Shown here piece by piece: positions 1 through 64,000 of a stretch of 64,000 bases of DNA. Each line of letters begins with the position of its first letter. Position 1 is the first letter of the stretch. The translations under genes and the position numbers were made by a program. The DNA is taken from contig JAJPHI010000018.1 of NCBI GenBank assembly GCA_021325355.1, positions 193,617 through 257,616 of the forward strand, written 5' to 3'. This stretch comes from Pseudomonadota bacterium. Lineage in GTDB: Bacteria; Desulfobacterota; Binatia; Binatales; Binataceae. The notes beneath the pieces were generated by a model that saw nothing but the letters and a program-made list of their open reading frames with translations, ran no database searches and had not been told where the DNA came from.

Positions 1-9
1 ATTCAGCCA

Positions 10-1152
10 ATGTCACAACTGGACTATAAGGCATCGCTGTTGCGGACCGCGCGCCGGATCGTGGTCAAGGTCGGCAGCGCGGTGCTTTCGGACACGAGCG
101 GTCTGCGGGTCGAGGTTATCGATCGTCTTGCGGCGCAGATCGACCGGGTTATGCGCGAGGGGCGCGAGGTCGTGCTGGTGAGCTCGGGCGCGATCGCCGC
201 GGGGCGCGCGCGGCTCGGCTATCGCGGGCGCTCGATGGGCGAGCGGCAGGCGGCCGCCGCGGCCGGTCAAATCGAGCTGATGCGGCAATGGGCCAAGGCC
301 TTTGATGGGCGCGGGCGGACGGTCGCGCAACTGTTGCTGACGCATGACGACGTGGCTGACCGCAAGCGGCGCACCAACGCCGTCCATACGCTGCGGGCGC
401 TGCTCAGCGCCGGCGTGCTGCCGATCATCAACGAGAACGATACGGTCGCGGTCGAAGAGATTAGAATGGGCGACAACGACGTGCTCTCGTCGATGGTGGC
501 CGGGATGGTGCAGGCGCAGATGCTGGTGATACTGAGCGACGTGGCCGGGGTGATGACGCGCGATCCGCGCAAGCATCCCGATGCCCGCCTGATCCCGCTG
601 ATCAGCGACGTCGAGTCGGCGACGCGCGGGCTGGTGGCCGAGAAGGCCGGTCCGTTGGGCAGCGGCGGCATGGCGACCAAGCTCAAGGCGGCGGGACAGG
701 CGGCGCGCGCCGGGATCGCGACGATTATCGCGCCCGGTCGTGGCGGCGATAATCTGCTGGCGGTGCTCGATCCGGCGCGTGAAATCGGCACCCTGATAGC
801 GCCGTCACGCGCCCCGCTCAAGGGACACAAGCAATGGATCGCCTTCGCGCTGCGACCGGTGGGCGCGCTGGCGCTTGATCCGGGGGCCGCCGAAGCGCTG
901 CGGCACAAGGGTCGGAGCCTGTTGCCGTCAGGAATCCGCGAGGTGCGCGGCGAATTCGCGAGCGGCGACTGCGTGAGCCTGCTGGATGCCGCCGGGGTCG
1001 AGTTCGGACGCGGACTGGTGAACTATCCGTCGAGCGACGTGTCGCGCGTTTTGGGCCATCGCTCGGCCGAGATTTCGCAGGTGCTGGGCTACAAGGTGGC
1101 CGACGAGATTGTCCATCGTGACAACTTCGTGCTGCTCGAGGAACTGACGTGA
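10..1152 (+). CDS. proB: glutamate 5-kinase
   Basis: VVKVGSAVL, VSSGAIAAG, PIINENDTV, GDNDVLS, GSGGMATKL motifs; C-terminal PUA domain; precedes proA. Confidence 0.97.
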   Translation: MSQLDYKASLLRTARRIVVKVGSAVLSDTSGLRVEVIDRLAAQIDRVMREGREVVLVSSGAIAAGRARLGYRGRSMGERQAAAAAGQIELMRQWAKAFDGRGRTVAQLLLTHDDVADRKRRTNAVHTLRALLSAGVLPIINENDTVAVEEIRMGDNDVLSSMVAGMVQAQMLVILSDVAGVMTRDPRKHPDARLIPLISDVESATRGLVAEKAGPLGSGGMATKLKAAGQAARAGIATIIAPGRGGDNLLAVLDPAREIGTLIAPSRAPLKGHKQWIAFALRPVGALALDPGAAEALRHKGRSLLPSGIREVRGEFASGDCVSLLDAAGVEFGRGLVNYPSSDVSRVLGHRSAEISQVLGYKVADEIVHRDNFVLLEELT

Positions 1153-2402
1153 GCCTTGAAGCGGAGCTGTTGGCGGGGCTGGCGGCGGCGCGACGCGCCG
1201 CCCGCGCGCTCGCGCTCGCTCCCACCGAGCAAAAGAACCGGGCCCTGGCCGCGCTGGCGCGCGCGATTCCAGCGGCCACCGCGGCGATTCTGGCGGCCAA
1301 TGCGGAAGATCTCGCAACGGCCCGCGCCAATGGGCAGAACGCCGCCTTCGTCGAGCGGCTGACGCTCACGCCGGCGCGGATTGCGGCGATGGCCGAGGGC
1401 GTCAGGCAGGTGATGGATCTGCCCGACCCGGTCGGCGAGGTGATGGCGCAATGGCAGCGGCCCAACGGTCTCGAGATTGCGCAGGTGCGGGTGCCGATCG
1501 GTCTTATCGCGATCGTCTATGAATCGCGGCCGAACGTCACCGTCGATGCGGGGGTGCTCGGTCTCAAGGCCGGCAATGCGGTCGTGCTAAGGGGCGGACG
1601 CGAAGCGCTGGCCACCAATCGGGTGCTCGCCGGGTTGATCGGTAAGGCTCTTGCGACGGTCGGTCTCGACGCCGCCTGCGTGATGTTTATCGACAATCCG
1701 GACCGCGCCGCGATCCAGATCATGAAGCGCCATCCGGAGGCGATCGATTTGATCATTCCGCGCGGCGGCGGCGCGCTGAAGCAGGCCCTGCAGGGTTCCG
1801 AGGTGCCGATCCTGCCGCATTTCGACGGCATCTGTCACACTTATGTTGACCGCGATGCGGACCTGAACATGGCGGCGGAGATTTGCGTCAACGCGAAGTG
1901 CAGCCGGCCGTCGGTCTGCAACGCGATGGAAAACCTGGTGGTCCATCGCGAGGTGGCGCCGCAGTTTCTGCCGCTCGTCGCCGAGCGGCTGCTGCAGGCC
2001 GGCGTGGAGATACGCGGCGACGAGCGCACCTGCGCGATGGTTCCGGCCGCGCGGCCGGCTGCGCCGGAGGACTGGGACACCGAGTACCTCGATCTCATTT
2101 TGGCGGTGAAGGTGGTTGATACGCTTGACGAGGCGATCGCGTTCATCGGCCGTCACGGCTCGGGACTTGCCGACGCGATTGTCACGACCAGCAGTGAAAG
2201 TGCGGAGCGCTTTCAGCGCGAGGTTGATTCGGCGACGGTCTATATCAATGCGTCGACGCGCTTCACCGATGGTTTCGAGTTCGGTTTCGGCGCCGAAACC
2301 GGTATCTCGACCAACCGCCTGCACGCCCGCGGGCCGATGGGACTGCGCGAGCTGACCACCTATAAATACGTCATTCGGGGCACGGGCCAGGTGCGAAAAT
2401 GA
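1149..2402 (+). CDS. proA: gamma-glutamyl phosphate reductase
   Basis: YESRPNVT, LIIPRGG, catalytic VCNAMEN, NASTRFTDGFEFGFGAE, HARGPMGL; GTGA overlap with proB. Confidence 0.97.
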   Translation: MSLEAELLAGLAAARRAARALALAPTEQKNRALAALARAIPAATAAILAANAEDLATARANGQNAAFVERLTLTPARIAAMAEGVRQVMDLPDPVGEVMAQWQRPNGLEIAQVRVPIGLIAIVYESRPNVTVDAGVLGLKAGNAVVLRGGREALATNRVLAGLIGKALATVGLDAACVMFIDNPDRAAIQIMKRHPEAIDLIIPRGGGALKQALQGSEVPILPHFDGICHTYVDRDADLNMAAEICVNAKCSRPSVCNAMENLVVHREVAPQFLPLVAERLLQAGVEIRGDERTCAMVPAARPAAPEDWDTEYLDLILAVKVVDTLDEAIAFIGRHGSGLADAIVTTSSESAERFQREVDSATVYINASTRFTDGFEFGFGAETGISTNRLHARGPMGLRELTTYKYVIRGTGQVRK

Positions 2403-2435
2403 GCAGGCCGTTATCGTAGAGCGCCGCCGGCATCA

Positions 2436-3074
2436 ATGCGCACAGGACTATTCGGCGGGAGTTTCAACCCGATTCATTTCGGCCATCTGCGCGCCGCGGA
2501 GGAGGTGCGGGAAGCGCTGGGGCTCGATCTGGTTTACTTTATTCCGGCCGCGCTGCCGCCGCATAAGCCGGGTGACACGCTGGCCGCCGCCGACCATCGC
2601 CTGCACATGGTGCAACTGGCGACGAAGGGCAATCGCCACTTCATGGTCTCGGATAGCGAGCTGAAGCGCGCGGGGCGTTCGTATACGGTCGATACGATTC
2701 GGCATTTTATCGCGACGATGCGGGGCCGCCCCGAGCTTTACCTGCTGCTCGGCACCGATCAATTCATGGAGTTCGAGACCTGGCGCGAGTGCGACGAGAT
2801 CATGCGGCTATGCAATCTGGCGGTGCATTATCGGCCGCGCGCGGGGGAGACGGATAGCGACCTGTCCCTTGCCGCGGTGAACCGCTTCGGCTACGTTAAG
2901 GAGGGAGAGCATTATACCAATCGAGGCGGTCGCACGCTGTCCGTTATTCCCACCACGTTCCTGCCGATCTCGGCGACGATGATTCGAGGGAAACTCGCCC
3001 TGCGCAAGTCGATTCGCTATCTGGTTCCCGGCGACGTCGCTGACTATATCGAGCGTCACTCGCTGTACTTGTGA
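2436..3074 (+). CDS. nadD: nicotinate-nucleotide adenylyltransferase
   Basis: GGSFNPIHFGHL (HxGH), PPHK, SYTVDT, ISATMIR; conserved proA-nadD-rsfS order. Confidence 0.95.
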   Translation: MRTGLFGGSFNPIHFGHLRAAEEVREALGLDLVYFIPAALPPHKPGDTLAAADHRLHMVQLATKGNRHFMVSDSELKRAGRSYTVDTIRHFIATMRGRPELYLLLGTDQFMEFETWRECDEIMRLCNLAVHYRPRAGETDSDLSLAAVNRFGYVKEGEHYTNRGGRTLSVIPTTFLPISATMIRGKLALRKSIRYLVPGDVADYIERHSLYL

Positions 3075-3463
3075 CCGACACACTGACCCAGACGTTTACG
3101 GCGGTCGAAGCGGCGCTGGAGAAGAAGGCGTACGATTTGCGAGTAGTGCAGGTGCCGCACCTGCAGCCGATCGCTGATTACTTTGTAATCGCGACTGGGC
3201 GTTCCGACGTGCAGGTGCAGGCTATCGCGCGCGGAATTGAAGAACGGATGGCGCTGCGCGGACTCCATCCGCTGGCGATTGAGGGCTTCAACCTCGGGCA
3301 CTGGATCATCCTCGATTATGGCGACTTCGTGATCCACGTGTTCTTCGAGCCGTCGCGCGAGTTTTATCGGCTCGAGAGCACCTGGAGCGATGCCGAAGAG
3401 GTGCCGCTGCCGGAACCGTTGCGGCGTCAGGCGCAGGAATTGCGGCTCGGCGCGCTCGGCTGA
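3071..3463 (+). CDS. rsfS: ribosome silencing factor
   Basis: ADYFVIATG, WIILDYGDFVIHVF, REFYRLE motifs. Confidence 0.95.
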   Translation: MTDTLTQTFTAVEAALEKKAYDLRVVQVPHLQPIADYFVIATGRSDVQVQAIARGIEERMALRGLHPLAIEGFNLGHWIILDYGDFVIHVFFEPSREFYRLESTWSDAEEVPLPEPLRRQAQELRLGALG

Positions 3464-3473
3464 CGGGGAACGG

Positions 3474-4313
3474 CTAGGTCTGGCGCAGCAGTCCGCCGAG
3501 CTCCTGCGGAGCGAGTCTGATCCCGATGTAAAACGGGCCGAACTCGCCGTAGCGCGCGCTCGATTCGTCGAAGCGCATTTCGTAGACGAGCTGTTTGAAC
3601 ACCAGCGGATCGTCGGCGAACAGGTCGACGCCCCATTCCCAGTCGTCGAAGCCGATTGATCCGGAAATGACCTGGTTGACGCGACCGGCATAGCGGCGGC
3701 CGATCATGCCGTGCTCGTGCATCAGGCGCTGGCGTTGCTCGAGCGGGAGCATGTACCAGTTGTCGGCGCCGCTGCGTCGTTTGTTCATCGGATAGAAGCA
3801 GACATAGCGGCGCTGCGGGATGCGCGACCAGAGGCGCGAGGCCAGTTTCCGGCGTTGCGACTCGAGTTCCGCGGCAACCGCTTCGTTCCATTGCGCCGAG
3901 TGCGGCTCGAGGCCGCGCTCGGTCAGCTCACGATGGAGTTTGACGGTGGCTTCGTAGAGGCCGATTTCGATCAGCGAGAGGTACGAGTAGGACGGTTCGA
4001 GGAAGACGCCGAGCGGCATCTGGGCGACGGTTTGCTCGGCCGCGCTGAGCTCGTCAAGGGTGCGACGGAAATGGATAACGATTAGATCGCCCTTATGCCC
4101 GAGCTGGCGGAAGAGCGCCGTGTCACCGTCCTCGCGCTGCGCCATCGCGGAGAACGTCGCGGCGGCTTCGGCGACGAGCGCCTCGCGGTCGCTCGGCGCA
4201 AGCGCGCGCAAAGCGTCGCGTCTCAGGCGGAAGAACTGATGGAGGACGGCAAAGCCCTCGAGGGTATGGGGTGCCGGGTTCGAACGCGGCTGGCTCGGAT
4301 CTCGATTATCCAC
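3474..4313 (-). CDS. hemQ: coproheme decarboxylase (HemQ/ChdC, chlorite dismutase superfamily)
   Basis: GHKGDL, CFYPMNKRR (YPMxK), NWYML, proximal His in MHEHG, QVISGSIGFDDWEWGV, MRFDESSARYGEFGPF. Confidence 0.85.
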   Translation of the reverse strand: MDNRDPSQPRSNPAPHTLEGFAVLHQFFRLRRDALRALAPSDREALVAEAAATFSAMAQREDGDTALFRQLGHKGDLIVIHFRRTLDELSAAEQTVAQMPLGVFLEPSYSYLSLIEIGLYEATVKLHRELTERGLEPHSAQWNEAVAAELESQRRKLASRLWSRIPQRRYVCFYPMNKRRSGADNWYMLPLEQRQRLMHEHGMIGRRYAGRVNQVISGSIGFDDWEWGVDLFADDPLVFKQLVYEMRFDESSARYGEFGPFYIGIRLAPQELGGLLRQT

Positions 4314-4341
4314 GCGGGCCTATTCTAAGACAGCCGAGGGG

Positions 4342-5733
4342 CTACGAGAACCGGTCTTTGCGCCGGTCGGCGGCCTCCGCGCAGGTCTGCACAAAGGCGG
4401 CGGGCACGGCGGGGTTCGAAGCCCAATGGGCGTGAACGTAGGAAGCGATGACGTTGGCGCGGCGGTAGCCCTCAGCAAAGGGCCCGGCGCCCCATCGTGG
4501 AACGACGCGGTAGATCCGTTCAATCGCGGCGGCGTCGGGTTCGAGCGACGAATAACGAAACTGATGGCCGCGCCAGGAGGTGCCCGTCGGGCCGAGCAGA
4601 CTCGGCGCGGTGGTCGTGACCTCGACGTAACCGAGGGCCTGCAGCGTTGAATGCATCACGGCGGTTCCCGGAATCAGCGCGGCCATCGGATACGTTTCGT
4701 GGTCGAAGGTGCGGATGGCCTCGGCAAGATACATGAGGCCGCCGCATTCGGCGTAGATCGGTTTACCAGCGGCGGCGAACTCACGGATCGCCTGCAGCAT
4801 CGGCAGATTGGCGGAGAGCTCGCGCGCCGCGGTTTCCGGATAGCCGCCACCGAAATAAAGCCCTGCGACCGCCGGCAGTGTGCGGTCGCGAATCGGCGAG
4901 AAGCGGACCAACTCGGCGCCCGCCGCCTCGAGCGCCGCGAGATTATACTGATAGTAGAAATGGAACGCCTCATCGTAGGCGATCCCGATGGGGCAGCGTG
5001 CGATGGCGCGTGGGGCGCGGTCGCGATCGCCGGCGAGCGGCGGCGAACTCCGCGCCAGCGCGATGATCGAATCGAGATCGAACCATTCCACGGCCATCTG
5101 TCCCAGCCGCTGGAAGACGCTTTCCGGCGTCGCGCTGTTGATCGCCGAGACCAGACCGAGGTGACGTTCGGGGAGCGTAATCTCGGGCGCGGCGGGCAGG
5201 GCGCCGACGATGGGCATCGGCACCGGCGTGCGTCGCAGAAGCTCGAGATGGCCGCGGCTGCCGACGCGATTGCAGATAAGACCGGCGATGCGAATGGACG
5301 AGTCGAACTGCGCGAAGCCGAGGGCCAGCGCCGCGATGGTGCGGGCCATCCCCGAGGCGTCAACGACAAGGAGCACGGGCGCGCCGAGCCAGCGCGCGAT
5401 CTCCGCGGTGGAGCCTTCGTCGGCCGTGGGCGCGGCCGAGTCGAACAGTCCCATCACGCCTTCGATTATCGCGATATCGGCGTCGGCGGCGGCAGTGGCG
5501 AAGGTTTCGAGGACGCCGGCCCGGCCCATCATCCAGCCGTCGAGATTGTGCGACGACGAAAGTGCGGCGCGCTGATGATAGCCGGGGTCGAGGTAATCGG
5601 GGCCGCACTTGAAGGCGGCCACCTTGAGACCGCGGTCGTGCAGGGCGCGCATCAGCGCCGCGGTGACGGTGGTTTTGCCGACGCCGCTGCCGGTCGCCGC
5701 GACGACGATTCTCGGCGTCACGCAGATAGCCAT
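4342..5733 (-). CDS. cobB: cobyrinate a,c-diamide synthase
   Basis: SGVGKTT, FKCGPDYLDP, IEGVMGLFD, LPERHLGL, GGGYPE, YAECGGLMYL, ASYVHAHW. Confidence 0.92.
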   Translation of the reverse strand: MAICVTPRIVVAATGSGVGKTTVTAALMRALHDRGLKVAAFKCGPDYLDPGYHQRAALSSSHNLDGWMMGRAGVLETFATAAADADIAIIEGVMGLFDSAAPTADEGSTAEIARWLGAPVLLVVDASGMARTIAALALGFAQFDSSIRIAGLICNRVGSRGHLELLRRTPVPMPIVGALPAAPEITLPERHLGLVSAINSATPESVFQRLGQMAVEWFDLDSIIALARSSPPLAGDRDRAPRAIARCPIGIAYDEAFHFYYQYNLAALEAAGAELVRFSPIRDRTLPAVAGLYFGGGYPETAARELSANLPMLQAIREFAAAGKPIYAECGGLMYLAEAIRTFDHETYPMAALIPGTAVMHSTLQALGYVEVTTTAPSLLGPTGTSWRGHQFRYSSLEPDAAAIERIYRVVPRWGAGPFAEGYRRANVIASYVHAHWASNPAVPAAFVQTCAEAADRRKDRFS

Positions 5734-5743
5734 GCCAAATCGC

Positions 5744-6610
5744 TCATGCGGGCGGCATTTGCGCGAGCCACTGCCGCAACTGCGGTGCGAGATCGGGTCG
5801 TTTCAGCCCAAAACCAATCTGCGCGGTCAGGAAGCCCAGGCGGTCGCCGAGGTCATAGCGGATGCCCTCGATCTCAAGGCCGTACAGCGTGCGGCGTTGC
5901 GCGAGCGCGAGCAGCGCGTCGGTCAGTTGGATCTCGCCACCTGCGCCGGGTTTAACCTGCTCGAGCAGGGTAAAAATTTCGGGTGTCAGGATATAGCGGC
6001 CCATGATTGCGAGATCGCTCGGGGCATCTTCGGGCGCCGGCTTCTCGACCATCCCGGTGAGATGCCACAGGCGGCCGGCGGCCGGCCGGACCGCGACGAT
6101 CCCGTACTTCGAAAGATCGACGCGGGCGACGCGCATCAGCGCGACGGTCGGCGCCGCGGTGGCTTCGGCATGCTCGAGCAATTGCCGCAGGCACGGCGTG
6201 GGGCTGTCAAAAATGTCGTCGGGCAGGATCACGGCGAAGGGTTCGTCGCCGACGGCCGCGCGCGCCTGCAAGACCGCGTGACCGAGGCCGAGGGGCTCGC
6301 TCTGCCAGGCGACGGTGAAGCGCGCGAGGCGGTTCGGCGCGCGCGCGATTTCGAGCAGGTCGAGCTTGCGGCGCTGCTCGAGGTGGCGCTCGAGCAGCGG
6401 CGCCGGCTGGAAATGCTCGAGCAGCAGCTCCTTGCCGGGACCCAGCAGCAGGATGATCTCTTCGATTCCTGAAGCCGCCGCCTCTTCCACGACCATCTGC
6501 AGCGCGGGTTTATCGACGACCGGCAGGATCTCTTTCGGGACCACCTTCGATGCGGGCAGCATCCGGGTGCCGAGGCCTGCCGCCACGATTACGGCCTTGC
6601 GTACCTTCAT
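5744..6610 (-). CDS. galU: UTP--glucose-1-phosphate uridylyltransferase
   Basis: AAGLGTRMLPASKVVPKEILP, LGLGHAV, VEKP, GEIQLTDAL. Confidence 0.93.
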   Translation of the reverse strand: MKVRKAVIVAAGLGTRMLPASKVVPKEILPVVDKPALQMVVEEAAASGIEEIILLLGPGKELLLEHFQPAPLLERHLEQRRKLDLLEIARAPNRLARFTVAWQSEPLGLGHAVLQARAAVGDEPFAVILPDDIFDSPTPCLRQLLEHAEATAAPTVALMRVARVDLSKYGIVAVRPAAGRLWHLTGMVEKPAPEDAPSDLAIMGRYILTPEIFTLLEQVKPGAGGEIQLTDALLALAQRRTLYGLEIEGIRYDLGDRLGFLTAQIGFGLKRPDLAPQLRQWLAQMPPA

Positions 6611-6662
6611 GCGTTCAAGATGGCGGCGAGCGGCCCCTGGAGCAAGGTAAAAATTGACGGCG

Positions 6663-6920
6663 CTACGCGTCGGACGCCGTGCGGTCCGGCGGATGCCCGA
6701 TCATCTGCATGCCGTAACGAATCATGGCGACGAGCCGCTCGATGCGGTCGAGCAATTCGGGATGAGCGGCGGGCGGCGCGAGCGGCAGTTCGGCCGCCGC
6801 TGAGGCAAGACTTGCGCGCATCAAGGCGACGGCCTTTTCGAGATCGAGATGTTCCGTGCGGCGCCGTTGCGCGCGTTCGCGCGCCGCCTGCCGCTCGTGG
6901 AGTTCAATCAGCTCGCCCAT
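6663..6920 (-). CDS. hypothetical protein (85 aa, helical)
   Basis: ATG-initiated ORF filling the trmJ-galU gap on the same strand; helical composition; no recognised family. Confidence 0.6.
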   Translation of the reverse strand: MGELIELHERQAARERAQRRRTEHLDLEKAVALMRASLASAAAELPLAPPAAHPELLDRIERLVAMIRYGMQMIGHPPDRTASDA

Positions 6921-6967
6921 CGATCAATTATTTATCGCGACCGGCAGGGGCGGGCCAGAGGGGACGG

Positions 6968-7735
6968 TCAGCGCAATTTTTGGCCGCGCCGTCGTTTGGC
7001 GGCGAGCGTTTCGTAGCCGCCGTCGGCGACCCATTGCACCTGCCGGGCGATACCGCTCAGGATATCCAGCTCGCGCGGTCGGATACCGCCGCGTCCGAGC
7101 ATCGCGCGCAGGGTCATCATGAGATGGTCGGGGTTTTCCGCCGGCAGAAAACCGATCGCGAGGAGTGCGGAGGTGAGCCGCTGGAACATGGCTTCGACTT
7201 CGTTGGCGCCGGCGAGCTGCACGGTGGTCGGCAGGTCGCCGGGGTGCTGCAGCGCGAGACGCAATTCGTAGGCGACCAGGAGCACGGCCTGCGCCAGGTT
7301 GAGGGACGCATAGGCGGGGGACGCCGGGATCGTAATCAGGCGCTGGCAGTGCTTGAGGTCTTCGTTGGTCAGGCCGAAGTCTTCGGGACCGAAGAGCATC
7401 GCGATTTGATTGGCGGCGGCGCATGCGGCGAGATCGGCGGCGGCGTCGCGCAGCGTGCGCGCTTCACTGCGATAGAGGCCGCGGCGCGCAGTGGTGCCGA
7501 CCACCAGCGTGCGATCGGCGAGGGCGGCTTCCAGGTCAGGATAGGTACGCGCCTGTTCGAGAATGTCGGCCGCGTGCACCGCCATCGCCGCGGCGCGCGT
7601 CGCATCGTGGCGCTGCGGAGCGACCAGGCGCAGATCGGCGAAGCCCATATTCTTCATCGCGCGGGCCGTCGCTCCGATATTGCCGGGTGACTTCGGTCGC
7701 ACCATCACGAAGGCAAAACGATCGAAACCGTCCAT
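6968..7735 (-). CDS. trmJ: SPOUT RNA methyltransferase, TrmJ/LasT family
   Basis: PGNIGATARAMKNMG, FGPEDFGLTNEDL, YASLNLAQAV. Confidence 0.88.
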   Translation of the reverse strand: MDGFDRFAFVMVRPKSPGNIGATARAMKNMGFADLRLVAPQRHDATRAAAMAVHAADILEQARTYPDLEAALADRTLVVGTTARRGLYRSEARTLRDAAADLAACAAANQIAMLFGPEDFGLTNEDLKHCQRLITIPASPAYASLNLAQAVLLVAYELRLALQHPGDLPTTVQLAGANEVEAMFQRLTSALLAIGFLPAENPDHLMMTLRAMLGRGGIRPRELDILSGIARQVQWVADGGYETLAAKRRRGQKLR

Positions 7736-7815
7736 CGGGGTTCATTCTGCCACGTTCGCGCAGCCGTACGAGATCGCCTGTTGTCGGGAGGCGGCGGCCA
7801 TTACAATCGGCTTCC

Positions 7816-8472
7816 ATGAAGATCGTCTCCATCGGTGATATCCACATGGCGACCGGCAATCTTGCGCGGCTGGCGCAAGTGCTGCGTTCGGCCGACCTGA
7901 TGATCCTCGCCGGCGACCTGACGAACTTCGGCGGCGTCGAGGACTCGCGCAAGGTCCTGGAGGCGGTGAGCGAGTATTGTCAGCGGGTGCTGGCGGTGCC
8001 GGGCAATGTCGATCAGCGCGAAGTCTTTCCGTTTCTCGAAGAAGCGGGGGTGGCGCTGCATGGCCGCGGCGTGGTGATCGACGGTGTCGCGATCTTCGGC
8101 TGCGGCGGTTCGAATCTGACGCCGTTTCATACGCCGAGCGAGCTGAGTGAAGCGGAGATCGAGCAGACGCTACGGCGCGGCTATGGGGAAGTCGGTGAGC
8201 GGCGGCCGCTCGTGATGGTCTGTCATGCGCCGCCGCTGCGCACGCGGTGCGATCGTCTGCGCGACGGCACGGCGGTGGGCAGCGCGGCGGCGCGCCGGCT
8301 CATCGAGGAGGTGCAGCCCGAAGTGTGCATTTCCGGGCACATCCACGAATCCGCCGGGCGCGATCTCATTGGTCGGACCCCGGTGCTTAATGCAGGCGCG
8401 TTCCGCGACGGCGGGTATATCGTGGTGGAGACGCGCGGACTCGACGTCGCCGCGCGCCTCGAATTTCTTTAG
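7816..8472 (+). CDS. metallophosphoesterase (calcineurin-like)
   Basis: GDIH, AGDLT, VPGNVD, CHAPP, SGHIHE; start moved to ATG 7816 (MKIVSIGDIH) because the longer ORF overlaps trmJ. Confidence 0.9.
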   Translation: MKIVSIGDIHMATGNLARLAQVLRSADLMILAGDLTNFGGVEDSRKVLEAVSEYCQRVLAVPGNVDQREVFPFLEEAGVALHGRGVVIDGVAIFGCGGSNLTPFHTPSELSEAEIEQTLRRGYGEVGERRPLVMVCHAPPLRTRCDRLRDGTAVGSAAARRLIEEVQPEVCISGHIHESAGRDLIGRTPVLNAGAFRDGGYIVVETRGLDVAARLEFL

Positions 8473-8483
8473 AGCGTGAGGCG

Positions 8484-9659
8484 CTAGCGGCTTTCCTTCA
8501 TGGCTTCGACGAGGATCGCGGCGATTTCGGGCCGGGTGTACTCGGGGGGCGGCGCCTGTCCCGCGCGCAGCATCTCGCGGACTTTCGTGCCGGAGAGCAG
8601 AAGGCGATCGGCGTCGGTATGGGGACAAGTCTTGTACGACGCCATGCCGAGGCATTTGCTGCAGTAAAAGGTGTTTTCGAACATCAGCGGGGTGATGCCG
8701 ATCTCGTCGCGCCCAAAGCGCTCGAACATTTTCTGCGCGTCATAAGTGCCGTAGTAATTGCCGACGCCCGCGTGATCCCGCCCGACGATGAAGTGGGTGC
8801 AGCCGTAGTTTCGGCGAATAATGGCGTGCAGGATCGCCTCGCGCGGCCCGCCGTAGCGCATGTGCGCCGGCATCACCGAGAGCATCGCGCGACCCTTCGG
8901 ATAGTAGAATTCGAGTAACACTTTGTAGGTTTTCATCCGGATCGCCGCCGGCACGTCGTCGGACTTGGTCTCGCCGACCAGCGGATGAAGCAGGAAGCCG
9001 TCGCAGATTTCGAGCGCGGCTTTCTGGATATACTCGTGCGCCCGATGGGTCGGGTTGCGGGTCTGGAAGGCGACGATCTTGCGCCAGCCGAGTTCGCGAA
9101 AGCGGGCCCGCGTCTCGCGAGGTTCGAGCCGATACTCAAGGAAGGTGCGGCCCGGAATATCGTCGATGAGGGTGACGGTGCCGCCGAGACACCAGGGCGG
9201 CGTCGAGGTGACGTTCCTGGCGCCGGGATGGGCGTCCTCGGCGGTGCCGAAGACGGCCTCCGCCTCGCGGCTGCGATCGACCTGGAAGATGTCGGTGACT
9301 CTCTGAATCGCCAGCGGCGCGCCGTTTTCGGCGACGAGCGCGACTTCCTGGCCGGGCTTGAGCGAACGGGCAAGCGCTTCCTCGACGCCGAGGGTGATCG
9401 GAATTGACCAGGGGGTGCCGTTCGCGAGCCGCATGTCATCGCGACTGCGCACGTAGTCCGCCTCGGTCATGAAACCGGTCAGCGGGGTGAAGGCTCCCGA
9501 CGCCAGCATCTCGAGGTCGGCCAGATCGCGCGCGCTGAGCGGCGCCTGCACCAGGCCCTCCGCATGCTTGCGCAAGCCCACCCGCTCGCTGGCCGGGGCC
9601 TTGAGGTCGACCAGTTCACCACCACCGTGCGCGCTAATCGCGTCGTCTTTAATACTCAT
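8484..9659 (-). CDS. sat: sulfate adenylyltransferase
   Basis: [46 protein letters not shown]. Confidence 0.96.
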
Positions 9660-10195
9660 CGGGCAACACCATTGATAAAACCCTTGGCTTCGAGTGCGGC
9701 CAGCAGCCGCGCGAGACTTTCTTCGCGCGTCTCGGTATGCGAATTGACGACAAGTTCAGGCGCCAGCGGCGGTTCGTAGGGATCGTCGACGCCGGTGAAA
9801 TTCTTGATCTCGCCGGCGAGCGCCTTCTTGTAGAGCCCCTTGACGTCGCGCTCGACGAGGGTATCGAGCGGACACTCGACATAAACCTCGAAGAAGCGGT
9901 CGTGCATCTTGCGCACTTCCTCGCGCACGCTGCGGTAGGGGGAAATCGCCGCCGAGATCGCGATTACGCCGTTGCGCGCGAGCAAGCGGCAGACCCATCC
10001 GATACGTCGGATATTGGTATCGCGGTCCTCCTTGGAGAAACCCAGACCTTTGGAGAGATTGGTGCGCACCTCATCGCCGTCGAGAATCTCGACCCGATGC
10101 TGGCGGGCGCGAAGTTCATCGGCCACCAGGTTGGCGAGCGTTGACTTGCCGGCACCTGACAGGCCGGTGAACCAAAGCGTGAATCCGTGCTGCAT
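9656..10195 (-). CDS. cysC: adenylyl-sulfate kinase
   Basis: [49 protein letters not shown]; ATG at 10195. Confidence 0.95.
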
Positions 10196-10226
10196 TTTCC
10201 GGTAGCTTTCCCCCAAGGACAAATAT

Positions 10227-10278
10227 GAGTCAACAGACTCTATAAGTCCAGTTTATAGTTGACGTTGACTTCGAGCAA
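10227..10278 (-). promoter_or_regulatory. putative sigma70 promoter of cysC-sat with overlapping palindromes
   Basis: Minus strand TTGCTC(10278-10273)-17 nt-TAAACT(10255-10250); palindromes CTATAA-N7-TTATAG (10240-10258) and GAGTC-N4-GACTC (10227-10240); AT-rich. Confidence 0.45.
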
Positions 10279-10315
10279 CAAAACTTTTATCGCCAGGCGA
10301 CTCGCCGCGATCTTT

Positions 10316-11212
10316 TCAGGCCGCGTTCTCCTCCGAGAGCACGGTTTCCCTGGCGTAGATACGCGGACGGAACCATCCGTTGACGAAGTAGCCGTAGAGC
10401 AGATAAAGGTCAAATGCGATTACAGCTAACCAGATAAGGTAGGCATTGGGTGAAGATGCCAGTTTAAGCTCGATGACTGTCCGGGAGAGGCCGAAGCCGA
10501 TAATCCAGGCGTCGAAGCTCATGCAGATGCGGCGGAAGGTTTCGCTGGTCAGGCGGCGCAGGGCATAGGTGCCGAGCGGCAGACCGATCAGGAGGGCGGG
10601 AGCGATCGGCGCGACGAGTTCCAGGCTCCGGCGCGTGAACAGGCCGAGGGCGAAATAGGCGATCGCAGTGAAAGTCGTCTCAGCCACCCTGACGGTTCCC
10701 AAAGCCGCGCGAAATTCCTCCATCTCGAGGCCCTGATTGTTGAACAGCAGCGCGAGCGGCGGGCCCGAAATCGTGGTCGTGGCGTAGAGCGTGCCGACAC
10801 CGAGGCCGATGGGCGCGGCGGCGAAGCGTTCGGCGCGTAGGCGGCGGCGGAATCCTGCGGCCTGCAGGAGCACGAACGGCAGGATAACGATATAGGTCGC
10901 GAGCTTGAGCCATCCGCCATTGACGTGGCTGAGGAGATAACTGCCGAGCACAATGCCGGGCAGCAGGCCGATGAGGATTGGCAGCGTCCGGGCCTTGACG
11001 GCCGCAAAGCTGCGGCGGTTCAGAATCACCACCCAGGTATTGACCGCGAGCTCGACCAAGACCAGCGCGGGACTCAGGATGCGGTTGGAAAAGAACAGCA
11101 AGGCGACCGGTACCGTGAGGGAGGAAAAACCGTAACCCAGGGCGCCGTTGACCGTTGCGGCAAACAGGGCAATCGCAAAAAGGACCGCCGTTCCGGTATC
11201 GAGATGTATCAT
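10316..11212 (-). CDS. TauE/SafE (TSUP) family sulfur-compound transporter
   Basis: Polytopic membrane protein with NGALGYGFS and TTISGPP repeats typical of TSUP; adjacent to cysC-sat. Confidence 0.8.
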   Translation of the reverse strand: MIHLDTGTAVLFAIALFAATVNGALGYGFSSLTVPVALLFFSNRILSPALVLVELAVNTWVVILNRRSFAAVKARTLPILIGLLPGIVLGSYLLSHVNGGWLKLATYIVILPFVLLQAAGFRRRLRAERFAAAPIGLGVGTLYATTTISGPPLALLFNNQGLEMEEFRAALGTVRVAETTFTAIAYFALGLFTRRSLELVAPIAPALLIGLPLGTYALRRLTSETFRRICMSFDAWIIGFGLSRTVIELKLASSPNAYLIWLAVIAFDLYLLYGYFVNGWFRPRIYARETVLSEENAA

Positions 11213-11219
11213 TTAACTC

Positions 11220-11271
11220 TAGTATTTTAATGGACTAAAAAGAATTTAGACGATTGGTAAGCGTGGGTCAA
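11220..11271 (-). promoter_or_regulatory. putative sigma70 promoter of TauE gene with downstream palindrome
   Basis: Minus strand TTGACC(11271-11266)-17 nt-TAAATT(11248-11243); TAGT-N10-ACTA at 11220-11237 at the predicted start site. Confidence 0.5.
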
Positions 11272-11380
11272 TGGGAAAATTCGTGCGAGAAGCTGACTTA
11301 TTGCCAGCTTAATGAACGATTCAGAAAACTCGTCCGATCAGCGACCTGACAGGTTGTTTACAGCTTACTTGACGAATCAA

Positions 11381-12145
11381 CTAGACTTGCGTCTGTATCC
11401 GGGCGTCGAGCTCGGCCGGTGAGCCGACCACCGCCGCGCCGGCACGTTCAAGGCGGGCTCGCGCCTCCGCCGTTGGCGCGATACCGAGAAACCGCACCTG
11501 CGCGGCCGCGGCCGCCGCAAGATCGGTCACCGCGTCACCGACGAAGACCGCGTCGGCGGGCGCGGCTCCGCAGAGGTCAAGGGCGCGGCGAAGCGTGTCG
11601 GGGGCGGGTTTGAGCGGCAGCAGCGCGTCGCGCCCGACCATCGCCGAAACCGTGTCGTCGAGTTGATGGCGGGCGAGCCATGCCCGGACGGTACGCGACG
11701 AATTCGAGGTGACGATCGCGACCGTCCGTGCGGCCGCGCGGAGCCGCCGCAGGAGCGCGCTCGTGCCGACGAGGGCCGCCGCCGTGGCGGCGCCCCGCAG
11801 TTCATACGCTTCGATTATGGCCGAGGCGCGGCGGAGCAGTTCGCGCGGTTCGCGTGCGGCGAGGCCTTGGACGGCGAAGGGTCCGGGCGCGCCGTCGGAC
11901 GCCCCGCCGAGACGGCTGCGGAGAAGCTCGAAGAGGAGGAGATTGCCGCGTGGAACTTCATTGAAGAGCTCTTCCGGGACGCCCGACCGCCGCAGGTAGG
12001 CTTCGAGTTCGATACGGCTCGCGGCCCAATCGACGGTGGGCTCGAGGGCGACCAGGGTATTGTCGAAATCGAAGAGCCACACGCGCGCGGCGCGCCAATC
12101 TGGTGCCGAGCGGCTGGCCGCGGGGGTCATCGTGCGTTCGCTCAC
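11381..12145 (-). CDS. HAD-family hydrolase/phosphatase
   Basis: FDFDNTL, IVTSN, KPAPD, FVGDAVTD; GTGA overlap with upstream ThiF-like gene. Confidence 0.85.
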   Translation of the reverse strand: MSERTMTPAASRSAPDWRAARVWLFDFDNTLVALEPTVDWAASRIELEAYLRRSGVPEELFNEVPRGNLLLFELLRSRLGGASDGAPGPFAVQGLAAREPRELLRRASAIIEAYELRGAATAAALVGTSALLRRLRAAARTVAIVTSNSSRTVRAWLARHQLDDTVSAMVGRDALLPLKPAPDTLRRALDLCGAAPADAVFVGDAVTDLAAAAAAQVRFLGIAPTAEARARLERAGAAVVGSPAELDARIQTQV

Positions 12146-12732
12146 GCCGTGCGCGGGGCGGCGAGGCGCGCGGCGTAACCGTCGAAGTCGATCCGCCGGC
12201 CGGAATGGTCGGTGATACCGGCCAGGGTCTTCAGAATCTCGGTTGCCGCGACCATGGTGACCAGATCGCTAACCGCCGCGGGCCTCGTGAACGGCCGCAG
12301 CAGTTCGGGTGGAGGCGGCGTGTCGAGGATCGTGATTGCGGCCGGATGGTCGAGCCGGGTGATAATCGCCGAGTCAAATTGACCGCGCGCGCACAGCGCC
12401 TGGGCGAGAGCGCGGCTCGCCGCGCTGCCGATGAATAGCGCCGCGAGGTGCGCCGGACGTGGCGGCTCGTCGTCGGCGGTAATCGCGACGTCGGGATTGA
12501 GCGCGCGGGCGTGCGCGAGTATCCGCGCGCGATCGCCGCCGGGTTCTGCGGGCCGCAGCTCGAGACGGCCGACGCCGGCCCCGACCAGGTAGTAGAGAAC
12601 CGGCTCGAGGCGCTCGAGGTCGCCGGCGAGGAGCACGGTTGAGGCGAGCAGGCGCTGCTGAGCGACCCCGCCCATCTCGCCGACGATGAGCTGGCGGCTG
12701 TAGCGCTCGATCTGTTCGTGGGTCAACGCCAA
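12142..12732 (-). CDS. degenerate ThiF/MoeB-like protein (putative inactive adenylation subunit)
   Basis: Keeps EQIERYSRQL, QQRLLASTVL, YLVGAGVG, LNPDV, AATEILKTLAG; lacks GxGxxG, SNLxRQ, CxxC pairs and catalytic Cys; TTG start. Confidence 0.8.
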   Translation of the reverse strand: MALTHEQIERYSRQLIVGEMGGVAQQRLLASTVLLAGDLERLEPVLYYLVGAGVGRLELRPAEPGGDRARILAHARALNPDVAITADDEPPRPAHLAALFIGSAASRALAQALCARGQFDSAIITRLDHPAAITILDTPPPPELLRPFTRPAAVSDLVTMVAATEILKTLAGITDHSGRRIDFDGYAARLAAPRTA

Positions 12733-12747
12733 GGGGGACGGCCGCGG

Positions 12748-12993
12748 CTATTCGATGACGTTTTTTTCAATGGGCTCGACCGTGACGCCGGTCTGCCGGA
12801 GCCAAACGAGCGCGCGTTCGAGCTGATCGCGATTGCCTTCGAGCTCGACGGCCACCAGTCCCATATCCTCGGAGACGCTGGCGCCGCGGATATTGAACAC
12901 CAGGTCAAATTTCTTGACCAGATGGTAGAGAATCGGCTCCCGGATAAGGGCGCGGGGATAGCTCAGGTAGTAGCGTTCGCGGAGACGTTCCAC
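12748..12993 (-). CDS. stand-alone NIL (ACT-like) domain protein
   Basis: LSYPRALIREPILYHLVKKFDLVFNIRGASV...GLVAVELEG...GVTVEP matches the NIL pattern; GTG start at 12993 inferred. Confidence 0.85.
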   Translation of the reverse strand: MERLRERYYLSYPRALIREPILYHLVKKFDLVFNIRGASVSEDMGLVAVELEGNRDQLERALVWLRQTGVTVEPIEKNVIE

Positions 12994-14009
12994 CGGCTTA
13001 CCAATCGTTCTATCCGATCGCGTCGCCATTGCTGCCATCCAATCCACAGGTTAGTTGACAGATAACGATCGCCGAAATCGGCAAAAATGGTGACGACGCA
13101 GCCTTCACGCAGACTGCACGCCACCTTGAGCGCGGCGACCATTGCGGCTCCCGATGACTGGCCGACCAGGACGCCTTCGACCTGGCCGAGCGCATAGACC
13201 ATGTCGTAAGCGTCTTCGGTGCTGACGGCAATCTTGTCGTCGAGTTCGGCTTCGTTATAGATGCCGGGGACGATCGAGGTGGCCATGTGCTTGAGGCCTT
13301 CGAGTCCGTGCATCGCGTCGTCGGGCTCCATCCCGATTACCCGGATGGCGGGATTGCGGGATTTGAGGTAGCGCCCGGTGCCCATCACGGTGCCGCTGGT
13401 GCCGAGCCCGGCGACGAAATGGGTCACGGTGCCGCCGGTCTGACGCCAGATTTCGGGTCCGGTGGTTTGAAAATGGGCCAGCGGGTTCGCCGCGTTGTTA
13501 TATTGATCGGGCTTGAAGTAGCGGTCGGGATTTTCGGCGATGATCTTGCGGCATAGCAGGATGGCGCCGTCGGAACCTTCGAGCGGATCGGAATAGATGG
13601 GGCGGGCGCCGAAGGCCTCGATAATTTTCTTGCGCTCCTTGCTGACGTTGGCGGCCATCACCAGCTCGACCGGATAACCCAGCGCCGCTCCGACCATCGC
13701 GAGGGCGATACCGGTATTGCCCGAGGTCGAATCGATAATCACCTTGCCGGGCCGCAGATCGCCGCGCTCGAGCCCGATCTCGACCATCTTGCGCGCCGGC
13801 CGATCCTTGACCGAACCGCCGGGATTGAAGCCTTCGAGCTTGGCGAACACCCGCACCCCGGGACGGACGAGTCCTTCGGTCAGCCGGGTGATTTCGAGCA
13901 GCGGCGTGTTGCCGATAAGCTCGAGCACGCTCGACGCGCGCTGGATCGGCGTCGGTTCGGATCTAACGTCCGCCGGCGATTGCCGGGACGATCGAGATAT
14001 CGTCGCCAT
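12963..14009 (-). CDS. cysM: PLP-dependent cysteine synthase, CysM type (start uncertain; alternative GTG at 13928)
   Basis: IGNTPL, KLEGFNPGGSVKDR, STSGNTG, GLGTSGT, GQSSGAA, DFGDRYLS. Confidence 0.88.
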   Translation of the reverse strand: MATISRSSRQSPADVRSEPTPIQRASSVLELIGNTPLLEITRLTEGLVRPGVRVFAKLEGFNPGGSVKDRPARKMVEIGLERGDLRPGKVIIDSTSGNTGIALAMVGAALGYPVELVMAANVSKERKKIIEAFGARPIYSDPLEGSDGAILLCRKIIAENPDRYFKPDQYNNAANPLAHFQTTGPEIWRQTGGTVTHFVAGLGTSGTVMGTGRYLKSRNPAIRVIGMEPDDAMHGLEGLKHMATSIVPGIYNEAELDDKIAVSTEDAYDMVYALGQVEGVLVGQSSGAAMVAALKVACSLREGCVVTIFADFGDRYLSTNLWIGWQQWRRDRIERLVSRWNVSANATT

Positions 14010-14241
14010 CCTTGACCTTTGAATCGAGCGCGCTGAGGAAACGGATATCGTCGCCGTTCAGGTAGACATTGACGAAGCGGCGCAGCTCGCCCTTCTCGTC
14101 GAGCAGCCGTTCGCCGATCCCGGGATGACGCCGGTCGAGGTCCTGAATGACGGCCTTGATCGAGTCGCCCTCGGCGGCCACCTCGTCATTCCCGCCGGTA
14201 AAGCGCCGCAGCGGGGTCGGCACACGAACTTTAATTCCCAT
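13963..14241 (-). CDS. MoaD/ThiS/CysO-family ubiquitin-like sulfur carrier
   Basis: VRVPTPLRRFTGG, LRRFVNVYLNGDDIR, SIVPAIAGG plus one extra Arg. Confidence 0.93.
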   Translation of the reverse strand: MGIKVRVPTPLRRFTGGNDEVAAEGDSIKAVIQDLDRRHPGIGERLLDEKGELRRFVNVYLNGDDIRFLSALDSKVKDGDDISIVPAIAGGR

Positions 14242-14273
14242 TGCCCTGACCTTACCTCCTGAGCGCGGCCCGG

Positions 14274-15590
14274 CTAAGCGGCGCCGGCGAGCGGCCGCGC
14301 GGTGCCGTTGAGACGCTCGAACAAGGCGTCGAAGTCCTTGAGCCGCGCTTCGATTACATACGGCTGCGGCAGTCCCTGCGCAACCGCTTCGAGCGTCTTG
14401 TAGCCGTTGCCGGTAACCGCGACCACCACGGTTTCGTGGGGATCGATGCGCCGTTGGGCGACGAGCTTCATGGCGACGGCGAGGGTGGTACCACCAGCCG
14501 GTTCGGCAAAGATCCCCTCGCAGCGGGCCAGCAGGTTAATCGCCTCGATGATTTCCGGGTCGCTCGCGACTTCGCCCCATCCGCCCGATTCGCGCACGGC
14601 CCTGAGCACGTAAAAACCGTCGGCCGGGTTGCCGATCGCGATCGACTTGGCGATGGTATCAGGTTTGACCGGCGTAATCAGGTCGGTGCCCTTGTGCAGG
14701 GCGTTGATTACCGGCGCGGAGCCGGCGGCCTGGGCGCTGTGGACCTTGCAGGCGGAATCGTCGATGAGGCCGACCTCTTTAAGCTCCTTAAAGGCCTTGG
14801 CGACCTTGGGCAGGATGGTGCCGCCGGCCGTCGGAATCACGATATGGTCGGGCAGGCGCCAGCCGAGTTGCTCGGCGACTTCGAAGCCGTAGGTCTTGGC
14901 CCCTTCGGTGTAGTAGGGCCGCAGATTGATATTGACGAAGGCCCAACCGTACTTATCGGCAATTTCACTGCACAGTCGGTTGACGTCGTCATAGTTGCCG
15001 CGAATCGTGATGACGGAGGCGCCGTAGAGCGTCGAACCGACGATCTTGCCGGCCTCGACGCCCTCGGGCATGAAGATCACGCAATTGAGCCCGGCACGCG
15101 CGGCGTGCGCGGCGACGGCAGTGGCGAGATTGCCGGTCGAGGCGCAGGAGACGGTCTTGAAACCGAACTCGCGCGCCTTCGAGATGGCGACCGAGACCAC
15201 CCGATCCTTGTAGGAGAGCGTCGGATGGTTGACGGTGTCATCCTTGATGTAGAGCTCCTTGAGGCCGAGCTCGGCACCGAGGCGCGCGGCTTTGACCAAA
15301 GGGGTGAAGCCGGAGTGGGGACCGACCTGAGGTTCGCCGGCGACCGGCAACAGCTCGCGATAGCGCCAGAGGTTGCGCGGACGCGCTTCGATGAGGCTGC
15401 GCGAAACCGCGCGCCGCATCCGCGCATAGTCGTAGATGACTTCGAGCGGACCGAAGCACATTTCGCAGACGTGCAGCGGACTCAACGGATAGGTCTGACC
15501 GCATTCGCGGCATTTGAGGTCGGTAACGAAGGTCTCTTCTTGTGTCCGCACTTTCGCAGACTCCTTATTCAAGCGCTTGCGCGCTGTCAC
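14274..15590 (-). CDS. threonine synthase-like PLP enzyme (possible O-phosphohomoserine sulfhydrylase)
   Basis: N-terminal Zn ribbon CRECG..CEMCFGPL, HPTLSYKDR, ASTGNLA, SIAIGNPADG, FAEPAGG, TGNGYK; next to sulfur carrier under a SAM riboswitch. Confidence 0.85.
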   Translation of the reverse strand: MTARKRLNKESAKVRTQEETFVTDLKCRECGQTYPLSPLHVCEMCFGPLEVIYDYARMRRAVSRSLIEARPRNLWRYRELLPVAGEPQVGPHSGFTPLVKAARLGAELGLKELYIKDDTVNHPTLSYKDRVVSVAISKAREFGFKTVSCASTGNLATAVAAHAARAGLNCVIFMPEGVEAGKIVGSTLYGASVITIRGNYDDVNRLCSEIADKYGWAFVNINLRPYYTEGAKTYGFEVAEQLGWRLPDHIVIPTAGGTILPKVAKAFKELKEVGLIDDSACKVHSAQAAGSAPVINALHKGTDLITPVKPDTIAKSIAIGNPADGFYVLRAVRESGGWGEVASDPEIIEAINLLARCEGIFAEPAGGTTLAVAMKLVAQRRIDPHETVVVAVTGNGYKTLEAVAQGLPQPYVIEARLKDFDALFERLNGTARPLAGAA

Positions 15591-16291
15591 GATCCGAGCA
15601 CACGGGCGCCGTCAGGCGCGCGCCAATCACAGCGACATCCGGGACGGCGGCCGATTTCCGTTACGCGGATACGGCCGCGGCGGCCATCGTAGGTAAGCAT
15701 CTGACCGGCCAGTTCGAGCGCTTCGCCGCGCAGCCATCGGAGGGCCTCGGCGGCCTGGGTGATGCCGATCGCGCCGGCAACCGGACCGATGATTCCGGCG
15801 TCACGGCAGCTCGCGCTCTCGTCGGCGTCGGGCGGTTCCTCGAACAGGCAGCGCAGGCAGGCGGTGCGCCCGGGAACCACCGTCATCGTCTGGCCCGTCA
15901 TCCCGAGCACGCCGCCATAGGCGAACGGCGTGCCGGTCTCGATACAGACATCGTTAATCAGAAACTTGGTCGTCGGATTATCGACCGCGTCGATGACGAA
16001 GGTCGCGGCCGCAATCAGGGCGTGGGCGTTCGCCGAATCGAGCATCAGCCGATGCGTAACGACCTCGACGCCGGGAGCATTAGCCGCGAGCCATCGGGCC
16101 GCTGCCGCGACCTTCGGCTGACCGCGATCGGCGTCGCGATAGATGATCTGGCGGGGCAGGTTCGAGAGCTCGACCGGATCGGCATCGACCAGGGCAAGTT
16201 TGGCGCCGCCGCGAGCGAGGGTCATCAGGGCGGGCGCGCCAAGACCGCCGACGCCGACTACGAGTACGCTTTGCTTGACCGAATCGCTCAT
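15587..16291 (-). CDS. ThiF/MoeB-family adenylyltransferase lacking the N-terminal RYxRQ helix
   Basis: VVGVGGLG, DADPVELSNLPRQ, PKV, IDAVDN, CLRC, SC(catalytic)RDAGIIG, C-terminal CRC; starts MSDSVKQSVLVVG. Confidence 0.9.
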   Translation of the reverse strand: MSDSVKQSVLVVGVGGLGAPALMTLARGGAKLALVDADPVELSNLPRQIIYRDADRGQPKVAAAARWLAANAPGVEVVTHRLMLDSANAHALIAAATFVIDAVDNPTTKFLINDVCIETGTPFAYGGVLGMTGQTMTVVPGRTACLRCLFEEPPDADESASCRDAGIIGPVAGAIGITQAAEALRWLRGEALELAGQMLTYDGRRGRIRVTEIGRRPGCRCDWRAPDGARVLGS

Positions 16292-16320
16292 CTTCGTGCG
16301 CGGCGATCCGGAGCCCGAGT

Positions 16321-16358
16321 AAACGAAAACCCTCGCCCGAATGACAAGGACGAGGGTT
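16321..16358 (-). terminator. intrinsic terminator (riboswitch expression platform)
   Basis: Minus strand AACCCTCGTCC-ttgtcattc-GGGCGAGGGTT followed by TTCGTTT, directly 3' of the SAM-I aptamer. Confidence 0.8.
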
Positions 16359-16370
16359 CTGCAACTCTCG

Positions 16371-16488
16371 CCTTATCTTCCAAGACCTTTATCAAGGTCT
16401 CGCAGGATTTAGCACCAGCACCCCTTCGATAATTGGGGCCGGTTGCTGCGGCATCGTAGGGCCCGTCCCTCCGCCGCTCTGGATAAGG
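16371..16488 (-). ncRNA. SAM-I (S-box) riboswitch
   Basis: Minus strand CCTTATCCAGAGCGGCGGAGGGACGGGCCCTACGATGCCGCAGCAACC...GGTGCTAAATCCTGC...GGAAGATAAGG: P1 CTTATC/GATAAG, kink-turn P2, GCAACC, GTGC-AA-TCC consensus. Confidence 0.93.
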
Positions 16489-16504
16489 CCGCGATCTGGG
16501 GGTT

Positions 16505-16533
16505 AGCGTGCTACAAGCCGGCGGGGTTGTCAA
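16505..16533 (-). promoter_or_regulatory. putative sigma70 promoter of the SAM-riboswitch operon
   Basis: TTGACA(16533-16528)-17 nt-CACGCT(16510-16505), placing +1 about 10 nt before the aptamer. Confidence 0.55.
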
Positions 16534-16563
16534 CTCCCGACCGCGCGGTCAGGAGCGGTCAGA

Positions 16564-17232
16564 TCATCCGCCGCCGAGCTGCTGCTGCTTGGCTCTCAGT
16601 TCATTCAGCAACTGGTTGACGCCGTGATCCTGGATGACGCGGTCGAACTGCGCGCGATAGTTTTCGACCATGCTGACGCCGGAGAGGGCCACGTCATAGA
16701 CCAGCCATCCGGCCGCCTTATGTTCGAGCCGGAAGGTGATGGGATTGGAGCTGCGGTCGGGATTGGTCACGGTGCCGTCCACTTCGGCATAGCCGGGTGC
16801 GGAAAGCTCGGCCTTATCGACCGTGATATTGAGATCGACGTAATCCTGAATCCGGTCGAGATAGATCTGTTCGATGAAGCCCGTGAAGAGCGTGACGAAC
16901 TCCTGACGCTGGGTCGGGGTCAATTCGGACCAATGATCGCGGATCGTCGCCTGCGCCATCCAGGGTAAATCGAGGTCGCGCTCGGCGAGCCGTCGCAAGG
17001 CCGCGCGCCGTTGAGCGAGTGGCAGCGCGCGATTGTGCAGAATGGCCATCGCTTCGTTGAGCTCTGACCTGACCGCGGCCAGCGCCGATGCGGCGGTATC
17101 CGGCTGTGCCGATGCCGGCCAGGGCATCAAGGCGATAATCGCCAGAAGCAGAGCGGTGGCAAGCCGAGGCGGGTGGCGCAAAGCTCGGTACCTCCACCTT
17201 TCAGGAAACCGCGCTCCAGCAGAGTCAGTCAA
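16564..17232 (-). CDS. MlaC/Ttg2D/HpnM-family periplasmic lipid-binding protein
   Basis: Signal peptide; WSELTPTQRQEFVTLF, WLVYDVALSGVSMVENYRAQF. Confidence 0.85.
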   Translation of the reverse strand: MTDSAGARFPERWRYRALRHPPRLATALLLAIIALMPWPASAQPDTAASALAAVRSELNEAMAILHNRALPLAQRRAALRRLAERDLDLPWMAQATIRDHWSELTPTQRQEFVTLFTGFIEQIYLDRIQDYVDLNITVDKAELSAPGYAEVDGTVTNPDRSSNPITFRLEHKAAGWLVYDVALSGVSMVENYRAQFDRVIQDHGVNQLLNELRAKQQQLGGG

Positions 17233-17380
17233 TGGGTTAAGGCGACCGTTTGCCCGCGCTGCGCGCGGATTTGGTGCAGCTTGCCTTGCCGATCATGGGC
17301 CGGCGGTGCTTTAAGTGGGGCAGCAGCTCGTCGGCAGTTTCCGCGATGCGCCGAACGGGAGAGGGCAAAGGGAGGCTATC

Positions 17381-18277
17381 ATGCGCATTGGATTTATCGG
17401 ACTCGGCAACATGGGCGGCCCAATGGCGCTCAATCTGATCAAGGCCGGCCACATCGTGACGGTTCACGATATCCGCAAAAACATGGCCGAGGCGCATCTG
17501 GCGGGCGGGGCGAAATGGGCCGAGACGCCGGCTGATGCGGCCAAGGAAGCCGAGCTCGTGCTGACCTCCCTGCCGGGTCCGCGGGAAGTCGAGGCGGTCG
17601 CGATCGGCGGCGAAAACGGCATCATTCACGGGATCAGCAAAACCGCCGTATGGGCCGACCTTTCGACCAATTCACCAACGGTGATCCGCCGTCTGCACGG
17701 GATCTTTGCCGAAAAGGGCATCGCCGTGCTCGACGCTCCCGTAAGCGGCGGGGTACCGGGCGCGCGCAACGCCACGCTGGCGGTGATGGTCGGTGGTGAC
17801 GAACAGGTTTACCAGCGTATCAAGCCGGCGCTCGATGGTATCGGCGACAAGGTCTCGTACGTCGGCGCGATAGGTGCGGGCGCGGTGGCCAAGCTGGTGC
17901 ACAACATGATCGCTATCGGCAGCATGCAGCTTCTGGCCGAGGCCTTTACCATGGGCGTCAAGGCGGGCGTACCGGCGGAAGCGCTCTTCACCCAGGTGCA
18001 GAACGGCGCCTATGGGCAGGGAATGCTGCTGCGGGCGCTGCCGCGGATGATCTTCAAGGGCAACTTCGACCGGGTCAGCTTTGCGCTGAAACTGGCGCGC
18101 AAGGACCTCGGACTCGCCACCGAACTGGCGCGTGAGAATAACGTGCCGATGCCGCTGGCGAACCTGGTTGAACAGGATCTGCTGACGGCGCTCGCGCACG
18201 GCCTTGGCGAACTCGACTCGAGCGCTGCTTTCACGGTTCAGGAAGACCGGGCGGGCGTCAAGGTCAGGGCAAGCTGA
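17381..18277 (+). CDS. 3-hydroxyisobutyrate dehydrogenase-family NAD(P)-dependent oxidoreductase
   Basis: IGFIGLGNMGGPMA, DAPVSGG, KLVHN, KDLGLA; SD GGAGG before ATG 17381. Confidence 0.9.
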   Translation: MRIGFIGLGNMGGPMALNLIKAGHIVTVHDIRKNMAEAHLAGGAKWAETPADAAKEAELVLTSLPGPREVEAVAIGGENGIIHGISKTAVWADLSTNSPTVIRRLHGIFAEKGIAVLDAPVSGGVPGARNATLAVMVGGDEQVYQRIKPALDGIGDKVSYVGAIGAGAVAKLVHNMIAIGSMQLLAEAFTMGVKAGVPAEALFTQVQNGAYGQGMLLRALPRMIFKGNFDRVSFALKLARKDLGLATELARENNVPMPLANLVEQDLLTALAHGLGELDSSAAFTVQEDRAGVKVRAS

Positions 18278-18388
18278 GCGAGTGCGCGACCGCGCGCGGT
18301 GGTCGGCATGGTGGCCGGACCGTCGGCGACATCGGGTCGATTGTAAGCGGGGCTTTGGGCAACGGGGTTTCCAGACCAGGAGAGCATC

Positions 18389-18763
18389 ATGGCCGAAGAC
18401 TTGTCGAAAAAAGGGATGGAGGTCCGGACCGCGCTGTTCGGTGAAAAGGCTGCCAGGGCCGGACACGAGTATCTGAGCGAGTTCGACCCGGGGTTCGCCG
18501 ATTTTCTGAACGACCAGGTTTTCGGCGCGGTGTGGGGACGTCCGGGGTTGCCGCTAAAGACGCGCTCGCTAATCACGATGGCGGCGCTGCTCGCCCTCGG
18601 CCGCGCGCCGGAATTGAAGATTCACATGCGCGGCGCGCTTAATCTGGGTATCACCCGGGATGAAATCAGGGAGCTGATTATCCATCTCTCGCAATACAGC
18701 GGCGTGCCCACTGCGGTCGAGGCGATGCGGGTCTATCGCGAGGTGACGGAACCGAAGAAATAG
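18389..18763 (+). CDS. carboxymuconolactone decarboxylase family protein
   Basis: FGAVWGRPGL..RSLIT, HMRGALNLG, YSGVP. Confidence 0.88.
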   Translation: MAEDLSKKGMEVRTALFGEKAARAGHEYLSEFDPGFADFLNDQVFGAVWGRPGLPLKTRSLITMAALLALGRAPELKIHMRGALNLGITRDEIRELIIHLSQYSGVPTAVEAMRVYREVTEPKK

Positions 18764-18802
18764 CCGCGGTGACGCTCGCCGTCACGGGTGTGGGCATCGC
18801 CG

Positions 18803-19534
18803 TCACGGGTAGGGATGGCCGCGCGCGGTGATATCCAGCGAGGCGCCGGGGAAGCGCTCGTTGAGCAGTTGCAGCAGATCCAAAGGCGGACCGGCGAGGG
18901 CGGCGCGCCGCCACGAGACGTCGAAAGAGAGACGCACGCCGGCGCCCTCGGGGACGGCGGACTGACGCTCGAGACGGGTGCGAAAGCCCAGCGCGGCCAG
19001 CCGCTCGGTGACCTCCTTAATCATTGCGGTGCCGCCGCCGGCAACTACCAGGATGCCGTGCTGATCGCGCGGGATGCGCACGTCGAGCCATCGCACGACC
19101 CGCAGCGTGAACCAGGTCAGGGCGGTGCCGGCTATCCCGAGGCCCAACTGCCCGCCGCCGAAGCAGAGTCCGACGACCGTCATGATCCAGATCGTCGCTG
19201 CGGTGGTCACGCCCGACACGATATCGCCGCGTTTGATAATCGCGCCGGCGCCGATAAAGCCGATGCCGGTCAGGATACCGAGCGGCATCCGCATGAGATC
19301 CATCACGCCGAAGGAGTCCTGCTGCTTGCCGCCGACTGCCAGCAGTACATTCGCCTGCAGCATCGCGATGGTGGCGGCCAGCGTCACCAGGATTGTGGTT
19401 CTGAGTCCGGTCGAATGGCCGCGCTCGCCGCGATCGATTCCGATGGCTGCGCCCGCCAGCATCGCGAGCGCGAGGCGGAGAAGGATTTCCGGCCACGTCG
19501 GACTAAGGGGCATCGTGTCGAAGGAAGAGAGCAT
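18803..19534 (-). CDS. MgtC/SapB family membrane protein
   Basis: IGIDR, GLRTTILV, GIGFIGAGAI, SGVTTAATIW. Confidence 0.9.
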   Translation of the reverse strand: MLSSFDTMPLSPTWPEILLRLALAMLAGAAIGIDRGERGHSTGLRTTILVTLAATIAMLQANVLLAVGGKQQDSFGVMDLMRMPLGILTGIGFIGAGAIIKRGDIVSGVTTAATIWIMTVVGLCFGGGQLGLGIAGTALTWFTLRVVRWLDVRIPRDQHGILVVAGGGTAMIKEVTERLAALGFRTRLERQSAVPEGAGVRLSFDVSWRRAALAGPPLDLLQLLNERFPGASLDITARGHPYP

Positions 19535-19734
19535 GACTCAGGCTCCAGCCGGGGGCGCGCGCGCCGTATCGAGGCAGCGCGCCGTCAGAATAATGGTAGG
19601 CCGGTCGAACGGAAGCTTTGCAAGCGCGAATTGCTAATCCTGCCCCGTCTGATCGATACTCGCCAGCGAGAAGCGATGGCGCGGGGCGAAAATGCACAGC
19701 GTCCGTGTCGCCGCCCGCGGGGAGTAATTGTTCG

Positions 19735-20016
19735 ATGAGTCGCTATCAGGTCGATAAGTTGCTGCGCGATCTCCGCCGTGATCGCGATCTCGCGAGCCGC
19801 TTTCGCGCCGAGACAGACCAGGTGCTCGACCGCTACCGGCTCGATGCCGAAGAGCGACGCCTGCTCAAGGCCTGGGACGTCCGCGCGCTGTTCGATCGCG
19901 GGGTCAATCCGCTGCTCCTGCTGCTCGCCCACGGACCGGCGGTGCGCAAGGATCTGCGCGATTACGTGGCGGCGATCAATCGCGCCGGCGAGCGCAAAGG
20001 AGAGGACCATGGCTGA
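19735..20016 (+). CDS. LigA-like small subunit of extradiol dioxygenase
   Basis: MSRYQVDKLL...YRLDAEERRLL..WDVRALFDRGVNPLLL; overlaps the start of the LigB-like gene. Confidence 0.75.
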   Translation: MSRYQVDKLLRDLRRDRDLASRFRAETDQVLDRYRLDAEERRLLKAWDVRALFDRGVNPLLLLLAHGPAVRKDLRDYVAAINRAGERKGEDHG

Positions 20017-20848
20017 AGTGGTTGCCGGGATTGCCTGTTCTCACGTCCCGCTGATGGCCTCGCCGCAGAACTGGGAGCGGCTGCCGGAAGCCGAACGGAA
20101 GCGCCTGCGGGAGGGTTTCGCGCGCGCCGCAGAGATTCTCGAGGAAGCGCGGCCCGATGTGCTGATAACCTTCGCTGACGATCACTTCGACCGCTGCTTC
20201 CTGGATAATCTTCCGGCGTTCCTGGTGGGTATCGGGGAGGAAGCCGTCGGACCTGCGGTTGCGGGTTTCGATATTCCGTCGGTGCGTCTGCCGATCGCGA
20301 GCGAGCTCGCGCGCTTCATCGTTCGTGAAGGCCTCGAAAGGGGCGTGGACTTCGCCTTTTCCGAAGAGCTGCCGCTCGATCACGCCGAGATTGCTCCGCT
20401 GATGCATCTGGCGCCGCGCTGGGACCGGCCGATTATTCCGATCGTGGTCAACGCCTTCGCGCCGCCGATGCCGTCGCCCAGACGCTGTTTCGACGTCGGC
20501 GCTTTTGTCGGCCGATGCGTCGAGCGGTTCCCCGATTCATCGCGTGTGGCGATCGTCGGCACCGGCGGCTTGTCGCATTGGGTGGGGCCGCCGCAGATGG
20601 GTCGGATCAACGAGGAATTCGATCGCTGGTTTCTCGACTGCCTGGTTGAGCGGCGGATCGACGAGGCGACCGGACGGTATGCTCGCTATGAAGACCTCGA
20701 GGCGGTGGCCGGCAACGGCGGTCACGAGATTCGCGACTGGCTGGCGGTCGCGGGCGCGATGACCGAGCGGTTGCGTCCGCAGGTGCTGGCCTACGAGCCG
20801 CTGAAACCGTGGATGACCGGCACCGGTATCATGGCGTGGTCCGCCTAG
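20009..20848 (+). CDS. LigB-like class III extradiol ring-cleavage dioxygenase
   Basis: Fe-ligand and catalytic motifs SHVP, DDHF, LDHA, GTGGLSHW, GGHEIRDW. Confidence 0.88.
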   Translation: MAEVVAGIACSHVPLMASPQNWERLPEAERKRLREGFARAAEILEEARPDVLITFADDHFDRCFLDNLPAFLVGIGEEAVGPAVAGFDIPSVRLPIASELARFIVREGLERGVDFAFSEELPLDHAEIAPLMHLAPRWDRPIIPIVVNAFAPPMPSPRRCFDVGAFVGRCVERFPDSSRVAIVGTGGLSHWVGPPQMGRINEEFDRWFLDCLVERRIDEATGRYARYEDLEAVAGNGGHEIRDWLAVAGAMTERLRPQVLAYEPLKPWMTGTGIMAWSA

Positions 20849-21551
20849 AAGGGCTCGTCGCGCGTTCAGCGCGCAAGCCGTAAAGGGCGACCAGAAGCGT
20901 CGGCGTCGCGCACAGCGCGCCGATCGCAAGGCGCAGATGGCGCAGCAGCAGGCCCGTGCCAATCGCGGCGAGGAAATAGACGATGAGGAAGACGGCCTGC
21001 AGCGCGAGGCGCTCTTCAAACGCCGTCTGATCGCGGGGCAGGCGCCGAGCTCCGGGCCGCATCAGCATGCCAAGCCCGCTGACCAGCGTCGTCCACGTGC
21101 CGGTGATGTAGGTGGTGACGATCCCCGGCAATTTGAGCGCGAGCATCGCGCCGCTCTGCAGGCCGATCGCGACGGCGAGCACGCCGAGCAGGCAGTATCT
21201 GGAGACGCCGTGCGGTGTCCCACCAGCCGCCATCCATCCCGCGGCCGCGAGACTCAGGAGCGCCGCCTCGAGCAGCAGCACGATTGAGACGGCGCGATCC
21301 CAAAGCGCCCCCGGAGCGACATCGGGTGTCAGCACCGCGCCCAGCGCAACCCCAAGGATATAACCGAACAGCGCGAGCAGCGGCGGCGCGAACGCGTGGT
21401 GCGGCGTAAAGATCGTTACGCCGAGCAGCACCGTATTGCCGGTCATGTTGGCCACGAAAGCATGACCCAGTCCGACGTAGCTCCAGCCGTCGGCTGATCC
21501 CGAAGTGATCGCGAGCAGCATCAACAGGCGATCACGCTGGTCCGGTTGCAT
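20829..21551 (-). CDS. YoaK/DUF1275 family membrane protein
   Basis: GSADG, FVANMTGNTVLLG, GLQSG, TTYITG. Confidence 0.85.
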   Translation of the reverse strand: MQPDQRDRLLMLLAITSGSADGWSYVGLGHAFVANMTGNTVLLGVTIFTPHHAFAPPLLALFGYILGVALGAVLTPDVAPGALWDRAVSIVLLLEAALLSLAAAGWMAAGGTPHGVSRYCLLGVLAVAIGLQSGAMLALKLPGIVTTYITGTWTTLVSGLGMLMRPGARRLPRDQTAFEERLALQAVFLIVYFLAAIGTGLLLRHLRLAIGALCATPTLLVALYGLRAERATSPSRRTTP

Positions 21552-22397
21552 TTACTTGCCGATGGTGGGCGGATGGGCCTCGCGGAACTCGAGCGCCACC
21601 GTCCGCATCGTTTTGAAAGTCACCCCTTCGCGGCTGCTCAAATGATCCAGCAGCCGCTCGAGCATCAGGAGCCGGTGGCCGCGTCCGATTGCCTGGGGAT
21701 GCATGGTCAGGATGTACACGCCGCGGCCGAGCCGATCGTACAGATAATCAAAATCGCCGGCCCAGATCTCATAAACCTGTGACGGCGCCGCCAGACCCGG
21801 ATTGAGCCCGCCGCGCGTCTGGAAGTATTCGAAGATGGGAAAATCGTCGAGGCCCCAGGTAAACGGCAATTCGACCAGGCTGGTCTCGCGACCCCACACG
21901 TAGGGTCCATCCTTGGGCGCCGCGTCGCCGATCCGGCAGTAGTATGGCGAAAAATCGTTGCCCATCATGCTGCTGTCGTAAAGAAAGCCGCGGTCCAGCA
22001 GGCATTGGAGCGTCGAAGGCATCAGGCCCGCCGCCGGCGAGCGATAGCCGACCGGGGCGACGCCGCCGATACGGGTCAGGACCGCGCTGGCGCGATCGAA
22101 GTCGGCGGCTTCCGCGTCGGCGTCGCGGGGCCGGTCGTGAAAATATCCATGATGGGCCAGCTCGTGCCCCTCGGCGACGATTGCCTCAACCAGATGGGGA
22201 AAGGCCTCGGCGGTATGGCCGGGTACGAACCAGGTGGAGGGCAGTCTGCGTTCGCGCAGGAGGGTGAGCAGCCGTAGGGCGCCGACGGCGCCGAACTCGC
22301 CGCGCGAGAGGGCGCTCGGCGAACGCGCATGAAAGGTGCCGATCCACACCGACATCGCGTCGAAGTCGAACGTCAGACAAACGCTTACTTCCTTCAT
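21552..22397 (-). CDS. polysaccharide deacetylase family protein
   Basis: LTFDFDA, TWFVPG, HELAHHGYFH, GYRSP, YDSSMM, LTMHPQ; SD GGAG before ATG 22397. Confidence 0.88.
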   Translation of the reverse strand: MKEVSVCLTFDFDAMSVWIGTFHARSPSALSRGEFGAVGALRLLTLLRERRLPSTWFVPGHTAEAFPHLVEAIVAEGHELAHHGYFHDRPRDADAEAADFDRASAVLTRIGGVAPVGYRSPAAGLMPSTLQCLLDRGFLYDSSMMGNDFSPYYCRIGDAAPKDGPYVWGRETSLVELPFTWGLDDFPIFEYFQTRGGLNPGLAAPSQVYEIWAGDFDYLYDRLGRGVYILTMHPQAIGRGHRLLMLERLLDHLSSREGVTFKTMRTVALEFREAHPPTIGK

Positions 22398-22712
22398 GGC
22401 GGTCTCCTTGCGCTTCCCCGGCGTCGAGGCTGGGAGAGCTCGGATGATTTTCGAGGAATCGCGAGGGAAATTCGAATGAACGGATGGACCGCCGAGATCC
22501 GCGCCCTCGGTGATGACGGGCGCCGCATGAGGTTCGAGGCGGCCGGGCGCCGGCGGTCGGACTTTCCCTTGACACTCCGAAAGGGCTGTTGTACTCGAAT
22601 TTCGACTTCGGTGGAGAAAGGTCGCACACTGCGCAAAAGAGTGCGCCGGGCAGCCGAACGCCGGAAACTGCATTCGACACCCGAATCGAAGAGGATCGGA
22701 TTGAGATACAGT

Positions 22713-23726
22713 ATGCGGAAGCGCAACGGTTTCAAGCTGCTGGCGGGCGCAGTACTGGGCGTGGCCCTGGTGTGCGGCGCGTTCGGCACGCACGCGGCGA
22801 TCGAGGGTACGCCGCGCGCCGGAGCACCCCATTACCTCGGTCTGTTCGGCGCGAGCATTCGCCCCAATGACGGCGCGATTTTCGTCGTCGGCGCGAAGTG
22901 CCTCGTGATGGTCTCGACGGACAAGGGCAAGAGCTGGGTTCAACTGCCGATCCGCGTGCGGCCCGGCGGTCCGCTGTTTCAGGACTACGACCTCTACTCC
23001 ATCGCCTTTGCGCCCGACGGCAAGACTGGCGTAATCGTCGGTGAGGCCGGGACGGCGCTGAATACCGACGACGGCGGCGCGACCTGGAAGAAGGTCAACA
23101 CCGGCACGACCAAGACGCTGCTCAAGGTATATGTCGATGGGCAGAACGTGGTGGCGGTGGGCGCCGACGGCGCGATCCTGCGTTCGACCGACGGCGGCAC
23201 GAGCTGGCAGATGGAAAAATGCCCGCTCGACATCACGCTCTTCGACGTCACCTTCACCGATCCGAATACGGCGTGGGCGGCGGGCGAGTTCCATACGATC
23301 CTGAAGTCCGCTGACGGTGGCCAGAGCTGGACGATCGCCACCGGGGGCCATACCGAGAACTTCGAGATCGGACCCTATTTCACCATCAATTTCATCGATC
23401 CGCAGCATGCTATCGCGGCCGGTCTCGCCGGGGAGCTGGCGACGAGCGATGACGGCGGGCAAACCTGGAAGACCAGCAGTCTGCCGGAACAGGTCGGCAC
23501 CTATACGGTCGCTTACGATCCGACCGCGAAACAGATCTGGACGGCCGGATCGGGCGGCCGCGCTTTCGTGCAGGGCGCTGACGGCAAATGGCAACCGGCG
23601 CCGCGCGCGACCTTTAATGATTTGACCGATATCGCCTTTGCCGGCACGGAAGGCGTGATGGTGGGTTTGAACGGGACAATCCTCGTAAGCGACGACGCGG
23701 GCGAAAAATGGCAAGCAGTTCAGTAA
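22713..23726 (+). CDS. secreted YCF48/BNR-repeat beta-propeller protein
   Basis: Signal peptide; multiple Asp-box repeats (STDKGKSW, TDDGGATW, STDGGTSW, SADGGQSW, SDDGGQTW, SDDAGEKW). Confidence 0.88.
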   Translation: MRKRNGFKLLAGAVLGVALVCGAFGTHAAIEGTPRAGAPHYLGLFGASIRPNDGAIFVVGAKCLVMVSTDKGKSWVQLPIRVRPGGPLFQDYDLYSIAFAPDGKTGVIVGEAGTALNTDDGGATWKKVNTGTTKTLLKVYVDGQNVVAVGADGAILRSTDGGTSWQMEKCPLDITLFDVTFTDPNTAWAAGEFHTILKSADGGQSWTIATGGHTENFEIGPYFTINFIDPQHAIAAGLAGELATSDDGGQTWKTSSLPEQVGTYTVAYDPTAKQIWTAGSGGRAFVQGADGKWQPAPRATFNDLTDIAFAGTEGVMVGLNGTILVSDDAGEKWQAVQ

Positions 23727-26152
23727 GCTTCGGCTCGTTCAAGATCGGCGATTTCGTTCTTCGCTATCGGGCGATTATCGGTGCGATCCTGCTGATTATC
23801 AGCGGCGTGGCCGCCTACTACATCACGCAGGTCAACATCCACACCGAGTTCGACGATTTCTTTCCGGTCAGGCATCCCAACGTTCAACTCTACGAGAAGT
23901 GGCGGAAATACGGCGGCGCGCAGACCCTGTCGGTGATGATTCAGGTGCGCCACGGCGACATCTTCAACCGTGACACGCTGCAGAAGATCACCGATATCCA
24001 GACGGCCGTGGACAAACTGCCGGGCGTTGACCATAACCAGGTGCTGTCGCTCGCTTCGTATCGCGTCAGTTATGCCGAAGCGTCGCCCGGGTCGCTGCTG
24101 ATAAAGCCGTTCATGTTTCCCGCGCCGCCCACCGACAACGCCGGTATCCAGGATCTCAAGCGGCGGGTTCTGGCCAATGAATCGACCATCTCCTACCTGG
24201 TGAACCCGGATCTCAAGAGCGCCCGCGTGCAGGCGGCCTTCAACGAACGCGGGCTCGACTATCGCGAGTTGTTTTACGAGGTCCAGGATATCGTCAAGAA
24301 GTATCAGGACGATAACAACCGGATCTATGTTGCCGGCGAGCCGATTATCCGCGGCTACGGCTACTACTATGAGCCGGAGGTCGTGGTTCTGCTGCTGATC
24401 GCCGTCGCGATCATGATCATCATTCTCTGGGCGACGGGCGGGCAGCGCAGCCGCTGGTGGGCGCCGATCGTGACGGGGACGCTGTCGGCGGTATGGGGCC
24501 TCGGGTTCGTCGGCCTGATGGGCTACGACTTCGACCCGGTGATGCTGGTCATACCGTTCATCCTGACGGCGCGCGACATGAGCCACGGTATCCAGTGGCA
24601 GGGGCGCTATCACGACGAGCTGGATCGGCTCGGCGACAAGTTCGCGGCATGCTCGGCGACCACCGATTTCATGCTGCCGCCGGGCTTTCTGTCGATCATG
24701 GCCGATATCAGCGGCATCATTTTCATCTCCTTCGGGGGGATTCCGGTCCTGCAGCATATTGCGCTTGCCGGTACGGTGTGGTTGGCCGGCAGTCTCACGA
24801 TGGTCTTTATCTTCCAGCCGATCCTGATGAGCTATCTGCCGGTGCCGGAGATTAAGCATCGGCGGGTGCGCGCGGAAAAAGGCGCACTATCCGCCTGGGC
24901 GAGCAGGCAGTTCGACTGGCTGGTGCACGTTCCCACGCGGGGCGGCCTGTTGCGCACGGTGCTGCTGGGCGGCTCGGCGCTCTTCCTGGTTTACGGCATC
25001 GTCTCCGGGATCGACAGCAAAATCGGCTACGCGTCGGCCGGCACGCCGCTCTATAAACCCAACGCCAAGGTCAATCAGGATATCGCGACGGTCGGCAAGG
25101 AGTTCCCGCTCGAAGAGGGCTGGGTGATCCTGACCACCCCAGCCTATCCCAATCAGATTTCGGTCCTCGGCGGCCCGGTGCTGCGGATGATGGACGACTT
25201 CCGCTCCTACCTGCTGGGGAACGATCCGAAAGTCCTTAACGTGGTGTCGTACGCCGGCGCCATCGGCAAACCCTTCAACGAACGCTTCCATTACGGGTTT
25301 CCCAAGTACCTGGCGATTCCCGAGCCGCTCGAGCTCTCGGCGAATCTATGGTTCCTCTATCTGAATGGATCGGCGCCGGGCGAGCTCGAGCGCTTCATTT
25401 CGAGCCGCCTCAACGACGACACCTGTATTCGTATCCTGTTGCGCGATCATACTTACGACACCCTGAACCGGATCCGCGATGAGATCACGCAGTTTGTCGA
25501 CGAGCGGGTGACGCCCGATCCGGTGCTGAATCCTGCCGACCCGAAGGCACCGCGCGTTGGGGTCTATTACCTTGCCGGACTGGCGGGACTTTATCTGGCC
25601 GCCAATGACGTGCTGAAGAAACTCGACTTCCTCAACATCACGTTCGTGCTGGGCGTGGTGTGGCTGTTCTGTATCGGCGCTTTCCGCTCGATCGTTGCCG
25701 GTGTCATGTTCCTCCTCGCCTGCGTGCTCGCGAACTTCGGCGCATTCATCTATATGAACGCCCGCGGTATCGGTCTGACCATCGATACCATTCCGGTGGT
25801 TTCGCTGGGCATCGGCCTCGGCGTCGATTACGGCATCTACACGGTGTCCCGGATTCGTGACGAAGTGATGGCTGGGATGGAGGTGGACGATGCTATCGTG
25901 CTCGCACTCAGCACCACCGGCGTCGCGGTGTTCAATACCTTCCTGGTGATGATCGGCGGTATCTTTCCGTGGATGTTCTCGCCGCTGCTGTTCCACAGCG
26001 AGATGAGCACGCTGCTTATCTTCCTGATGGCAACCAATATGGTGGCCGGATGTATCGTGCTGCCGTGCTACATCTCGTGGGCGCGACCCAGCTTCGTGTT
26101 CGGCGGCAAGGCGATGAGCCGCGAGCGGGAGCTCAAGGCCGCGGTTTCCTGA
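23708..26152 (+). CDS. MMPL/RND-family transporter
   Basis: Two TM+periplasmic repeats; SHGIQ, GIGLGVDYGIY; coupled to YCF48 gene. Confidence 0.9.
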   Translation: MASSSVSFGSFKIGDFVLRYRAIIGAILLIISGVAAYYITQVNIHTEFDDFFPVRHPNVQLYEKWRKYGGAQTLSVMIQVRHGDIFNRDTLQKITDIQTAVDKLPGVDHNQVLSLASYRVSYAEASPGSLLIKPFMFPAPPTDNAGIQDLKRRVLANESTISYLVNPDLKSARVQAAFNERGLDYRELFYEVQDIVKKYQDDNNRIYVAGEPIIRGYGYYYEPEVVVLLLIAVAIMIIILWATGGQRSRWWAPIVTGTLSAVWGLGFVGLMGYDFDPVMLVIPFILTARDMSHGIQWQGRYHDELDRLGDKFAACSATTDFMLPPGFLSIMADISGIIFISFGGIPVLQHIALAGTVWLAGSLTMVFIFQPILMSYLPVPEIKHRRVRAEKGALSAWASRQFDWLVHVPTRGGLLRTVLLGGSALFLVYGIVSGIDSKIGYASAGTPLYKPNAKVNQDIATVGKEFPLEEGWVILTTPAYPNQISVLGGPVLRMMDDFRSYLLGNDPKVLNVVSYAGAIGKPFNERFHYGFPKYLAIPEPLELSANLWFLYLNGSAPGELERFISSRLNDDTCIRILLRDHTYDTLNRIRDEITQFVDERVTPDPVLNPADPKAPRVGVYYLAGLAGLYLAANDVLKKLDFLNITFVLGVVWLFCIGAFRSIVAGVMFLLACVLANFGAFIYMNARGIGLTIDTIPVVSLGIGLGVDYGIYTVSRIRDEVMAGMEVDDAIVLALSTTGVAVFNTFLVMIGGIFPWMFSPLLFHSEMSTLLIFLMATNMVAGCIVLPCYISWARPSFVFGGKAMSRERELKAAVS

Positions 26153-26175
26153 TTCAGGTACGGTCGGACTGAGCG

Positions 26176-26210
26176 AGCGGCTCCCTGCTTTGGCGGGGAG
26201 CCGCTTTTTT
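26176..26210 (+). terminator. intrinsic terminator after MMPL gene
   Basis: AGCGGCTCCCTGC-tttg-GCGGGGAGCCGCT followed by a T-run. Confidence 0.85.
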
Positions 26211-26343
26211 GGTTCACGACTGCGTTATTGCCAGTCCGGCGTCGAGGCGATTTCTCCCGGCGCCGCGGCGACTCCTGTCCGAACCGGTATCAACTCAGGC
26301 CGGGACCCGACAGGCTGGCGCGCGAGCCAACGAGCGGTAAGAG

Positions 26344-26384
26344 AAAAAAGTCCCGCCCGCGCATCGAGTCGCGCGGGCGGGGAC
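26344..26384 (-). terminator. intrinsic terminator after CoA-transferase gene
   Basis: GTCCCGCCCGCGC/GCGCGGGCGGGGAC stem with A6 on the plus strand (U-run on minus). Confidence 0.8.
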
Positions 26385-26424
26385 GATTAACGGTTCTGGC
26401 GATTATTGGGTGAAGCGGGACGAA

Positions 26425-27687
26425 TCAGGCCGGGGCGGTTTCCAGGGTCTTGTCGCGGACGAGGATCCCTTTCGCATAGAGCTGGCGGATTTCCTCGTCT
26501 GAAGTGCCCAGCACCTCGCGGAGCACGCGTTCGTTGTCTTCGCCCAGGCGCGCGGTGCGGAGCTCCGTGCGATCCGGCCAGGCCGAGAACTTGACCGGGA
26601 CGCTCGGCACGGCGACCCGACCGAGCAGCGGATCATCGATCCATTTGACGGTCTTCCGCTGATTCAGATGGGGATGATTGACCGCCTCATTGACGGTCAG
26701 CACCGGCGCGCAGGGCACGCGCTCCTTGTCCAGCACTTCGAGGATTTGATCGCGCGTTTCGAAGGTCTTCATCCAATCCTCGATGATCACTTTCAATTCG
26801 GCGTCGTTGTCGCGCCGCCCGCGGGCGCTCTTGAAGCGGGGGTCATCGGCGAGTTCCGGCATGCCCATCGCGCGGGTGAAGGCGCGCCATTGATGGGGGG
26901 TCGGGATCGTCAACAGCACGTATTGATCATCCTTGAAATGATAGACGCCGGTCGGGCCACCGTCGGGATGCTGCGAGCCGTTGCGGGTCTTGCGATAGCG
27001 ATCGCCGCGCAGGGCCACCATCGGCGGACTCGTCTCGTGCATATGGAAATAGGTGTCGGTCAGCGAAGCGTCGAGATACTGACCTTCGCCGGTGCGCTCG
27101 CGATGGACGAGGGCAAAGCCGATAGCCATCGCTGCCGCCACGCCGGTCGAGACGTCGCCGATAGCCATCGTCACGAGGGAGGGCGCGCGGCCGCGTTCAC
27201 CGATACCGTCGGTGACGCCGGCGTAAGCCTGGCCGATATAGTCGTAGCCGGCCTTGTAGGAGAGCGGCCCGGTCTGCCCGGCCATCGAGATCGAAGCCAT
27301 CACGATTTTCGGATTGATCTTGCGGACCGTTTCATAGTCAAAGCCGAGGCGTTTGATGACGCCGGGCGCGAAATTCTCGACGATGACGTCGATCTTCGGA
27401 ATCATCGCCGTCACCAGCTCGCGCGCTCCCGGCTGCTTCATATCGATCGCGAAGCTCAGCTTGCTGTGATTGTGCTGGAGATAATAGGTGCTGGTGGTCG
27501 ATTCCTTGTATTCGGGCTTGAGCGGCTTAAGGCCGCCGGCGCGAACACGATCGCCGTCCGGCGCGAGCTCGAGCTTGATTACCTCGGCGCCCATCTCGGC
27601 GAGAATCCGGGTACAGGTGGGGCCGGCGACAAACTGCGTAAAATCGAGCACGCGGTAACCTTCAAGCATCCGGGGCATCGTACTCAT
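26425..27687 (-). CDS. CaiB/BaiF class III CoA-transferase
   Basis: LEGYRVLDFTQFVAGP, GAEVIKLE, VENFAPG, GYDYIGQA, IGDVSTG. Confidence 0.92.
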   Translation of the reverse strand: MSTMPRMLEGYRVLDFTQFVAGPTCTRILAEMGAEVIKLELAPDGDRVRAGGLKPLKPEYKESTTSTYYLQHNHSKLSFAIDMKQPGARELVTAMIPKIDVIVENFAPGVIKRLGFDYETVRKINPKIVMASISMAGQTGPLSYKAGYDYIGQAYAGVTDGIGERGRAPSLVTMAIGDVSTGVAAAMAIGFALVHRERTGEGQYLDASLTDTYFHMHETSPPMVALRGDRYRKTRNGSQHPDGGPTGVYHFKDDQYVLLTIPTPHQWRAFTRAMGMPELADDPRFKSARGRRDNDAELKVIIEDWMKTFETRDQILEVLDKERVPCAPVLTVNEAVNHPHLNQRKTVKWIDDPLLGRVAVPSVPVKFSAWPDRTELRTARLGEDNERVLREVLGTSDEEIRQLYAKGILVRDKTLETAPA

Positions 27688-27841
27688 TCAACAAAACCCT
27701 CCACGGCCAGATGTTAAGAGCCACTATCTTTGTCGCACCCTACAAAAAGCTTCGCATTTTGTCCATGCGAACCAGGCGGCCGCCGGGAAGCGCCGCAGGG
27801 CGCGGTCGCCGCGGTCCGTCAAGTGACGGCGCCGAGCGCTT

Positions 27842-28258
27842 TCAGGCGCAGGGCCTGAATTTCGCCAGGGTGATTTCGGGGGTCACGTCGTCGAACACCA
27901 CCTCGACCGCCATCCCGGCGCGAATCTGATCGTTGGCCACCTCGACCAGGTTGGTCAGGAGGCGGGGGCCTTCCGCGAGTTCGACTTCGGCGACGTTGTA
28001 GGGAACGTCGTTTTCATACGATTTGAAATATGCCTGATGGAACACGACCCAGGAATTGACGCGACCGCGGCCGGACAGCCGTTCCCACGCGTACTCGCGC
28101 GACCAGCATCGCGGGCATAGGGGCGACGGCGGGAACCATACGCGGCTGCACCTGGTGCACCGCTGCAGGCGCAGCTCGCGGCGGCGCAGCGCCTCCCAGA
28201 ACGGCTGATTGAGCGACGTGACAGCCGGCAACGGCTTCTGATAGGACGGCTCGGCCAT
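27842..28258 (-). CDS. Zn-ribbon/OB-fold protein (DUF35, ChsH2-like)
   Basis: PFWEAL..LRLQRCTRC..PP..CPRC, SGRGRV, VELAEGPRLLTN. Confidence 0.9.
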   Translation of the reverse strand: MAEPSYQKPLPAVTSLNQPFWEALRRRELRLQRCTRCSRVWFPPSPLCPRCWSREYAWERLSGRGRVNSWVVFHQAYFKSYENDVPYNVAEVELAEGPRLLTNLVEVANDQIRAGMAVEVVFDDVTPEITLAKFRPCA

Positions 28259-28291
28259 TTAACCTCTCGTCAGCGGGGAGCTTCCCTGCAG

Positions 28292-28516
28292 TTAATGACA
28301 GCCGCAGGCGCCGCCGCAACATCCGCCACGCGCCGGAGCGCCGGCGGCCTGCGCCATGCCGTCCGCCGCGCGCCCGGCCGAGGCAAAAACCGAGAGCTCA
28401 CGCCGCAGGCGGGTGCCGTGGCAGGTGGGACAGGCGGCATCCTCGTCATGTCCCGAGCGCACGAAGGTCTCAAAAGGCGCATCACAGTCCGCGCAGTGAA
28501 ATTCATAGATCGGCAT
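28292..28516 (-). CDS. FmdB-family zinc-ribbon protein
   Basis: MPIYEFHCADC...CPTCHG..LSVF, Cys-rich tail GGCCGGACGCH. Confidence 0.88.
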   Translation of the reverse strand: MPIYEFHCADCDAPFETFVRSGHDEDAACPTCHGTRLRRELSVFASAGRAADGMAQAAGAPARGGCCGGACGCH

Positions 28517-28526
28517 GGCAATGAGT

Positions 28527-29567
28527 CTAATTCCCCGCGCCTGAATTGGCTATCCCGGCGTCGTGCGGCAGGACTTCGGGCAAGGTCCAGGTACCGCCGA
28601 TTTGCCGCAGTGCGATCCGGTCGGAGGCGCTGCCGGCGGCGGCGACGAGGCGTCGCAGCGGTTCGTCGAGAGGTTCCCGCGAAAGACGGAAGGTGCCCCA
28701 ATGAATCGGCACGAGATAACGCGCGCCGCTCTCCTCGAACATCTGCCAGACCTGTTCGGGATTGGCGTGGTTCCAAATCCAGGGATCGTAGGCGCCGTTG
28801 GAAAAGGCCGCGATATCGAGCGGATGGTCGCGCAGGGCGCCGAAGACTTCGGTCATCGCACTGTCGCACGCGAGGAGCATCCGATGCTCCCGTTTTTCGA
28901 TGACGTAGCTGTTGAAGCCATAGTTGCGGCCGAACGGCGGCCAGCGCTTGCCCCAATGCCGCGCCGCCATCGCGGTTACCTTAAGGTCGCCGACCGCGGT
29001 GCTCTCGCCCCATCGCAACTCGCGCACGTCATGGAAGCCGAGCGGCCGCAGCAGCGTACCGCATCCGCTGCAGGTGATCACCGTCGCGCGCTTCGGCAGC
29101 GCGCGCAGAGAAGGCAGATCGAGATGGTCCATGTGCGCGTGGGTAATCAGGATCACGTCGAGCGCCTGAAGCTGGTCGGGACGAAGCGGTGGCGCGACCA
29201 GCCGCTGCGGGCCGATCGTGAAGAGCGGTCCGACCGCGAGCCCGATGCGGTCGAACAGGGTCGGATCGGTGATTATCCGCGAACCCAGGAAGTTCATCAG
29301 CAATGTGGCATGGCCGAGGTTGGCGATGGTGATGCGATCGTCGGGCCAGGTCGCCGGCGCCGGTATGGCGGCCGGCGCGAGTTCGGCGCGGGCGGCGGCG
29401 GCCTGTTGAATCGCGAGCGCGCCGACCGCCATCGCGGGGGCGAGCGCCACGGCGAGCCAGACGCGTTTATGCCGCGCGCCGGCAGTGCGGCAATCGCCAC
29501 CCAAAGGGGCCTCAGCGCAGCGCCACCGCAGGCGGGGCAAAGCAGGGTAGCGTATCGACGATGGCAT
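28527..29567 (-). CDS. MBL-fold metallo-hydrolase (NAPE-PLD/UlaG-like), start uncertain
   Basis: LGHAT, TDP, THAHMDHLD, ARHWG, GAYDP, HANPEQ, PIHWGTF. Confidence 0.85.
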   Translation of the reverse strand: MPSSIRYPALPRLRWRCAEAPLGGDCRTAGARHKRVWLAVALAPAMAVGALAIQQAAAARAELAPAAIPAPATWPDDRITIANLGHATLLMNFLGSRIITDPTLFDRIGLAVGPLFTIGPQRLVAPPLRPDQLQALDVILITHAHMDHLDLPSLRALPKRATVITCSGCGTLLRPLGFHDVRELRWGESTAVGDLKVTAMAARHWGKRWPPFGRNYGFNSYVIEKREHRMLLACDSAMTEVFGALRDHPLDIAAFSNGAYDPWIWNHANPEQVWQMFEESGARYLVPIHWGTFRLSREPLDEPLRRLVAAAGSASDRIALRQIGGTWTLPEVLPHDAGIANSGAGN

Positions 29568-30138
29568 AGTCGTACACCCGTCCGTTCCACACAAAGGTTC
29601 CCGAATTGGTGCCGAAATCCGCCGCGAGGCTCGCCAGTTGATCCTGTTCGGCGGCGTTCATCGGTTCCGCCGGCGCATAGGCGAGGTAGGCCGAAGCGCC
29701 GGGTTTGGGCATCGCGAGCGGCGGTGTGAAGCGGGTCCCGCTCAGTCGCGCGAGCGGATACCAGGACGCGCCGTCGGCCGCCGCGCTCGTCCATAACGGC
29801 GCGCTGCCGCTGTTCGACAGCCGGAGCTCGCGCCATTGCGGCTGATCGGAGTTCTGCGCGCGATGGATTTCAATCACCGGCGGCGTCGCCTGCTCGAGGT
29901 CATCGCAGCGTTCGTGATATTCGGCGTCGTCCTCGTCGTCGCGGCGCCCCGGCTCCTTGCGCGCCTCCGCCTTGCTGCCGACGGCCGAAATTCCGACTCC
30001 CGCAGCCTCGATACCCATCGGCGCGACCGCGAGCGCACTCGCGCATCCACCTGCCGCGCCGCCGATCAGCATCAGCGCCGCCGCCAGAAGGAGCGGGCGC
30101 AGCGGCGCGCTCCGGCGCAAATTCGTGAGTCCGATCAC
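29512..30138 (-). CDS. hypothetical lipoprotein
   Basis: Basic N-terminus, hydrophobic stretch, lipobox-like AGGC; GTGA overlap with upstream methyltransferase. Confidence 0.65.
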   Translation of the reverse strand: MIGLTNLRRSAPLRPLLLAAALMLIGGAAGGCASALAVAPMGIEAAGVGISAVGSKAEARKEPGRRDDEDDAEYHERCDDLEQATPPVIEIHRAQNSDQPQWRELRLSNSGSAPLWTSAAADGASWYPLARLSGTRFTPPLAMPKPGASAYLAYAPAEPMNAAEQDQLASLAADFGTNSGTFVWNGRVYDYAIVDTLPCFAPPAVALR

Positions 30139-31139
30139 GGCCGCCTGGCGATTATCAGCGAAGAACTGAACGGCGGATCGGGCAGCGGCTGCAGCTTGAT
30201 TTCGGCGAAGCCGGCGCTACGCATCCAGGCCGCAACCTCGGTGAAGCTGTAGTCGCGTCCATGCGTAGTCAGGAGGAGGTAGAGAGCGAAGACGGCGCCG
30301 GCCGCGGGCTCGACCAGCGCGTCGTCCATGATGTGATCCTTGACCACCAGGAGTCCGCCCGGGGCGAGCCCTTCGAAGCATTGGCGCATCAGCGCGCCGT
30401 TGGTCGTTTCATCCTCGCTATGGATGATGTTCGAGAGGAACAGGACATCGACCGGGCCCGGGAGTCGGTCCTTCCGGTAATCAACCTCGCGGAGTTCGAT
30501 CCGATCCATCAGCTCCGGCGCGCGGGACGTGAGGATTTCGCGGGCGATCGTAAGGGTGGCCGGGAGATCGTAAATCGCGCCGCGCGCGTTGGGCCATCGT
30601 CGCAGAAACTCGAGCAGATAGGTGCCCGGCCCGCCACCCAGATCGACGATGGTGCGAGCGAAGCCGAGTTCGAGATGTTGCGCCGTCCAGACCGCGTCGC
30701 CGCGCGCCCGCACGAGGCTGTCCATCGCGCGAATAAAGCGCGCGGTCTCCTCGCGACTGCTCTGAAACATGTCGGGGACGCGGGCGGGCGCGCCGCTGCG
30801 CAGTGAGTCCTCGAGCCGCCCCCACACCTCCCAGAGGCCCGCATCGAAAAGGATCATGTCGCCCAGGTACTCCGGCGAAGCGCGGGTCAGATAGCGGCGC
30901 GCGGCCTCGTCGAGAGAATAGGTTGCGCGATCCTTGCGCAGCAGGCCGAGCGCGCAGAGCGCATTGGCGAGCAGCATCGTCGCGCGCGCCTGGCATCCGA
31001 TGTGCGCGGCGACTTCTTCGGCGGTATGCGGACCGCCGCTCAGGATCTCGAAGACGCCGATCCTGAGCGCCACCTGGATCGCGCGGGCTTCGGCATGGCC
31101 ACCGGCCAGGGCGGCTATCCGGCTGAATCCTGACTCCAT
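30135..31139 (-). CDS. class II SAM-dependent O-methyltransferase (dimerisation domain + Methyltransf_2)
   Basis: N-terminal wHTH dimerisation region, VDLGGGPG, YDLP, LSNIIH, PGGLLVV. Confidence 0.88.
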   Translation of the reverse strand: MESGFSRIAALAGGHAEARAIQVALRIGVFEILSGGPHTAEEVAAHIGCQARATMLLANALCALGLLRKDRATYSLDEAARRYLTRASPEYLGDMILFDAGLWEVWGRLEDSLRSGAPARVPDMFQSSREETARFIRAMDSLVRARGDAVWTAQHLELGFARTIVDLGGGPGTYLLEFLRRWPNARGAIYDLPATLTIAREILTSRAPELMDRIELREVDYRKDRLPGPVDVLFLSNIIHSEDETTNGALMRQCFEGLAPGGLLVVKDHIMDDALVEPAAGAVFALYLLLTTHGRDYSFTEVAAWMRSAGFAEIKLQPLPDPPFSSSLIIARRP

Positions 31140-31157
31140 GGCAGCCGGCGCGCGCGG

Positions 31158-32126
31158 TCAGGGAATCAACACCAGCTTGCCCACCGACTGTCGTGACAGC
31201 ATGAAGCGATGAGCTTCGGCGGCCTCTGCCAGCGGGAAGGTCTTGCCCACCAGCATCTTGAGCTTGCCTTCCTGCATCAGTTGGAAACAGGAATCGACGC
31301 CCTGCTTCATCAACTGATGGTTGGAGGAAGCCGTAAACAGAATAAAGCCGCTGACCTTGACCGCCTTTTCAAAGAGCCGCATCGGGTCGAGCTTGTCGGG
31401 CGGACCGCCGGCGCGGCCGTACAGGATAATATGGCCGAACGGCGCGGCGCACTTGAGCCCTTTCTCGAAGGTCGGCTTGCCGACCGCGTCGAGATTGAGG
31501 TCGATGCCTTTGCCGCCGGTCAGCTTCATGGCTTGCTCGGCGAAGTCGGTCTTTTCGTAGTTGATGACGTCGTCGGCGCCGTACTGTCTGGCGACGCCGA
31601 TCTTGTCGTCGTTCGAGACCGTACCAATCACGCGGCAGCCGGCGGCCTTCGCGAGCTGCATCGCGACGATGCCGACGCCGCCCGCCGCCGAATGGACCAG
31701 CACGGTCTGCCCGGGCGTCAGATGATGACAGGTGTGGAGCATGAACCAGGCCGTCAAGGTCTGGATCGGAAAGGCGGCGCCCTCCTCGAAGCTGACAAAA
31801 TCCGGCAATGGGATCAGTTGGTTGGCGTGGAACAGCGAGTATTCGGCGTAACATTTGAGTCCGATGCCGGCGACGCGCATGCCCGGTTTGAAGCCTTCGA
31901 CGTTCGGACCCACCTCGTCGATAATTCCCGCTCCTTCCATCCCCGGCGTGTCGGGTAATTTGGGCTTCACCACGTAGTTGCCCTGACGAAAGAAGTTATC
32001 TGCGAAGTTGATCCCGACTGCATGATTGCGCACCCGCACCATCCCGGGGCGGACCTCCGGTTTCGGGACCTCCACCAGTTGCATCACTTCGGGTCCGCCG
32101 ACCTCTTTGAACTGAATCGCCTTCAT
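31158..32126 (-). CDS. NADPH:quinone oxidoreductase (MDR family)
   Basis: GGPEVM, GINFAD, PGMEGAG, HSAAGGVG, GKLVLIP. Confidence 0.92.
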   Translation of the reverse strand: MKAIQFKEVGGPEVMQLVEVPKPEVRPGMVRVRNHAVGINFADNFFRQGNYVVKPKLPDTPGMEGAGIIDEVGPNVEGFKPGMRVAGIGLKCYAEYSLFHANQLIPLPDFVSFEEGAAFPIQTLTAWFMLHTCHHLTPGQTVLVHSAAGGVGIVAMQLAKAAGCRVIGTVSNDDKIGVARQYGADDVINYEKTDFAEQAMKLTGGKGIDLNLDAVGKPTFEKGLKCAAPFGHIILYGRAGGPPDKLDPMRLFEKAVKVSGFILFTASSNHQLMKQGVDSCFQLMQEGKLKMLVGKTFPLAEAAEAHRFMLSRQSVGKLVLIP

Positions 32127-32234
32127 GCACTCTCTCCCTCTCGATGTCTGCTGATGCTATCCTGCTGCCACAAAGATTTGCTCGCAATCGGGTTAGCACT
32201 TGCCGCACGACAAAGCCATAAAGCGCCGCTCACG

Positions 32235-32858
32235 ATGCTCGATCTCGTAATCTTCGACGCGGACGGCGTCCTGTTTGAATCGGCCGAATCCAATATCGCC
32301 TATTACAACGCCATCTTTGAACGAATCGGTGAGCCGCCGCTCGATCCCGAGGAACGAAAGGCGTGTATCTATTATTCGGCGGGGCAGGTGTTCGCCCTGC
32401 GCGCCGCTGGTGATGCCGACCGTCTCGAGCGGATGCGCGCGGTGGCCCGCACGATGGACTCGACGCCGTTCTTCGATCTGCTGCGTCCGGTGCCGGGATT
32501 GCGCGAGCTGCTGCTCGGCCTCAAGTCGCGCTATCGCCTCGGTCTCGCGACGAATCGCTCGGCGACGATTCCCGCGGTGATCGATCACGTCGGGCTGGGG
32601 GGCGTGTTTGATGCGATCGCGAGCGCGCGCGACAAAGTGCGGCCCAAACCGGCGCCGGATATCCTGACGCTGTGTCTCGAACGCGCGGGGGTCGCGCCCG
32701 ACCGTTCCGTGTATATCGGCGACAGCGAGACCGACCGGATCGCGGCGGCCGCCGCCGGTACGCACTTTATCGGCCTCGGCGAACGCGCGCCGCACGTCCA
32801 CTGGATCGCCTCGCTGGACGAGCTTCCGGCCAAACTGAGCGCGAGCTTCCCGCACTAG
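32235..32858 (+). CDS. HAD-family hydrolase (phosphoglycolate phosphatase-like)
   Basis: IFDADGVL, LATNR, KPAPD, YIGDSETD; ATG 32235. Confidence 0.87.
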   Translation: MLDLVIFDADGVLFESAESNIAYYNAIFERIGEPPLDPEERKACIYYSAGQVFALRAAGDADRLERMRAVARTMDSTPFFDLLRPVPGLRELLLGLKSRYRLGLATNRSATIPAVIDHVGLGGVFDAIASARDKVRPKPAPDILTLCLERAGVAPDRSVYIGDSETDRIAAAAAGTHFIGLGERAPHVHWIASLDELPAKLSASFPH

Positions 32859-32899
32859 CGCCCTGAGCCGAAACTGACGGAGCGAAGCGGGCGCCGGCT

Positions 32900-34327
32900 T
32901 CAGCAGAGAGGGCGCGAGAGCACGGCCCGCTCGATCCGCCGCGGCACCAGACGACCACCGCCGGGGTCGCCGACCCAGCGCCCATTCTCGACGATCCGCC
33001 GACCACGCAGGATGGTCATCACCGGCCAGCCCCGGACCTCCCATCCTTCCCACGGACTGTAGTCGCTCACGTGAAAGTCTTCGCGGGTGAGCCGTTTATG
33101 AATGGTGGGGTCGATTACGCACAGGTCGGCGTCGCTGCCGACCGCGATCACCCCCTTGCGCGGGTAGAGCCCCAGGATACGCGCGGCGTTGGTGGCCGTA
33201 ACCTCGGCAAAACGCTCGAGCGTCATGCCGCGCTTGACCACGCCTTCGGTGAAAACGATTCCCATCCGGGCCTCGGCGCCGAGGTTGCCGCCGGTGACGT
33301 CGTCGATCGCGCGTCCGCGCAGCTTCAGTTCGAGCGAGGTTGGAAACTCGTCCGTGGCCGTGGTCGAGACGCCGCCGTTGACCAATCCGTCCCAGAGCGC
33401 CGCCTGATCGGCGGGAAGTTTCAGCGAGGGGTAGGTGTGATAGCAGAAGCCGCGCGGTTTCCGGTAGTCCTCCGCCGAAAAGCACGCATAGTGATGCAGA
33501 GTTTCGGCGTAGATTGGCAGGCGGCGGTCGCGCGCCTGCGCCACCGCCTCAACCCCTTCCTGCGCCGAGGTATGGACGAAATAGACCGCCGCGCCGGTTG
33601 CTCGCGCGAGCGCGATCGTCCGCTCGAAGGCGAGTTGTTCCGACAGTTTGCTGTGCACCAGATGCAGGTTTTCGCCCGCCGTCTTACCTTCGTGGCGGAA
33701 TTTTTCGTAGTTGAACTGAACGATATCGTCGTCCTCGGCATGCACCACCATCACGCCGCCGTGGCGCTCGGTCTCTTCCATCGCGCGGCCAATCCGCCCG
33801 AAGTCGAGCTTGAAAGGGCGGCGCCCCGGATGCGGCGGCAGCACCTCGTTGGTGAAGACCTTGAAGCTCGGGAAACCCTCGCTGATGGCGTCGCTCATCT
33901 GGTCGAAGATGGCCAGCGGCAACGCTCCACCCAGGGCGATATGAAAGCTGTAGTCGATGCAGGAATTGCCCTTCCAGCGTTCGAGGCGGCGATTCAACGC
34001 GGTCTGGATATCGGTCGCCGGATGCACGAAGACGAAATCGAGATGCGTCGTGACGCCGCCAAAGGCCATCCCGCGCGTGTCCTCCTCGGGACCGAGGGTA
34101 AACAGCCGCTCCTGCGGATGCATCCCGATGAGGCTCGCCAGATGGGCGTGCGGCTCGATGCCGCCGGGGACCACGATCTTCCCGCTGACATCGAGTGTTT
34201 GACCGGACTCGGGCGCTTGATCGGACGGTCCCAGCCAGGCGATGGTGCTGCCCTGGATGCCGACGCTCCAAGGCCGCACGCCGTCGGCGGTTACTACCTC
34301 CGCGCCCTCAAGCATCAGGTCGATCAT
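32900..34327 (-). CDS. cyclic amidohydrolase (dihydropyrimidinase/hydantoinase-like)
   Basis: PGGIEPHAHL, GGVTT, SFKVF, VHAED, VHTS, TDEFP, YPRKGVIAVGSDAD. Confidence 0.85.
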   Translation of the reverse strand: MIDLMLEGAEVVTADGVRPWSVGIQGSTIAWLGPSDQAPESGQTLDVSGKIVVPGGIEPHAHLASLIGMHPQERLFTLGPEEDTRGMAFGGVTTHLDFVFVHPATDIQTALNRRLERWKGNSCIDYSFHIALGGALPLAIFDQMSDAISEGFPSFKVFTNEVLPPHPGRRPFKLDFGRIGRAMEETERHGGVMVVHAEDDDIVQFNYEKFRHEGKTAGENLHLVHSKLSEQLAFERTIALARATGAAVYFVHTSAQEGVEAVAQARDRRLPIYAETLHHYACFSAEDYRKPRGFCYHTYPSLKLPADQAALWDGLVNGGVSTTATDEFPTSLELKLRGRAIDDVTGGNLGAEARMGIVFTEGVVKRGMTLERFAEVTATNAARILGLYPRKGVIAVGSDADLCVIDPTIHKRLTREDFHVSDYSPWEGWEVRGWPVMTILRGRRIVENGRWVGDPGGGRLVPRRIERAVLSRPLC

Positions 34328-34474
34328 CGCGTCCTACACGCTCATCGGAAGTTTACTGCCAAACTCGCTCTTCGGGCGCCATTTTGTCAAACCGGACGGC
34401 GCGGTGATCGCGCCGTTGGCGTGGCGCGCGGAACGCCTCCGATACCGGTTCGCGCGCGGCAGCTCAGCGCGCAA

Positions 34475-34819
34475 TTACGACGTGCTGGAAGACGGCGGTT
34501 CGGTTTTCTGTCGCGAAATGGCGTGAAGCTGACCGCGGGAGCCCGGGGTTTTGTAATCGTAGCGGCGGCGTTGCGGACCCGGGACGCGCCGCTTTTCCTC
34601 CAGACGCGGCCGCACGGTCGTGCGCCGCTGCACTTCACCCGACGACCATTCGAGGTAGGCCACCAAGGCGGCTATCGGCAGCCCTACGCCGGCGATGCCC
34701 CAGACGGTAACCGCCGGACCATAAAGGGAGACGACACCCGCTCCGATGATCGCGCCGACCATCGCGGCGACCACCCAGTAAAATTTCACTAATCGTGGGG
34801 AGCCCTTATCGCCGGACAT
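34475..34819 (-). CDS. hypothetical two-TM membrane protein
   Basis: Two hydrophobic helices and a basic cytoplasmic tail; SD-like GAAGGG upstream. Confidence 0.6.
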   Translation of the reverse strand: MSGDKGSPRLVKFYWVVAAMVGAIIGAGVVSLYGPAVTVWGIAGVGLPIAALVAYLEWSSGEVQRRTTVRPRLEEKRRVPGPQRRRYDYKTPGSRGQLHAISRQKTEPPSSSTS

Positions 34820-35080
34820 CGCCCTTCACCTGGCGCCAATCAAGTTCGATTCAATTCTTACACCAACCGTGCGCCGGAGAAAACTTCCGTGCGCTGTTAT
34901 GGCGGAACGGATGGCGAGCGGCGGAGATGACCGGGTGGGCCGTATCAAGGCGGGCTTGTGGTCAACGAGCGCGGTAGTACCGGCAAGCGCGCCATCGCGG
35001 AGGCGGCGCCACGCCAATCCGGATGCTGCATCGGGGCCGTAACCGCCGGCGGCGCCGGAAGGCGCGCGCCTCAAGTCGCG

Positions 35081-35515
35081 CTAATCCTCTTCGACCGCCT
35101 GGCGGATGGCGTTGAGAATAAAGAGGAAGTGGCGCGGAGCGGAGACCCGCCCAAGAAGATTGACCTGCGAGAGAATTTTGAGTTCGCGGGCCTTGACGTT
35201 GTGGCGGGAGAGCAGCGCCTTGTCGCGCGTGAATTCGCGCCACACCTGATGACGATCACGCCGCGGCGCCGGCGTTCTGGTCGAGCCGATAAGCGCGCGG
35301 GCTTCCGGGTGAACGAGGAGAAAAAGCGTCTCGCGGTCGAGTCCGAGGACCGCAGCGATGCGGCTGAGCAAGCCCAGCGACGGGCGCCGGCGATCGCTTT
35401 CGAGATAAGCGATATGGCTCGCCTTAACCCCAAGTTTCGCCGCCAATTGACGCTGGGTCAGGTTCAGCGCCTCGCGCTGCTGCTTGAGTAAGGGACCGAG
35501 GGTCTTTTTCTTCAT
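35081..35515 (-). CDS. XRE-family HTH transcriptional regulator
   Basis: LGPLLKQQREALNLTQRQLAAKLGVKASHIAYLESDRRRPS; ATGA overlap with the upstream peptidase gene. Confidence 0.9.
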   Translation of the reverse strand: MKKKTLGPLLKQQREALNLTQRQLAAKLGVKASHIAYLESDRRRPSLGLLSRIAAVLGLDRETLFLLVHPEARALIGSTRTPAPRRDRHQVWREFTRDKALLSRHNVKARELKILSQVNLLGRVSAPRHFLFILNAIRQAVEED

Positions 35516-36324
35516 AGATCGTACTCGCTCAGCAAAGCCTGCCGGAGCCTCGCGTAGTGAATTATGCCGACCAGATATTCGAAATATTGCTCGGTATTTT
35601 CGTGATCGAACGCAAGCCTGAAGGCATAGGCGCGCGCCAGATGGCGCTTGACCTCGGCGAGCGCAGGTCCCTGCAGATCGGCGGCGTCCCGAATCTCGAG
35701 ATGACCCCAATCTGCGGCAAAGATCTGCCGGGCGAGGCCCCGCGGATAGCCGGCTACACTCACCATCAGGTCGGCCAGAAGTTCACCCGATACGGTCAAC
35801 TGCCGCGGATAGTCGGCGTCGAAGAGAAAATGCGCATGGCGGGTCGACGCTCCCAGCACGGTGGCACTCAGATGATGCGAAAGTTCGTGAATGAAACTCG
35901 AGCCGACCACCACCGGATGGTGCGCGGTGTTGATATAGATTAGCGGTCGCTTGAGCCCCGTCTGCCGACCGGCGTAGAAACCGCGCAACGCCGGTCCGTT
36001 GCGGTAGGTCGCGGCATTCAGTGAAAAATCGAGTTTTTGCCCGATTTCCGCGTATGCCTTGATCGGCATGTAAGCCACCGGCTGACGATTGAAACCTTTG
36101 AAAATGCCGCGAAACTCGCGCAGCAGCGCCGTCACCTCGTCAAAGTCAGCGCGCTCGCGCACCGCTTTGGCGTAATCGGCGGTGAGCACCCGCGCGAGAT
36201 TCGACCCTGCGCGCGTGCGGGGTTTCGCGCCATGCAGCCGGCGCCGCCGCTCGCTAATTATTCCCGGACCCGGTCCGCGTACCTTTCCGCGCCCCCGACC
36301 GGGCGTCGACGCTCTACCGCGCAT
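35512..36324 (-). CDS. ImmA/IrrE-like Zn metallopeptidase
   Basis: GFY...LIYIN...FIHELSHH (HExxH) and downstream ELLADLMVSVAGYP matching the E-x-x-A...P pattern; coupled to XRE. Confidence 0.7.
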   Translation of the reverse strand: MRGRASTPGRGRGKVRGPGPGIISERRRRLHGAKPRTRAGSNLARVLTADYAKAVRERADFDEVTALLREFRGIFKGFNRQPVAYMPIKAYAEIGQKLDFSLNAATYRNGPALRGFYAGRQTGLKRPLIYINTAHHPVVVGSSFIHELSHHLSATVLGASTRHAHFLFDADYPRQLTVSGELLADLMVSVAGYPRGLARQIFAADWGHLEIRDAADLQGPALAEVKRHLARAYAFRLAFDHENTEQYFEYLVGIIHYARLRQALLSEYDL

Positions 36325-36679
36325 TACCCCTCGCAGTCTAATGACTCCGAGTCATTTTGCAAGAACTGATCGCTAGCCTTATCGCGTCGGATAGCGTTAT
36401 GTGATAGCCGGTGATAACTAATAGTGATGCGTTGCAAGCAATTTGTCATCGCATTATGCGTTAGTCGCGACATGGTCCGGTAAGACGGCCATTTGTTGGA
36501 AGCGGTTATCATAACAGGGGGTGCCGCTTCGTGACCGAGGGGGATTATCTAATGTGCTCGCGCTTCGCCGAGCCCATCGTCAGCACCACTGGTGAGGCTG
36601 TGGTCTCGTCACCTCGACGGCCGTTTCAGAATCGACGCGAACAGTTCAAAGGTAATTAGCAAAATGGAGGATAATCAAA

Positions 36680-37366
36680 ATGGAGTTGCGTTTGCTGTCG
36701 ACGGCTGAAGAGCGCCAAATCTTTGCGCGTAATCTGGTCGAGACACGGCTGGCCAAGGGCGCCGGTTTCTGCGAGACGGGGCGCTCGCAGGTTGGGGAAG
36801 CTCATCTGGCATTCGGCCGCCTTTACGGCCTGTTCGCCGATGAATCGGCCGGGTTGGACGATATGATGGCGGGTCTGGTGATGCATGATCTTGCCAGTTT
36901 TCCCCAGAGCTACCCGAAGCCCGACCTGACGCATTATCCGCCGGAGTCGGTTCTCGAGTTCGGTGAGCTGTGGGCCAAGATAGCGGGCAGCGCGCGCATC
37001 ATTCGGCAGGCGGGGGCCATCTTGGCCGGCGAGTTGCACGCGCAGGCCGTGCTTGCCTATCCGCTGTTCAGTCCCTGGAATCTGTCGGCAGCCTACCACC
37101 GGGATTTCGATCCCGCCGGTTCACCGATCGAGTGGCCGTACATCCGGACCACCGACGGCAACCGGATGTTCGTTCAGGCGATGGTCAGCGAAGGTGAGAA
37201 GCTGGCGCGGATGATTCAGGATGCGGGCCAATGGGGCTTCAGCGCTGACGCGGAATTGACTCGTATAATCTTCAATAGCCCGTTTAAGGTTGCGCGACGG
37301 CGCGCCGAAATCCGCGCCCAGCGGGTCTCGACTCCCGAAGCGGCCCCGATGGCGGCGCGCGCCTGA
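36680..37366 (+). CDS. hypothetical protein, possible GNAT/LuxI-FeeM-like fold
   Basis: Strong SD GGAGG; SVLEFGELWA resembles the beta4 E-x-(G/S)-x-L motif of LuxI/FeeM-like acyltransferases; fold call is tentative. Confidence 0.7.
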   Translation: MELRLLSTAEERQIFARNLVETRLAKGAGFCETGRSQVGEAHLAFGRLYGLFADESAGLDDMMAGLVMHDLASFPQSYPKPDLTHYPPESVLEFGELWAKIAGSARIIRQAGAILAGELHAQAVLAYPLFSPWNLSAAYHRDFDPAGSPIEWPYIRTTDGNRMFVQAMVSEGEKLARMIQDAGQWGFSADAELTRIIFNSPFKVARRRAEIRAQRVSTPEAAPMAARA

Positions 37367-37536
37367 GCGCGCCGCGGTGCTCCCGCGCCAAAGACCTGCC
37401 GCCGGTCAGCCGCATCTTCGCGCGGCCGACCGGCGGCAGGATGCAGCCCTCCCTACGGAAGTGATGGATCGGGATACGGCAGAGGCCGCGCCACGCTTGC
37501 GTCAGTCGCGCGATCGAGTCAAGGTTTAGCGCTCGT

Positions 37537-37613
37537 GAGCCGTTAGCTCAGGCCGGTAGAGCATGTGACTTTTAATCACAGGGTCCCGGGTTCGAGTCCC
37601 GGACGGCTCACCA
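37537..37613 (+). tRNA. tRNA-Lys(UUU)
   Basis: Acceptor GAGCCGT/ACGGCTC, D arm TAGCTCAG..GGTAGAGC, anticodon stem TGTGA/TCACA with loop CTTTTAA, GGTTCGAGTCC, encoded CCA. Confidence 0.97.
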
Positions 37614-37685
37614 CGGAAGCTCGCTGCGAGTCTCGGTCCGGCGATGGCGGTCCGCTGGTCCGCAGGCGTCACGAATCACCTGACG

Positions 37686-38153
37686 TTATGAATCAATGGT
37701 GACGGGGCGCACGGCGGCGGGCGCGATCGTTTTCAAACTGCCGAGATGGGTGGTGAGGGCATGCAGATAGACCCCGAACGCCATCGCGACGACGAACACG
37801 ACGACCGGGGTCGCGCCCGAGGCCAGCGAGGTGATTGCCGGACCTGGACAAAAGCCGCCGAGTCCCCATCCGGCCCCGAAGATCGCGGCGCCGAGAATCA
37901 GGCGCGTGTCCGGGTCGCGGTTGGGCGGCACGGCAAAATCCGCGGCGAGCATCGGTGCTGACATCCGACGGCTGTAGCGATAGGCCACGAAATAGACGCA
38001 AATCGCGCCGATCATCACCAAGGCCAGGCTCGGATCCCAATTCCCGAAGAAATCCAGAAAACCGATCACTTTGATCGGGCGCGTCATGCCCGAAATGCCG
38101 AGGCCCAGGGCAAAGACTACGCCGGAAATGAACGAGGTGAGCAGCGCTTTCAC
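37686..38153 (-). CDS. YeeE/YedE family (DUF6691) sulfur transporter subunit
   Basis: [37 protein letters not shown]; GTG at 38153 overlaps the upstream stop. Confidence 0.88.
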
Positions 38154-38581
38154 AGCGACCCTCCGAAAAGGTGATTGATCACGAACACGGTCAAGGCGCC
38201 GGTGGCGAGGAAGACGGCCGTTGCCGCGATCGAGCGCCGCGAGAGTCGGCTGACCCCGCAGACGCCGTGCCCGCTGGTGCATCCGTTGCCCAGTCGCGTG
38301 CCGTAGCCGACCAGCAGACCGGCCGCCATCAGTGCGGCGGGCGAGCGGACGAGGCCGAAAGCGAAGGCCTGCGGCAGCAGGAGTCTAAGGAGCAGCCCGC
38401 CCGCAACAAGACCGGCGAGGAAGCAGCCCTTCCAGAGCGTTTCGCCGCGCACCGGTCTCAGAATGCCGGCGAAGATGCCGCTGATGCCGGCGACCTTGCC
38501 GTCCAGCAGCAGCATCGCCGAGGCGCTCACGCCGATGAGAAGTCCGCCAATCAGTGACTGAAGCGGTGTGAAGTTCTGCAT
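38150..38581 (-). CDS. YeeE/YedE family sulfur transporter subunit
   Basis: [38 protein letters not shown]. Confidence 0.9.
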
Positions 38582-38640
38582 CGCTGTCCCCCGTCAGATG
38601 GCGCGATCGGTTGCGCCGTCATGGTTAATCATATAACCAT

Positions 38641-39072
38641 ATGTTCATGAAAGCCAACCGCGGCGCCGGACCGAGGGGGATCGCCACCGCGATACCGCCG
38701 GCGGCGCTCGAGCTGGTGGCGGCGCGTTTCCGCGCGCTCGGCGAGCCCCTGCGCCTGCGGATGCTGCAAAGTCTCGAGGGCCGCGAGATGAGCGTCTCGG
38801 CGCTGGCCGGAATGGTCGGGTCGACGCAGCCCAACATCAGCAAGCATCTGCGCGTCCTGCAGGAGGTTGGACTGGTCCGACGGCGCCAGCAGGGCGTCAC
38901 GGCCTACTATGCGATCGCCGACGAAACGGTGTTCGAGCTCTGCGAGCTGGTCTGCGCCGGAGTCCGTGATCGGCTCGAATCGCAGGTGGGCGCGCTGGGT
39001 TCGAGCGGTTTGTCGCGACCCCGCAGTAGCGGCTCGATGCGCCGGCGGCGCGCGCTGCGACCGCCGGCTTGA
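38641..39072 (+). CDS. ArsR/SmtB family regulator
   Basis: FRALGEPLRLRML, TQPNISKHLRVL, YYAIAD, C-terminal LCELVC; divergent from the YeeE pair. Confidence 0.9.
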   Translation: MFMKANRGAGPRGIATAIPPAALELVAARFRALGEPLRLRMLQSLEGREMSVSALAGMVGSTQPNISKHLRVLQEVGLVRRRQQGVTAYYAIADETVFELCELVCAGVRDRLESQVGALGSSGLSRPRSSGSMRRRRALRPPA

Positions 39073-39128
39073 ACGGCCCGCGGGTTGCGCGTCCCACACA
39101 ATGATCGAGGCAAAGGTGTGAAGGAGGT

Positions 39129-39488
39129 ATGGTGCAAACTCTGGTTGTCCTGCTCATCGGTATCGCCGCCGGCATTCTCGGTGGGTTCTTCGGCGTGGCC
39201 GGCGGGGTGCTGATCGTTCCCGCGCTGGTGATTCTGCTCGCGATGCCGCAGCAGACCGCCGTCGGCACCTCGCTCGCGGCGCTGCTGCCACCGGTCGGTC
39301 TGCTCGGCGCGCTCGAGTACTACAAGCACGGCAACGTGAATTTCCTGTACGCGATGCTGCTCGCGTGCGGTCTTTTGGTGGGCGCCTATTTCGGGTCGAT
39401 TCTCGCCGTGAAAGTTTCCGAGGACACCTTGCGTCGCGCATTCGCCTTGTTTTTGATTCTGATCGCCGTCAAGCTCTTCATGGACTGA
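39129..39488 (+). CDS. half-size TauE/SafE (TSUP) membrane protein
   Basis: GFFGVAGGVLIVP, QQTAVGTSL, LPPVGL; SD AAGGAGG. Confidence 0.85.
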   Translation: MVQTLVVLLIGIAAGILGGFFGVAGGVLIVPALVILLAMPQQTAVGTSLAALLPPVGLLGALEYYKHGNVNFLYAMLLACGLLVGAYFGSILAVKVSEDTLRRAFALFLILIAVKLFMD

Positions 39489-39783
39489 GGGCCGCGGGGC
39501 GCATCGACGCCTCCCTTACCCGCGCGCGGTCGGCTGGACGATCGTGGGAAAGACCGTCAGTGCATCGGGGCGGCGGCGCCGATCGCGCGGCTAGGGGTTG
39601 GTGAAGCTCCGCGGCGTGCGGCCGCCGGCGCCCCGATGGCGCTCGCGACGAGCGGCTCTGCCAAATGATCCGCATCCCAACTAAAATCGTGCTTAAGTTA
39701 GACATGGCGGTCGAATTGTTTGGCGTGTGCGACCGTCATTCAGGATTGCATCCGGATAAAGGAGCCGGGGCGGAAACCATTTT

Positions 39784-40638
39784 ATGAGCGCAATCAAAAC
39801 GACGCTGCTGATGGGCGCACTGACCGCAATTATTCTCCTGTTCGGCGGCATGTTCGGCGGACGCCAGGGGCTGGTTATCGCTTTTGTCTTTGCTGTCGTC
39901 ACGAATTTCGTGAGCTACTGGTTCTCGGACAAGATGGTGCTGGCGGCGTATCGGGCGCAGCCGCTGAACCCGGCCGATGCTCCCGAGCTTTACGGTATCG
40001 TGAGCGAGCTTGCGCAGTCGGCCGGCATCCCGACGCCGCGGCTCTATCTGATCGACACCGATACGCCGAACGCGTTTGCCACCGGACGCAGTCCGCGGCA
40101 TGCGGCGGTTGCGGTGACCCGGGGGATCATGCGGATCTGCAATCGCGAGGAGTTGAAAGGGGTGCTCGGGCATGAGCTTTCGCACGTCCTTAATCGCGAC
40201 ATCCTGATAAGTTCCATTGCCGCGACGCTCGCCGGAGTAATCATGATGCTCGGCTCGTTTGCGCGATGGGCGGCGATCTTCGGCGGATTTGACGGCCGCG
40301 AAGAGGGGAATCAGCGCGGCGGCGCGCTTGGCTTGATCGTGATGGCGATCCTCGCGCCGTTTGCCGCGATGCTGATTCAGCTCGCGATCTCGCGAACGCG
40401 CGAATATCAGGCCGACGCGAGCGGCGCGCGCCTCGCGCATAACCCGTTGTATCTCGCCAATGCGCTGCGCAAGCTCGAGAGCGCGAACGAGCGGATGCCG
40501 ATGGACGCGGGTCCCGCGACCGCGCACCTGTTCATCGTCAATCCGCTGAGCGGCGGCTTTCTGGCGAAGCTGTTCTCGACCCATCCGCCGCTCGAGGAGC
40601 GTATCCGACGGCTGGAACAGATGGCGTATAGCGGCTAA
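39784..40638 (+). CDS. htpX: zinc metalloprotease HtpX
   Basis: [35 protein letters not shown]. Confidence 0.95.
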
Positions 40639-40677
40639 CCTTTATTCCTCCCGATTGTCGCAACACCAGTAAGGGCC

Positions 40678-41112
40678 ATGGCTGACGAGGAAGAAGAGAA
40701 GAGTCGGGGCTTCAAGGTCGAGGATCGGCGTCGCTTCTCGGCCGAGGGCGAACCGCGGGCGAACGCCGACGAACCCGTCGCCGAAAACCCCGCTGCCCGG
40801 CAGCGGTCGGAGGCGAGCGCCGCGGCGAAGTCGCCCGGTCGGGGGGCTGAGCGTTCCGCGCCGGCCTCGGAGATCACTTTCGCCGGGTTTGTCGTTGGCC
40901 TTTCGACGCAGGCGCTGCTTCATCTTGGCGAGATTCAGGAACCGAGCGTGGGCGGCGGTCCCGACCTGAGCGCGGCCCAGGAGGTCATCGACGTGCTCGG
41001 GATGCTGCAACAGAAGACGCGCGGCAATCTCGACAAGAATGAGCAGGATTTGCTCGAGGCGATTCTTTTCGACCTGCGCATGAAGTACGTTGAACGCAGC
41101 CGCCGCGGCTGA
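40678..41112 (+). CDS. DUF1844 domain protein
   Basis: GFKVEDRRRF, QALLHLG, IDVLGML..KTRGNL..E..LL..ILFDLRMKYV. Confidence 0.85.
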   Translation: MADEEEEKSRGFKVEDRRRFSAEGEPRANADEPVAENPAARQRSEASAAAKSPGRGAERSAPASEITFAGFVVGLSTQALLHLGEIQEPSVGGGPDLSAAQEVIDVLGMLQQKTRGNLDKNEQDLLEAILFDLRMKYVERSRRG

Positions 41113-41186
41113 AGCGAGTCGTCCGCCGTTCGCCGGAGAAGTTTCACTTAAAGGAGCGCGAACGTCCGCAGAGTCGTGCCGATTGC

Positions 41187-43550
41187 GTGCGTAGAGCGAT
41201 TAAATTTGCGCTGTTGGGCCTCGCGCTGATCGCGGTCTTCGCGGCGGCGCCGGCAGTGTTCGCCTTCCTCAGCTACTACCACGCTCTCGAGGACGAAGTG
41301 GTCACCCGCTTCTCGAACAAGCACTGGACCATTCCGTCGCTGGTGTACTCGGATTCGACGACCATTTATCCGGGGCAAAAGATTGGCGATATCGGTTTGA
41401 TGGAGCGGCTCGCCCGGCTCAATTACCATCGCGTCGCCCCGGGCCAGGTGACGGCGCGCGGCGAATACAGTTTCGATCCCGCGAGCGGACGCTTCGAGAT
41501 CTTCCTGCACAGCTTCCATTATCCCTACACGCAGTTTCCCGGCGAGCTGGTCGCGATGCGCATTTCGCCGGTAGAGACCATCATCGCGATGGAAGATGTC
41601 GCGACCCATCAACCGCTCTATTCGATCGAGCTCGAGCCGGAAATGCTCGGCGCGATTTTCCAGGGTGATTGGGAGCAGCGGCGGATCGTGCCGCTCGGCG
41701 AAGTGCCGCCGGCCTTTATTGATGCGGTTCTGGCGGCCGAAGACCATCGCTTTTACGAGCATCACGGCATCGATATCGTGCGCACGCTGAAGGCGGCCTG
41801 GATCGATTTTACCGCCGGTCATGTGGTGCAGGGCGGTTCGACGCTGACGCAGCAGTTGATGAAGAATTTTTTTCTGACCAGCCGCCGCGACTGGCATCGC
41901 AAGGTCAAGGAAGCCCTGATGGCGTATATCGCCGAACAGCGCTATTCGAAGGATGAGATCCTGGAAAATTACCTGAACGACATCTATCTCGGGCAGCGGG
42001 GCAAGGAAGGTATCTACGGGATCTGGGAAGCGGCGGAATTCTATTTTTCGAAGGAACCGCGGGATCTCTCGCTGGCCGAGATGGCGACGATTGCCGGCAT
42101 GATTCGCTCGCCGAACCATTTCAACCCGCTGCGCCATCCGGCCGACGCCGAGCGTCGGCGCAATGAAGTGCTGGCGGCGATGCTCGCCGACGGCTATATC
42201 AGCAAGCCGGCGTACGACGCGGCGGTGACGGAACCGCTGCGCGTGCGTGAGCCGTTCAACGAATCCAACGACGCCCCCTACTTCGTCGACTACGTCAAAC
42301 ACGAGCTGGCTGAGCGTTATCCGGCCTCGGTGCTGACCGGCGAGGGTCTGCGTATTTTCACCACTCTCGACGTCCACACGGAGAAGCAGGCGGAGGCGGC
42401 CGTCGACCAGAATCTGACCCGTCTCGAAGAGCAGCATCCGTCGCTGCGGCGCAAGGAGCGCGGCGATCAACTCGAATCGTGCCTGGTCGCGATCGAGCCG
42501 CAGACCGGCAAAATTCGCGCGATGGTCGGCGGCCGCGATTATCGCGAGAGTCAGTTCAACCGCGTCACCCAGGCAAAGCGCCAGCCCGGATCGGCCTTCA
42601 AGCCGCTGACCTATCTGGCGGCGCTGCAGGAGACCTTCGAAGGCGGTCCGGACCGCTATCTGCCCACCAGCTTTATCGACGACACGCCGTTTACCTGGCA
42701 ATTCGGCACGACCAGTTGGTCGCCGCGCAATTACAAGGATCGTTACTTCGGCCGCGTCACGCTCGAATTTGCCCTGGCGGAATCGCTGAACTCGGCCACC
42801 GCGAGACTGGCGGACGCGGTCGGCCTTGACCGCATCATTGCGATGGCCAACAAGCTCGGCTTCAGCGATCTCCCGCCCTATCCGTCGATCGTTCTGGGCG
42901 GCACCGAGGTGACGCCGTTGCAGCTCGCCAATATGTATGCGGTGCTGGCCAATGAAGGCATGGAGGTGCCGTTTTCCGCAGTGACCGCGGTGGTCGATCA
43001 GCACGGGCGGATCGTCGAAGGCCACGAACTGGGAGCGCAGCAGGTGCTCACGCCCGAAGTTGCCTATACGATGGACTTCATGCTGGAGCAGGTGATTGAG
43101 CGTGGCACCGGAGTGGGCGCGCGTCGCGCCGGTTTCCTGCGTCCCGCGGCCGGCAAGACCGGCACCACCAACGACTCGAAAGATGCCTGGTTTGCCGGGT
43201 TCACGCCGAATCTGCTCGCGGTCGTGTGGACCGGCTTCGATCAAAAAGAGGAGTTGGGACTGACCGGCGCGGAAGCCTCGCTGCCGGCCTGGACCGCATT
43301 CATGAAGGCGGCCACGGCGTCGCGGCCGATTCTGGATTTTGTCGCGCCCGCCGGAGTGGTCGTCGAAAAAATTGATCCGGCGAGCGGCTGCCCGAGCGCT
43401 CACGGCATCCTCGGCGTCTTTCCGCGTGATACGGCGCCCGGCGCCTCCTGCATCCCGACTCCAGGCGCGACGATTCCGGTGGGAGCGACCGATCAGGGCG
43501 GCGCCAGCGCCCCTGACAACGCCGCGCTCGATTCTTCGCCGAACGATTGA
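41187..43550 (+). CDS. mrcB: class A penicillin-binding protein (PBP1B-like)
   Basis: TM anchor, UB2H-like insert, EDHRFYEHHGID, GGSTLTQQL, SAFK (SxxK), SLN, KTG. Confidence 0.9.
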   Translation: MRRAIKFALLGLALIAVFAAAPAVFAFLSYYHALEDEVVTRFSNKHWTIPSLVYSDSTTIYPGQKIGDIGLMERLARLNYHRVAPGQVTARGEYSFDPASGRFEIFLHSFHYPYTQFPGELVAMRISPVETIIAMEDVATHQPLYSIELEPEMLGAIFQGDWEQRRIVPLGEVPPAFIDAVLAAEDHRFYEHHGIDIVRTLKAAWIDFTAGHVVQGGSTLTQQLMKNFFLTSRRDWHRKVKEALMAYIAEQRYSKDEILENYLNDIYLGQRGKEGIYGIWEAAEFYFSKEPRDLSLAEMATIAGMIRSPNHFNPLRHPADAERRRNEVLAAMLADGYISKPAYDAAVTEPLRVREPFNESNDAPYFVDYVKHELAERYPASVLTGEGLRIFTTLDVHTEKQAEAAVDQNLTRLEEQHPSLRRKERGDQLESCLVAIEPQTGKIRAMVGGRDYRESQFNRVTQAKRQPGSAFKPLTYLAALQETFEGGPDRYLPTSFIDDTPFTWQFGTTSWSPRNYKDRYFGRVTLEFALAESLNSATARLADAVGLDRIIAMANKLGFSDLPPYPSIVLGGTEVTPLQLANMYAVLANEGMEVPFSAVTAVVDQHGRIVEGHELGAQQVLTPEVAYTMDFMLEQVIERGTGVGARRAGFLRPAAGKTGTTNDSKDAWFAGFTPNLLAVVWTGFDQKEELGLTGAEASLPAWTAFMKAATASRPILDFVAPAGVVVEKIDPASGCPSAHGILGVFPRDTAPGASCIPTPGATIPVGATDQGGASAPDNAALDSSPND

Positions 43551-44437
43551 TGGGCCGAGGGGAGAATAGGGCGCGCGGCGCCGTAGCGGCCCGCGCTCTT
43601 GCGATCGCGGCGGTGGCGCTCGGCGCGCTCATCGGGCGGGTCTCGCGGTCGCGCGCCTTCTCGGTGGAGAGCCTGCCGGGCAGTTCGCCGGCGCCGCTCG
43701 CGGCGGCCGGCACGGCGACGTCCGGGGCCCCGTCCGGCGCCCCGTCCGGCGCGGCGACCGACATGGACGTGACTGCGGGAGCGACGCCGTCTCCGTCGCT
43801 GGCCGAGCCGGCCGCCGCCGCGCTACCGTCGGCGTCCGATGCGGCGCCGACGCCGATGCCGCCGGCGCTCGACGTTAATGCGATCAACACCGCTCCCGAT
43901 CTCGAGTCCGCCTCGCTGCTGCCGGAAATCAAGCGCGCGGACACGCCGGCGCTGGCCGCCTCGCTGCGCTCGACCGAGCAGGCACGGGTGGAGTTTGGCC
44001 AGGGCGACGTCGACGCCGCGTTGCGCGATCTGAGTCGCGCGGTTTCGATCGATCCGAGCGATCCGTGGGCCTATTACTATCTCGGCCGGGTGTATTTCCA
44101 ACGCCGCAATTACGCGCAGGCGCAGACCTTCCTGCAGCGTTCGGAGCTGGGCTTCGCCGGGCGGCCGGATTGGCTGGCGGAAACCCTCACGCTCGAAGGC
44201 ACCTGTGATGAGGAACTGGGGCGCACCGCGGACGCCGCCCGGGCTTATCAACGGGCGGTGGCGGCGGCGCCGAACAATTTCCGCGCGAAACTCGGTTACG
44301 ACCGCCTCTCCTACGCGATCGCCACGCCGGGCGCGCTCGACGCCGGCGCACCCTCGGGAAGCGAGGCGTTGCCGCCGCCGTCCGCACCGCCCCCCGAAGC
44401 GCCTCCCGACGAGCCGCCCCCGCCCGAAGACCAGTGA
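43547..44437 (+). CDS. TPR-repeat protein with Pro/Ala/Ser-rich linker
   Basis: TPR signatures (AVSIDPSDPWAYYYLGRVY, AYQRAVAAAPNN); hydrophobic N-terminus; overlaps the PBP stop. Confidence 0.75.
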   Translation: MMGRGENRARGAVAARALAIAAVALGALIGRVSRSRAFSVESLPGSSPAPLAAAGTATSGAPSGAPSGAATDMDVTAGATPSPSLAEPAAAALPSASDAAPTPMPPALDVNAINTAPDLESASLLPEIKRADTPALAASLRSTEQARVEFGQGDVDAALRDLSRAVSIDPSDPWAYYYLGRVYFQRRNYAQAQTFLQRSELGFAGRPDWLAETLTLEGTCDEELGRTADAARAYQRAVAAAPNNFRAKLGYDRLSYAIATPGALDAGAPSGSEALPPPSAPPPEAPPDEPPPPEDQ

Positions 44438-44517
44438 TCCGCAGAGGCGGCGTGAGATGAGCCGCCGCTTTGAGATTGTGTCGCCAAATGCAAGGATTTT
44501 CCCAGCCGGAGGAACCG

Positions 44518-45675
44518 ATGCGCCGAGACATTTTTAGCGAAGAGCATGAGATGTTCCGCACTCAGGTGCGGCGTCTGATCGAACACGAGATCGAACCGAA
44601 AATTCCGCAATGGAACCGCGACGGCATGAGCGATCGCGAAAGCTGGCGCAAGCTTGGCGCGGCCGGCTTCCTCGGTGCCAACGCGCCCGAGGAGTACGGC
44701 GGCGGCGGCGTCGACTTTCTCTACGACGCCATCGTGATCGAGGAGATGGCGCGGGTGCGCGCTCACGGGCTCATGATGGGTCTGCATTCGGATATCTGCC
44801 TGCCTTACATCACCGCGTACGGCAACGAAGAACAGAAGCGCCGCTATATCCCCGGCGCCTGCAGCGGCGAGCTCATTCTGGCGATTGCGATGACCGAACC
44901 GGGCACCGGTTCCGATCTCGCCGCGGTGCAAACCAATGCTCGCCGCGACGGCGACGACTACATTCTCAACGGCGCCAAGATGTTCATCTCCAACGGCCAG
45001 ATTGCCGACGCCGTGATCGTCGTCTGCAAGACCGACCCGAAGGCCAAACCCGCCCATCGGGGGGTCAGCCTGATAATCGTTGATCGCGATACGCCGGGCT
45101 TCGTGCGCGGGCGCAAGCTCGACAAGCTCGGATTCAAGGGCCAGGACACCAGTGAGCTGTTTTTCGAGGACTGCCGGGTGCCCGCCGCCAACCTCCTTGG
45201 CCAGGAAGGCCAGGGCTTCAAGATGCTGATGGAGAAGCTGCAGCAGGAACGCCTGGTCTGCGCCGTCGGCGCCCTGGCCAGCGCCCGCCGATGCCTCGAT
45301 GACACCATCGCCTACACCAAGCAGCGCAAGGCCTTCGGCCAGCCGATCGCGGCCTTCCAGAATACGCAGTTCAAACTCGCCGAGATGGAGACCGAGGTCG
45401 AAGTGGGCCAGGCCTTTGTCGATCGCTGTCTCGTCGCGCACGTGCGCGGGGACGATATCGTGTCCGAAGTGAGCATGGCCAAGTGGTGGACTACGGATCT
45501 GCTGAAGAAGGTCAGCAGTCAGTGTCTGCAGCTACACGGCGGCTACGGCTTCATGAATGAATTCCCGGTTGCGACCGATTATGCCGACGCCGCGATTCAA
45601 TCGATTTACGCCGGCACCAACGAAATCATGAAGGTGATTATCGCGCGCCGCATGGGGCTCGATAACCGCGCCTGA
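44518..45675 (+). CDS. acyl-CoA dehydrogenase
   Basis: AMTEPGTGSD, NGAKMFISNG, QDTSELFF, LQQERL, RKAFG, LHGGYG, IYAGTNEIMK. Confidence 0.95.
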   Translation: MRRDIFSEEHEMFRTQVRRLIEHEIEPKIPQWNRDGMSDRESWRKLGAAGFLGANAPEEYGGGGVDFLYDAIVIEEMARVRAHGLMMGLHSDICLPYITAYGNEEQKRRYIPGACSGELILAIAMTEPGTGSDLAAVQTNARRDGDDYILNGAKMFISNGQIADAVIVVCKTDPKAKPAHRGVSLIIVDRDTPGFVRGRKLDKLGFKGQDTSELFFEDCRVPAANLLGQEGQGFKMLMEKLQQERLVCAVGALASARRCLDDTIAYTKQRKAFGQPIAAFQNTQFKLAEMETEVEVGQAFVDRCLVAHVRGDDIVSEVSMAKWWTTDLLKKVSSQCLQLHGGYGFMNEFPVATDYADAAIQSIYAGTNEIMKVIIARRMGLDNRA

Positions 45676-45881
45676 TTCGCTCTGACGCTCAAAGCGCGGC
45701 GGTGCGGGACGCTGGCGGGCGGGATCGATCCAGTTCCCTGAAGCGGCGCGCATCGCCGCGGGCTCCGACGGGTCGCCCTGAGCGACCCCGAACGGTTCAC
45801 CGCGAACGACCGACAATTTGTCGCGCCGGGCCCGGGCGGCGCGTTCGCCGCACCGGCGCTGCGCGTCAGTCAGCCAGATTC

Positions 45882-46175
45882 TCAGAACCAGTCAGGATGG
45901 TGGTGCTTCGCCCAATCGGGGTCGTGTTTTTTCCACCAGTCGCGATCGTGCCAATGATGGTCGCGGTCATCCCAGTCGCCATTTCTGGCCCATTCCGGAT
46001 GATGATGCTTCACCCACTCCGGATGATGATCCTCCCACCAATCCTGGTCATGCCACTGATGGTGATCGTCGTAGTCGCCCCATCCGTGATGATCCTGAGC
46101 ATAAGTCAGATGCGGCGCTGCGGCGGCGAGGAACCCCACAACCGTAGCACCGGCCAAAAGCGCACGAAGCTTCAT
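45882..46175 (-). CDS. secreted His/Trp/Asp-rich two-repeat miniprotein
   Basis: SD AGGAGG; Sec signal ending TYA; two ~33-aa repeats GD(Y/W)DD..H.WHD.DWW..H.P.W.KHHHP.W. Confidence 0.85.
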   Translation of the reverse strand: MKLRALLAGATVVGFLAAAAPHLTYAQDHHGWGDYDDHHQWHDQDWWEDHHPEWVKHHHPEWARNGDWDDRDHHWHDRDWWKKHDPDWAKHHHPDWF

Positions 46176-46690
46176 ACATCCTCCTGTCTTTCCAGCGCCC
46201 TGTCGCAGCGCCGCGCGAGGCCCGAAGGACCTCAGTTACAGGTAAGCAAGAGCGTGACCATCACGCATTGGCCATCGTAAGCCCGATCTATTATCTTCTG
46301 GCAGCATTCGCCACCCGTAAGACCATCGACGAGATCGTCACTCACGCCAGAGAATATACCGCAGTCCGGGTTCCGACCGCCCGACATTTCACGCAAGCGG
46401 ACTCTCGTGGAACGATGCAGCGCGGTCGAAACGAAGCCTGACACATTTTGCACGCTATCCCAAGCGCGGCAGACCACTTGTCCCGGAGGCGTGGTGGCGG
46501 CGCGCGCCGCAGGGCTCGTCCCTCACCAGGGACGCCGGCTATAGCGGATCAAGGAGAACGAGCGCGAAGCTTATGGAAACCAAGGCCGTCGCCGCCGCTC
46601 GGATACCGGTGCCGCAGATATTAATTTTGTAGAAGGAGAAAATAAGATAGCGCGCCTCTTTCGATTTTGATCGAAACAGGCTATAGCAGC

Positions 46691-46807
46691 TTGCATGCTT
46701 CTGGGGAGTATGCTGCCTCAGGCGTCTTGGGGACAGGGCCTTGCTTTCGGGGAAGAATCAAGACCCATAAAACGACCTGACTCAGCGCTCCCCACAGAAG
46801 CATGCAA
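46691..46807 (-). other. 117-nt rod-like inverted repeat (candidate structured RNA or MITE)
   Basis: Perfect 13-bp terminal arms TTGCATGCTTCTG/CAGAAGCATGCAA plus nested arms GGGAG/CTCCC, GCTG/CAGC, TCAGG/CCTGA, GGGCCTTG/CAAGACCC; strand inferred from G-U pairs. Confidence 0.6.
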
Positions 46808-46921
46808 TGCAGGCTGACCTGCGTATGGGCTGAACCTTGAAATTGGGGGCCAAGCGACTACATCGTATCCTCGCTCCTCATTCAGGTCCGCACAGAAAGT
46901 TGCGGCCGCACGGGAACCTCT

Positions 46922-46947
46922 GGTACCAATTAAATAACAATAGTACC
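46922..46947. promoter_or_regulatory. putative TetR operator palindrome
   Basis: GGTAC-N16(AT-rich)-GTACC upstream of the TetR gene. Confidence 0.4.
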
Positions 46948-47065
46948 GCCGATGAGTCAAATCCCCCGATCCGCTTCCGGCATCCAGATATGCGCGCTGC
47001 CTGCTGCGTCACGCCCGTCGATGCGGCGGCTGGCGGCGCGGAACCAAGACCCGATGAGGCCGGCG

Positions 47066-47728
47066 ATGATTAGCCAACGGTCCCTGACTCGCGCCTCGAC
47101 TCGCCTCGAGCGGCTTCTTGACGAAGCCGAACAACTGTTCGTGCGCGAGGGTTTTCTTCATCTGAGCACGGCTGAGCTTGCCGCCCGCCTGCGCTGTTCC
47201 AAACGCGCACTCTATGCGATCGCGCCCTGCGCCGAGAAATTCTTCGCCGCCGTGATCACGCGGCGCACCCGGCGCCTCGCCGAGGAGCTGGTGGCGCAAA
47301 TCGAAGCCGCTCCCGACGTGGATACGGCGCTGGTCACCTGCCTTGACTCGATCGCGGCGATTCTCGAGCAGGATTCGCCGGTGTTCCTGCGCGACCTGAC
47401 CCAGTTCTCGCCGGGGGTGCAGGCGCGCAAGGATTTTCAGCAGCAACTCGCCGACGCGCTGGTCCGTCTCATCGAACGCGGCGAGCGCCAGCACGTGTTT
47501 CGCCGTATCGAACCGCGCGTGGCGGCCGAGGCCCTGCTGGTGTCGGTGGGCAGGATGGTCGAATCGGACTTTCTGGCGCACTCGCCGATCACCGCGGCCG
47601 AAGCTATCCGCCAGCTCTACCAGGTCTTTGCCTGTGGCCTGCGTTCGAGCCGCAATGGGACCCGGACGGCCGCCCGCGCGCCCGCCCGCAAACGCCTCGA
47701 GCGCGTGGTCCATCCCGCCCTGGTCTGA
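47066..47728 (+). CDS. TetR/AcrR family regulator (start uncertain; ORF extends to 46952)
   Basis: LLDEAEQLFVREGF..STAELAARLRCSKRALY HTH; GAGG before ATG 47066. Confidence 0.88.
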   Translation: MISQRSLTRASTRLERLLDEAEQLFVREGFLHLSTAELAARLRCSKRALYAIAPCAEKFFAAVITRRTRRLAEELVAQIEAAPDVDTALVTCLDSIAAILEQDSPVFLRDLTQFSPGVQARKDFQQQLADALVRLIERGERQHVFRRIEPRVAAEALLVSVGRMVESDFLAHSPITAAEAIRQLYQVFACGLRSSRNGTRTAARAPARKRLERVVHPALV

Positions 47729-47828
47729 CCGCACCGTCGGCAACGCGCGCGGCGAGGCCTCGCGGCGCAGGCGGCAGCAGACCGCTTCGCCAAGTCGTCG
47801 TCGGTGAGGTCGGCTGGGTGCCCCGCCC

Positions 47829-48824
47829 TTAACCATCCCAGGCCACCAGACGCATCCGGTCAGGCGCGACCGCAACGCGCACCCGCTCGCCGATTTGCCA
47901 TCCGCGGTCGCCGCAGGGCGACGGCGAGAGCGCCTCGAGGGCCATCGGACCGTCGAGAAAAATACGCGTGGCGAGTCCTTCCCGGCGGGTCTCTTTAATC
48001 GTCGCGCTGAGCGCGATCGCGCCCTCGATCGCGGCGCCGTTGCGCATCAGTTGCAGGTCGTGCGCGCGAATCGCGATACCCAGCTCGCGGCCGGCGGCGC
48101 CGGCGTCGAGCGGCGATTTAAGGCTTTCCGGGAGGCGCGCGGCGCGCTCCACGAGATCGGCGCGAACGACGTTTTCGAAACCGATCAGTTGCGCAATGGC
48201 ACGCGTGGCCGGTCGGTCAAAGACCTCGTCGGGCGGACCCTGTTGCGCGACGCGGCCATCGGCGAGCACGGCCACCGAGTCCGCAAGCGCCGCCAGGTAG
48301 GTGTCGTGCGTCGCGACGAGAGCGGGGATGCCGAACTGATCGATAAGCGCGCGCAGCTCGCCGATAACATGCGCGCGGGTGGCGCGGTCGAGCGCGTTGG
48401 TCGGTTCGTCGAGCAGCAGCAGGGCCGGATTGCGCACCAGCGCGCGGGCAAGCGCCACGCGCTGCATCTGCCCCCCGGAGAGCGTCTGCGGAGCGCGATC
48501 GGCCAGCGCGCCGAGCGCGACCCGCTCGAGAAGCTCAAGGGCGCGGGCGCGCCGCGCGCGCCGCCGTCCGCGCAAGCCGAAGGCGACGTTGCGCCAGACC
48601 GACAGATGGGGAAACAGCGCGCAGCCCTGCGGCAGGTAGCCGATGGGCCGCTCCTGCGGCGCCAACTGTGCATACGGTGTCCCCGTCGCCGGCAGCAGCC
48701 CGGCGAGCGCCTTGAGCAGGGTGGTCTTGCCCGCGCCGCTCGCGCCGAGCAGCACGGTAAAGCCTTCGACGCGGAGCCGCGCGGTGAGTCGAACCGGCGC
48801 TTCGATAAGATAATCGATCTGCAT
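47829..48824 (-). CDS. molybdate/tungstate ABC transporter ATP-binding protein
   Basis: GASGAGKTT, LSGGQMQR, LLLDEP, ATHD, C-terminal TOBE-like region. Confidence 0.88.
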   Translation of the reverse strand: MQIDYLIEAPVRLTARLRVEGFTVLLGASGAGKTTLLKALAGLLPATGTPYAQLAPQERPIGYLPQGCALFPHLSVWRNVAFGLRGRRRARRARALELLERVALGALADRAPQTLSGGQMQRVALARALVRNPALLLLDEPTNALDRATRAHVIGELRALIDQFGIPALVATHDTYLAALADSVAVLADGRVAQQGPPDEVFDRPATRAIAQLIGFENVVRADLVERAARLPESLKSPLDAGAAGRELGIAIRAHDLQLMRNGAAIEGAIALSATIKETRREGLATRIFLDGPMALEALSPSPCGDRGWQIGERVRVAVAPDRMRLVAWDG

Positions 48825-49622
48825 TCAGACCGTTTCCGTGCGCATCACGTAGCTGCGCGAGACGATGCCCAGCAAAAGCGGCAGGGGCAGCGCGACCAGG
48901 AAAAAAATCCACAACAACGGATAGATCGCATCGAGCCCGAGGTCCTGCAGGTTGACCCATAATTTAACCGGGATCCCCTGCGGGAAATAGGCGATCACCA
49001 GAACGATACCGAACTCGCCGAGGGCGCGGACCCACGCCATCGCGAGCCCGACCGCGAGCCCGAGCCGCGCGAGCGGCGCGGTGACCAGGCGAAACACCTG
49101 CCAGGGCGTTTTCCCGAGCGTGAGCGCAATCTGCTCGAGTTCCGGATCGACGCTCTCGAAAGCGGCGCGCGCGGCGATCACGTAGTAGGGCGCGGCCGCA
49201 TAGACCTGGGCCAGCACGAAGGCCGTCGGCGTGTTGGTCAGTTCGAGGCCGAGGCGGGCGGCGGTCGCGCCGACCATACTGTGCGGTCCGTAGAGCAACG
49301 CGAGCAGGAGCCCCATCGCGAGCGGCGGCGTCAGCAGCGGCAGCAGCACGAGCCCCTCGCACACGGTCTTGCCGCGAAACTCCCGCCGCGCCATCCAGTA
49401 GGCGAGCGGCGTTCCGCCGATGACGATCAGGGCGAGTGCCGCCAGCGTGTAGACCACCGAGACGCGGACCGCATCGAAGTCGCCCGCGACGGCGTGCAGC
49501 CTGCCCCACGGTGTTGCCCAGGCGAAGAAGGCGAAGGGCAGGACCAGGAAGCTCAAGGCGCCGATCGCGCCGAGATTAAGCGCGCCACGTCGCATCCCGA
49601 TGAGGAGCGCGCCGCGTCGCAT
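48825..49622 (-). CDS. molybdate/tungstate ABC transporter permease
   Basis: LPLLTPPLAMG, EAA-like loop ELEQIALTLG, RALGEFG. Confidence 0.88.
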   Translation of the reverse strand: MRRGALLIGMRRGALNLGAIGALSFLVLPFAFFAWATPWGRLHAVAGDFDAVRVSVVYTLAALALIVIGGTPLAYWMARREFRGKTVCEGLVLLPLLTPPLAMGLLLALLYGPHSMVGATAARLGLELTNTPTAFVLAQVYAAAPYYVIAARAAFESVDPELEQIALTLGKTPWQVFRLVTAPLARLGLAVGLAMAWVRALGEFGIVLVIAYFPQGIPVKLWVNLQDLGLDAIYPLLWIFFLVALPLPLLLGIVSRSYVMRTETV

Positions 49623-50557
49623 CAGCGGAGCGTCGGCCCGACCGGCGGATCGTAGCCGCTCTCGCGCAGTATCCGCTGTCCCTCCGGTCCGGCCAGGTAG
49701 CGCACGAACTTCCGCGCCATCTCGGGATGCGCCGCGTTGGCGAGCACGGCCGCATAGAACACCAGCGGCTCGGGGCGCGCCGTCGTCGTCTTGCCGTCAG
49801 CCGACAGCGTGAAAGAGGCTTTGCTGTACCAGGCGTCGAAGTCCGCCGGATTGCTCAGGTTGATCTCAGGCGGCAGTTCGACAAACGGCAGATGCTCCGA
49901 CTTGATCGCCGAGAGATAACCGACCGTGGCGTCGATCTGTCCCGCTTCAAGACGGGTCAGGAGCGAGGGTTCGGCGAAAAGCTGGGCGGAATTGCGCAGG
50001 GGACCGAGAATTTTTTCGGCGAGGCCCGGCGCGTGATAGTAACGCTCGGCCAGCATCAGGGTGAAGATCACATTGCGGCCCTGCGGATCCGTCGCCGGAT
50101 CGGTGCGGCCGAAGCGGAGTCCCGGGGATTCGAGCACCTCGTACCACGCCTGCTTGCCGGCGAAGCTTTTGGCGAAGCGGCTCTGCGGACTGTACGCCAG
50201 CGCCATCTGCGTGCCCGCGACCGGCGGCGCTTCCCGCACGAGGCCGTCCTTGAGCAGGATCCGCATCGGGCCGGAGGTGACGCTGACGAACACGTCAGCC
50301 TGCATCTGTTTGCTCTCGAGCAGATGGGCGAGGGCGTAGGCTGCCTGACCGATACCCTGGAATTCAACCCCGTTGGCTTTGGCAAAGGCCGGTCCGAGCT
50401 GCTGATCCATCACCGTGCCCATCGAGCCCGCATAGGCAACCCGCAGCGGGGTGGCGGCGCGGGCGGCGCGCGCCGCGAGACTTCCCAGCAGCAAGCCGAG
50501 CACGGTGATCCAGACGACCGGACGCGGTCGCGATCGCAATCTGATTACACTCTGCAT
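49622..50557 (-). CDS. WtpA-like molybdate/tungstate-binding protein
   Basis: Signal peptide; AYAGSM, ADVFVS, FGRTDPATDPQG, LPPEINLS resemble WtpA. Confidence 0.8.
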   Translation of the reverse strand: MQSVIRLRSRPRPVVWITVLGLLLGSLAARAARAATPLRVAYAGSMGTVMDQQLGPAFAKANGVEFQGIGQAAYALAHLLESKQMQADVFVSVTSGPMRILLKDGLVREAPPVAGTQMALAYSPQSRFAKSFAGKQAWYEVLESPGLRFGRTDPATDPQGRNVIFTLMLAERYYHAPGLAEKILGPLRNSAQLFAEPSLLTRLEAGQIDATVGYLSAIKSEHLPFVELPPEINLSNPADFDAWYSKASFTLSADGKTTTARPEPLVFYAAVLANAAHPEMARKFVRYLAGPEGQRILRESGYDPPVGPTLR

Positions 50558-50605
50558 GTGTTCTTCCTTTCCTCTTTATGCCATTGTAATTGCCGATTGA
50601 GAAGC

Positions 50606-51712
50606 ATGATGGACAGCGGACAGCGTCTGCGACAGGTCCGCCTGAGCGCCGGGCTGAGCCAGAGCGAGCTGGCGCGTCGCGCCGGCATCTCGCGCCAGGC
50701 GCTGAGCGCGATTGAAAGCGGCGCGTACCAGCCGGGCGTCACGGTGGCTTTGCGGCTCGCCGCGGAACTTGGCACGACGGTGGAAAATCTTTTTGGCGGC
50801 GCCCGGGCGAGCGCACCCCTGGTGGCGCGCACGCCCGCCAACGCGGCCTGTGCGGCGGCCGCGCGGGTGGCGCTTGCGCGAATCGGCGGACGGCTGGTCG
50901 CGGTGCCGCTGCCGGCCGCCGGGGTGGCGCTGACCGCGGCCGGCGGTATCGTCGCGCGCGAACTGCGCGGCAGCCGAGTGGAAGTCGAGGCTTTTCGCTC
51001 GGCCGCCGAGATTGATTCGACGCTGGTTATTTCCGGATGCGACCCCGGGATTGCCGTGGTGCGCGATTACCTCGCGCGCCATCAACCGTTTGCCGAAATC
51101 GTGCCGGTGGCGGCGGCGAGTCGCGACGCGCTCACGGCCGTGGCCCAGGGCGACGCGCATGCCGCCGGCGTGCATCTGCGCGATCCCGCAACCGGGGACT
51201 ACAACGTCGCCGCCGCCCGCGCCGTCTTCGGCCGGCGGACTTTCCGCATGATCAGCTTCGCGCGCTGGGAGCTCGGGATGGCGACGCGGCCGGACGCCGC
51301 TCCGCTGAGTTCAATCGATGATCTCGCCCGACCCGGGCTGCGGCTGATTAATCGGCCGCCCGGTTCCGGCGCGCGCGCGGTGCTCGACGAAATGCTCGCG
51401 GCGGGCGGCATCCGCGGCGCCGACCTGGCCGGATATGGCGATACGGCGGCGGGCCATCTCGAGGTCGCGGCGGCCATCGCCGCGGGCGCGGCCGATGCCG
51501 GTGTGACGATCCGGCTGGCGGCGGAGCTTTATCATCTGAATTTCGCGCCGTGGCGCGAAGAGCGCTATGATCTGGTAATCGGCGAAGAGGCCTTCGCGCT
51601 GCCGTCGATGCAGCGGTTCATCGACGCGCTCAATTCGCGGGCGCTGGCGCACGAGGTGGCAAAGCTCTGCGCGTACGACACCACTCGGATGGGCACGGTC
51701 GCCGCCCTCTGA
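50606..51712 (+). CDS. XRE-HTH + PBP-superfamily (molybdate-sensing) regulator
   Basis: LSQSELARRAGISRQALSAIESG HTH; GCDPG, AGVHL, INRPPGSGAR, ERYDLV; divergent from the ABC operon. Confidence 0.88.
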   Translation: MMDSGQRLRQVRLSAGLSQSELARRAGISRQALSAIESGAYQPGVTVALRLAAELGTTVENLFGGARASAPLVARTPANAACAAAARVALARIGGRLVAVPLPAAGVALTAAGGIVARELRGSRVEVEAFRSAAEIDSTLVISGCDPGIAVVRDYLARHQPFAEIVPVAAASRDALTAVAQGDAHAAGVHLRDPATGDYNVAAARAVFGRRTFRMISFARWELGMATRPDAAPLSSIDDLARPGLRLINRPPGSGARAVLDEMLAAGGIRGADLAGYGDTAAGHLEVAAAIAAGAADAGVTIRLAAELYHLNFAPWREERYDLVIGEEAFALPSMQRFIDALNSRALAHEVAKLCAYDTTRMGTVAAL

Positions 51713-51866
51713 AAGCTTCGCTCCGGATGGCTCGTCCCGCTTTTCGCCCGGCACCTCGAAGGACTATGCTCGAAGCGTTCGGAGGGGCGATCGCGGCGGT
51801 CGGCCGTGGTACGCGAAATTGATTGATACGCATGGCTCAGCAATCTAATCCAGGAGGATCTCTCTG

Positions 51867-53375
51867 ATGGCAGCAGCAACTCCACAGGTGGAACGCGCCG
51901 CCAAGGGCGCGAAGAACTCGGCGGCCCTGGCTTTCCTGCGCGCGCCCAAACAATTGCTTATCAACGGCAAATGGCAGCCGGCCAAGTCCGGCAAGACCTT
52001 CGAGACCATCAATCCGGCCAACGAAGAGGTGCTCGCGCTTATCGCCGAGGGCGACAAGGCCGATGTTGACGAGGCGGTCAAGGCGGCGCGCAAAGCCTTC
52101 GAGGAAGGCGCCTGGCCCAAGATGAGCCCCCATCAACGGGCGCGGCTGATGTTCAAGATTGCCGACACGATCGATCAGCATGCCGATGAGCTCGCCGAGC
52201 TCGAGACGCTGGACAACGGCAAGCCGCTGACCTTTTCCCGCAATTTCGATATTCCGGCGGTGGCCGAGACCTTCCGCTACTATGCCGGATGGGTCACCAA
52301 GATTTACGGCGAGACCAACCCCTCCGACCCGTCATTCTTCAACTACACGCTGCGCGAACCGGTCGGCGTCTGCGGCCAGATCATTCCGTGGAATTTCCCG
52401 CTGCTGATGGCGGCGTGGAAGCTCGGACCCGCGCTCGCCTGTGGCAACACCTGTATCCTCAAGCCGGCCGAGCAGACGCCGCTCACCGCGCTGCGGTTGG
52501 GCGAGCTGCTGATGGAAGCGGGGCTCCCGCCCGGGGTGGTCAATATCATCACGGGCTTCGGGCCCGGCGCCGGCAGTGCGATCGCCGAGCATCCCGATAT
52601 TGACAAGGTGGCCTTCACCGGTTCGACCGAGGTCGGCAAGATCATCCTGAAAGCCTCGGCCGGTAATTTGAAGAAGGTCTCGCTCGAACTCGGCGGCAAG
52701 GCCCCGAACATCATCTTCCCCGACGCCGACCTCGATCAGGCGGTGCCGACGGCGATGATGGGGGTTTACTTCAACTCAGGCCAGGTCTGCTGCGCCGGCA
52801 CGCGGATTTTCGTGCAGCGCGATCGCTATGACGAAATCGTCGAGAAGCTCGCCAACTTCAGCAAGAACGTCAAGGTTGGCGATCCGTTCGAGCAGGGCAA
52901 TCTGCTCGGGCCGGTGGTCTCGCGCGAGCAGTTCGACCGCGTCAAGGGCTATCTGTCGATCGGCGCCGAAGAGGGGGCCAAGGCGGCCGCCGGCGGCGCG
53001 CCGGTCGAGGGCAAAGGCTACTTCATCCAGCCGACGCTGTTTGCCGACGTCAACAACAATATGAAGATCGCCCGCGAGGAGATCTTCGGTCCGGTCGGCG
53101 CGGCGATTGCCTTCAAGGACGAAAACGACGTGGTCTTTCAGGGCAACGATACGACCTACGGCTTGTCGGCCGGCATCTGGACCAAGGACGTCGGGCGGGC
53201 GCACAAGATGGCGCGGGCGCTCAAGGCGGGTACGGTGTGGATCAACTGTTTCAACCAGATCGATCCCATCGCGCCGTTCGGCGGCTACAAGCAGTCGGGT
53301 TTCGGCCGCGAACTAGGCAAGTACGCGATTGATCTTTATACCCAGGTCAAATCGGTCTGGATGAAACTCTCCTGA
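51867..53375 (+). CDS. NAD-dependent aldehyde dehydrogenase
   Basis: IIPWNFP, FTGSTEVG, LELGGK, GQVCCAG, EEIFGPV, PFGGYKQSG. Confidence 0.96.
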   Translation: MAAATPQVERAAKGAKNSAALAFLRAPKQLLINGKWQPAKSGKTFETINPANEEVLALIAEGDKADVDEAVKAARKAFEEGAWPKMSPHQRARLMFKIADTIDQHADELAELETLDNGKPLTFSRNFDIPAVAETFRYYAGWVTKIYGETNPSDPSFFNYTLREPVGVCGQIIPWNFPLLMAAWKLGPALACGNTCILKPAEQTPLTALRLGELLMEAGLPPGVVNIITGFGPGAGSAIAEHPDIDKVAFTGSTEVGKIILKASAGNLKKVSLELGGKAPNIIFPDADLDQAVPTAMMGVYFNSGQVCCAGTRIFVQRDRYDEIVEKLANFSKNVKVGDPFEQGNLLGPVVSREQFDRVKGYLSIGAEEGAKAAAGGAPVEGKGYFIQPTLFADVNNNMKIAREEIFGPVGAAIAFKDENDVVFQGNDTTYGLSAGIWTKDVGRAHKMARALKAGTVWINCFNQIDPIAPFGGYKQSGFGRELGKYAIDLYTQVKSVWMKLS

Positions 53376-53394
53376 GCGTTGCCTGAAACGGCGT

Positions 53395-53441
53395 AAGGGG
53401 GCGGCGGGCATCGGTGGACGATGGCCGCCGCCCTTGCTTTT
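53395..53441 (+). terminator. stem-loop / possible terminator after aldehyde dehydrogenase
   Basis: GGGCGGCGG-g-CATCG / CGATG-g-CCGCCGCCC followed by TTGCTTTT. Confidence 0.55.
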
Positions 53442-53487
53442 CGCCGCTGATCGGATCGATAAAAGCGGCTACCGCAGGGAGGCCGAC

Positions 53488-54486
53488 ATGCGTTTCGGGC
53501 TGACGACGGACTTTCGCAATCCACCCGATTCCGGGCGCCGCTCAGCGGCGGTTTATGCCGAGATAATCGAGACCTTCGTCTGGGCCGAGAGCCTCGGCTT
53601 CGACGCCGCCTACGTGTTCGAGCATCACTTCACCGACGACGACTACATGTCGTCGCCGATGGTCGCGGCGACGGCGATAGCGGCGCGCACCACACGGATG
53701 CGCGTCGGGCCGGATATCGCGATTCTGCCGCTCTACGACCCGGTCCGGGTGGCCGAGGACGGCGCGGTGCTGGACCTCATCTCGAACGGCCGGCTCGACT
53801 TCGGCGTGGGCCTGGGTTATCGGTCGGTCGAGTACGCGGGTCACGGCATCGACTTCAAACGCAAGGGCGCGCGGGCCGACGAAGCGCTCGAAATTATCCG
53901 CCGCCTGTGGCAGGGCGAGACCGTGAACTTCAGCGGCAAGCACTTCAGCATCAGCAATGCGCGACTGTCGCCGCGGCCCGTGCAGCAGCCGAATCCGCCC
54001 ATCTGGGTCGGCGGTTTCAGCACCGCCGCGGCGCGCCGCGCCGCCCGCTTCGGCGACGGTTATATCGGTCCGACCAGCCGCGCGATGTACGACAAGTACC
54101 TCGCTGAGTTGCGCGCGCTCGGCAAGGATCCGGCGCAGGCGCGGGTGATGGGCGGCGATCTGTGGCTGGTCGTCAGCACCGATCCCGAGCGCACCTTTAA
54201 TCTCTACGCGCCGCGGTTGATTTACTGGTTCAACGCCTACGCGCGATGGTTTGAAGGGAGCGGCACGGGCCTCTGGCCGATGATCAAGGACGCGGAGCAT
54301 CTGCGGTCGCTCGGGCTGGTCAACTTCCTGACCCCGGACGACGCCGTGGCGCATATCCGGCGGCGTGTCGCCGAAGTTCCGATCGAGCTTTACACGATGA
54401 TGCTCGCGCCGCCGGCGGTCGACATGAAACTGGTGCGCGAGAGTCTCGAGCTCTTCGCCGCCAAGGTGATGCCGGCGTTCAAGTAG
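53488..54486 (+). CDS. LLM-class flavin-dependent oxidoreductase
   Basis: AESLGFD..FEHHF, LDLISNGRLDFGVGLGY, PPIWVGG; SD GGAGG before ATG 53488. Confidence 0.92.
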   Translation: MRFGLTTDFRNPPDSGRRSAAVYAEIIETFVWAESLGFDAAYVFEHHFTDDDYMSSPMVAATAIAARTTRMRVGPDIAILPLYDPVRVAEDGAVLDLISNGRLDFGVGLGYRSVEYAGHGIDFKRKGARADEALEIIRRLWQGETVNFSGKHFSISNARLSPRPVQQPNPPIWVGGFSTAAARRAARFGDGYIGPTSRAMYDKYLAELRALGKDPAQARVMGGDLWLVVSTDPERTFNLYAPRLIYWFNAYARWFEGSGTGLWPMIKDAEHLRSLGLVNFLTPDDAVAHIRRRVAEVPIELYTMMLAPPAVDMKLVRESLELFAAKVMPAFK

Positions 54487-54519
54487 CCGCGCGGGTCGGC
54501 CGGGGCCCGCCTTGCGCGG

Positions 54520-55500
54520 TCAGGGTCGGCGGCGGTCGGCCCGCAACGCGGCCATCAGCCCGAACAGGTCCGCGCGCAGTTCCATCTTCGGCTGACCACC
54601 GGCAAATTCGCGGTAGAGCGTGAAGACGTTGATGACGATTCGTTCGGCGTCGCCCCACGAATCATAATCGGCGAGCGCGATATCGCGTGCCGCCTCCGCC
54701 GGCGGCATCCCGGCGTCATACCGCTTGCGCGCTTCGGCGGCGATATATTCGAGATAACCCTTGACCGCCGCCACTCCGCTCTTGTCGGTCACGGGTCCAT
54801 GGCCCGGGACGACGGTCTCGGGATCGAGCTCGAGCATCAACTGACAGGCCTTGATCCAGTTGCCGACCGGCCCCGCCCAGATAATCGGATGGCCGTTGAT
54901 GAACAGCATGTCGCCGGTGAAGAGCACGCGATTTTCCGGCACATAGGCGATGACGTCGCCGCCCGTATGCGCCGGCCCGACCTGAATGAGGCGCACCGTC
55001 TTGTTGCCGACCCGACGCGTCAGCTCACCGCTGAAGGTGAGCGTCGGCATCGCGACCTCGATACCATCGAACTCGAACGGGGCGAAAATCTCGGCGAGGA
55101 AGCGGCCGGTCGGACTCGACGGATCGACGTTGCGCTTCATCTGCTGCAGGCGTTGCGCGCCGCCGTCGGCCGCCATCTCCTCGGCGCAGGCCTGCGAGGC
55201 GATAATCGTCGCGCCGGCCACCAGTTGGTTGCCGAAGGTGTGGTCGCCGTTGGAGTGCGTGTTGACCAGCGTGCCGATCCGCGCCGCGGCCTGCGGCTCC
55301 GCCTGGCGCATCGCCGCGAGCATCGCGGCGGTGAGCTTCAGATCGAACAGCGTATCGACCAGCAGCGATTCGCCGCTATCGACGATCAGTCCGGCGTTGC
55401 TCCAGCCCCATGAGCCGTCGGGCTGCAGATAGCCATAGCAGCCGTTGCCGAGGTCGCGGAGCCCTTTGCGGTAAGGTCCCTTGCTCGCAATCGTCGCCAT
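54520..55500 (-). CDS. MBL-fold metallo-hydrolase (cyclase-like)
   Basis: SNAGLI, NTHSNGDHTFGN, AHTGGD, FTGD, VPGHG. Confidence 0.88.
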   Translation of the reverse strand: MATIASKGPYRKGLRDLGNGCYGYLQPDGSWGWSNAGLIVDSGESLLVDTLFDLKLTAAMLAAMRQAEPQAAARIGTLVNTHSNGDHTFGNQLVAGATIIASQACAEEMAADGGAQRLQQMKRNVDPSSPTGRFLAEIFAPFEFDGIEVAMPTLTFSGELTRRVGNKTVRLIQVGPAHTGGDVIAYVPENRVLFTGDMLFINGHPIIWAGPVGNWIKACQLMLELDPETVVPGHGPVTDKSGVAAVKGYLEYIAAEARKRYDAGMPPAEAARDIALADYDSWGDAERIVINVFTLYREFAGGQPKMELRADLFGLMAALRADRRRP

Positions 55501-55570
55501 CGTCTGTCCTCCCTGCGGGACGGATGGGCTCAGTCATAGCACGCCGCCGAGCGGCGCGTGAGCCGGCGCG

Positions 55571-57064
55571 ATGCTAGACTGGGTTCGGCGCAGGGGGAAG
55601 CGGGCGATGGAATTGGCAGCCGAGACGACGGCGGCGCGCCTGGCGCGGGTGCCGCAGACGATCCGTCATATCTATCTTATCGGTATCGGAGGGTCGGCGA
55701 TGACCGCGCTGGCCGCGATGCTGACGCGGCGCGGATGGCGCGTGACCGGCTCCGATCAGCAGATTTACGAGCCGGCCGCCTCGCTCCTGAAGCAGCTCGC
55801 GATCACGGTCTATGAGGGCTATGCCGCGGTCCATCTGACGCCGCCGCCCGACGTCGTGGTGGTCGGCAACGTGGTGACGTCGGCGAATCCCGAGGCCATG
55901 GCATTGCGCGCGAGCGGGATACCGTATCTCTCGATGCCGGAGGCGCTGCGGCACTTTTTTCTGCAGGATCGGCGGGTCCTGATGGTCGCCGGGACCCACG
56001 GCAAAACCACTTCGACCGCCCTGATGGCGCAGGTGCTGGCCGCCGCCGGGCGCGACCCCTCGATGCTGGTGGGGGGGCTCGCGCGCAACTTCAACGCCAA
56101 CTATCGGCTCGGCGACGGACCTGACTTCGTCATCGAAGGCGACGAATACGACACCGCCTTCTTCGACAAGGGACCGAAATTTCTGCACTACGGCGCGCGC
56201 GGCGCGATTATCACCGCGGTCGAGTTCGACCATGCCGATATCTACCGCGATCTCGATCAGGTAAAGGCGGCGTTCGCCGCTCTGGCCGCTCGGATGGCAA
56301 GCGGGAGCGTGCTCGCCGTGTGCGCCGACTTTCCCCACGCGCTCGCCGCCACCGCCGCCACCGGCGCGAAGCGGCTGACCTTCGGGCTGAGCGCCGGCAG
56401 CTATCGCGCCGCCGCGATTCGGCTCGGCGCCGACGGCGCCCGCTTCCAGATAACGCGTGACGGCGTAGTCGTCGCGCGTGAGCTTTATCTGCCGGTCGGC
56501 GGGCGGATGAACGTCCCCAACGCGCTGGGCGTCTGGGTCCTGCTGAAGGAGTTCGGCCTCAGCGATCGTGACCTGATGGACGGGCTGGCCAGCTTCGCCG
56601 GGGTGGCACGGCGTCAGGAGGTGATCGGCGAAGCCGGCGGCGTGACGATTATCGACGATTTCGGCCATCATCCGACCGCGATTACGGCGACACTCGCCGC
56701 GCTCGCCGAGCGCTTTCGTGGGCGACGTATCCTGGCGGCGTTCGAGCCGCGTTCGAACACCGCGCGGCGGGCGGTGTTTCAGCGGGAGTTCGCCGCCGCC
56801 TTCGACGGCGCCGCCGCGGTCTTCCTCGCGCCGGTTTATTTCAAGGACAACGATCCGCTGCCGGTCGCCGAGCGGCTCGATGTCGCGACGCTCGCGGCGG
56901 CGATCCGGCGCCGCGGTCCCGAGGCGGCGGCCTGCGCTTCGGTGGACGAGATTATCGCGCGGATCGTGGCCGCCGCCCGTCCCGGCGACGTGGTGGTCTG
57001 CTTTTCGAACGGTCCCTTCGAGAACCTGCCGCAGCGTCTGCGGACGGCGCTCGCCGGCGACTGA
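55571..57064 (+). CDS. mpl: UDP-MurNAc:L-Ala-gamma-D-Glu-meso-DAP ligase (murein peptide ligase)
   Basis: IGIGGSAM, AGTHGKTTST, EGDEYDTAFFDKGPKF, EFDHADIY, DDFGHHPTAI, FEPRSNT, SNG. Confidence 0.9.
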   Translation: MLDWVRRRGKRAMELAAETTAARLARVPQTIRHIYLIGIGGSAMTALAAMLTRRGWRVTGSDQQIYEPAASLLKQLAITVYEGYAAVHLTPPPDVVVVGNVVTSANPEAMALRASGIPYLSMPEALRHFFLQDRRVLMVAGTHGKTTSTALMAQVLAAAGRDPSMLVGGLARNFNANYRLGDGPDFVIEGDEYDTAFFDKGPKFLHYGARGAIITAVEFDHADIYRDLDQVKAAFAALAARMASGSVLAVCADFPHALAATAATGAKRLTFGLSAGSYRAAAIRLGADGARFQITRDGVVVARELYLPVGGRMNVPNALGVWVLLKEFGLSDRDLMDGLASFAGVARRQEVIGEAGGVTIIDDFGHHPTAITATLAALAERFRGRRILAAFEPRSNTARRAVFQREFAAAFDGAAAVFLAPVYFKDNDPLPVAERLDVATLAAAIRRRGPEAAACASVDEIIARIVAAARPGDVVVCFSNGPFENLPQRLRTALAGD

Positions 57065-57097
57065 CCCCGCCGCATCAGTCGGCGGAAGCCCCGCGCT

Positions 57098-57787
57098 TCA
57101 GTCGCGCGCGGCCGCCTGCAGGAGTTCGTCAAGGTCGGTTGCGGCGAGCGACGGGCGCACCCAATCGGCGGCGGCCAGTTCGGCCGCAGGCGCGGTCTGC
57201 GCCACCGCGAGCACGCGCATCCCGGCGCGATGGGCCGCGGTGATCCCGGCGACCGTGTCCTCGACCACCAGGCACTCAGCCGGCATCAGTGAGGGGCGCG
57301 GCCGAAGTAAGAAGCCCAGACGGCCGAGCGCGGTCAGAAAGCCGTCGGGCGCGGGCTTGCCATGGGCGACGTCCTCGGCGGCGACCAGCTCGACGAAGCG
57401 ATCGCGCAGCCCGGCCCGCTGCAGAATGGTTTCCGCCTCGACGCGCAGCGTGCCGGTGGCGAGCGCCAGCGGAAAGCGCTCGGCACATCGCCGCACGAAA
57501 TCGGCGGCGCCGGGATAGAGCACGTCGCGCTCGGCGATCATGGCCTGGTAGAGCTCGGCCTTGCGCGCGGCGAGCCGATTGACCAGGGCCGGTGCGGGTT
57601 GGCGCTCCGCCGCATGGAGCACCGCCGCGAGACAATCGTAATCGTTGAAGCCGATGAGGTCGCGATAATAAATCGTCCGGTCGAGATCGAGCCCGACCTC
57701 CTGCAATGTCGTGCGAAAGGCCTCGAAATGGAGCGGCTCGCTATCGGCCAGCGTGCCGTCCAGATCGAAGATCATCGCGCGCAGCAT
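57098..57787 (-). CDS. HAD-family phosphatase (beta-PGM/CbbY-like)
   Basis: IFDLDGTLADSE, GKPAPDGF, VVEDTVAG; ATG 57787. Confidence 0.88.
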   Translation of the reverse strand: MLRAMIFDLDGTLADSEPLHFEAFRTTLQEVGLDLDRTIYYRDLIGFNDYDCLAAVLHAAERQPAPALVNRLAARKAELYQAMIAERDVLYPGAADFVRRCAERFPLALATGTLRVEAETILQRAGLRDRFVELVAAEDVAHGKPAPDGFLTALGRLGFLLRPRPSLMPAECLVVEDTVAGITAAHRAGMRVLAVAQTAPAAELAAADWVRPSLAATDLDELLQAAARD

Positions 57788-57791
57788 CCGC

Positions 57792-58403
57792 CTATTGCGG
57801 CGCCGGGTTGGGCGGCGCGGTCGGTACCGGCTGCTTGCTGCACGGCGAGCCGAGGCAATTGCCCTCGAAGCTGACGGCCCCCGGATTGGCCTCGAGCGAC
57901 TGCGGATTGACCGCGCCGGCAATCGCGATCTGGGGATTCAGCTTGCGCTTCACCAGGGCGGGCGGTGGCGGCGTGCTGTCGGCAGTCAGGAGCGGCGCCG
58001 TCGAGGGCGCGGGACTGTACAGCAGCGTCGGCGCCATCGCCTGACGCTCGAAGAGCCGCGCCGGACTGAAAGGGGCGCGGTCGCTGATACTGCCGACGGT
58101 GACCGGCGCGTTGTCGACGATGACGCCGTGCGCCAGCACGACCCCGCGCGGACCGCGCACCTCGTATACCCCCGGCGGCAGCTCGGCGCCGAAGCGTCCC
58201 TGCGCGTCGGTGCGGGCCACATAGAGGTCGCGGGTCATCTGATTCTCGAAGCGGAGCTCGTAATGGCCGAGCGGCGCGGTGTTTTCGTAGCCGGTGAGGA
58301 CGCCGCTCACGGTGGCGGCAATGGCTGGCCGGCCGCTGCAGAGCAGCGCCGCGACGACCAGGCTCAGGCAGTAGTTGATACGCTCTCGATCTCGCCTCGA
58401 CAT
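57792..58403 (-). CDS. secreted protein with carboxypeptidase-regulatory-like (Cna-B) domain
   Basis: Signal peptide; TVSGVL, RTDAQGRF..ELPPGVYEV; Pro-rich tail. Confidence 0.7.
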   Translation of the reverse strand: MSRRDRERINYCLSLVVAALLCSGRPAIAATVSGVLTGYENTAPLGHYELRFENQMTRDLYVARTDAQGRFGAELPPGVYEVRGPRGVVLAHGVIVDNAPVTVGSISDRAPFSPARLFERQAMAPTLLYSPAPSTAPLLTADSTPPPPALVKRKLNPQIAIAGAVNPQSLEANPGAVSFEGNCLGSPCSKQPVPTAPPNPAPQ

Positions 58404-58487
58404 GGGCTCTCCCCCGCGAACGCTGGCGCTCGCCAGGCTTTGGTCTATGATCTATTCTTAAGCCGCGCCCGGCGAAAGTGAAATCCG

Positions 58488-58838
58488 ATGGAACACGTGA
58501 CGCTCTACCATAATCCCGCCTGCAGCCATTCGCGCGCGGCGCTGGGGCTCCTGCAGGAGCGCGGGGTCGCGTTCGCGACGATCGAGTATCTCAAGACGCC
58601 GCCCGACCGCGCGGCGCTCGAACAGATCTGCGATCGGCTCGGCGAACCGCTGAGCGAGCTGGTGCGCAAGGACAAACGCTTCGCCGAGCTCCAACTGAAC
58701 GCCGCCGACTATGTCACGCGCGCGGCGGTCATCGACCTCCTGCTGGCGTATCCGGAGCTGATGCAGCGGCCGATCGTGATTCGCGGCGAGCGCGCGGTAA
58801 TCGCCCGCCCGGCGACCCTGCTCGAGCGCCTCTTTTAA
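58488..58838 (+). CDS. ArsC/Spx-family reductase
   Basis: YHNPACSHSR, EYLKTPP, LMQRPIV, IARP. Confidence 0.88.
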   Translation: MEHVTLYHNPACSHSRAALGLLQERGVAFATIEYLKTPPDRAALEQICDRLGEPLSELVRKDKRFAELQLNAADYVTRAAVIDLLLAYPELMQRPIVIRGERAVIARPATLLERLF

Positions 58839-58845
58839 GCCCATC

Positions 58846-59034
58846 TCAGGCGCGCTTGGCCACCCGTCCCGAGCGGATACAGCGGGTGCACACCAGGATC
58901 CGGGCGACGCCGCCGCCGCTCGCGGCGCGCACTTCCTGCAGATTCGGCTGCCAGCGGCGCTTGGTCTTGTTGTTGGCATGGCTCACGTTGTTGCCCACCG
59001 AGGGCCCTTTGCCACAGATTGCACAGTGTCGCAT
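58846..59034 (-). CDS. rpmB: 50S ribosomal protein L28
   Basis: [39 protein letters not shown]; SD AAGGA upstream. Confidence 0.96.
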
Positions 59035-59120
59035 CGGAGACTTCCTTAAGCGGCGTGCGCCGCGAGCCGTATAAAATAATCCGCGCCCCGGCCGCGCGAA
59101 AGAGGGCGGCGCGGCCCCGG

Positions 59121-59177
59121 CGCCGCGCCTTCGCGCCGCCGCGCCTTCGCGCCGCCGCGCCTTCGCCACGCCGCGCC
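59121..59177. repeat. 16-bp tandem repeat, ~3.5 copies
   Basis: CGCCGCGCCTTCGCGC x2, CGCCGCGCCTTCGCCA, CGCCGCGCC in the rpmB/mutL divergent spacer. Confidence 0.9.
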
Positions 59178-59266
59178 GGCGATCAATCCACAAGCGCGGC
59201 CCGGCCGTAAGCGCTTGAGTCGCGGCGGCGCCGGACGCAAGGTGATAGAATTCAGCGTGGAGCGGC

Positions 59267-61083
<1,817 letters not shown>

Positions 61084-61087
<4 letters not shown>

Positions 61088-62046
61088 GCGCGGAGCCGAC
61101 GGCCGCCGCCCTGCCGCGGGTGGCTTTTATCGTCGGCCCCACCGGGGCCGGCAAAAGCGCGCTCGCCCTGGCCCTCGCCGAACGGCTCGGCGGCGAGATC
61201 GTCAACGGCGACTCGCGGCAGATTTACACCGGGATGGATCTCGGCACCGCCAAGCCGAGTCCGGCCGAGCGCGCCCGCGTGCCCCATCATCTGTTCGATC
61301 TCTACCCGCCGACTGCCACCCTCGATGTCGCCGCGTTCGTGCGGCGCGGGCGGCAGGTGCTGGCGGCGATTGCGGCCCGGCGGCGGCCGCCGATCGTGGT
61401 CGGCGGCAGTGGGCTCTATCTGCGCGCGCTGCGCGGCGGCCTCTGCGCCGGGCCGCCGGCCGCGCCGGCCTATCGTCGGATGCTCGAAGACGTTGCCGCC
61501 CGCGAGGGCCTCGACGCCCTCTATCGACGGCTGGCGCGCCGCGACCCGGTCAGTGCGGCGCGGCTGAGTCCGCACGATCGCGTGCGGATCGTGCGGGCGC
61601 TCGAAGTGGTTGAACTCGGTGGCGTGCCGCTCAGCCGGCGCCAGGCCGATCATCGCTTTCAGGATCGTCCCTTCACGAGTCTCGTGCTCGGGCTGAGTGT
61701 GCCGCGCGCGGCGCTCTATGAGCGGATCAATCGGCGGTTTGTGGCGATGGTCGAAGCGGGTCTGGTGAGCGAGGTCGCGGCGCTGCTGGCGCGCGGTCTC
61801 GCGTCCGACGCGCCGCCGTTCACCACGATCGGGTACCGCGAGATAGTCGCCTTCCTCGAGGGTCGCGCCACCCTCAATGAGGCGATCGCCCGCGCGCAGC
61901 AGGCGAGTCGCCGTCTCGCCAAGCGCCAACTGACCTGGTTTCGCGCCGATCCCGAGGTGGTCTGGCTTGAACCGGATCGCGCCTTCGAACATGCTTTAAC
62001 CCTGATGACGGAATTTTTTGCCCATGGCTCGTCGCGGGCCGCTTAA
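61084..62046 (+). CDS. miaA: tRNA dimethylallyltransferase
   Basis: [39 protein letters not shown]. Confidence 0.95.
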
Positions 62047-62884
62047 GGTGGCGGCGGCCGCGACCGAAGGGCTCGCGCCGATCGCGCGGGTGCGCCTCGC
62101 GCGCGATCCGAGTCGGCCGCAGACGCAGGACTATATCGACGGTCTGGTCAGCGACTTTATCGAACTGCACGGCGATCGCCGCTTCGCCGACGATCCGGCG
62201 ATCATCGGCGGGGTCGGACGCTGGGCCGGGCGCCCGGTGATGGTCGTCGGCCATCAGCGCGGCCGCTCGACTGCCGAGCGCCTGCGGCGGAATTTCGGCA
62301 AGCCTCATCCGGAAGGCTATCGCAAGGCGGCGCGGCTCTTTACCCTGGCCGATCGCTTTCGCCTGCCGCTCATCACCTTCGTCGATACCCAGGGAGCCGA
62401 GCCCGGGGTCGGCGCCGAGGAGCGCGGTCAGGCCGAAGCGATCGCCGCCAATCTCGAGCTTATGGCGCGCCTCGAAGTGCCGGTGATTGTCGCCGTGATC
62501 GGCGAGGGCGGCTCCGGCGGCGCGCTCGCGCTGGGCGTCGGTAATGTCGTCCTGATGCAGGAAAATGCCTGCTACTCGGTGATTACGCCCGAAGGATGTG
62601 CGGCGATTCTGTGGCGTGAGAGTGGTCCCGACAAGGTCGCCGAGGCCGCCGCCGCGCTGCGCCTCGCCGCCCCCGACCTTCTGCGCCTCGGCGTGATCGA
62701 TGAGATCGTTGCCGAGCCGCCCGGCGGTGCCCAGCGGGATCCCGCCGCGGCCATCGCCACGCTGGGCGCGGCCGTGACGCGTCATCTGAGCCGTCTCGAA
62801 CGGCTCGCCCCGGCGCGGCTCCGCCAGGCGCGCGAGCGCCGTTTTGCCGCGATCGGCGCGCCATTTCTGAGCTCCATCGCCTGA
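62024..62884 (+). CDS. accA: acetyl-CoA carboxylase carboxyltransferase alpha subunit (short N-terminus)
   Basis: [50 protein letters not shown]. Confidence 0.92.
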
Positions 62885-62940
62885 GTCGCGCGCCGGCGCA
62901 TTGAAAAGGCCGCGGCATTCGATTAGCAATTGGCCCCGCG

Positions 62941-64000
62941 ATGGCTCCGCGCCGCAAGCCCACCCCGGCCGCACCGACGCTCGACGAACTGCGCGCCCGT
63001 ATCGATGCGATCAACCTGAAACTGGTTGACCTGCTGGCCGAGCGCGCCCGCGTCGCCCAGGCGATCGGCCGCCTCAAGCATCAGGACGGCACGCCGATCT
63101 ATCAGCCGGGCCGCGAGCGTGAAGTGCTCGCCGCGGTGGTCGAGCATAATCCGGGACCGCTTACCGCCGACCATCTGCGGCGCATCTTCACCGAGATCAT
63201 CTCGGCCTGCACCGCCCTCGAGCAATCGATAAGGGTGGCCTACCTGGGGCCGGAGCATACCTACAGCCATGAGGCGGCCGAGCTGCGCTTCGGCCATAGC
63301 GCCGAGTTCCGCCCCGAAGCCTCGATCGCCGCGGTCTTCCAGGCGGTCGAGGCCGACCGCGCCGATTACGGCGTCGTCCCGGTTGAGAACTCGACCGAAG
63401 GATCGGTCGGGCTCACCCTGGACCTGCTGCTCGACACGGCGCTGGTTATCGTTGGCGAGATCCTGATGCCGATTCGGCATGCCCTGATGTCGCCGAGCGG
63501 GGAGCCGGCGCGGGTGCGGCGCATCCTGAGCCATCAGCAGTCGCTCGGGCAGTGTCGCAATTATCTCGCGGCGAACTATCCCGGCTGCGCGCTGGAGGCG
63601 GTCGCCTCGAACGCCCTGGCGGCGCAACTCGCCGCCCGCGATCCGGAAGCCGCGGCGATCGGGTCGGCGGCGGCCGCCGCGGCTTACGGGCTCAAGCTTA
63701 TCGCGCGCAATATCCAGGACGTGACCCACAACGTCACGCGCTTCCTCGTGCTCGGGCGCAACGCCGCGGCGCGCTCCGGCGCCGACAAGACCAGTATCCT
63801 CTTTGCGGTGCCGGAGCGCGCCGGCGCCCTGCACGGCGCGCTTGCGCTGTTTGCCCGCGCCCATATCAACCTGACCATGATCCAGTCGCGCCCGCAGCGC
63901 GAACGGCCCTGGGCCTATCTGTTCTTTGCCGACCTCGAAGGGCATCGGGCGGACCCGCAGGTGCGGCGCGCGCTAGCCGCCCTCGAACGACGCGCCCTTT
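62941..64000 (+). CDS. pheA: chorismate mutase/prephenate dehydratase (partial, runs off window end)
   Basis: Manual translation from ATG 62941: LDELRARIDAIN..LLAERA, YQPGRE, VAYLGPEHTYS, VPVENSTEGSV, NVTRFLV, DKTSILF, IQSRP. Confidence 0.93.
   Translation, partial: MAPRRKPTPAAPTLDELRARIDAINLKLVDLLAERARVAQAIGRLKHQDGTPIYQPGREREVLAAVVEHNPGPLTADHLRRIFTEIISACTALEQSIRVAYLGPEHTYSHEAAELRFGHSAEFRPEASIAAVFQAVEADRADYGVVPVENSTEGSVGLTLDLLLDTALVIVGEILMPIRHALMSPSGEPARVRRILSHQQSLGQCRNYLAANYPGCALEAVASNALAAQLAARDPEAAAIGSAAAAAAYGLKLIARNIQDVTHNVTRFLVLGRNAAARSGADKTSILFAVPERAGALHGALALFARAHINLTMIQSRPQRERPWAYLFFADLEGHRADPQVRRALAALERRAL

Follow-up and report, generated by a model that had tools for sequence, protein, structure and literature searches.

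How does a MoeB-type adenylating enzyme work once its N-terminal helix is gone? In homodimers of MoeB and ThiF, the subunits give each other an N-terminal arginine. A locus of Candidatus Binataceae (class Binatia), a soil bacterial lineage, encodes a MoeB-like protein without the N-terminal helix, here termed MoeBs, together with a ThiF-fold paralog, degThiF, that keeps the helix and has lost its ATP-binding motifs. Our analysis of the window (the whole stretch of 64,000 nucleotides, to which all coordinates refer) suggests an answer: the two genes appear to specify a carrier-activating enzyme for cysteine/homocysteine synthesis, composed of an active helix-less subunit and a dead helix-keeping paralog.

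Layout and regulation of the operon

The operon and its surroundings comprise the following features.

16370..16489 (-), SAM-I (S box) riboswitch aptamer, operon leader (Rfam RF00162, 87.5 bits, gathering threshold 44.4)
16329..16351 (-), terminator-like hairpin with T-rich tail, the riboswitch expression platform (terminator scan)
15587..16291 (-), MoeBs, active adenylation subunit (Pfam ThiF, 211.4 bits)
14274..15590 (-), threonine-synthase-like PLP enzyme with N-terminal Cys4 ribbon (Pfam PALP, 248 bits; NCBIfam PRK08197, 323 bits)
13963..14241 (-), MoaD/ThiS-fold sulfur-carrier protein, CysO/MetO-like (Pfam ThiS, 60.9 bits; NCBIfam SAMP1/MoaD family)
12963..14009 (-), CysM-like cysteine synthase (NCBIfam cysM TIGR01138, 377.7 bits; Pfam PALP, 228 bits)
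12748..13047 (-), small NIL-domain protein (Pfam NIL, 52.8 bits)
12142..12732 (-), degThiF, inactive ThiF-fold paralog, proposed IAD-like helper subunit (MoeB/ThiF model matches, AF2 model, Foldseek)
11381..12145 (-), HAD-family phosphatase (Pfam Hydrolase/HAD_2)
10316..11212 (-), TauE/SafE exporter (Pfam TauE)
9656..10222 (-), APS kinase CysC (Pfam APS_kinase)
8484..9659 (-), ATP sulfurylase Sat (Pfam ATP-sulfurylase and PUA_2)

The aptamer match covers RF00162 model positions 1-108 in full (E 3.2e-20). The terminator scan placed a 9-pair stem followed by TTTCGTTT at 16329-16351, with the MoeBs start codon 38 nt downstream. Since the total of terminator-like sites in the region was not above shuffled expectation, this hairpin is meaningful by virtue of its position after the aptamer.

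The order MoeB, MetM-like ThrC, MoaD-like carrier, CysM, NIL and partner (degThiF) is conserved. Judged from gene context, the threonine-synthase-like product is a candidate carrier-thiocarboxylate-dependent homocysteine synthase resembling MetM, whose role is known from Streptomyces (GapMind 2026 table). A single extra residue follows AIAGG at the C-terminus of the carrier, and at least 56 of 61 orthologs likewise end in AIAGG and one variable residue. The CysM-like protein falls slightly below the TIGR01138 cut-off of 394.2 bits. The real start of the NIL protein, whose C-terminal EKNVIE is identical in 65/65 orthologs, probably lies further downstream, because the listed frame overlaps the end of CysM. 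The HAD phosphatase gene is syntenic in most relatives; the downstream sulfur-assimilation genes (8484..11212) share the strand of the operon, and CysC and Sat follow it in most relatives as well.

Complementary losses in two ThiF-family proteins

The preliminary description had held that the 15587-16291 protein combines intact adenylation motifs with the absence of an RYxRQ helix, that a riboswitch terminator without any helix motif lies upstream of it, and that in the 12142-12732 protein the helix remains while the P-loop, SNLxRQ and the zinc cysteines are gone. Profiles, alignments and orthologs bear out all three points.

The MoeBs reading frame was confirmed and encodes 234 aa. The protein matches ThiF with an E of 4.6e-35 and exceeds the Pfam ThiF cut-off (28.1 bits) by far, covering only profile positions 20-237 of 238. 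Its residue 7 aligns with residue 29 of E. coli ThiF and its residue 8 with residue 33 of MoeB; therefore, some 25 residues at the N-terminus of the canonical proteins have no counterpart. RYxRQ is absent from the 27 in-frame codons upstream of the ATG, a stretch located between the start codon and the aptamer. GVGGLG, SNLPRQ, K60, D101/D104, C145xxC148, C162 and C219xC221 are all present and invariant across 57 aligned orthologs, so that the zinc cysteines and the crossover-loop cysteine, Cys162, are intact. Among the orthologs, GxGxxG was found in 60/60 and SNLxRQ in 59/60, and an in-frame RYxRQ in none of 60. Searches with Pfam and NCBIfam profiles revealed no rhodanese domain in MoeBs. The same genome also encodes a rhodanese-MoeB of 406 aa that bears an RYSRH helix.

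The losses in degThiF (196 aa, reading frame confirmed) are the complement of these. MoeB/ThiF models match it over residues 2-59 only (best E 7.5e-10), and at 19.5 bits it stays under the Pfam ThiF cut-off. The RYSRQ helix and a YLVGAGVG motif are retained. In an alignment with canonical relatives, the P-loop place lacks GxGxxG and a gap of 18 columns takes the position of D-x-D-x-V-x-x-SNLxRQ; the CxxC/CxC cysteines are absent from the window copy. The ThiF fold of this dead paralog is evident from a confident AF2 model (pLDDT 90.3), from its best Foldseek matches, ThiF 1zud (TM 0.74) and MoeB 1jw9, and from the family profile, which aligns with ThiF over residues 3-243 (E 2.5e-17). A search of 1.84 billion proteins yielded 114 representatives of the family at E<=1e-10. 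RYxRQ occurs in 79/79 loci, SNLxRQ in 0/79, and GxGxxG at the P-loop place in 0/78. Helix-less MoeBs and motif-less degThiF are not a chance product of one genome: both recur in all orthologs examined.

A predicted pseudo-dimer

We consider it probable, on sequence and modelling evidence alone and without data on binding or activity, that MoeBs and degThiF assemble asymmetrically into a pseudo-dimer of the ThiF type that has one active site. MoeBs would bind ATP and adenylate the C-terminal glycine of the operon's MoaD/CysO-like carrier, and the adenylated carrier would be converted to a thiocarboxylate, which the CysM-like enzyme would use to make cysteine and the MetM-like ThrC enzyme to make homocysteine; the SAM riboswitch would presumably control the entire operon. 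MoeBs lacks the N-terminal helix with which the subunits of MoeB/ThiF homodimers reach each other's ATP site, and degThiF, catalytically dead and retaining the dimer-interface elements, would give this helix in trans, including the second arginine of RYSRQ, the equivalent of MoeB Arg14. It is an inference that the operon's own carrier is the substrate of MoeBs, and likewise that activity or stability depends on the helix or its arginine.

When MoeBs, ATP and degThiF were modelled together, the complex reached an ipSAE of 0.91, compared with 0.00 for the best of three controls. Of 80 solved complexes, 58 attained this mark, as did 2 of 110 mismatched pairs; these counts apply only approximately here, since we supplied our own alignments and included a ligand. 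Three runs agreed in at least 97% of contacts, with a partner pLDDT of at least 88. In the model, residues 9-14 and 16-20 of degThiF touch MoeBs residues 42-47 of the SNLPRQ loop, and the ERYSRQ residues contact the LSNLPR loop of the active subunit. Since the model came without coordinates, only this loop contact was seen, not entry of the arginine into the ATP pocket. By our own count, 17 of the 37 degThiF positions that are invariant or nearly so fall among the 44 residues of the predicted interface, where about 8 would be expected. The high score may merely reflect the solved ThiF/MoeB homodimers, a caution that the modelling tool itself gives, and it stands without a modelled MoeBs homodimer for comparison. 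The model supports a ThiF-type pseudo-dimer; physical heterodimerisation is inferred from the model alone.

Partner and truncated MoeB occur together

Full-length copies of degThiF are present in 23/24 same-family genomes (21/22 without the unpublished G006 and G022). The sole genome without it, G013, has no MoeBs-type or MetM-type match either, the best hits being only 37% and 36% identical. In the operon-bearing published genomes of the family, degThiF strictly accompanies the truncated MoeB (21/21). The order MoeBs-ThrC-MoaD-CysM-NIL-degThiF holds in 18 of 20 loci of relatives; identity to the window copy is 36-45% for degThiF versus 76-88% for ThrC. MoeBs is present in 65 of 79 further loci; in nine loci it directly adjoins degThiF, the four middle genes being elsewhere. 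Whole-genome searches of five genomes with a MoeBs-less locus (one of them the unpublished G334) found MoeBs elsewhere in all five. Because the genomes are related, these co-occurrence counts do not represent independent events.

Across the class, where degThiF occurs in at least 13 families, we sampled 23 distinct operons. Four carry a full-length, helix-bearing MoeB without a partner, another contains two paralogs that both look intact, and 18 have a truncated MoeB, followed downstream by a helix-bearing partner in 18/18. In the four genomes with full-length MoeB, no partner gene was found and the only other helix-bearing ThiF gene is of the ~400-aa rhodanese type. Some partners have shrunk to 120-190 aa, retaining little except the N-terminal ~55 residues and the C-terminal helix. 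All 18 keep the second arginine and the glutamine of the motif, and the first arginine or the tyrosine varies (RWSRQ, HYSRQ). Binatia thus display a series from one full-length gene through two paralogs to a truncated gene with a degenerate partner.

These distributions bear on a rival explanation that we regard as unlikely but cannot set aside, namely that MoeBs is self-sufficient, as a homodimer or as a monomer without an arginine finger, and degThiF is a non-catalytic accessory that docks, for example, the sulfur donor, the NIL protein, the HAD phosphatase or the carrier. In another version of this reading, the partner of MoeBs would be the housekeeping rhodanese-MoeB, an enzyme that combines a helix with a sulfurtransferase domain. 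A 2026 paper reports that the arginine fingers MoeB Arg14 and ThiF Arg11 are not catalytically essential (PMC13139853), and therefore MoeBs might work without a donated arginine. Because MoeBs lacks a rhodanese domain, some sulfur-delivery partner is needed, and the 406-aa enzyme with its RYSRH helix is encoded in the genome. A link to the phosphatase is conceivable as well: the HAD gene start overlaps the degThiF stop codon (GTGA), and in one relative (G019) both lie in one common open frame. However, all that is universally kept in degThiF is the N-terminal helix region and elements of the modelled ThiF-type dimer interface, and it adjoins MoeBs in the nine loci from which the middle genes have moved away. 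That it was not found in the four sampled genomes whose operon MoeB bears the helix would be hard to explain by a job unrelated to that helix.

Selection on the dead paralog

Median NG86 dN/dS over 828 pairs was 0.49 for degThiF, 0.30 for MoeBs, 0.20 for CysM and 0.15 for ThrC, degThiF being the fastest-evolving gene of the operon. Over 300 pairs, the ratio of medians was 0.24 for its N-terminal part and 0.46 for the rest. Purifying selection therefore acts on degThiF, and most strongly on its helix region; values of 0.4-0.5 across most of the protein show only moderate constraint.

Rapid evolution and the loss of every ATP-binding motif might also mark degThiF as a functionless, decaying remnant of a duplicated MoeB, its complementarity to MoeBs being coincidental. 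This we hold to be very improbable: the reading is contradicted by open frames (78 of 79 loci passed the filter applied for dN/dS), by spread over at least 13 families, by retention of RYxRQ in every locus, by dN/dS below 1 in both parts and by the confidence of the AF2 model. Still less credible is an annotation or assembly artefact, with MoeBs starting further upstream or being a fragment, for although several relatives' assemblies contain frameshifts (L018/L057, L031/L072), the aptamer and terminator fill the upstream space, the open frame there extends for only 27 motif-free codons, none of 60 orthologs from many independent assemblies has the helix in frame, and full-length MoeB at the same operon position in other Binatia displays an intact N-terminus.

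The preliminary description would have given up its asymmetric E1 if, among other conditions, the degenerate gene were patchy and neutrally evolving in relatives with the truncated MoeB, which is not the case. The proposal has found support in every part accessible in silico, namely co-occurrence, selection and complex modelling; binding, obligate pairing and the role of the arginine are excluded from this statement.

Comparison with known systems

Our literature searches found no description of such a two-gene split in sulfur-carrier metabolism, in agreement with the preliminary description, which knew of none; the close analogues are BilD (fused IAD-AAD) and yeast Tcd1-Tcd2. The operon as a whole resembles the carrier-thiocarboxylate pathways CysO/CysM/MoeZ/Mec of Mycobacterium and MetO/MetM/MoeZ/Mec of Streptomyces, with a MoaD-like carrier, CysM-type and ThrC-type (MetM) PLP enzymes and an E1-like activator (GapMind 2026 table); a Prok-JAB (Mec-like) gene lies elsewhere in the Binataceae genome. 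Those pathways, however, rely on one rhodanese-bearing MoeZ for activation, whereas the present operon encodes a truncated MoeB lacking rhodanese alongside a dead paralog, and additionally carries the NIL protein and the HAD phosphatase.

Close relatives of known structure are the homodimeric E1-like adenylyltransferases of E. coli, MoeB-MoaD (PDB 1jw9/1jwa/1jwb) and ThiF-ThiS (1zud/1zfn). The fold is common to MoeBs (E 4.6e-35) and degThiF (TM 0.74), MoeBs has equal ATP motifs, zinc site and crossover-loop cysteine, and the inferred substrate is also a MoaD/ThiS-fold carrier ending in GG. In the homodimers both subunits bind ATP and carrier (PMC12355090), whereas in the Binatia pair helix and active site reside on separate gene products.

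BilD, the E1 of the antiviral ubiquitination-like Bil system, is likewise a bacterial pseudo-dimer of an inactive and an active adenylation domain, the inactive one contributing Arg9 (PMC10557695). Unlike the two genes of the Binatia biosynthetic operon, BilD is a single chain that includes a CYS domain, and it serves phage defence together with an E2 and a DUB. The ct6A cyclase heterodimer Tcd1-Tcd2 of yeast consists of two ThiF-family paralogs, one inactive yet required, with inactive Tcd1 complementing the Tcd2 site through the arginine finger Arg59 (PMC13139853). The pair differs in being eukaryotic, in targeting tRNA and in having extra C-terminal domains; moreover, Tcd2 keeps an N-terminal region of its own, and little effect was seen with the R59A mutant.

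Finally, in SAE1/SAE2 and NAE1/UBA3 an inactive and an active adenylation subunit combine pseudo-symmetrically, and the dimer has a single active site (PMC12355090); one key arginine of these E1s comes from the inactive part (PMC10557695). The Binatia pair has no CYS/SCCH domain, FCCH or UFD, its operon encodes no E2, and its product would be a thiocarboxylate for amino-acid synthesis rather than a conjugate. SAE1 chains are among the fold matches of degThiF (TMq 0.62-0.67, rank 26 onwards); degThiF is nearer to ThiF/MoeB, which suggests that it arose independently of SAE1, inside Binatia. If our proposal is true, the layout of this operon has the same asymmetry as the eukaryotic SUMO and NEDD8 activating enzymes.

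Results

The operon and its leader

On the minus strand of the window, the ORF listing gives a run of closely packed or overlapping reading frames that makes up the operon region. MoeBs denotes the ThiF/MoeB-type protein proposed as the active adenylation subunit, and degThiF the degenerate paralog proposed as its helper.

Features of the operon region (coordinates, strand, feature, basis)
16370-16489, minus: SAM-I riboswitch (Rfam RF00162, 87.5 bits; gathering score 44.4)
16351-16329, minus: terminator-like hairpin following the riboswitch (terminator scan)
15587-16291, minus: MoeBs, ThiF/MoeB protein, 234 aa (Pfam ThiF)
14274-15590, minus: threonine-synthase-like PLP enzyme, the MetM-like ThrC (family profile matches)
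13963-14241, minus: MoaD/ThiS-fold carrier, 92 aa (family profile matches)
12963-14009, minus: CysM-like cysteine synthase (family profile matches)
12748-13047, minus: small NIL-domain protein (family profile match)
12142-12732, minus: degThiF, 196 aa (ThiF-fold paralog)
11381-12145, minus: HAD phosphatase (family profile match)
8484-11212, minus: TauE, APS kinase and ATP sulfurylase (family profile matches)
10316-11212, minus: TauE/SafE gene, between the HAD gene and CysC

The operon is conserved and contains a gene set of the CysO/MetO type: a MoaD/ThiS-fold carrier with a C-terminal GG, PLP enzymes of the CysM and MetM types, and an E1-like activator. At least 56 of 61 carrier orthologs (window 13963-14241 and loci L035-L112) have a C-terminus of AIAGG followed by a single further residue that varies (R, E, N, H, V or others), so that C-terminal trimming, known for some other carriers, is probably needed before adenylation. 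The sole Prok-JAB candidate of the genome lies on another contig (G000:C25:70632-70991).

The NIL gene stands between the CysM and degThiF genes in most operons, and the C-terminal EKNVIE of its product is identical in all 65 orthologs. As listed, its ORF shares 85 nt with that of CysM, and many BLAST matches begin near residue 19; its true start is therefore probably later. In the GapMind 2026 table, which includes the Streptomyces MetO pathway, MetO appears only as a sulfur carrier protein. Since the operon has a separate MoaD-like carrier, we do not assign the NIL protein as MetO.

The TauE/SafE gene occurs in only a minority of related loci: L024, L027, L028, L031 and L032 in the set of 20 relatives, and in the larger set loci including L059, L072, L078, L080, L091 and L098. 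The degThiF and HAD genes overlap by GTGA in the window; in genome G019 (locus L119, G019:C19, about 6224-7663) about 90 residues are inserted into degThiF, which has no stop before the HAD phosphatase, leaving a 520-aa open frame; and a 447-aa database protein, P0142, begins with a degThiF-like region. Together they hint that degThiF and the HAD enzyme are functionally linked. Multiple frameshifts and in-frame stops, found throughout the operon genes of L018/L057, L031/L072 and L158, look like assembly indels rather than pseudogenes. Locus L077, on a contig labelled Stellaceae, equals the Binataceae contig L067 in gene coordinates and in per-gene identities to the window, the sole difference being Sat, which the contig end shortens in L067; the label probably stems from a mistake in binning or naming.

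MoeBs has an intact site and no N-terminal helix

MoeBs passes the Pfam ThiF profile (PF00899) with 211.4 bits against a cut-off of 28.1, in a match that starts at profile position 20 of 238. In alignments, its residue 7 pairs with residue 29 of Escherichia coli ThiF and its residue 8 with residue 33 of MoeB, and the 234-aa protein is collinear with the 251-aa ThiF without any insertion. The RYxRQ motif, which belongs to the helix that extends to the ATP site of the partner subunit and whose second arginine is the equivalent of MoeB Arg14, is absent from the 27 codons of the in-frame upstream stretch, which runs into the riboswitch terminator (hairpin 16351-16329). Nor does it occur in frame at or upstream of the start in any of 60 MoeBs orthologs. 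All 60 have the P-loop GxGxxG, and 59 have SNLxRQ, the exception being a frameshifted assembly. Across 57 aligned orthologs the invariant elements comprise GVGGLG (G13-G18), SNLPRQ (with R47 and Q48), K60, D101 and D104, the CxxC...CxC cysteines and Cys162 of the crossover loop. For comparison, Arg73 (of SNLxRQ), Lys86 and Asp130 are named as ATP-site residues of MoeB (PMC12355090). The preliminary description had held that this protein keeps the ATP, zinc and catalytic-cysteine motifs without the RYxRQ helix, and that what precedes it in frame is riboswitch terminator devoid of the motif; both statements stand.

Family profile searches found no rhodanese domain in MoeBs. The second ThiF-family gene of the genome, on another contig (G000:C14:368545-369258; L001 1111-2331), encodes a protein of 406 aa that combines a rhodanese domain at its N-terminus with a complete MoeB domain (RYSRH helix, P-loop, SNLQRQ). 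We presume this rhodanese-MoeB to be the housekeeping activator; it is also a possible sulfur donor.

degThiF is a conserved family with a degenerate site

In contrast to MoeBs, degThiF falls below the Pfam ThiF cut-off (19.5 versus 28.1 bits); that match covers only residues 11-59, and MoeB/ThiF models match only residues 2-59. Aligned with canonical relatives, degThiF has LLAGDLERLE at the place of the P-loop and an 18-column gap at the DxDxVxxSNLxRQ segment. Three lines of evidence nevertheless assign it a ThiF/MoeB fold over its whole length, as judged from profiles and a predicted structure. A profile of the degThiF family matches ThiF over 3-243 (E 2.5e-17) and MoeB over 4-245 (E 2.8e-14). 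The AlphaFold2 model (pLDDT 90.3) has as its best Foldseek matches ThiF 1zud (TM 0.74, probability 1.00) and MoeB 1jw9, with SAE1 chains from rank 26. Finally, hhalign profile-profile comparison pairs degThiF with the MoeBs family at 95.3% probability over 187 columns.

A HMMER scan of 1.84 billion representatives returned 848 matches with E<=0.001 and 114 with E<=1e-10, most of them 200-230 aa in length. In 31 aligned members the invariant positions (L3, Q7, I8, Y11, R13, Q14, V17, G21, Q25, Y48 and G51-G55) are those of the N-terminal helix and a YLVGAGVG motif. A locus scan with one genome per species gave 80 loci, of which 79 were analysed, L113 being dropped as a canonical archaeal MoeB; omitting L037, L091 and L102, which come from unpublished genomes, leaves the results unchanged. 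Every one of the 79 has RYxRQ inside its first 30 residues and none has SNLxRQ, while GxGxxG is missing from the P-loop place in 78 of 78. Thirteen unanchored GxGxxG matches in this set fall in the later GAGVGxIG motif, not in a P-loop. CxxC is retained in 62 of 78, the window copy being among those without cysteines. The earlier reading of 12142-12732 as a protein that keeps the helix and has lost the P-loop, SNLxRQ and zinc cysteines thus extends to the family, except that the loss of cysteines is confined to a minority that includes the window copy.

A full-length degThiF copy is present in 23 of 24 genomes of the same family (21 of 22 without the unpublished G006 and G022). The one without it, G013, is 96% complete and has no match of the MoeBs or MetM type either; its best hits, at 37% and 36% identity, are housekeeping paralogs. 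A phylum-wide scan with the degThiF profile at E<=1e-20 gave matches in 5 of 301 genomes, a figure that understates the distribution because this threshold misses diverged and miniature partners, which were found by operon position. One of the five, in G137, turned out to be a full-length MoeB of the canonical kind. We regard degThiF as a conserved gene family rather than a relic.

The two genes occur together, with complementary motifs, in sampled Binatia

Of 20 relatives' loci, 18 have the genes in the order MoeBs-ThrC-MoaD-CysM-NIL-degThiF; of the other two, one has MoeBs directly beside degThiF, and in G010 about 930 kb separate the two genes. MoeBs is included in 65 of the 79 degThiF loci of the larger set, and in nine (L045, L046, L047, L050, L053, L056, L058, L064 and L082) it lies immediately upstream of degThiF with the four middle genes elsewhere. 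Whole-genome search located MoeBs on another stretch in all five genomes whose locus was without it (one of them, G334, unpublished).

Binatia are a widespread soil lineage, represented among the records examined by metagenome-assembled genomes only. Of 121 sampled Binatia genomes, 65 carry the MetM-like gene. We compared 23 distinct operons: 20 of the MetM-like-bearing set, from other families, and three already in hand. In four of these (G026, G356, G347 and G430, from three families) the N-terminus of the operon MoeB is intact (LTPEQIERYSRQ) and there is no partner gene, "partner" meaning the counterpart of degThiF; genome-wide, each of the four has only one other helix-bearing ThiF gene, of the rhodanese type with about 400 aa. 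Both paralogs of G029 look intact, with a RYERQ helix in the upstream one and helix, P-loop, SNLHRQ and zinc cysteines in the downstream one. In G393, of the same family as G029, the upstream gene is truncated and the partner has a P-loop without SNLxRQ. The remaining 17 operons combine a truncated upstream gene with a partner downstream that is degenerate. At only 120-190 aa, several of these partners retain the first 55 or so residues and a C-terminal helix. Among loci of other Binatia families, L164, L166, L169, L170, L171, L175 and L176 have partners of 120-173 aa without zinc cysteines, consisting mainly of the N-terminal helix region and the C-terminal helix.

In this 23-operon sample, therefore, the helper is present where the operon MoeB is without its own helix (18 of 18 truncated operons) and was not found where the helix is kept (none of the four full-length operons). 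The co-occurrence expected of a split enzyme is thus seen, albeit with fewer independent events than operons, since the genomes are related. All 18 partners of truncated MoeB keep the second arginine and the glutamine of the motif; the first arginine or the tyrosine varies (RWSRQ, HYSRQ). By BLAST, full-length operon MoeBs match the least degenerate partners with slightly higher scores than the rhodanese-MoeB does (L162, 215-227 versus 213 bits). The gap is small and no tree stands behind the comparison, so the donor paralog cannot be named; origin of the partner by duplication within the operon fits these similarities and is not proven.

degThiF is under selection

Nei-Gojobori dN/dS was computed for 828 pairs, not independent, with degThiF dS of 0.05-1.2. 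The medians were 0.49 for degThiF, 0.30 for MoeBs, 0.20 for CysM and 0.15 for ThrC, which places degThiF under weaker constraint than its neighbours and clearly not under neutrality. When the gene was split at the GAGVG motif, the N-terminal part gave 0.24 and the rest 0.46 (300 pairs). The constraint is concentrated where the helix-donation hypothesis predicts.

A modelled MoeBs-degThiF complex

We modelled MoeBs (57-row alignment) with ATP and degThiF (31-row alignment) in three runs. The ipSAE was 0.91, 0.91 and 0.92; the best of three controls gave 0.00. Of 80 solved complexes 58 attain that mark, as do 2 of 110 mismatched pairs; this calibration is only approximate here because we used our own alignments and a ligand. 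The runs share at least 97% of their contacts, with a partner pLDDT of at least 88. On the degThiF side, the predicted interface consists of residues 6, 9-14, 16-20, 43-53, 70-80, 156-168 and 176-190. Residues 9-14 (ERYSRQ) are placed against MoeBs 42-47 (LSNLPR), the loop with the MoeB Arg73 equivalent; without coordinates, a contact between arginine and ATP could not be seen. By our own count, 17 of the 37 invariant or near-invariant degThiF positions fall among the 44 interface residues, versus about 8 expected, and R13 is invariant in 31 of 31 sequences. The model thus suggests a pseudo-symmetric dimer, for which we have no binding data, and since homodimers of ThiF and MoeB have already been solved, the high score may reflect that likeness.

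Discussion

The operon encodes two paralogous adenylation-fold units, only one of which has an ATP site. Every available computational test supports their interpretation as an asymmetric E1, without showing that the pairing is obligate. We consider it likely, in the absence of binding or activity data, that MoeBs and degThiF form a functional asymmetric E1-like enzyme. MoeBs would be the only subunit to bind ATP and adenylate the carrier; degThiF, a dead paralog in the place of the ancestral homodimer's second protomer, would give the missing N-terminal helix back in trans, producing a pseudo-dimer with one active site. The substrate would most simply be the MoaD-like carrier of the operon, whose inferred thiocarboxylate could then be used by the CysM-like and MetM-like enzymes, by analogy with the CysO pathway of Mycobacterium and the MetO pathway of Streptomyces, the whole pathway being under SAM control. 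Because the arginine fingers of MoeB (Arg14) and ThiF (Arg11) are described as not essential in one report (PMC13139853), the importance of the helper may lie less in donating an arginine than in being a structural partner.

A broader reading is that Binatia offer a complete, independent bacterial re-run of the step that gave the asymmetric eukaryotic E1: a homodimeric MoeB duplicated in a biosynthetic operon, one copy lost its trans-acting helix and the other its active site, after which the dead copy of several families was reduced to a helper of 120-190 aa, with little beyond the arginine-finger helix and dimer-contact elements. This could equally well prove wrong as right. A two-gene version in a plain biosynthetic operon, with intermediates of duplication, degeneration and complementation living in sister families, would provide a tractable system for asking why E1s turned asymmetric and how much the inactive half, with its arginine, contributes. 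It would also correct how a conserved family of proteins now called "hypothetical" is annotated, and identify the activator for a carrier-thiocarboxylate route under SAM regulation that leads to cysteine and homocysteine in Binatia. Should the pair be an obligate heterodimer, no inactive adenylation subunits smaller than the mini-partners would be known, and these would be a natural dissection of the minimal need for an inactive adenylation domain.

The asymmetric inactive/active architecture is regarded as a hallmark of eukaryote-type E1s. All known bacterial E1-like activators of sulfur carriers were stated in 2023 to form homodimers (PMC10557695), and a 2006 survey of prokaryotic E1-like neighbourhoods mentions, in the part accessible to us, inactive E2-like domains and no inactive E1 partner (PMC1779556). 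The only bacterial asymmetric case we found in the literature is BilD, a fused enzyme of phage defence. The suggestion that no two-gene split had been described in sulfur-carrier metabolism survived our literature search, which found no two-gene bacterial E1-like enzyme at all, supplements such as the GapMind S1 texts not being covered.

A carrier-thiocarboxylate pathway is known from CysO of Mycobacterium. The CysO and MetO pathways have as activator MoeZ, an E1-like domain fused to rhodanese, whereas MoeBs is rhodanese-less and the rhodanese-MoeB is a separate protein encoded on another contig. Unlike canonical eukaryote-type E1s (SAE, NAE, UBA1, BilD), MoeBs has no CYS/SCCH insertion in its crossover loop, and family profile searches found no E2-like or UFD-like gene in the operon. 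With no CYS domain, no UFD and no E2, the pair stands outside the canonical E1 class. According to one source (PMC12355090), MoeB and ThiF are homodimers in which both subunits bind ATP and carrier, and SAE1/SAE2 and NAE1/NAE2 are heterodimers of an inactive and an active subunit. It is like these heterodimers, we propose without activity data, that the MoeBs/degThiF pair works.
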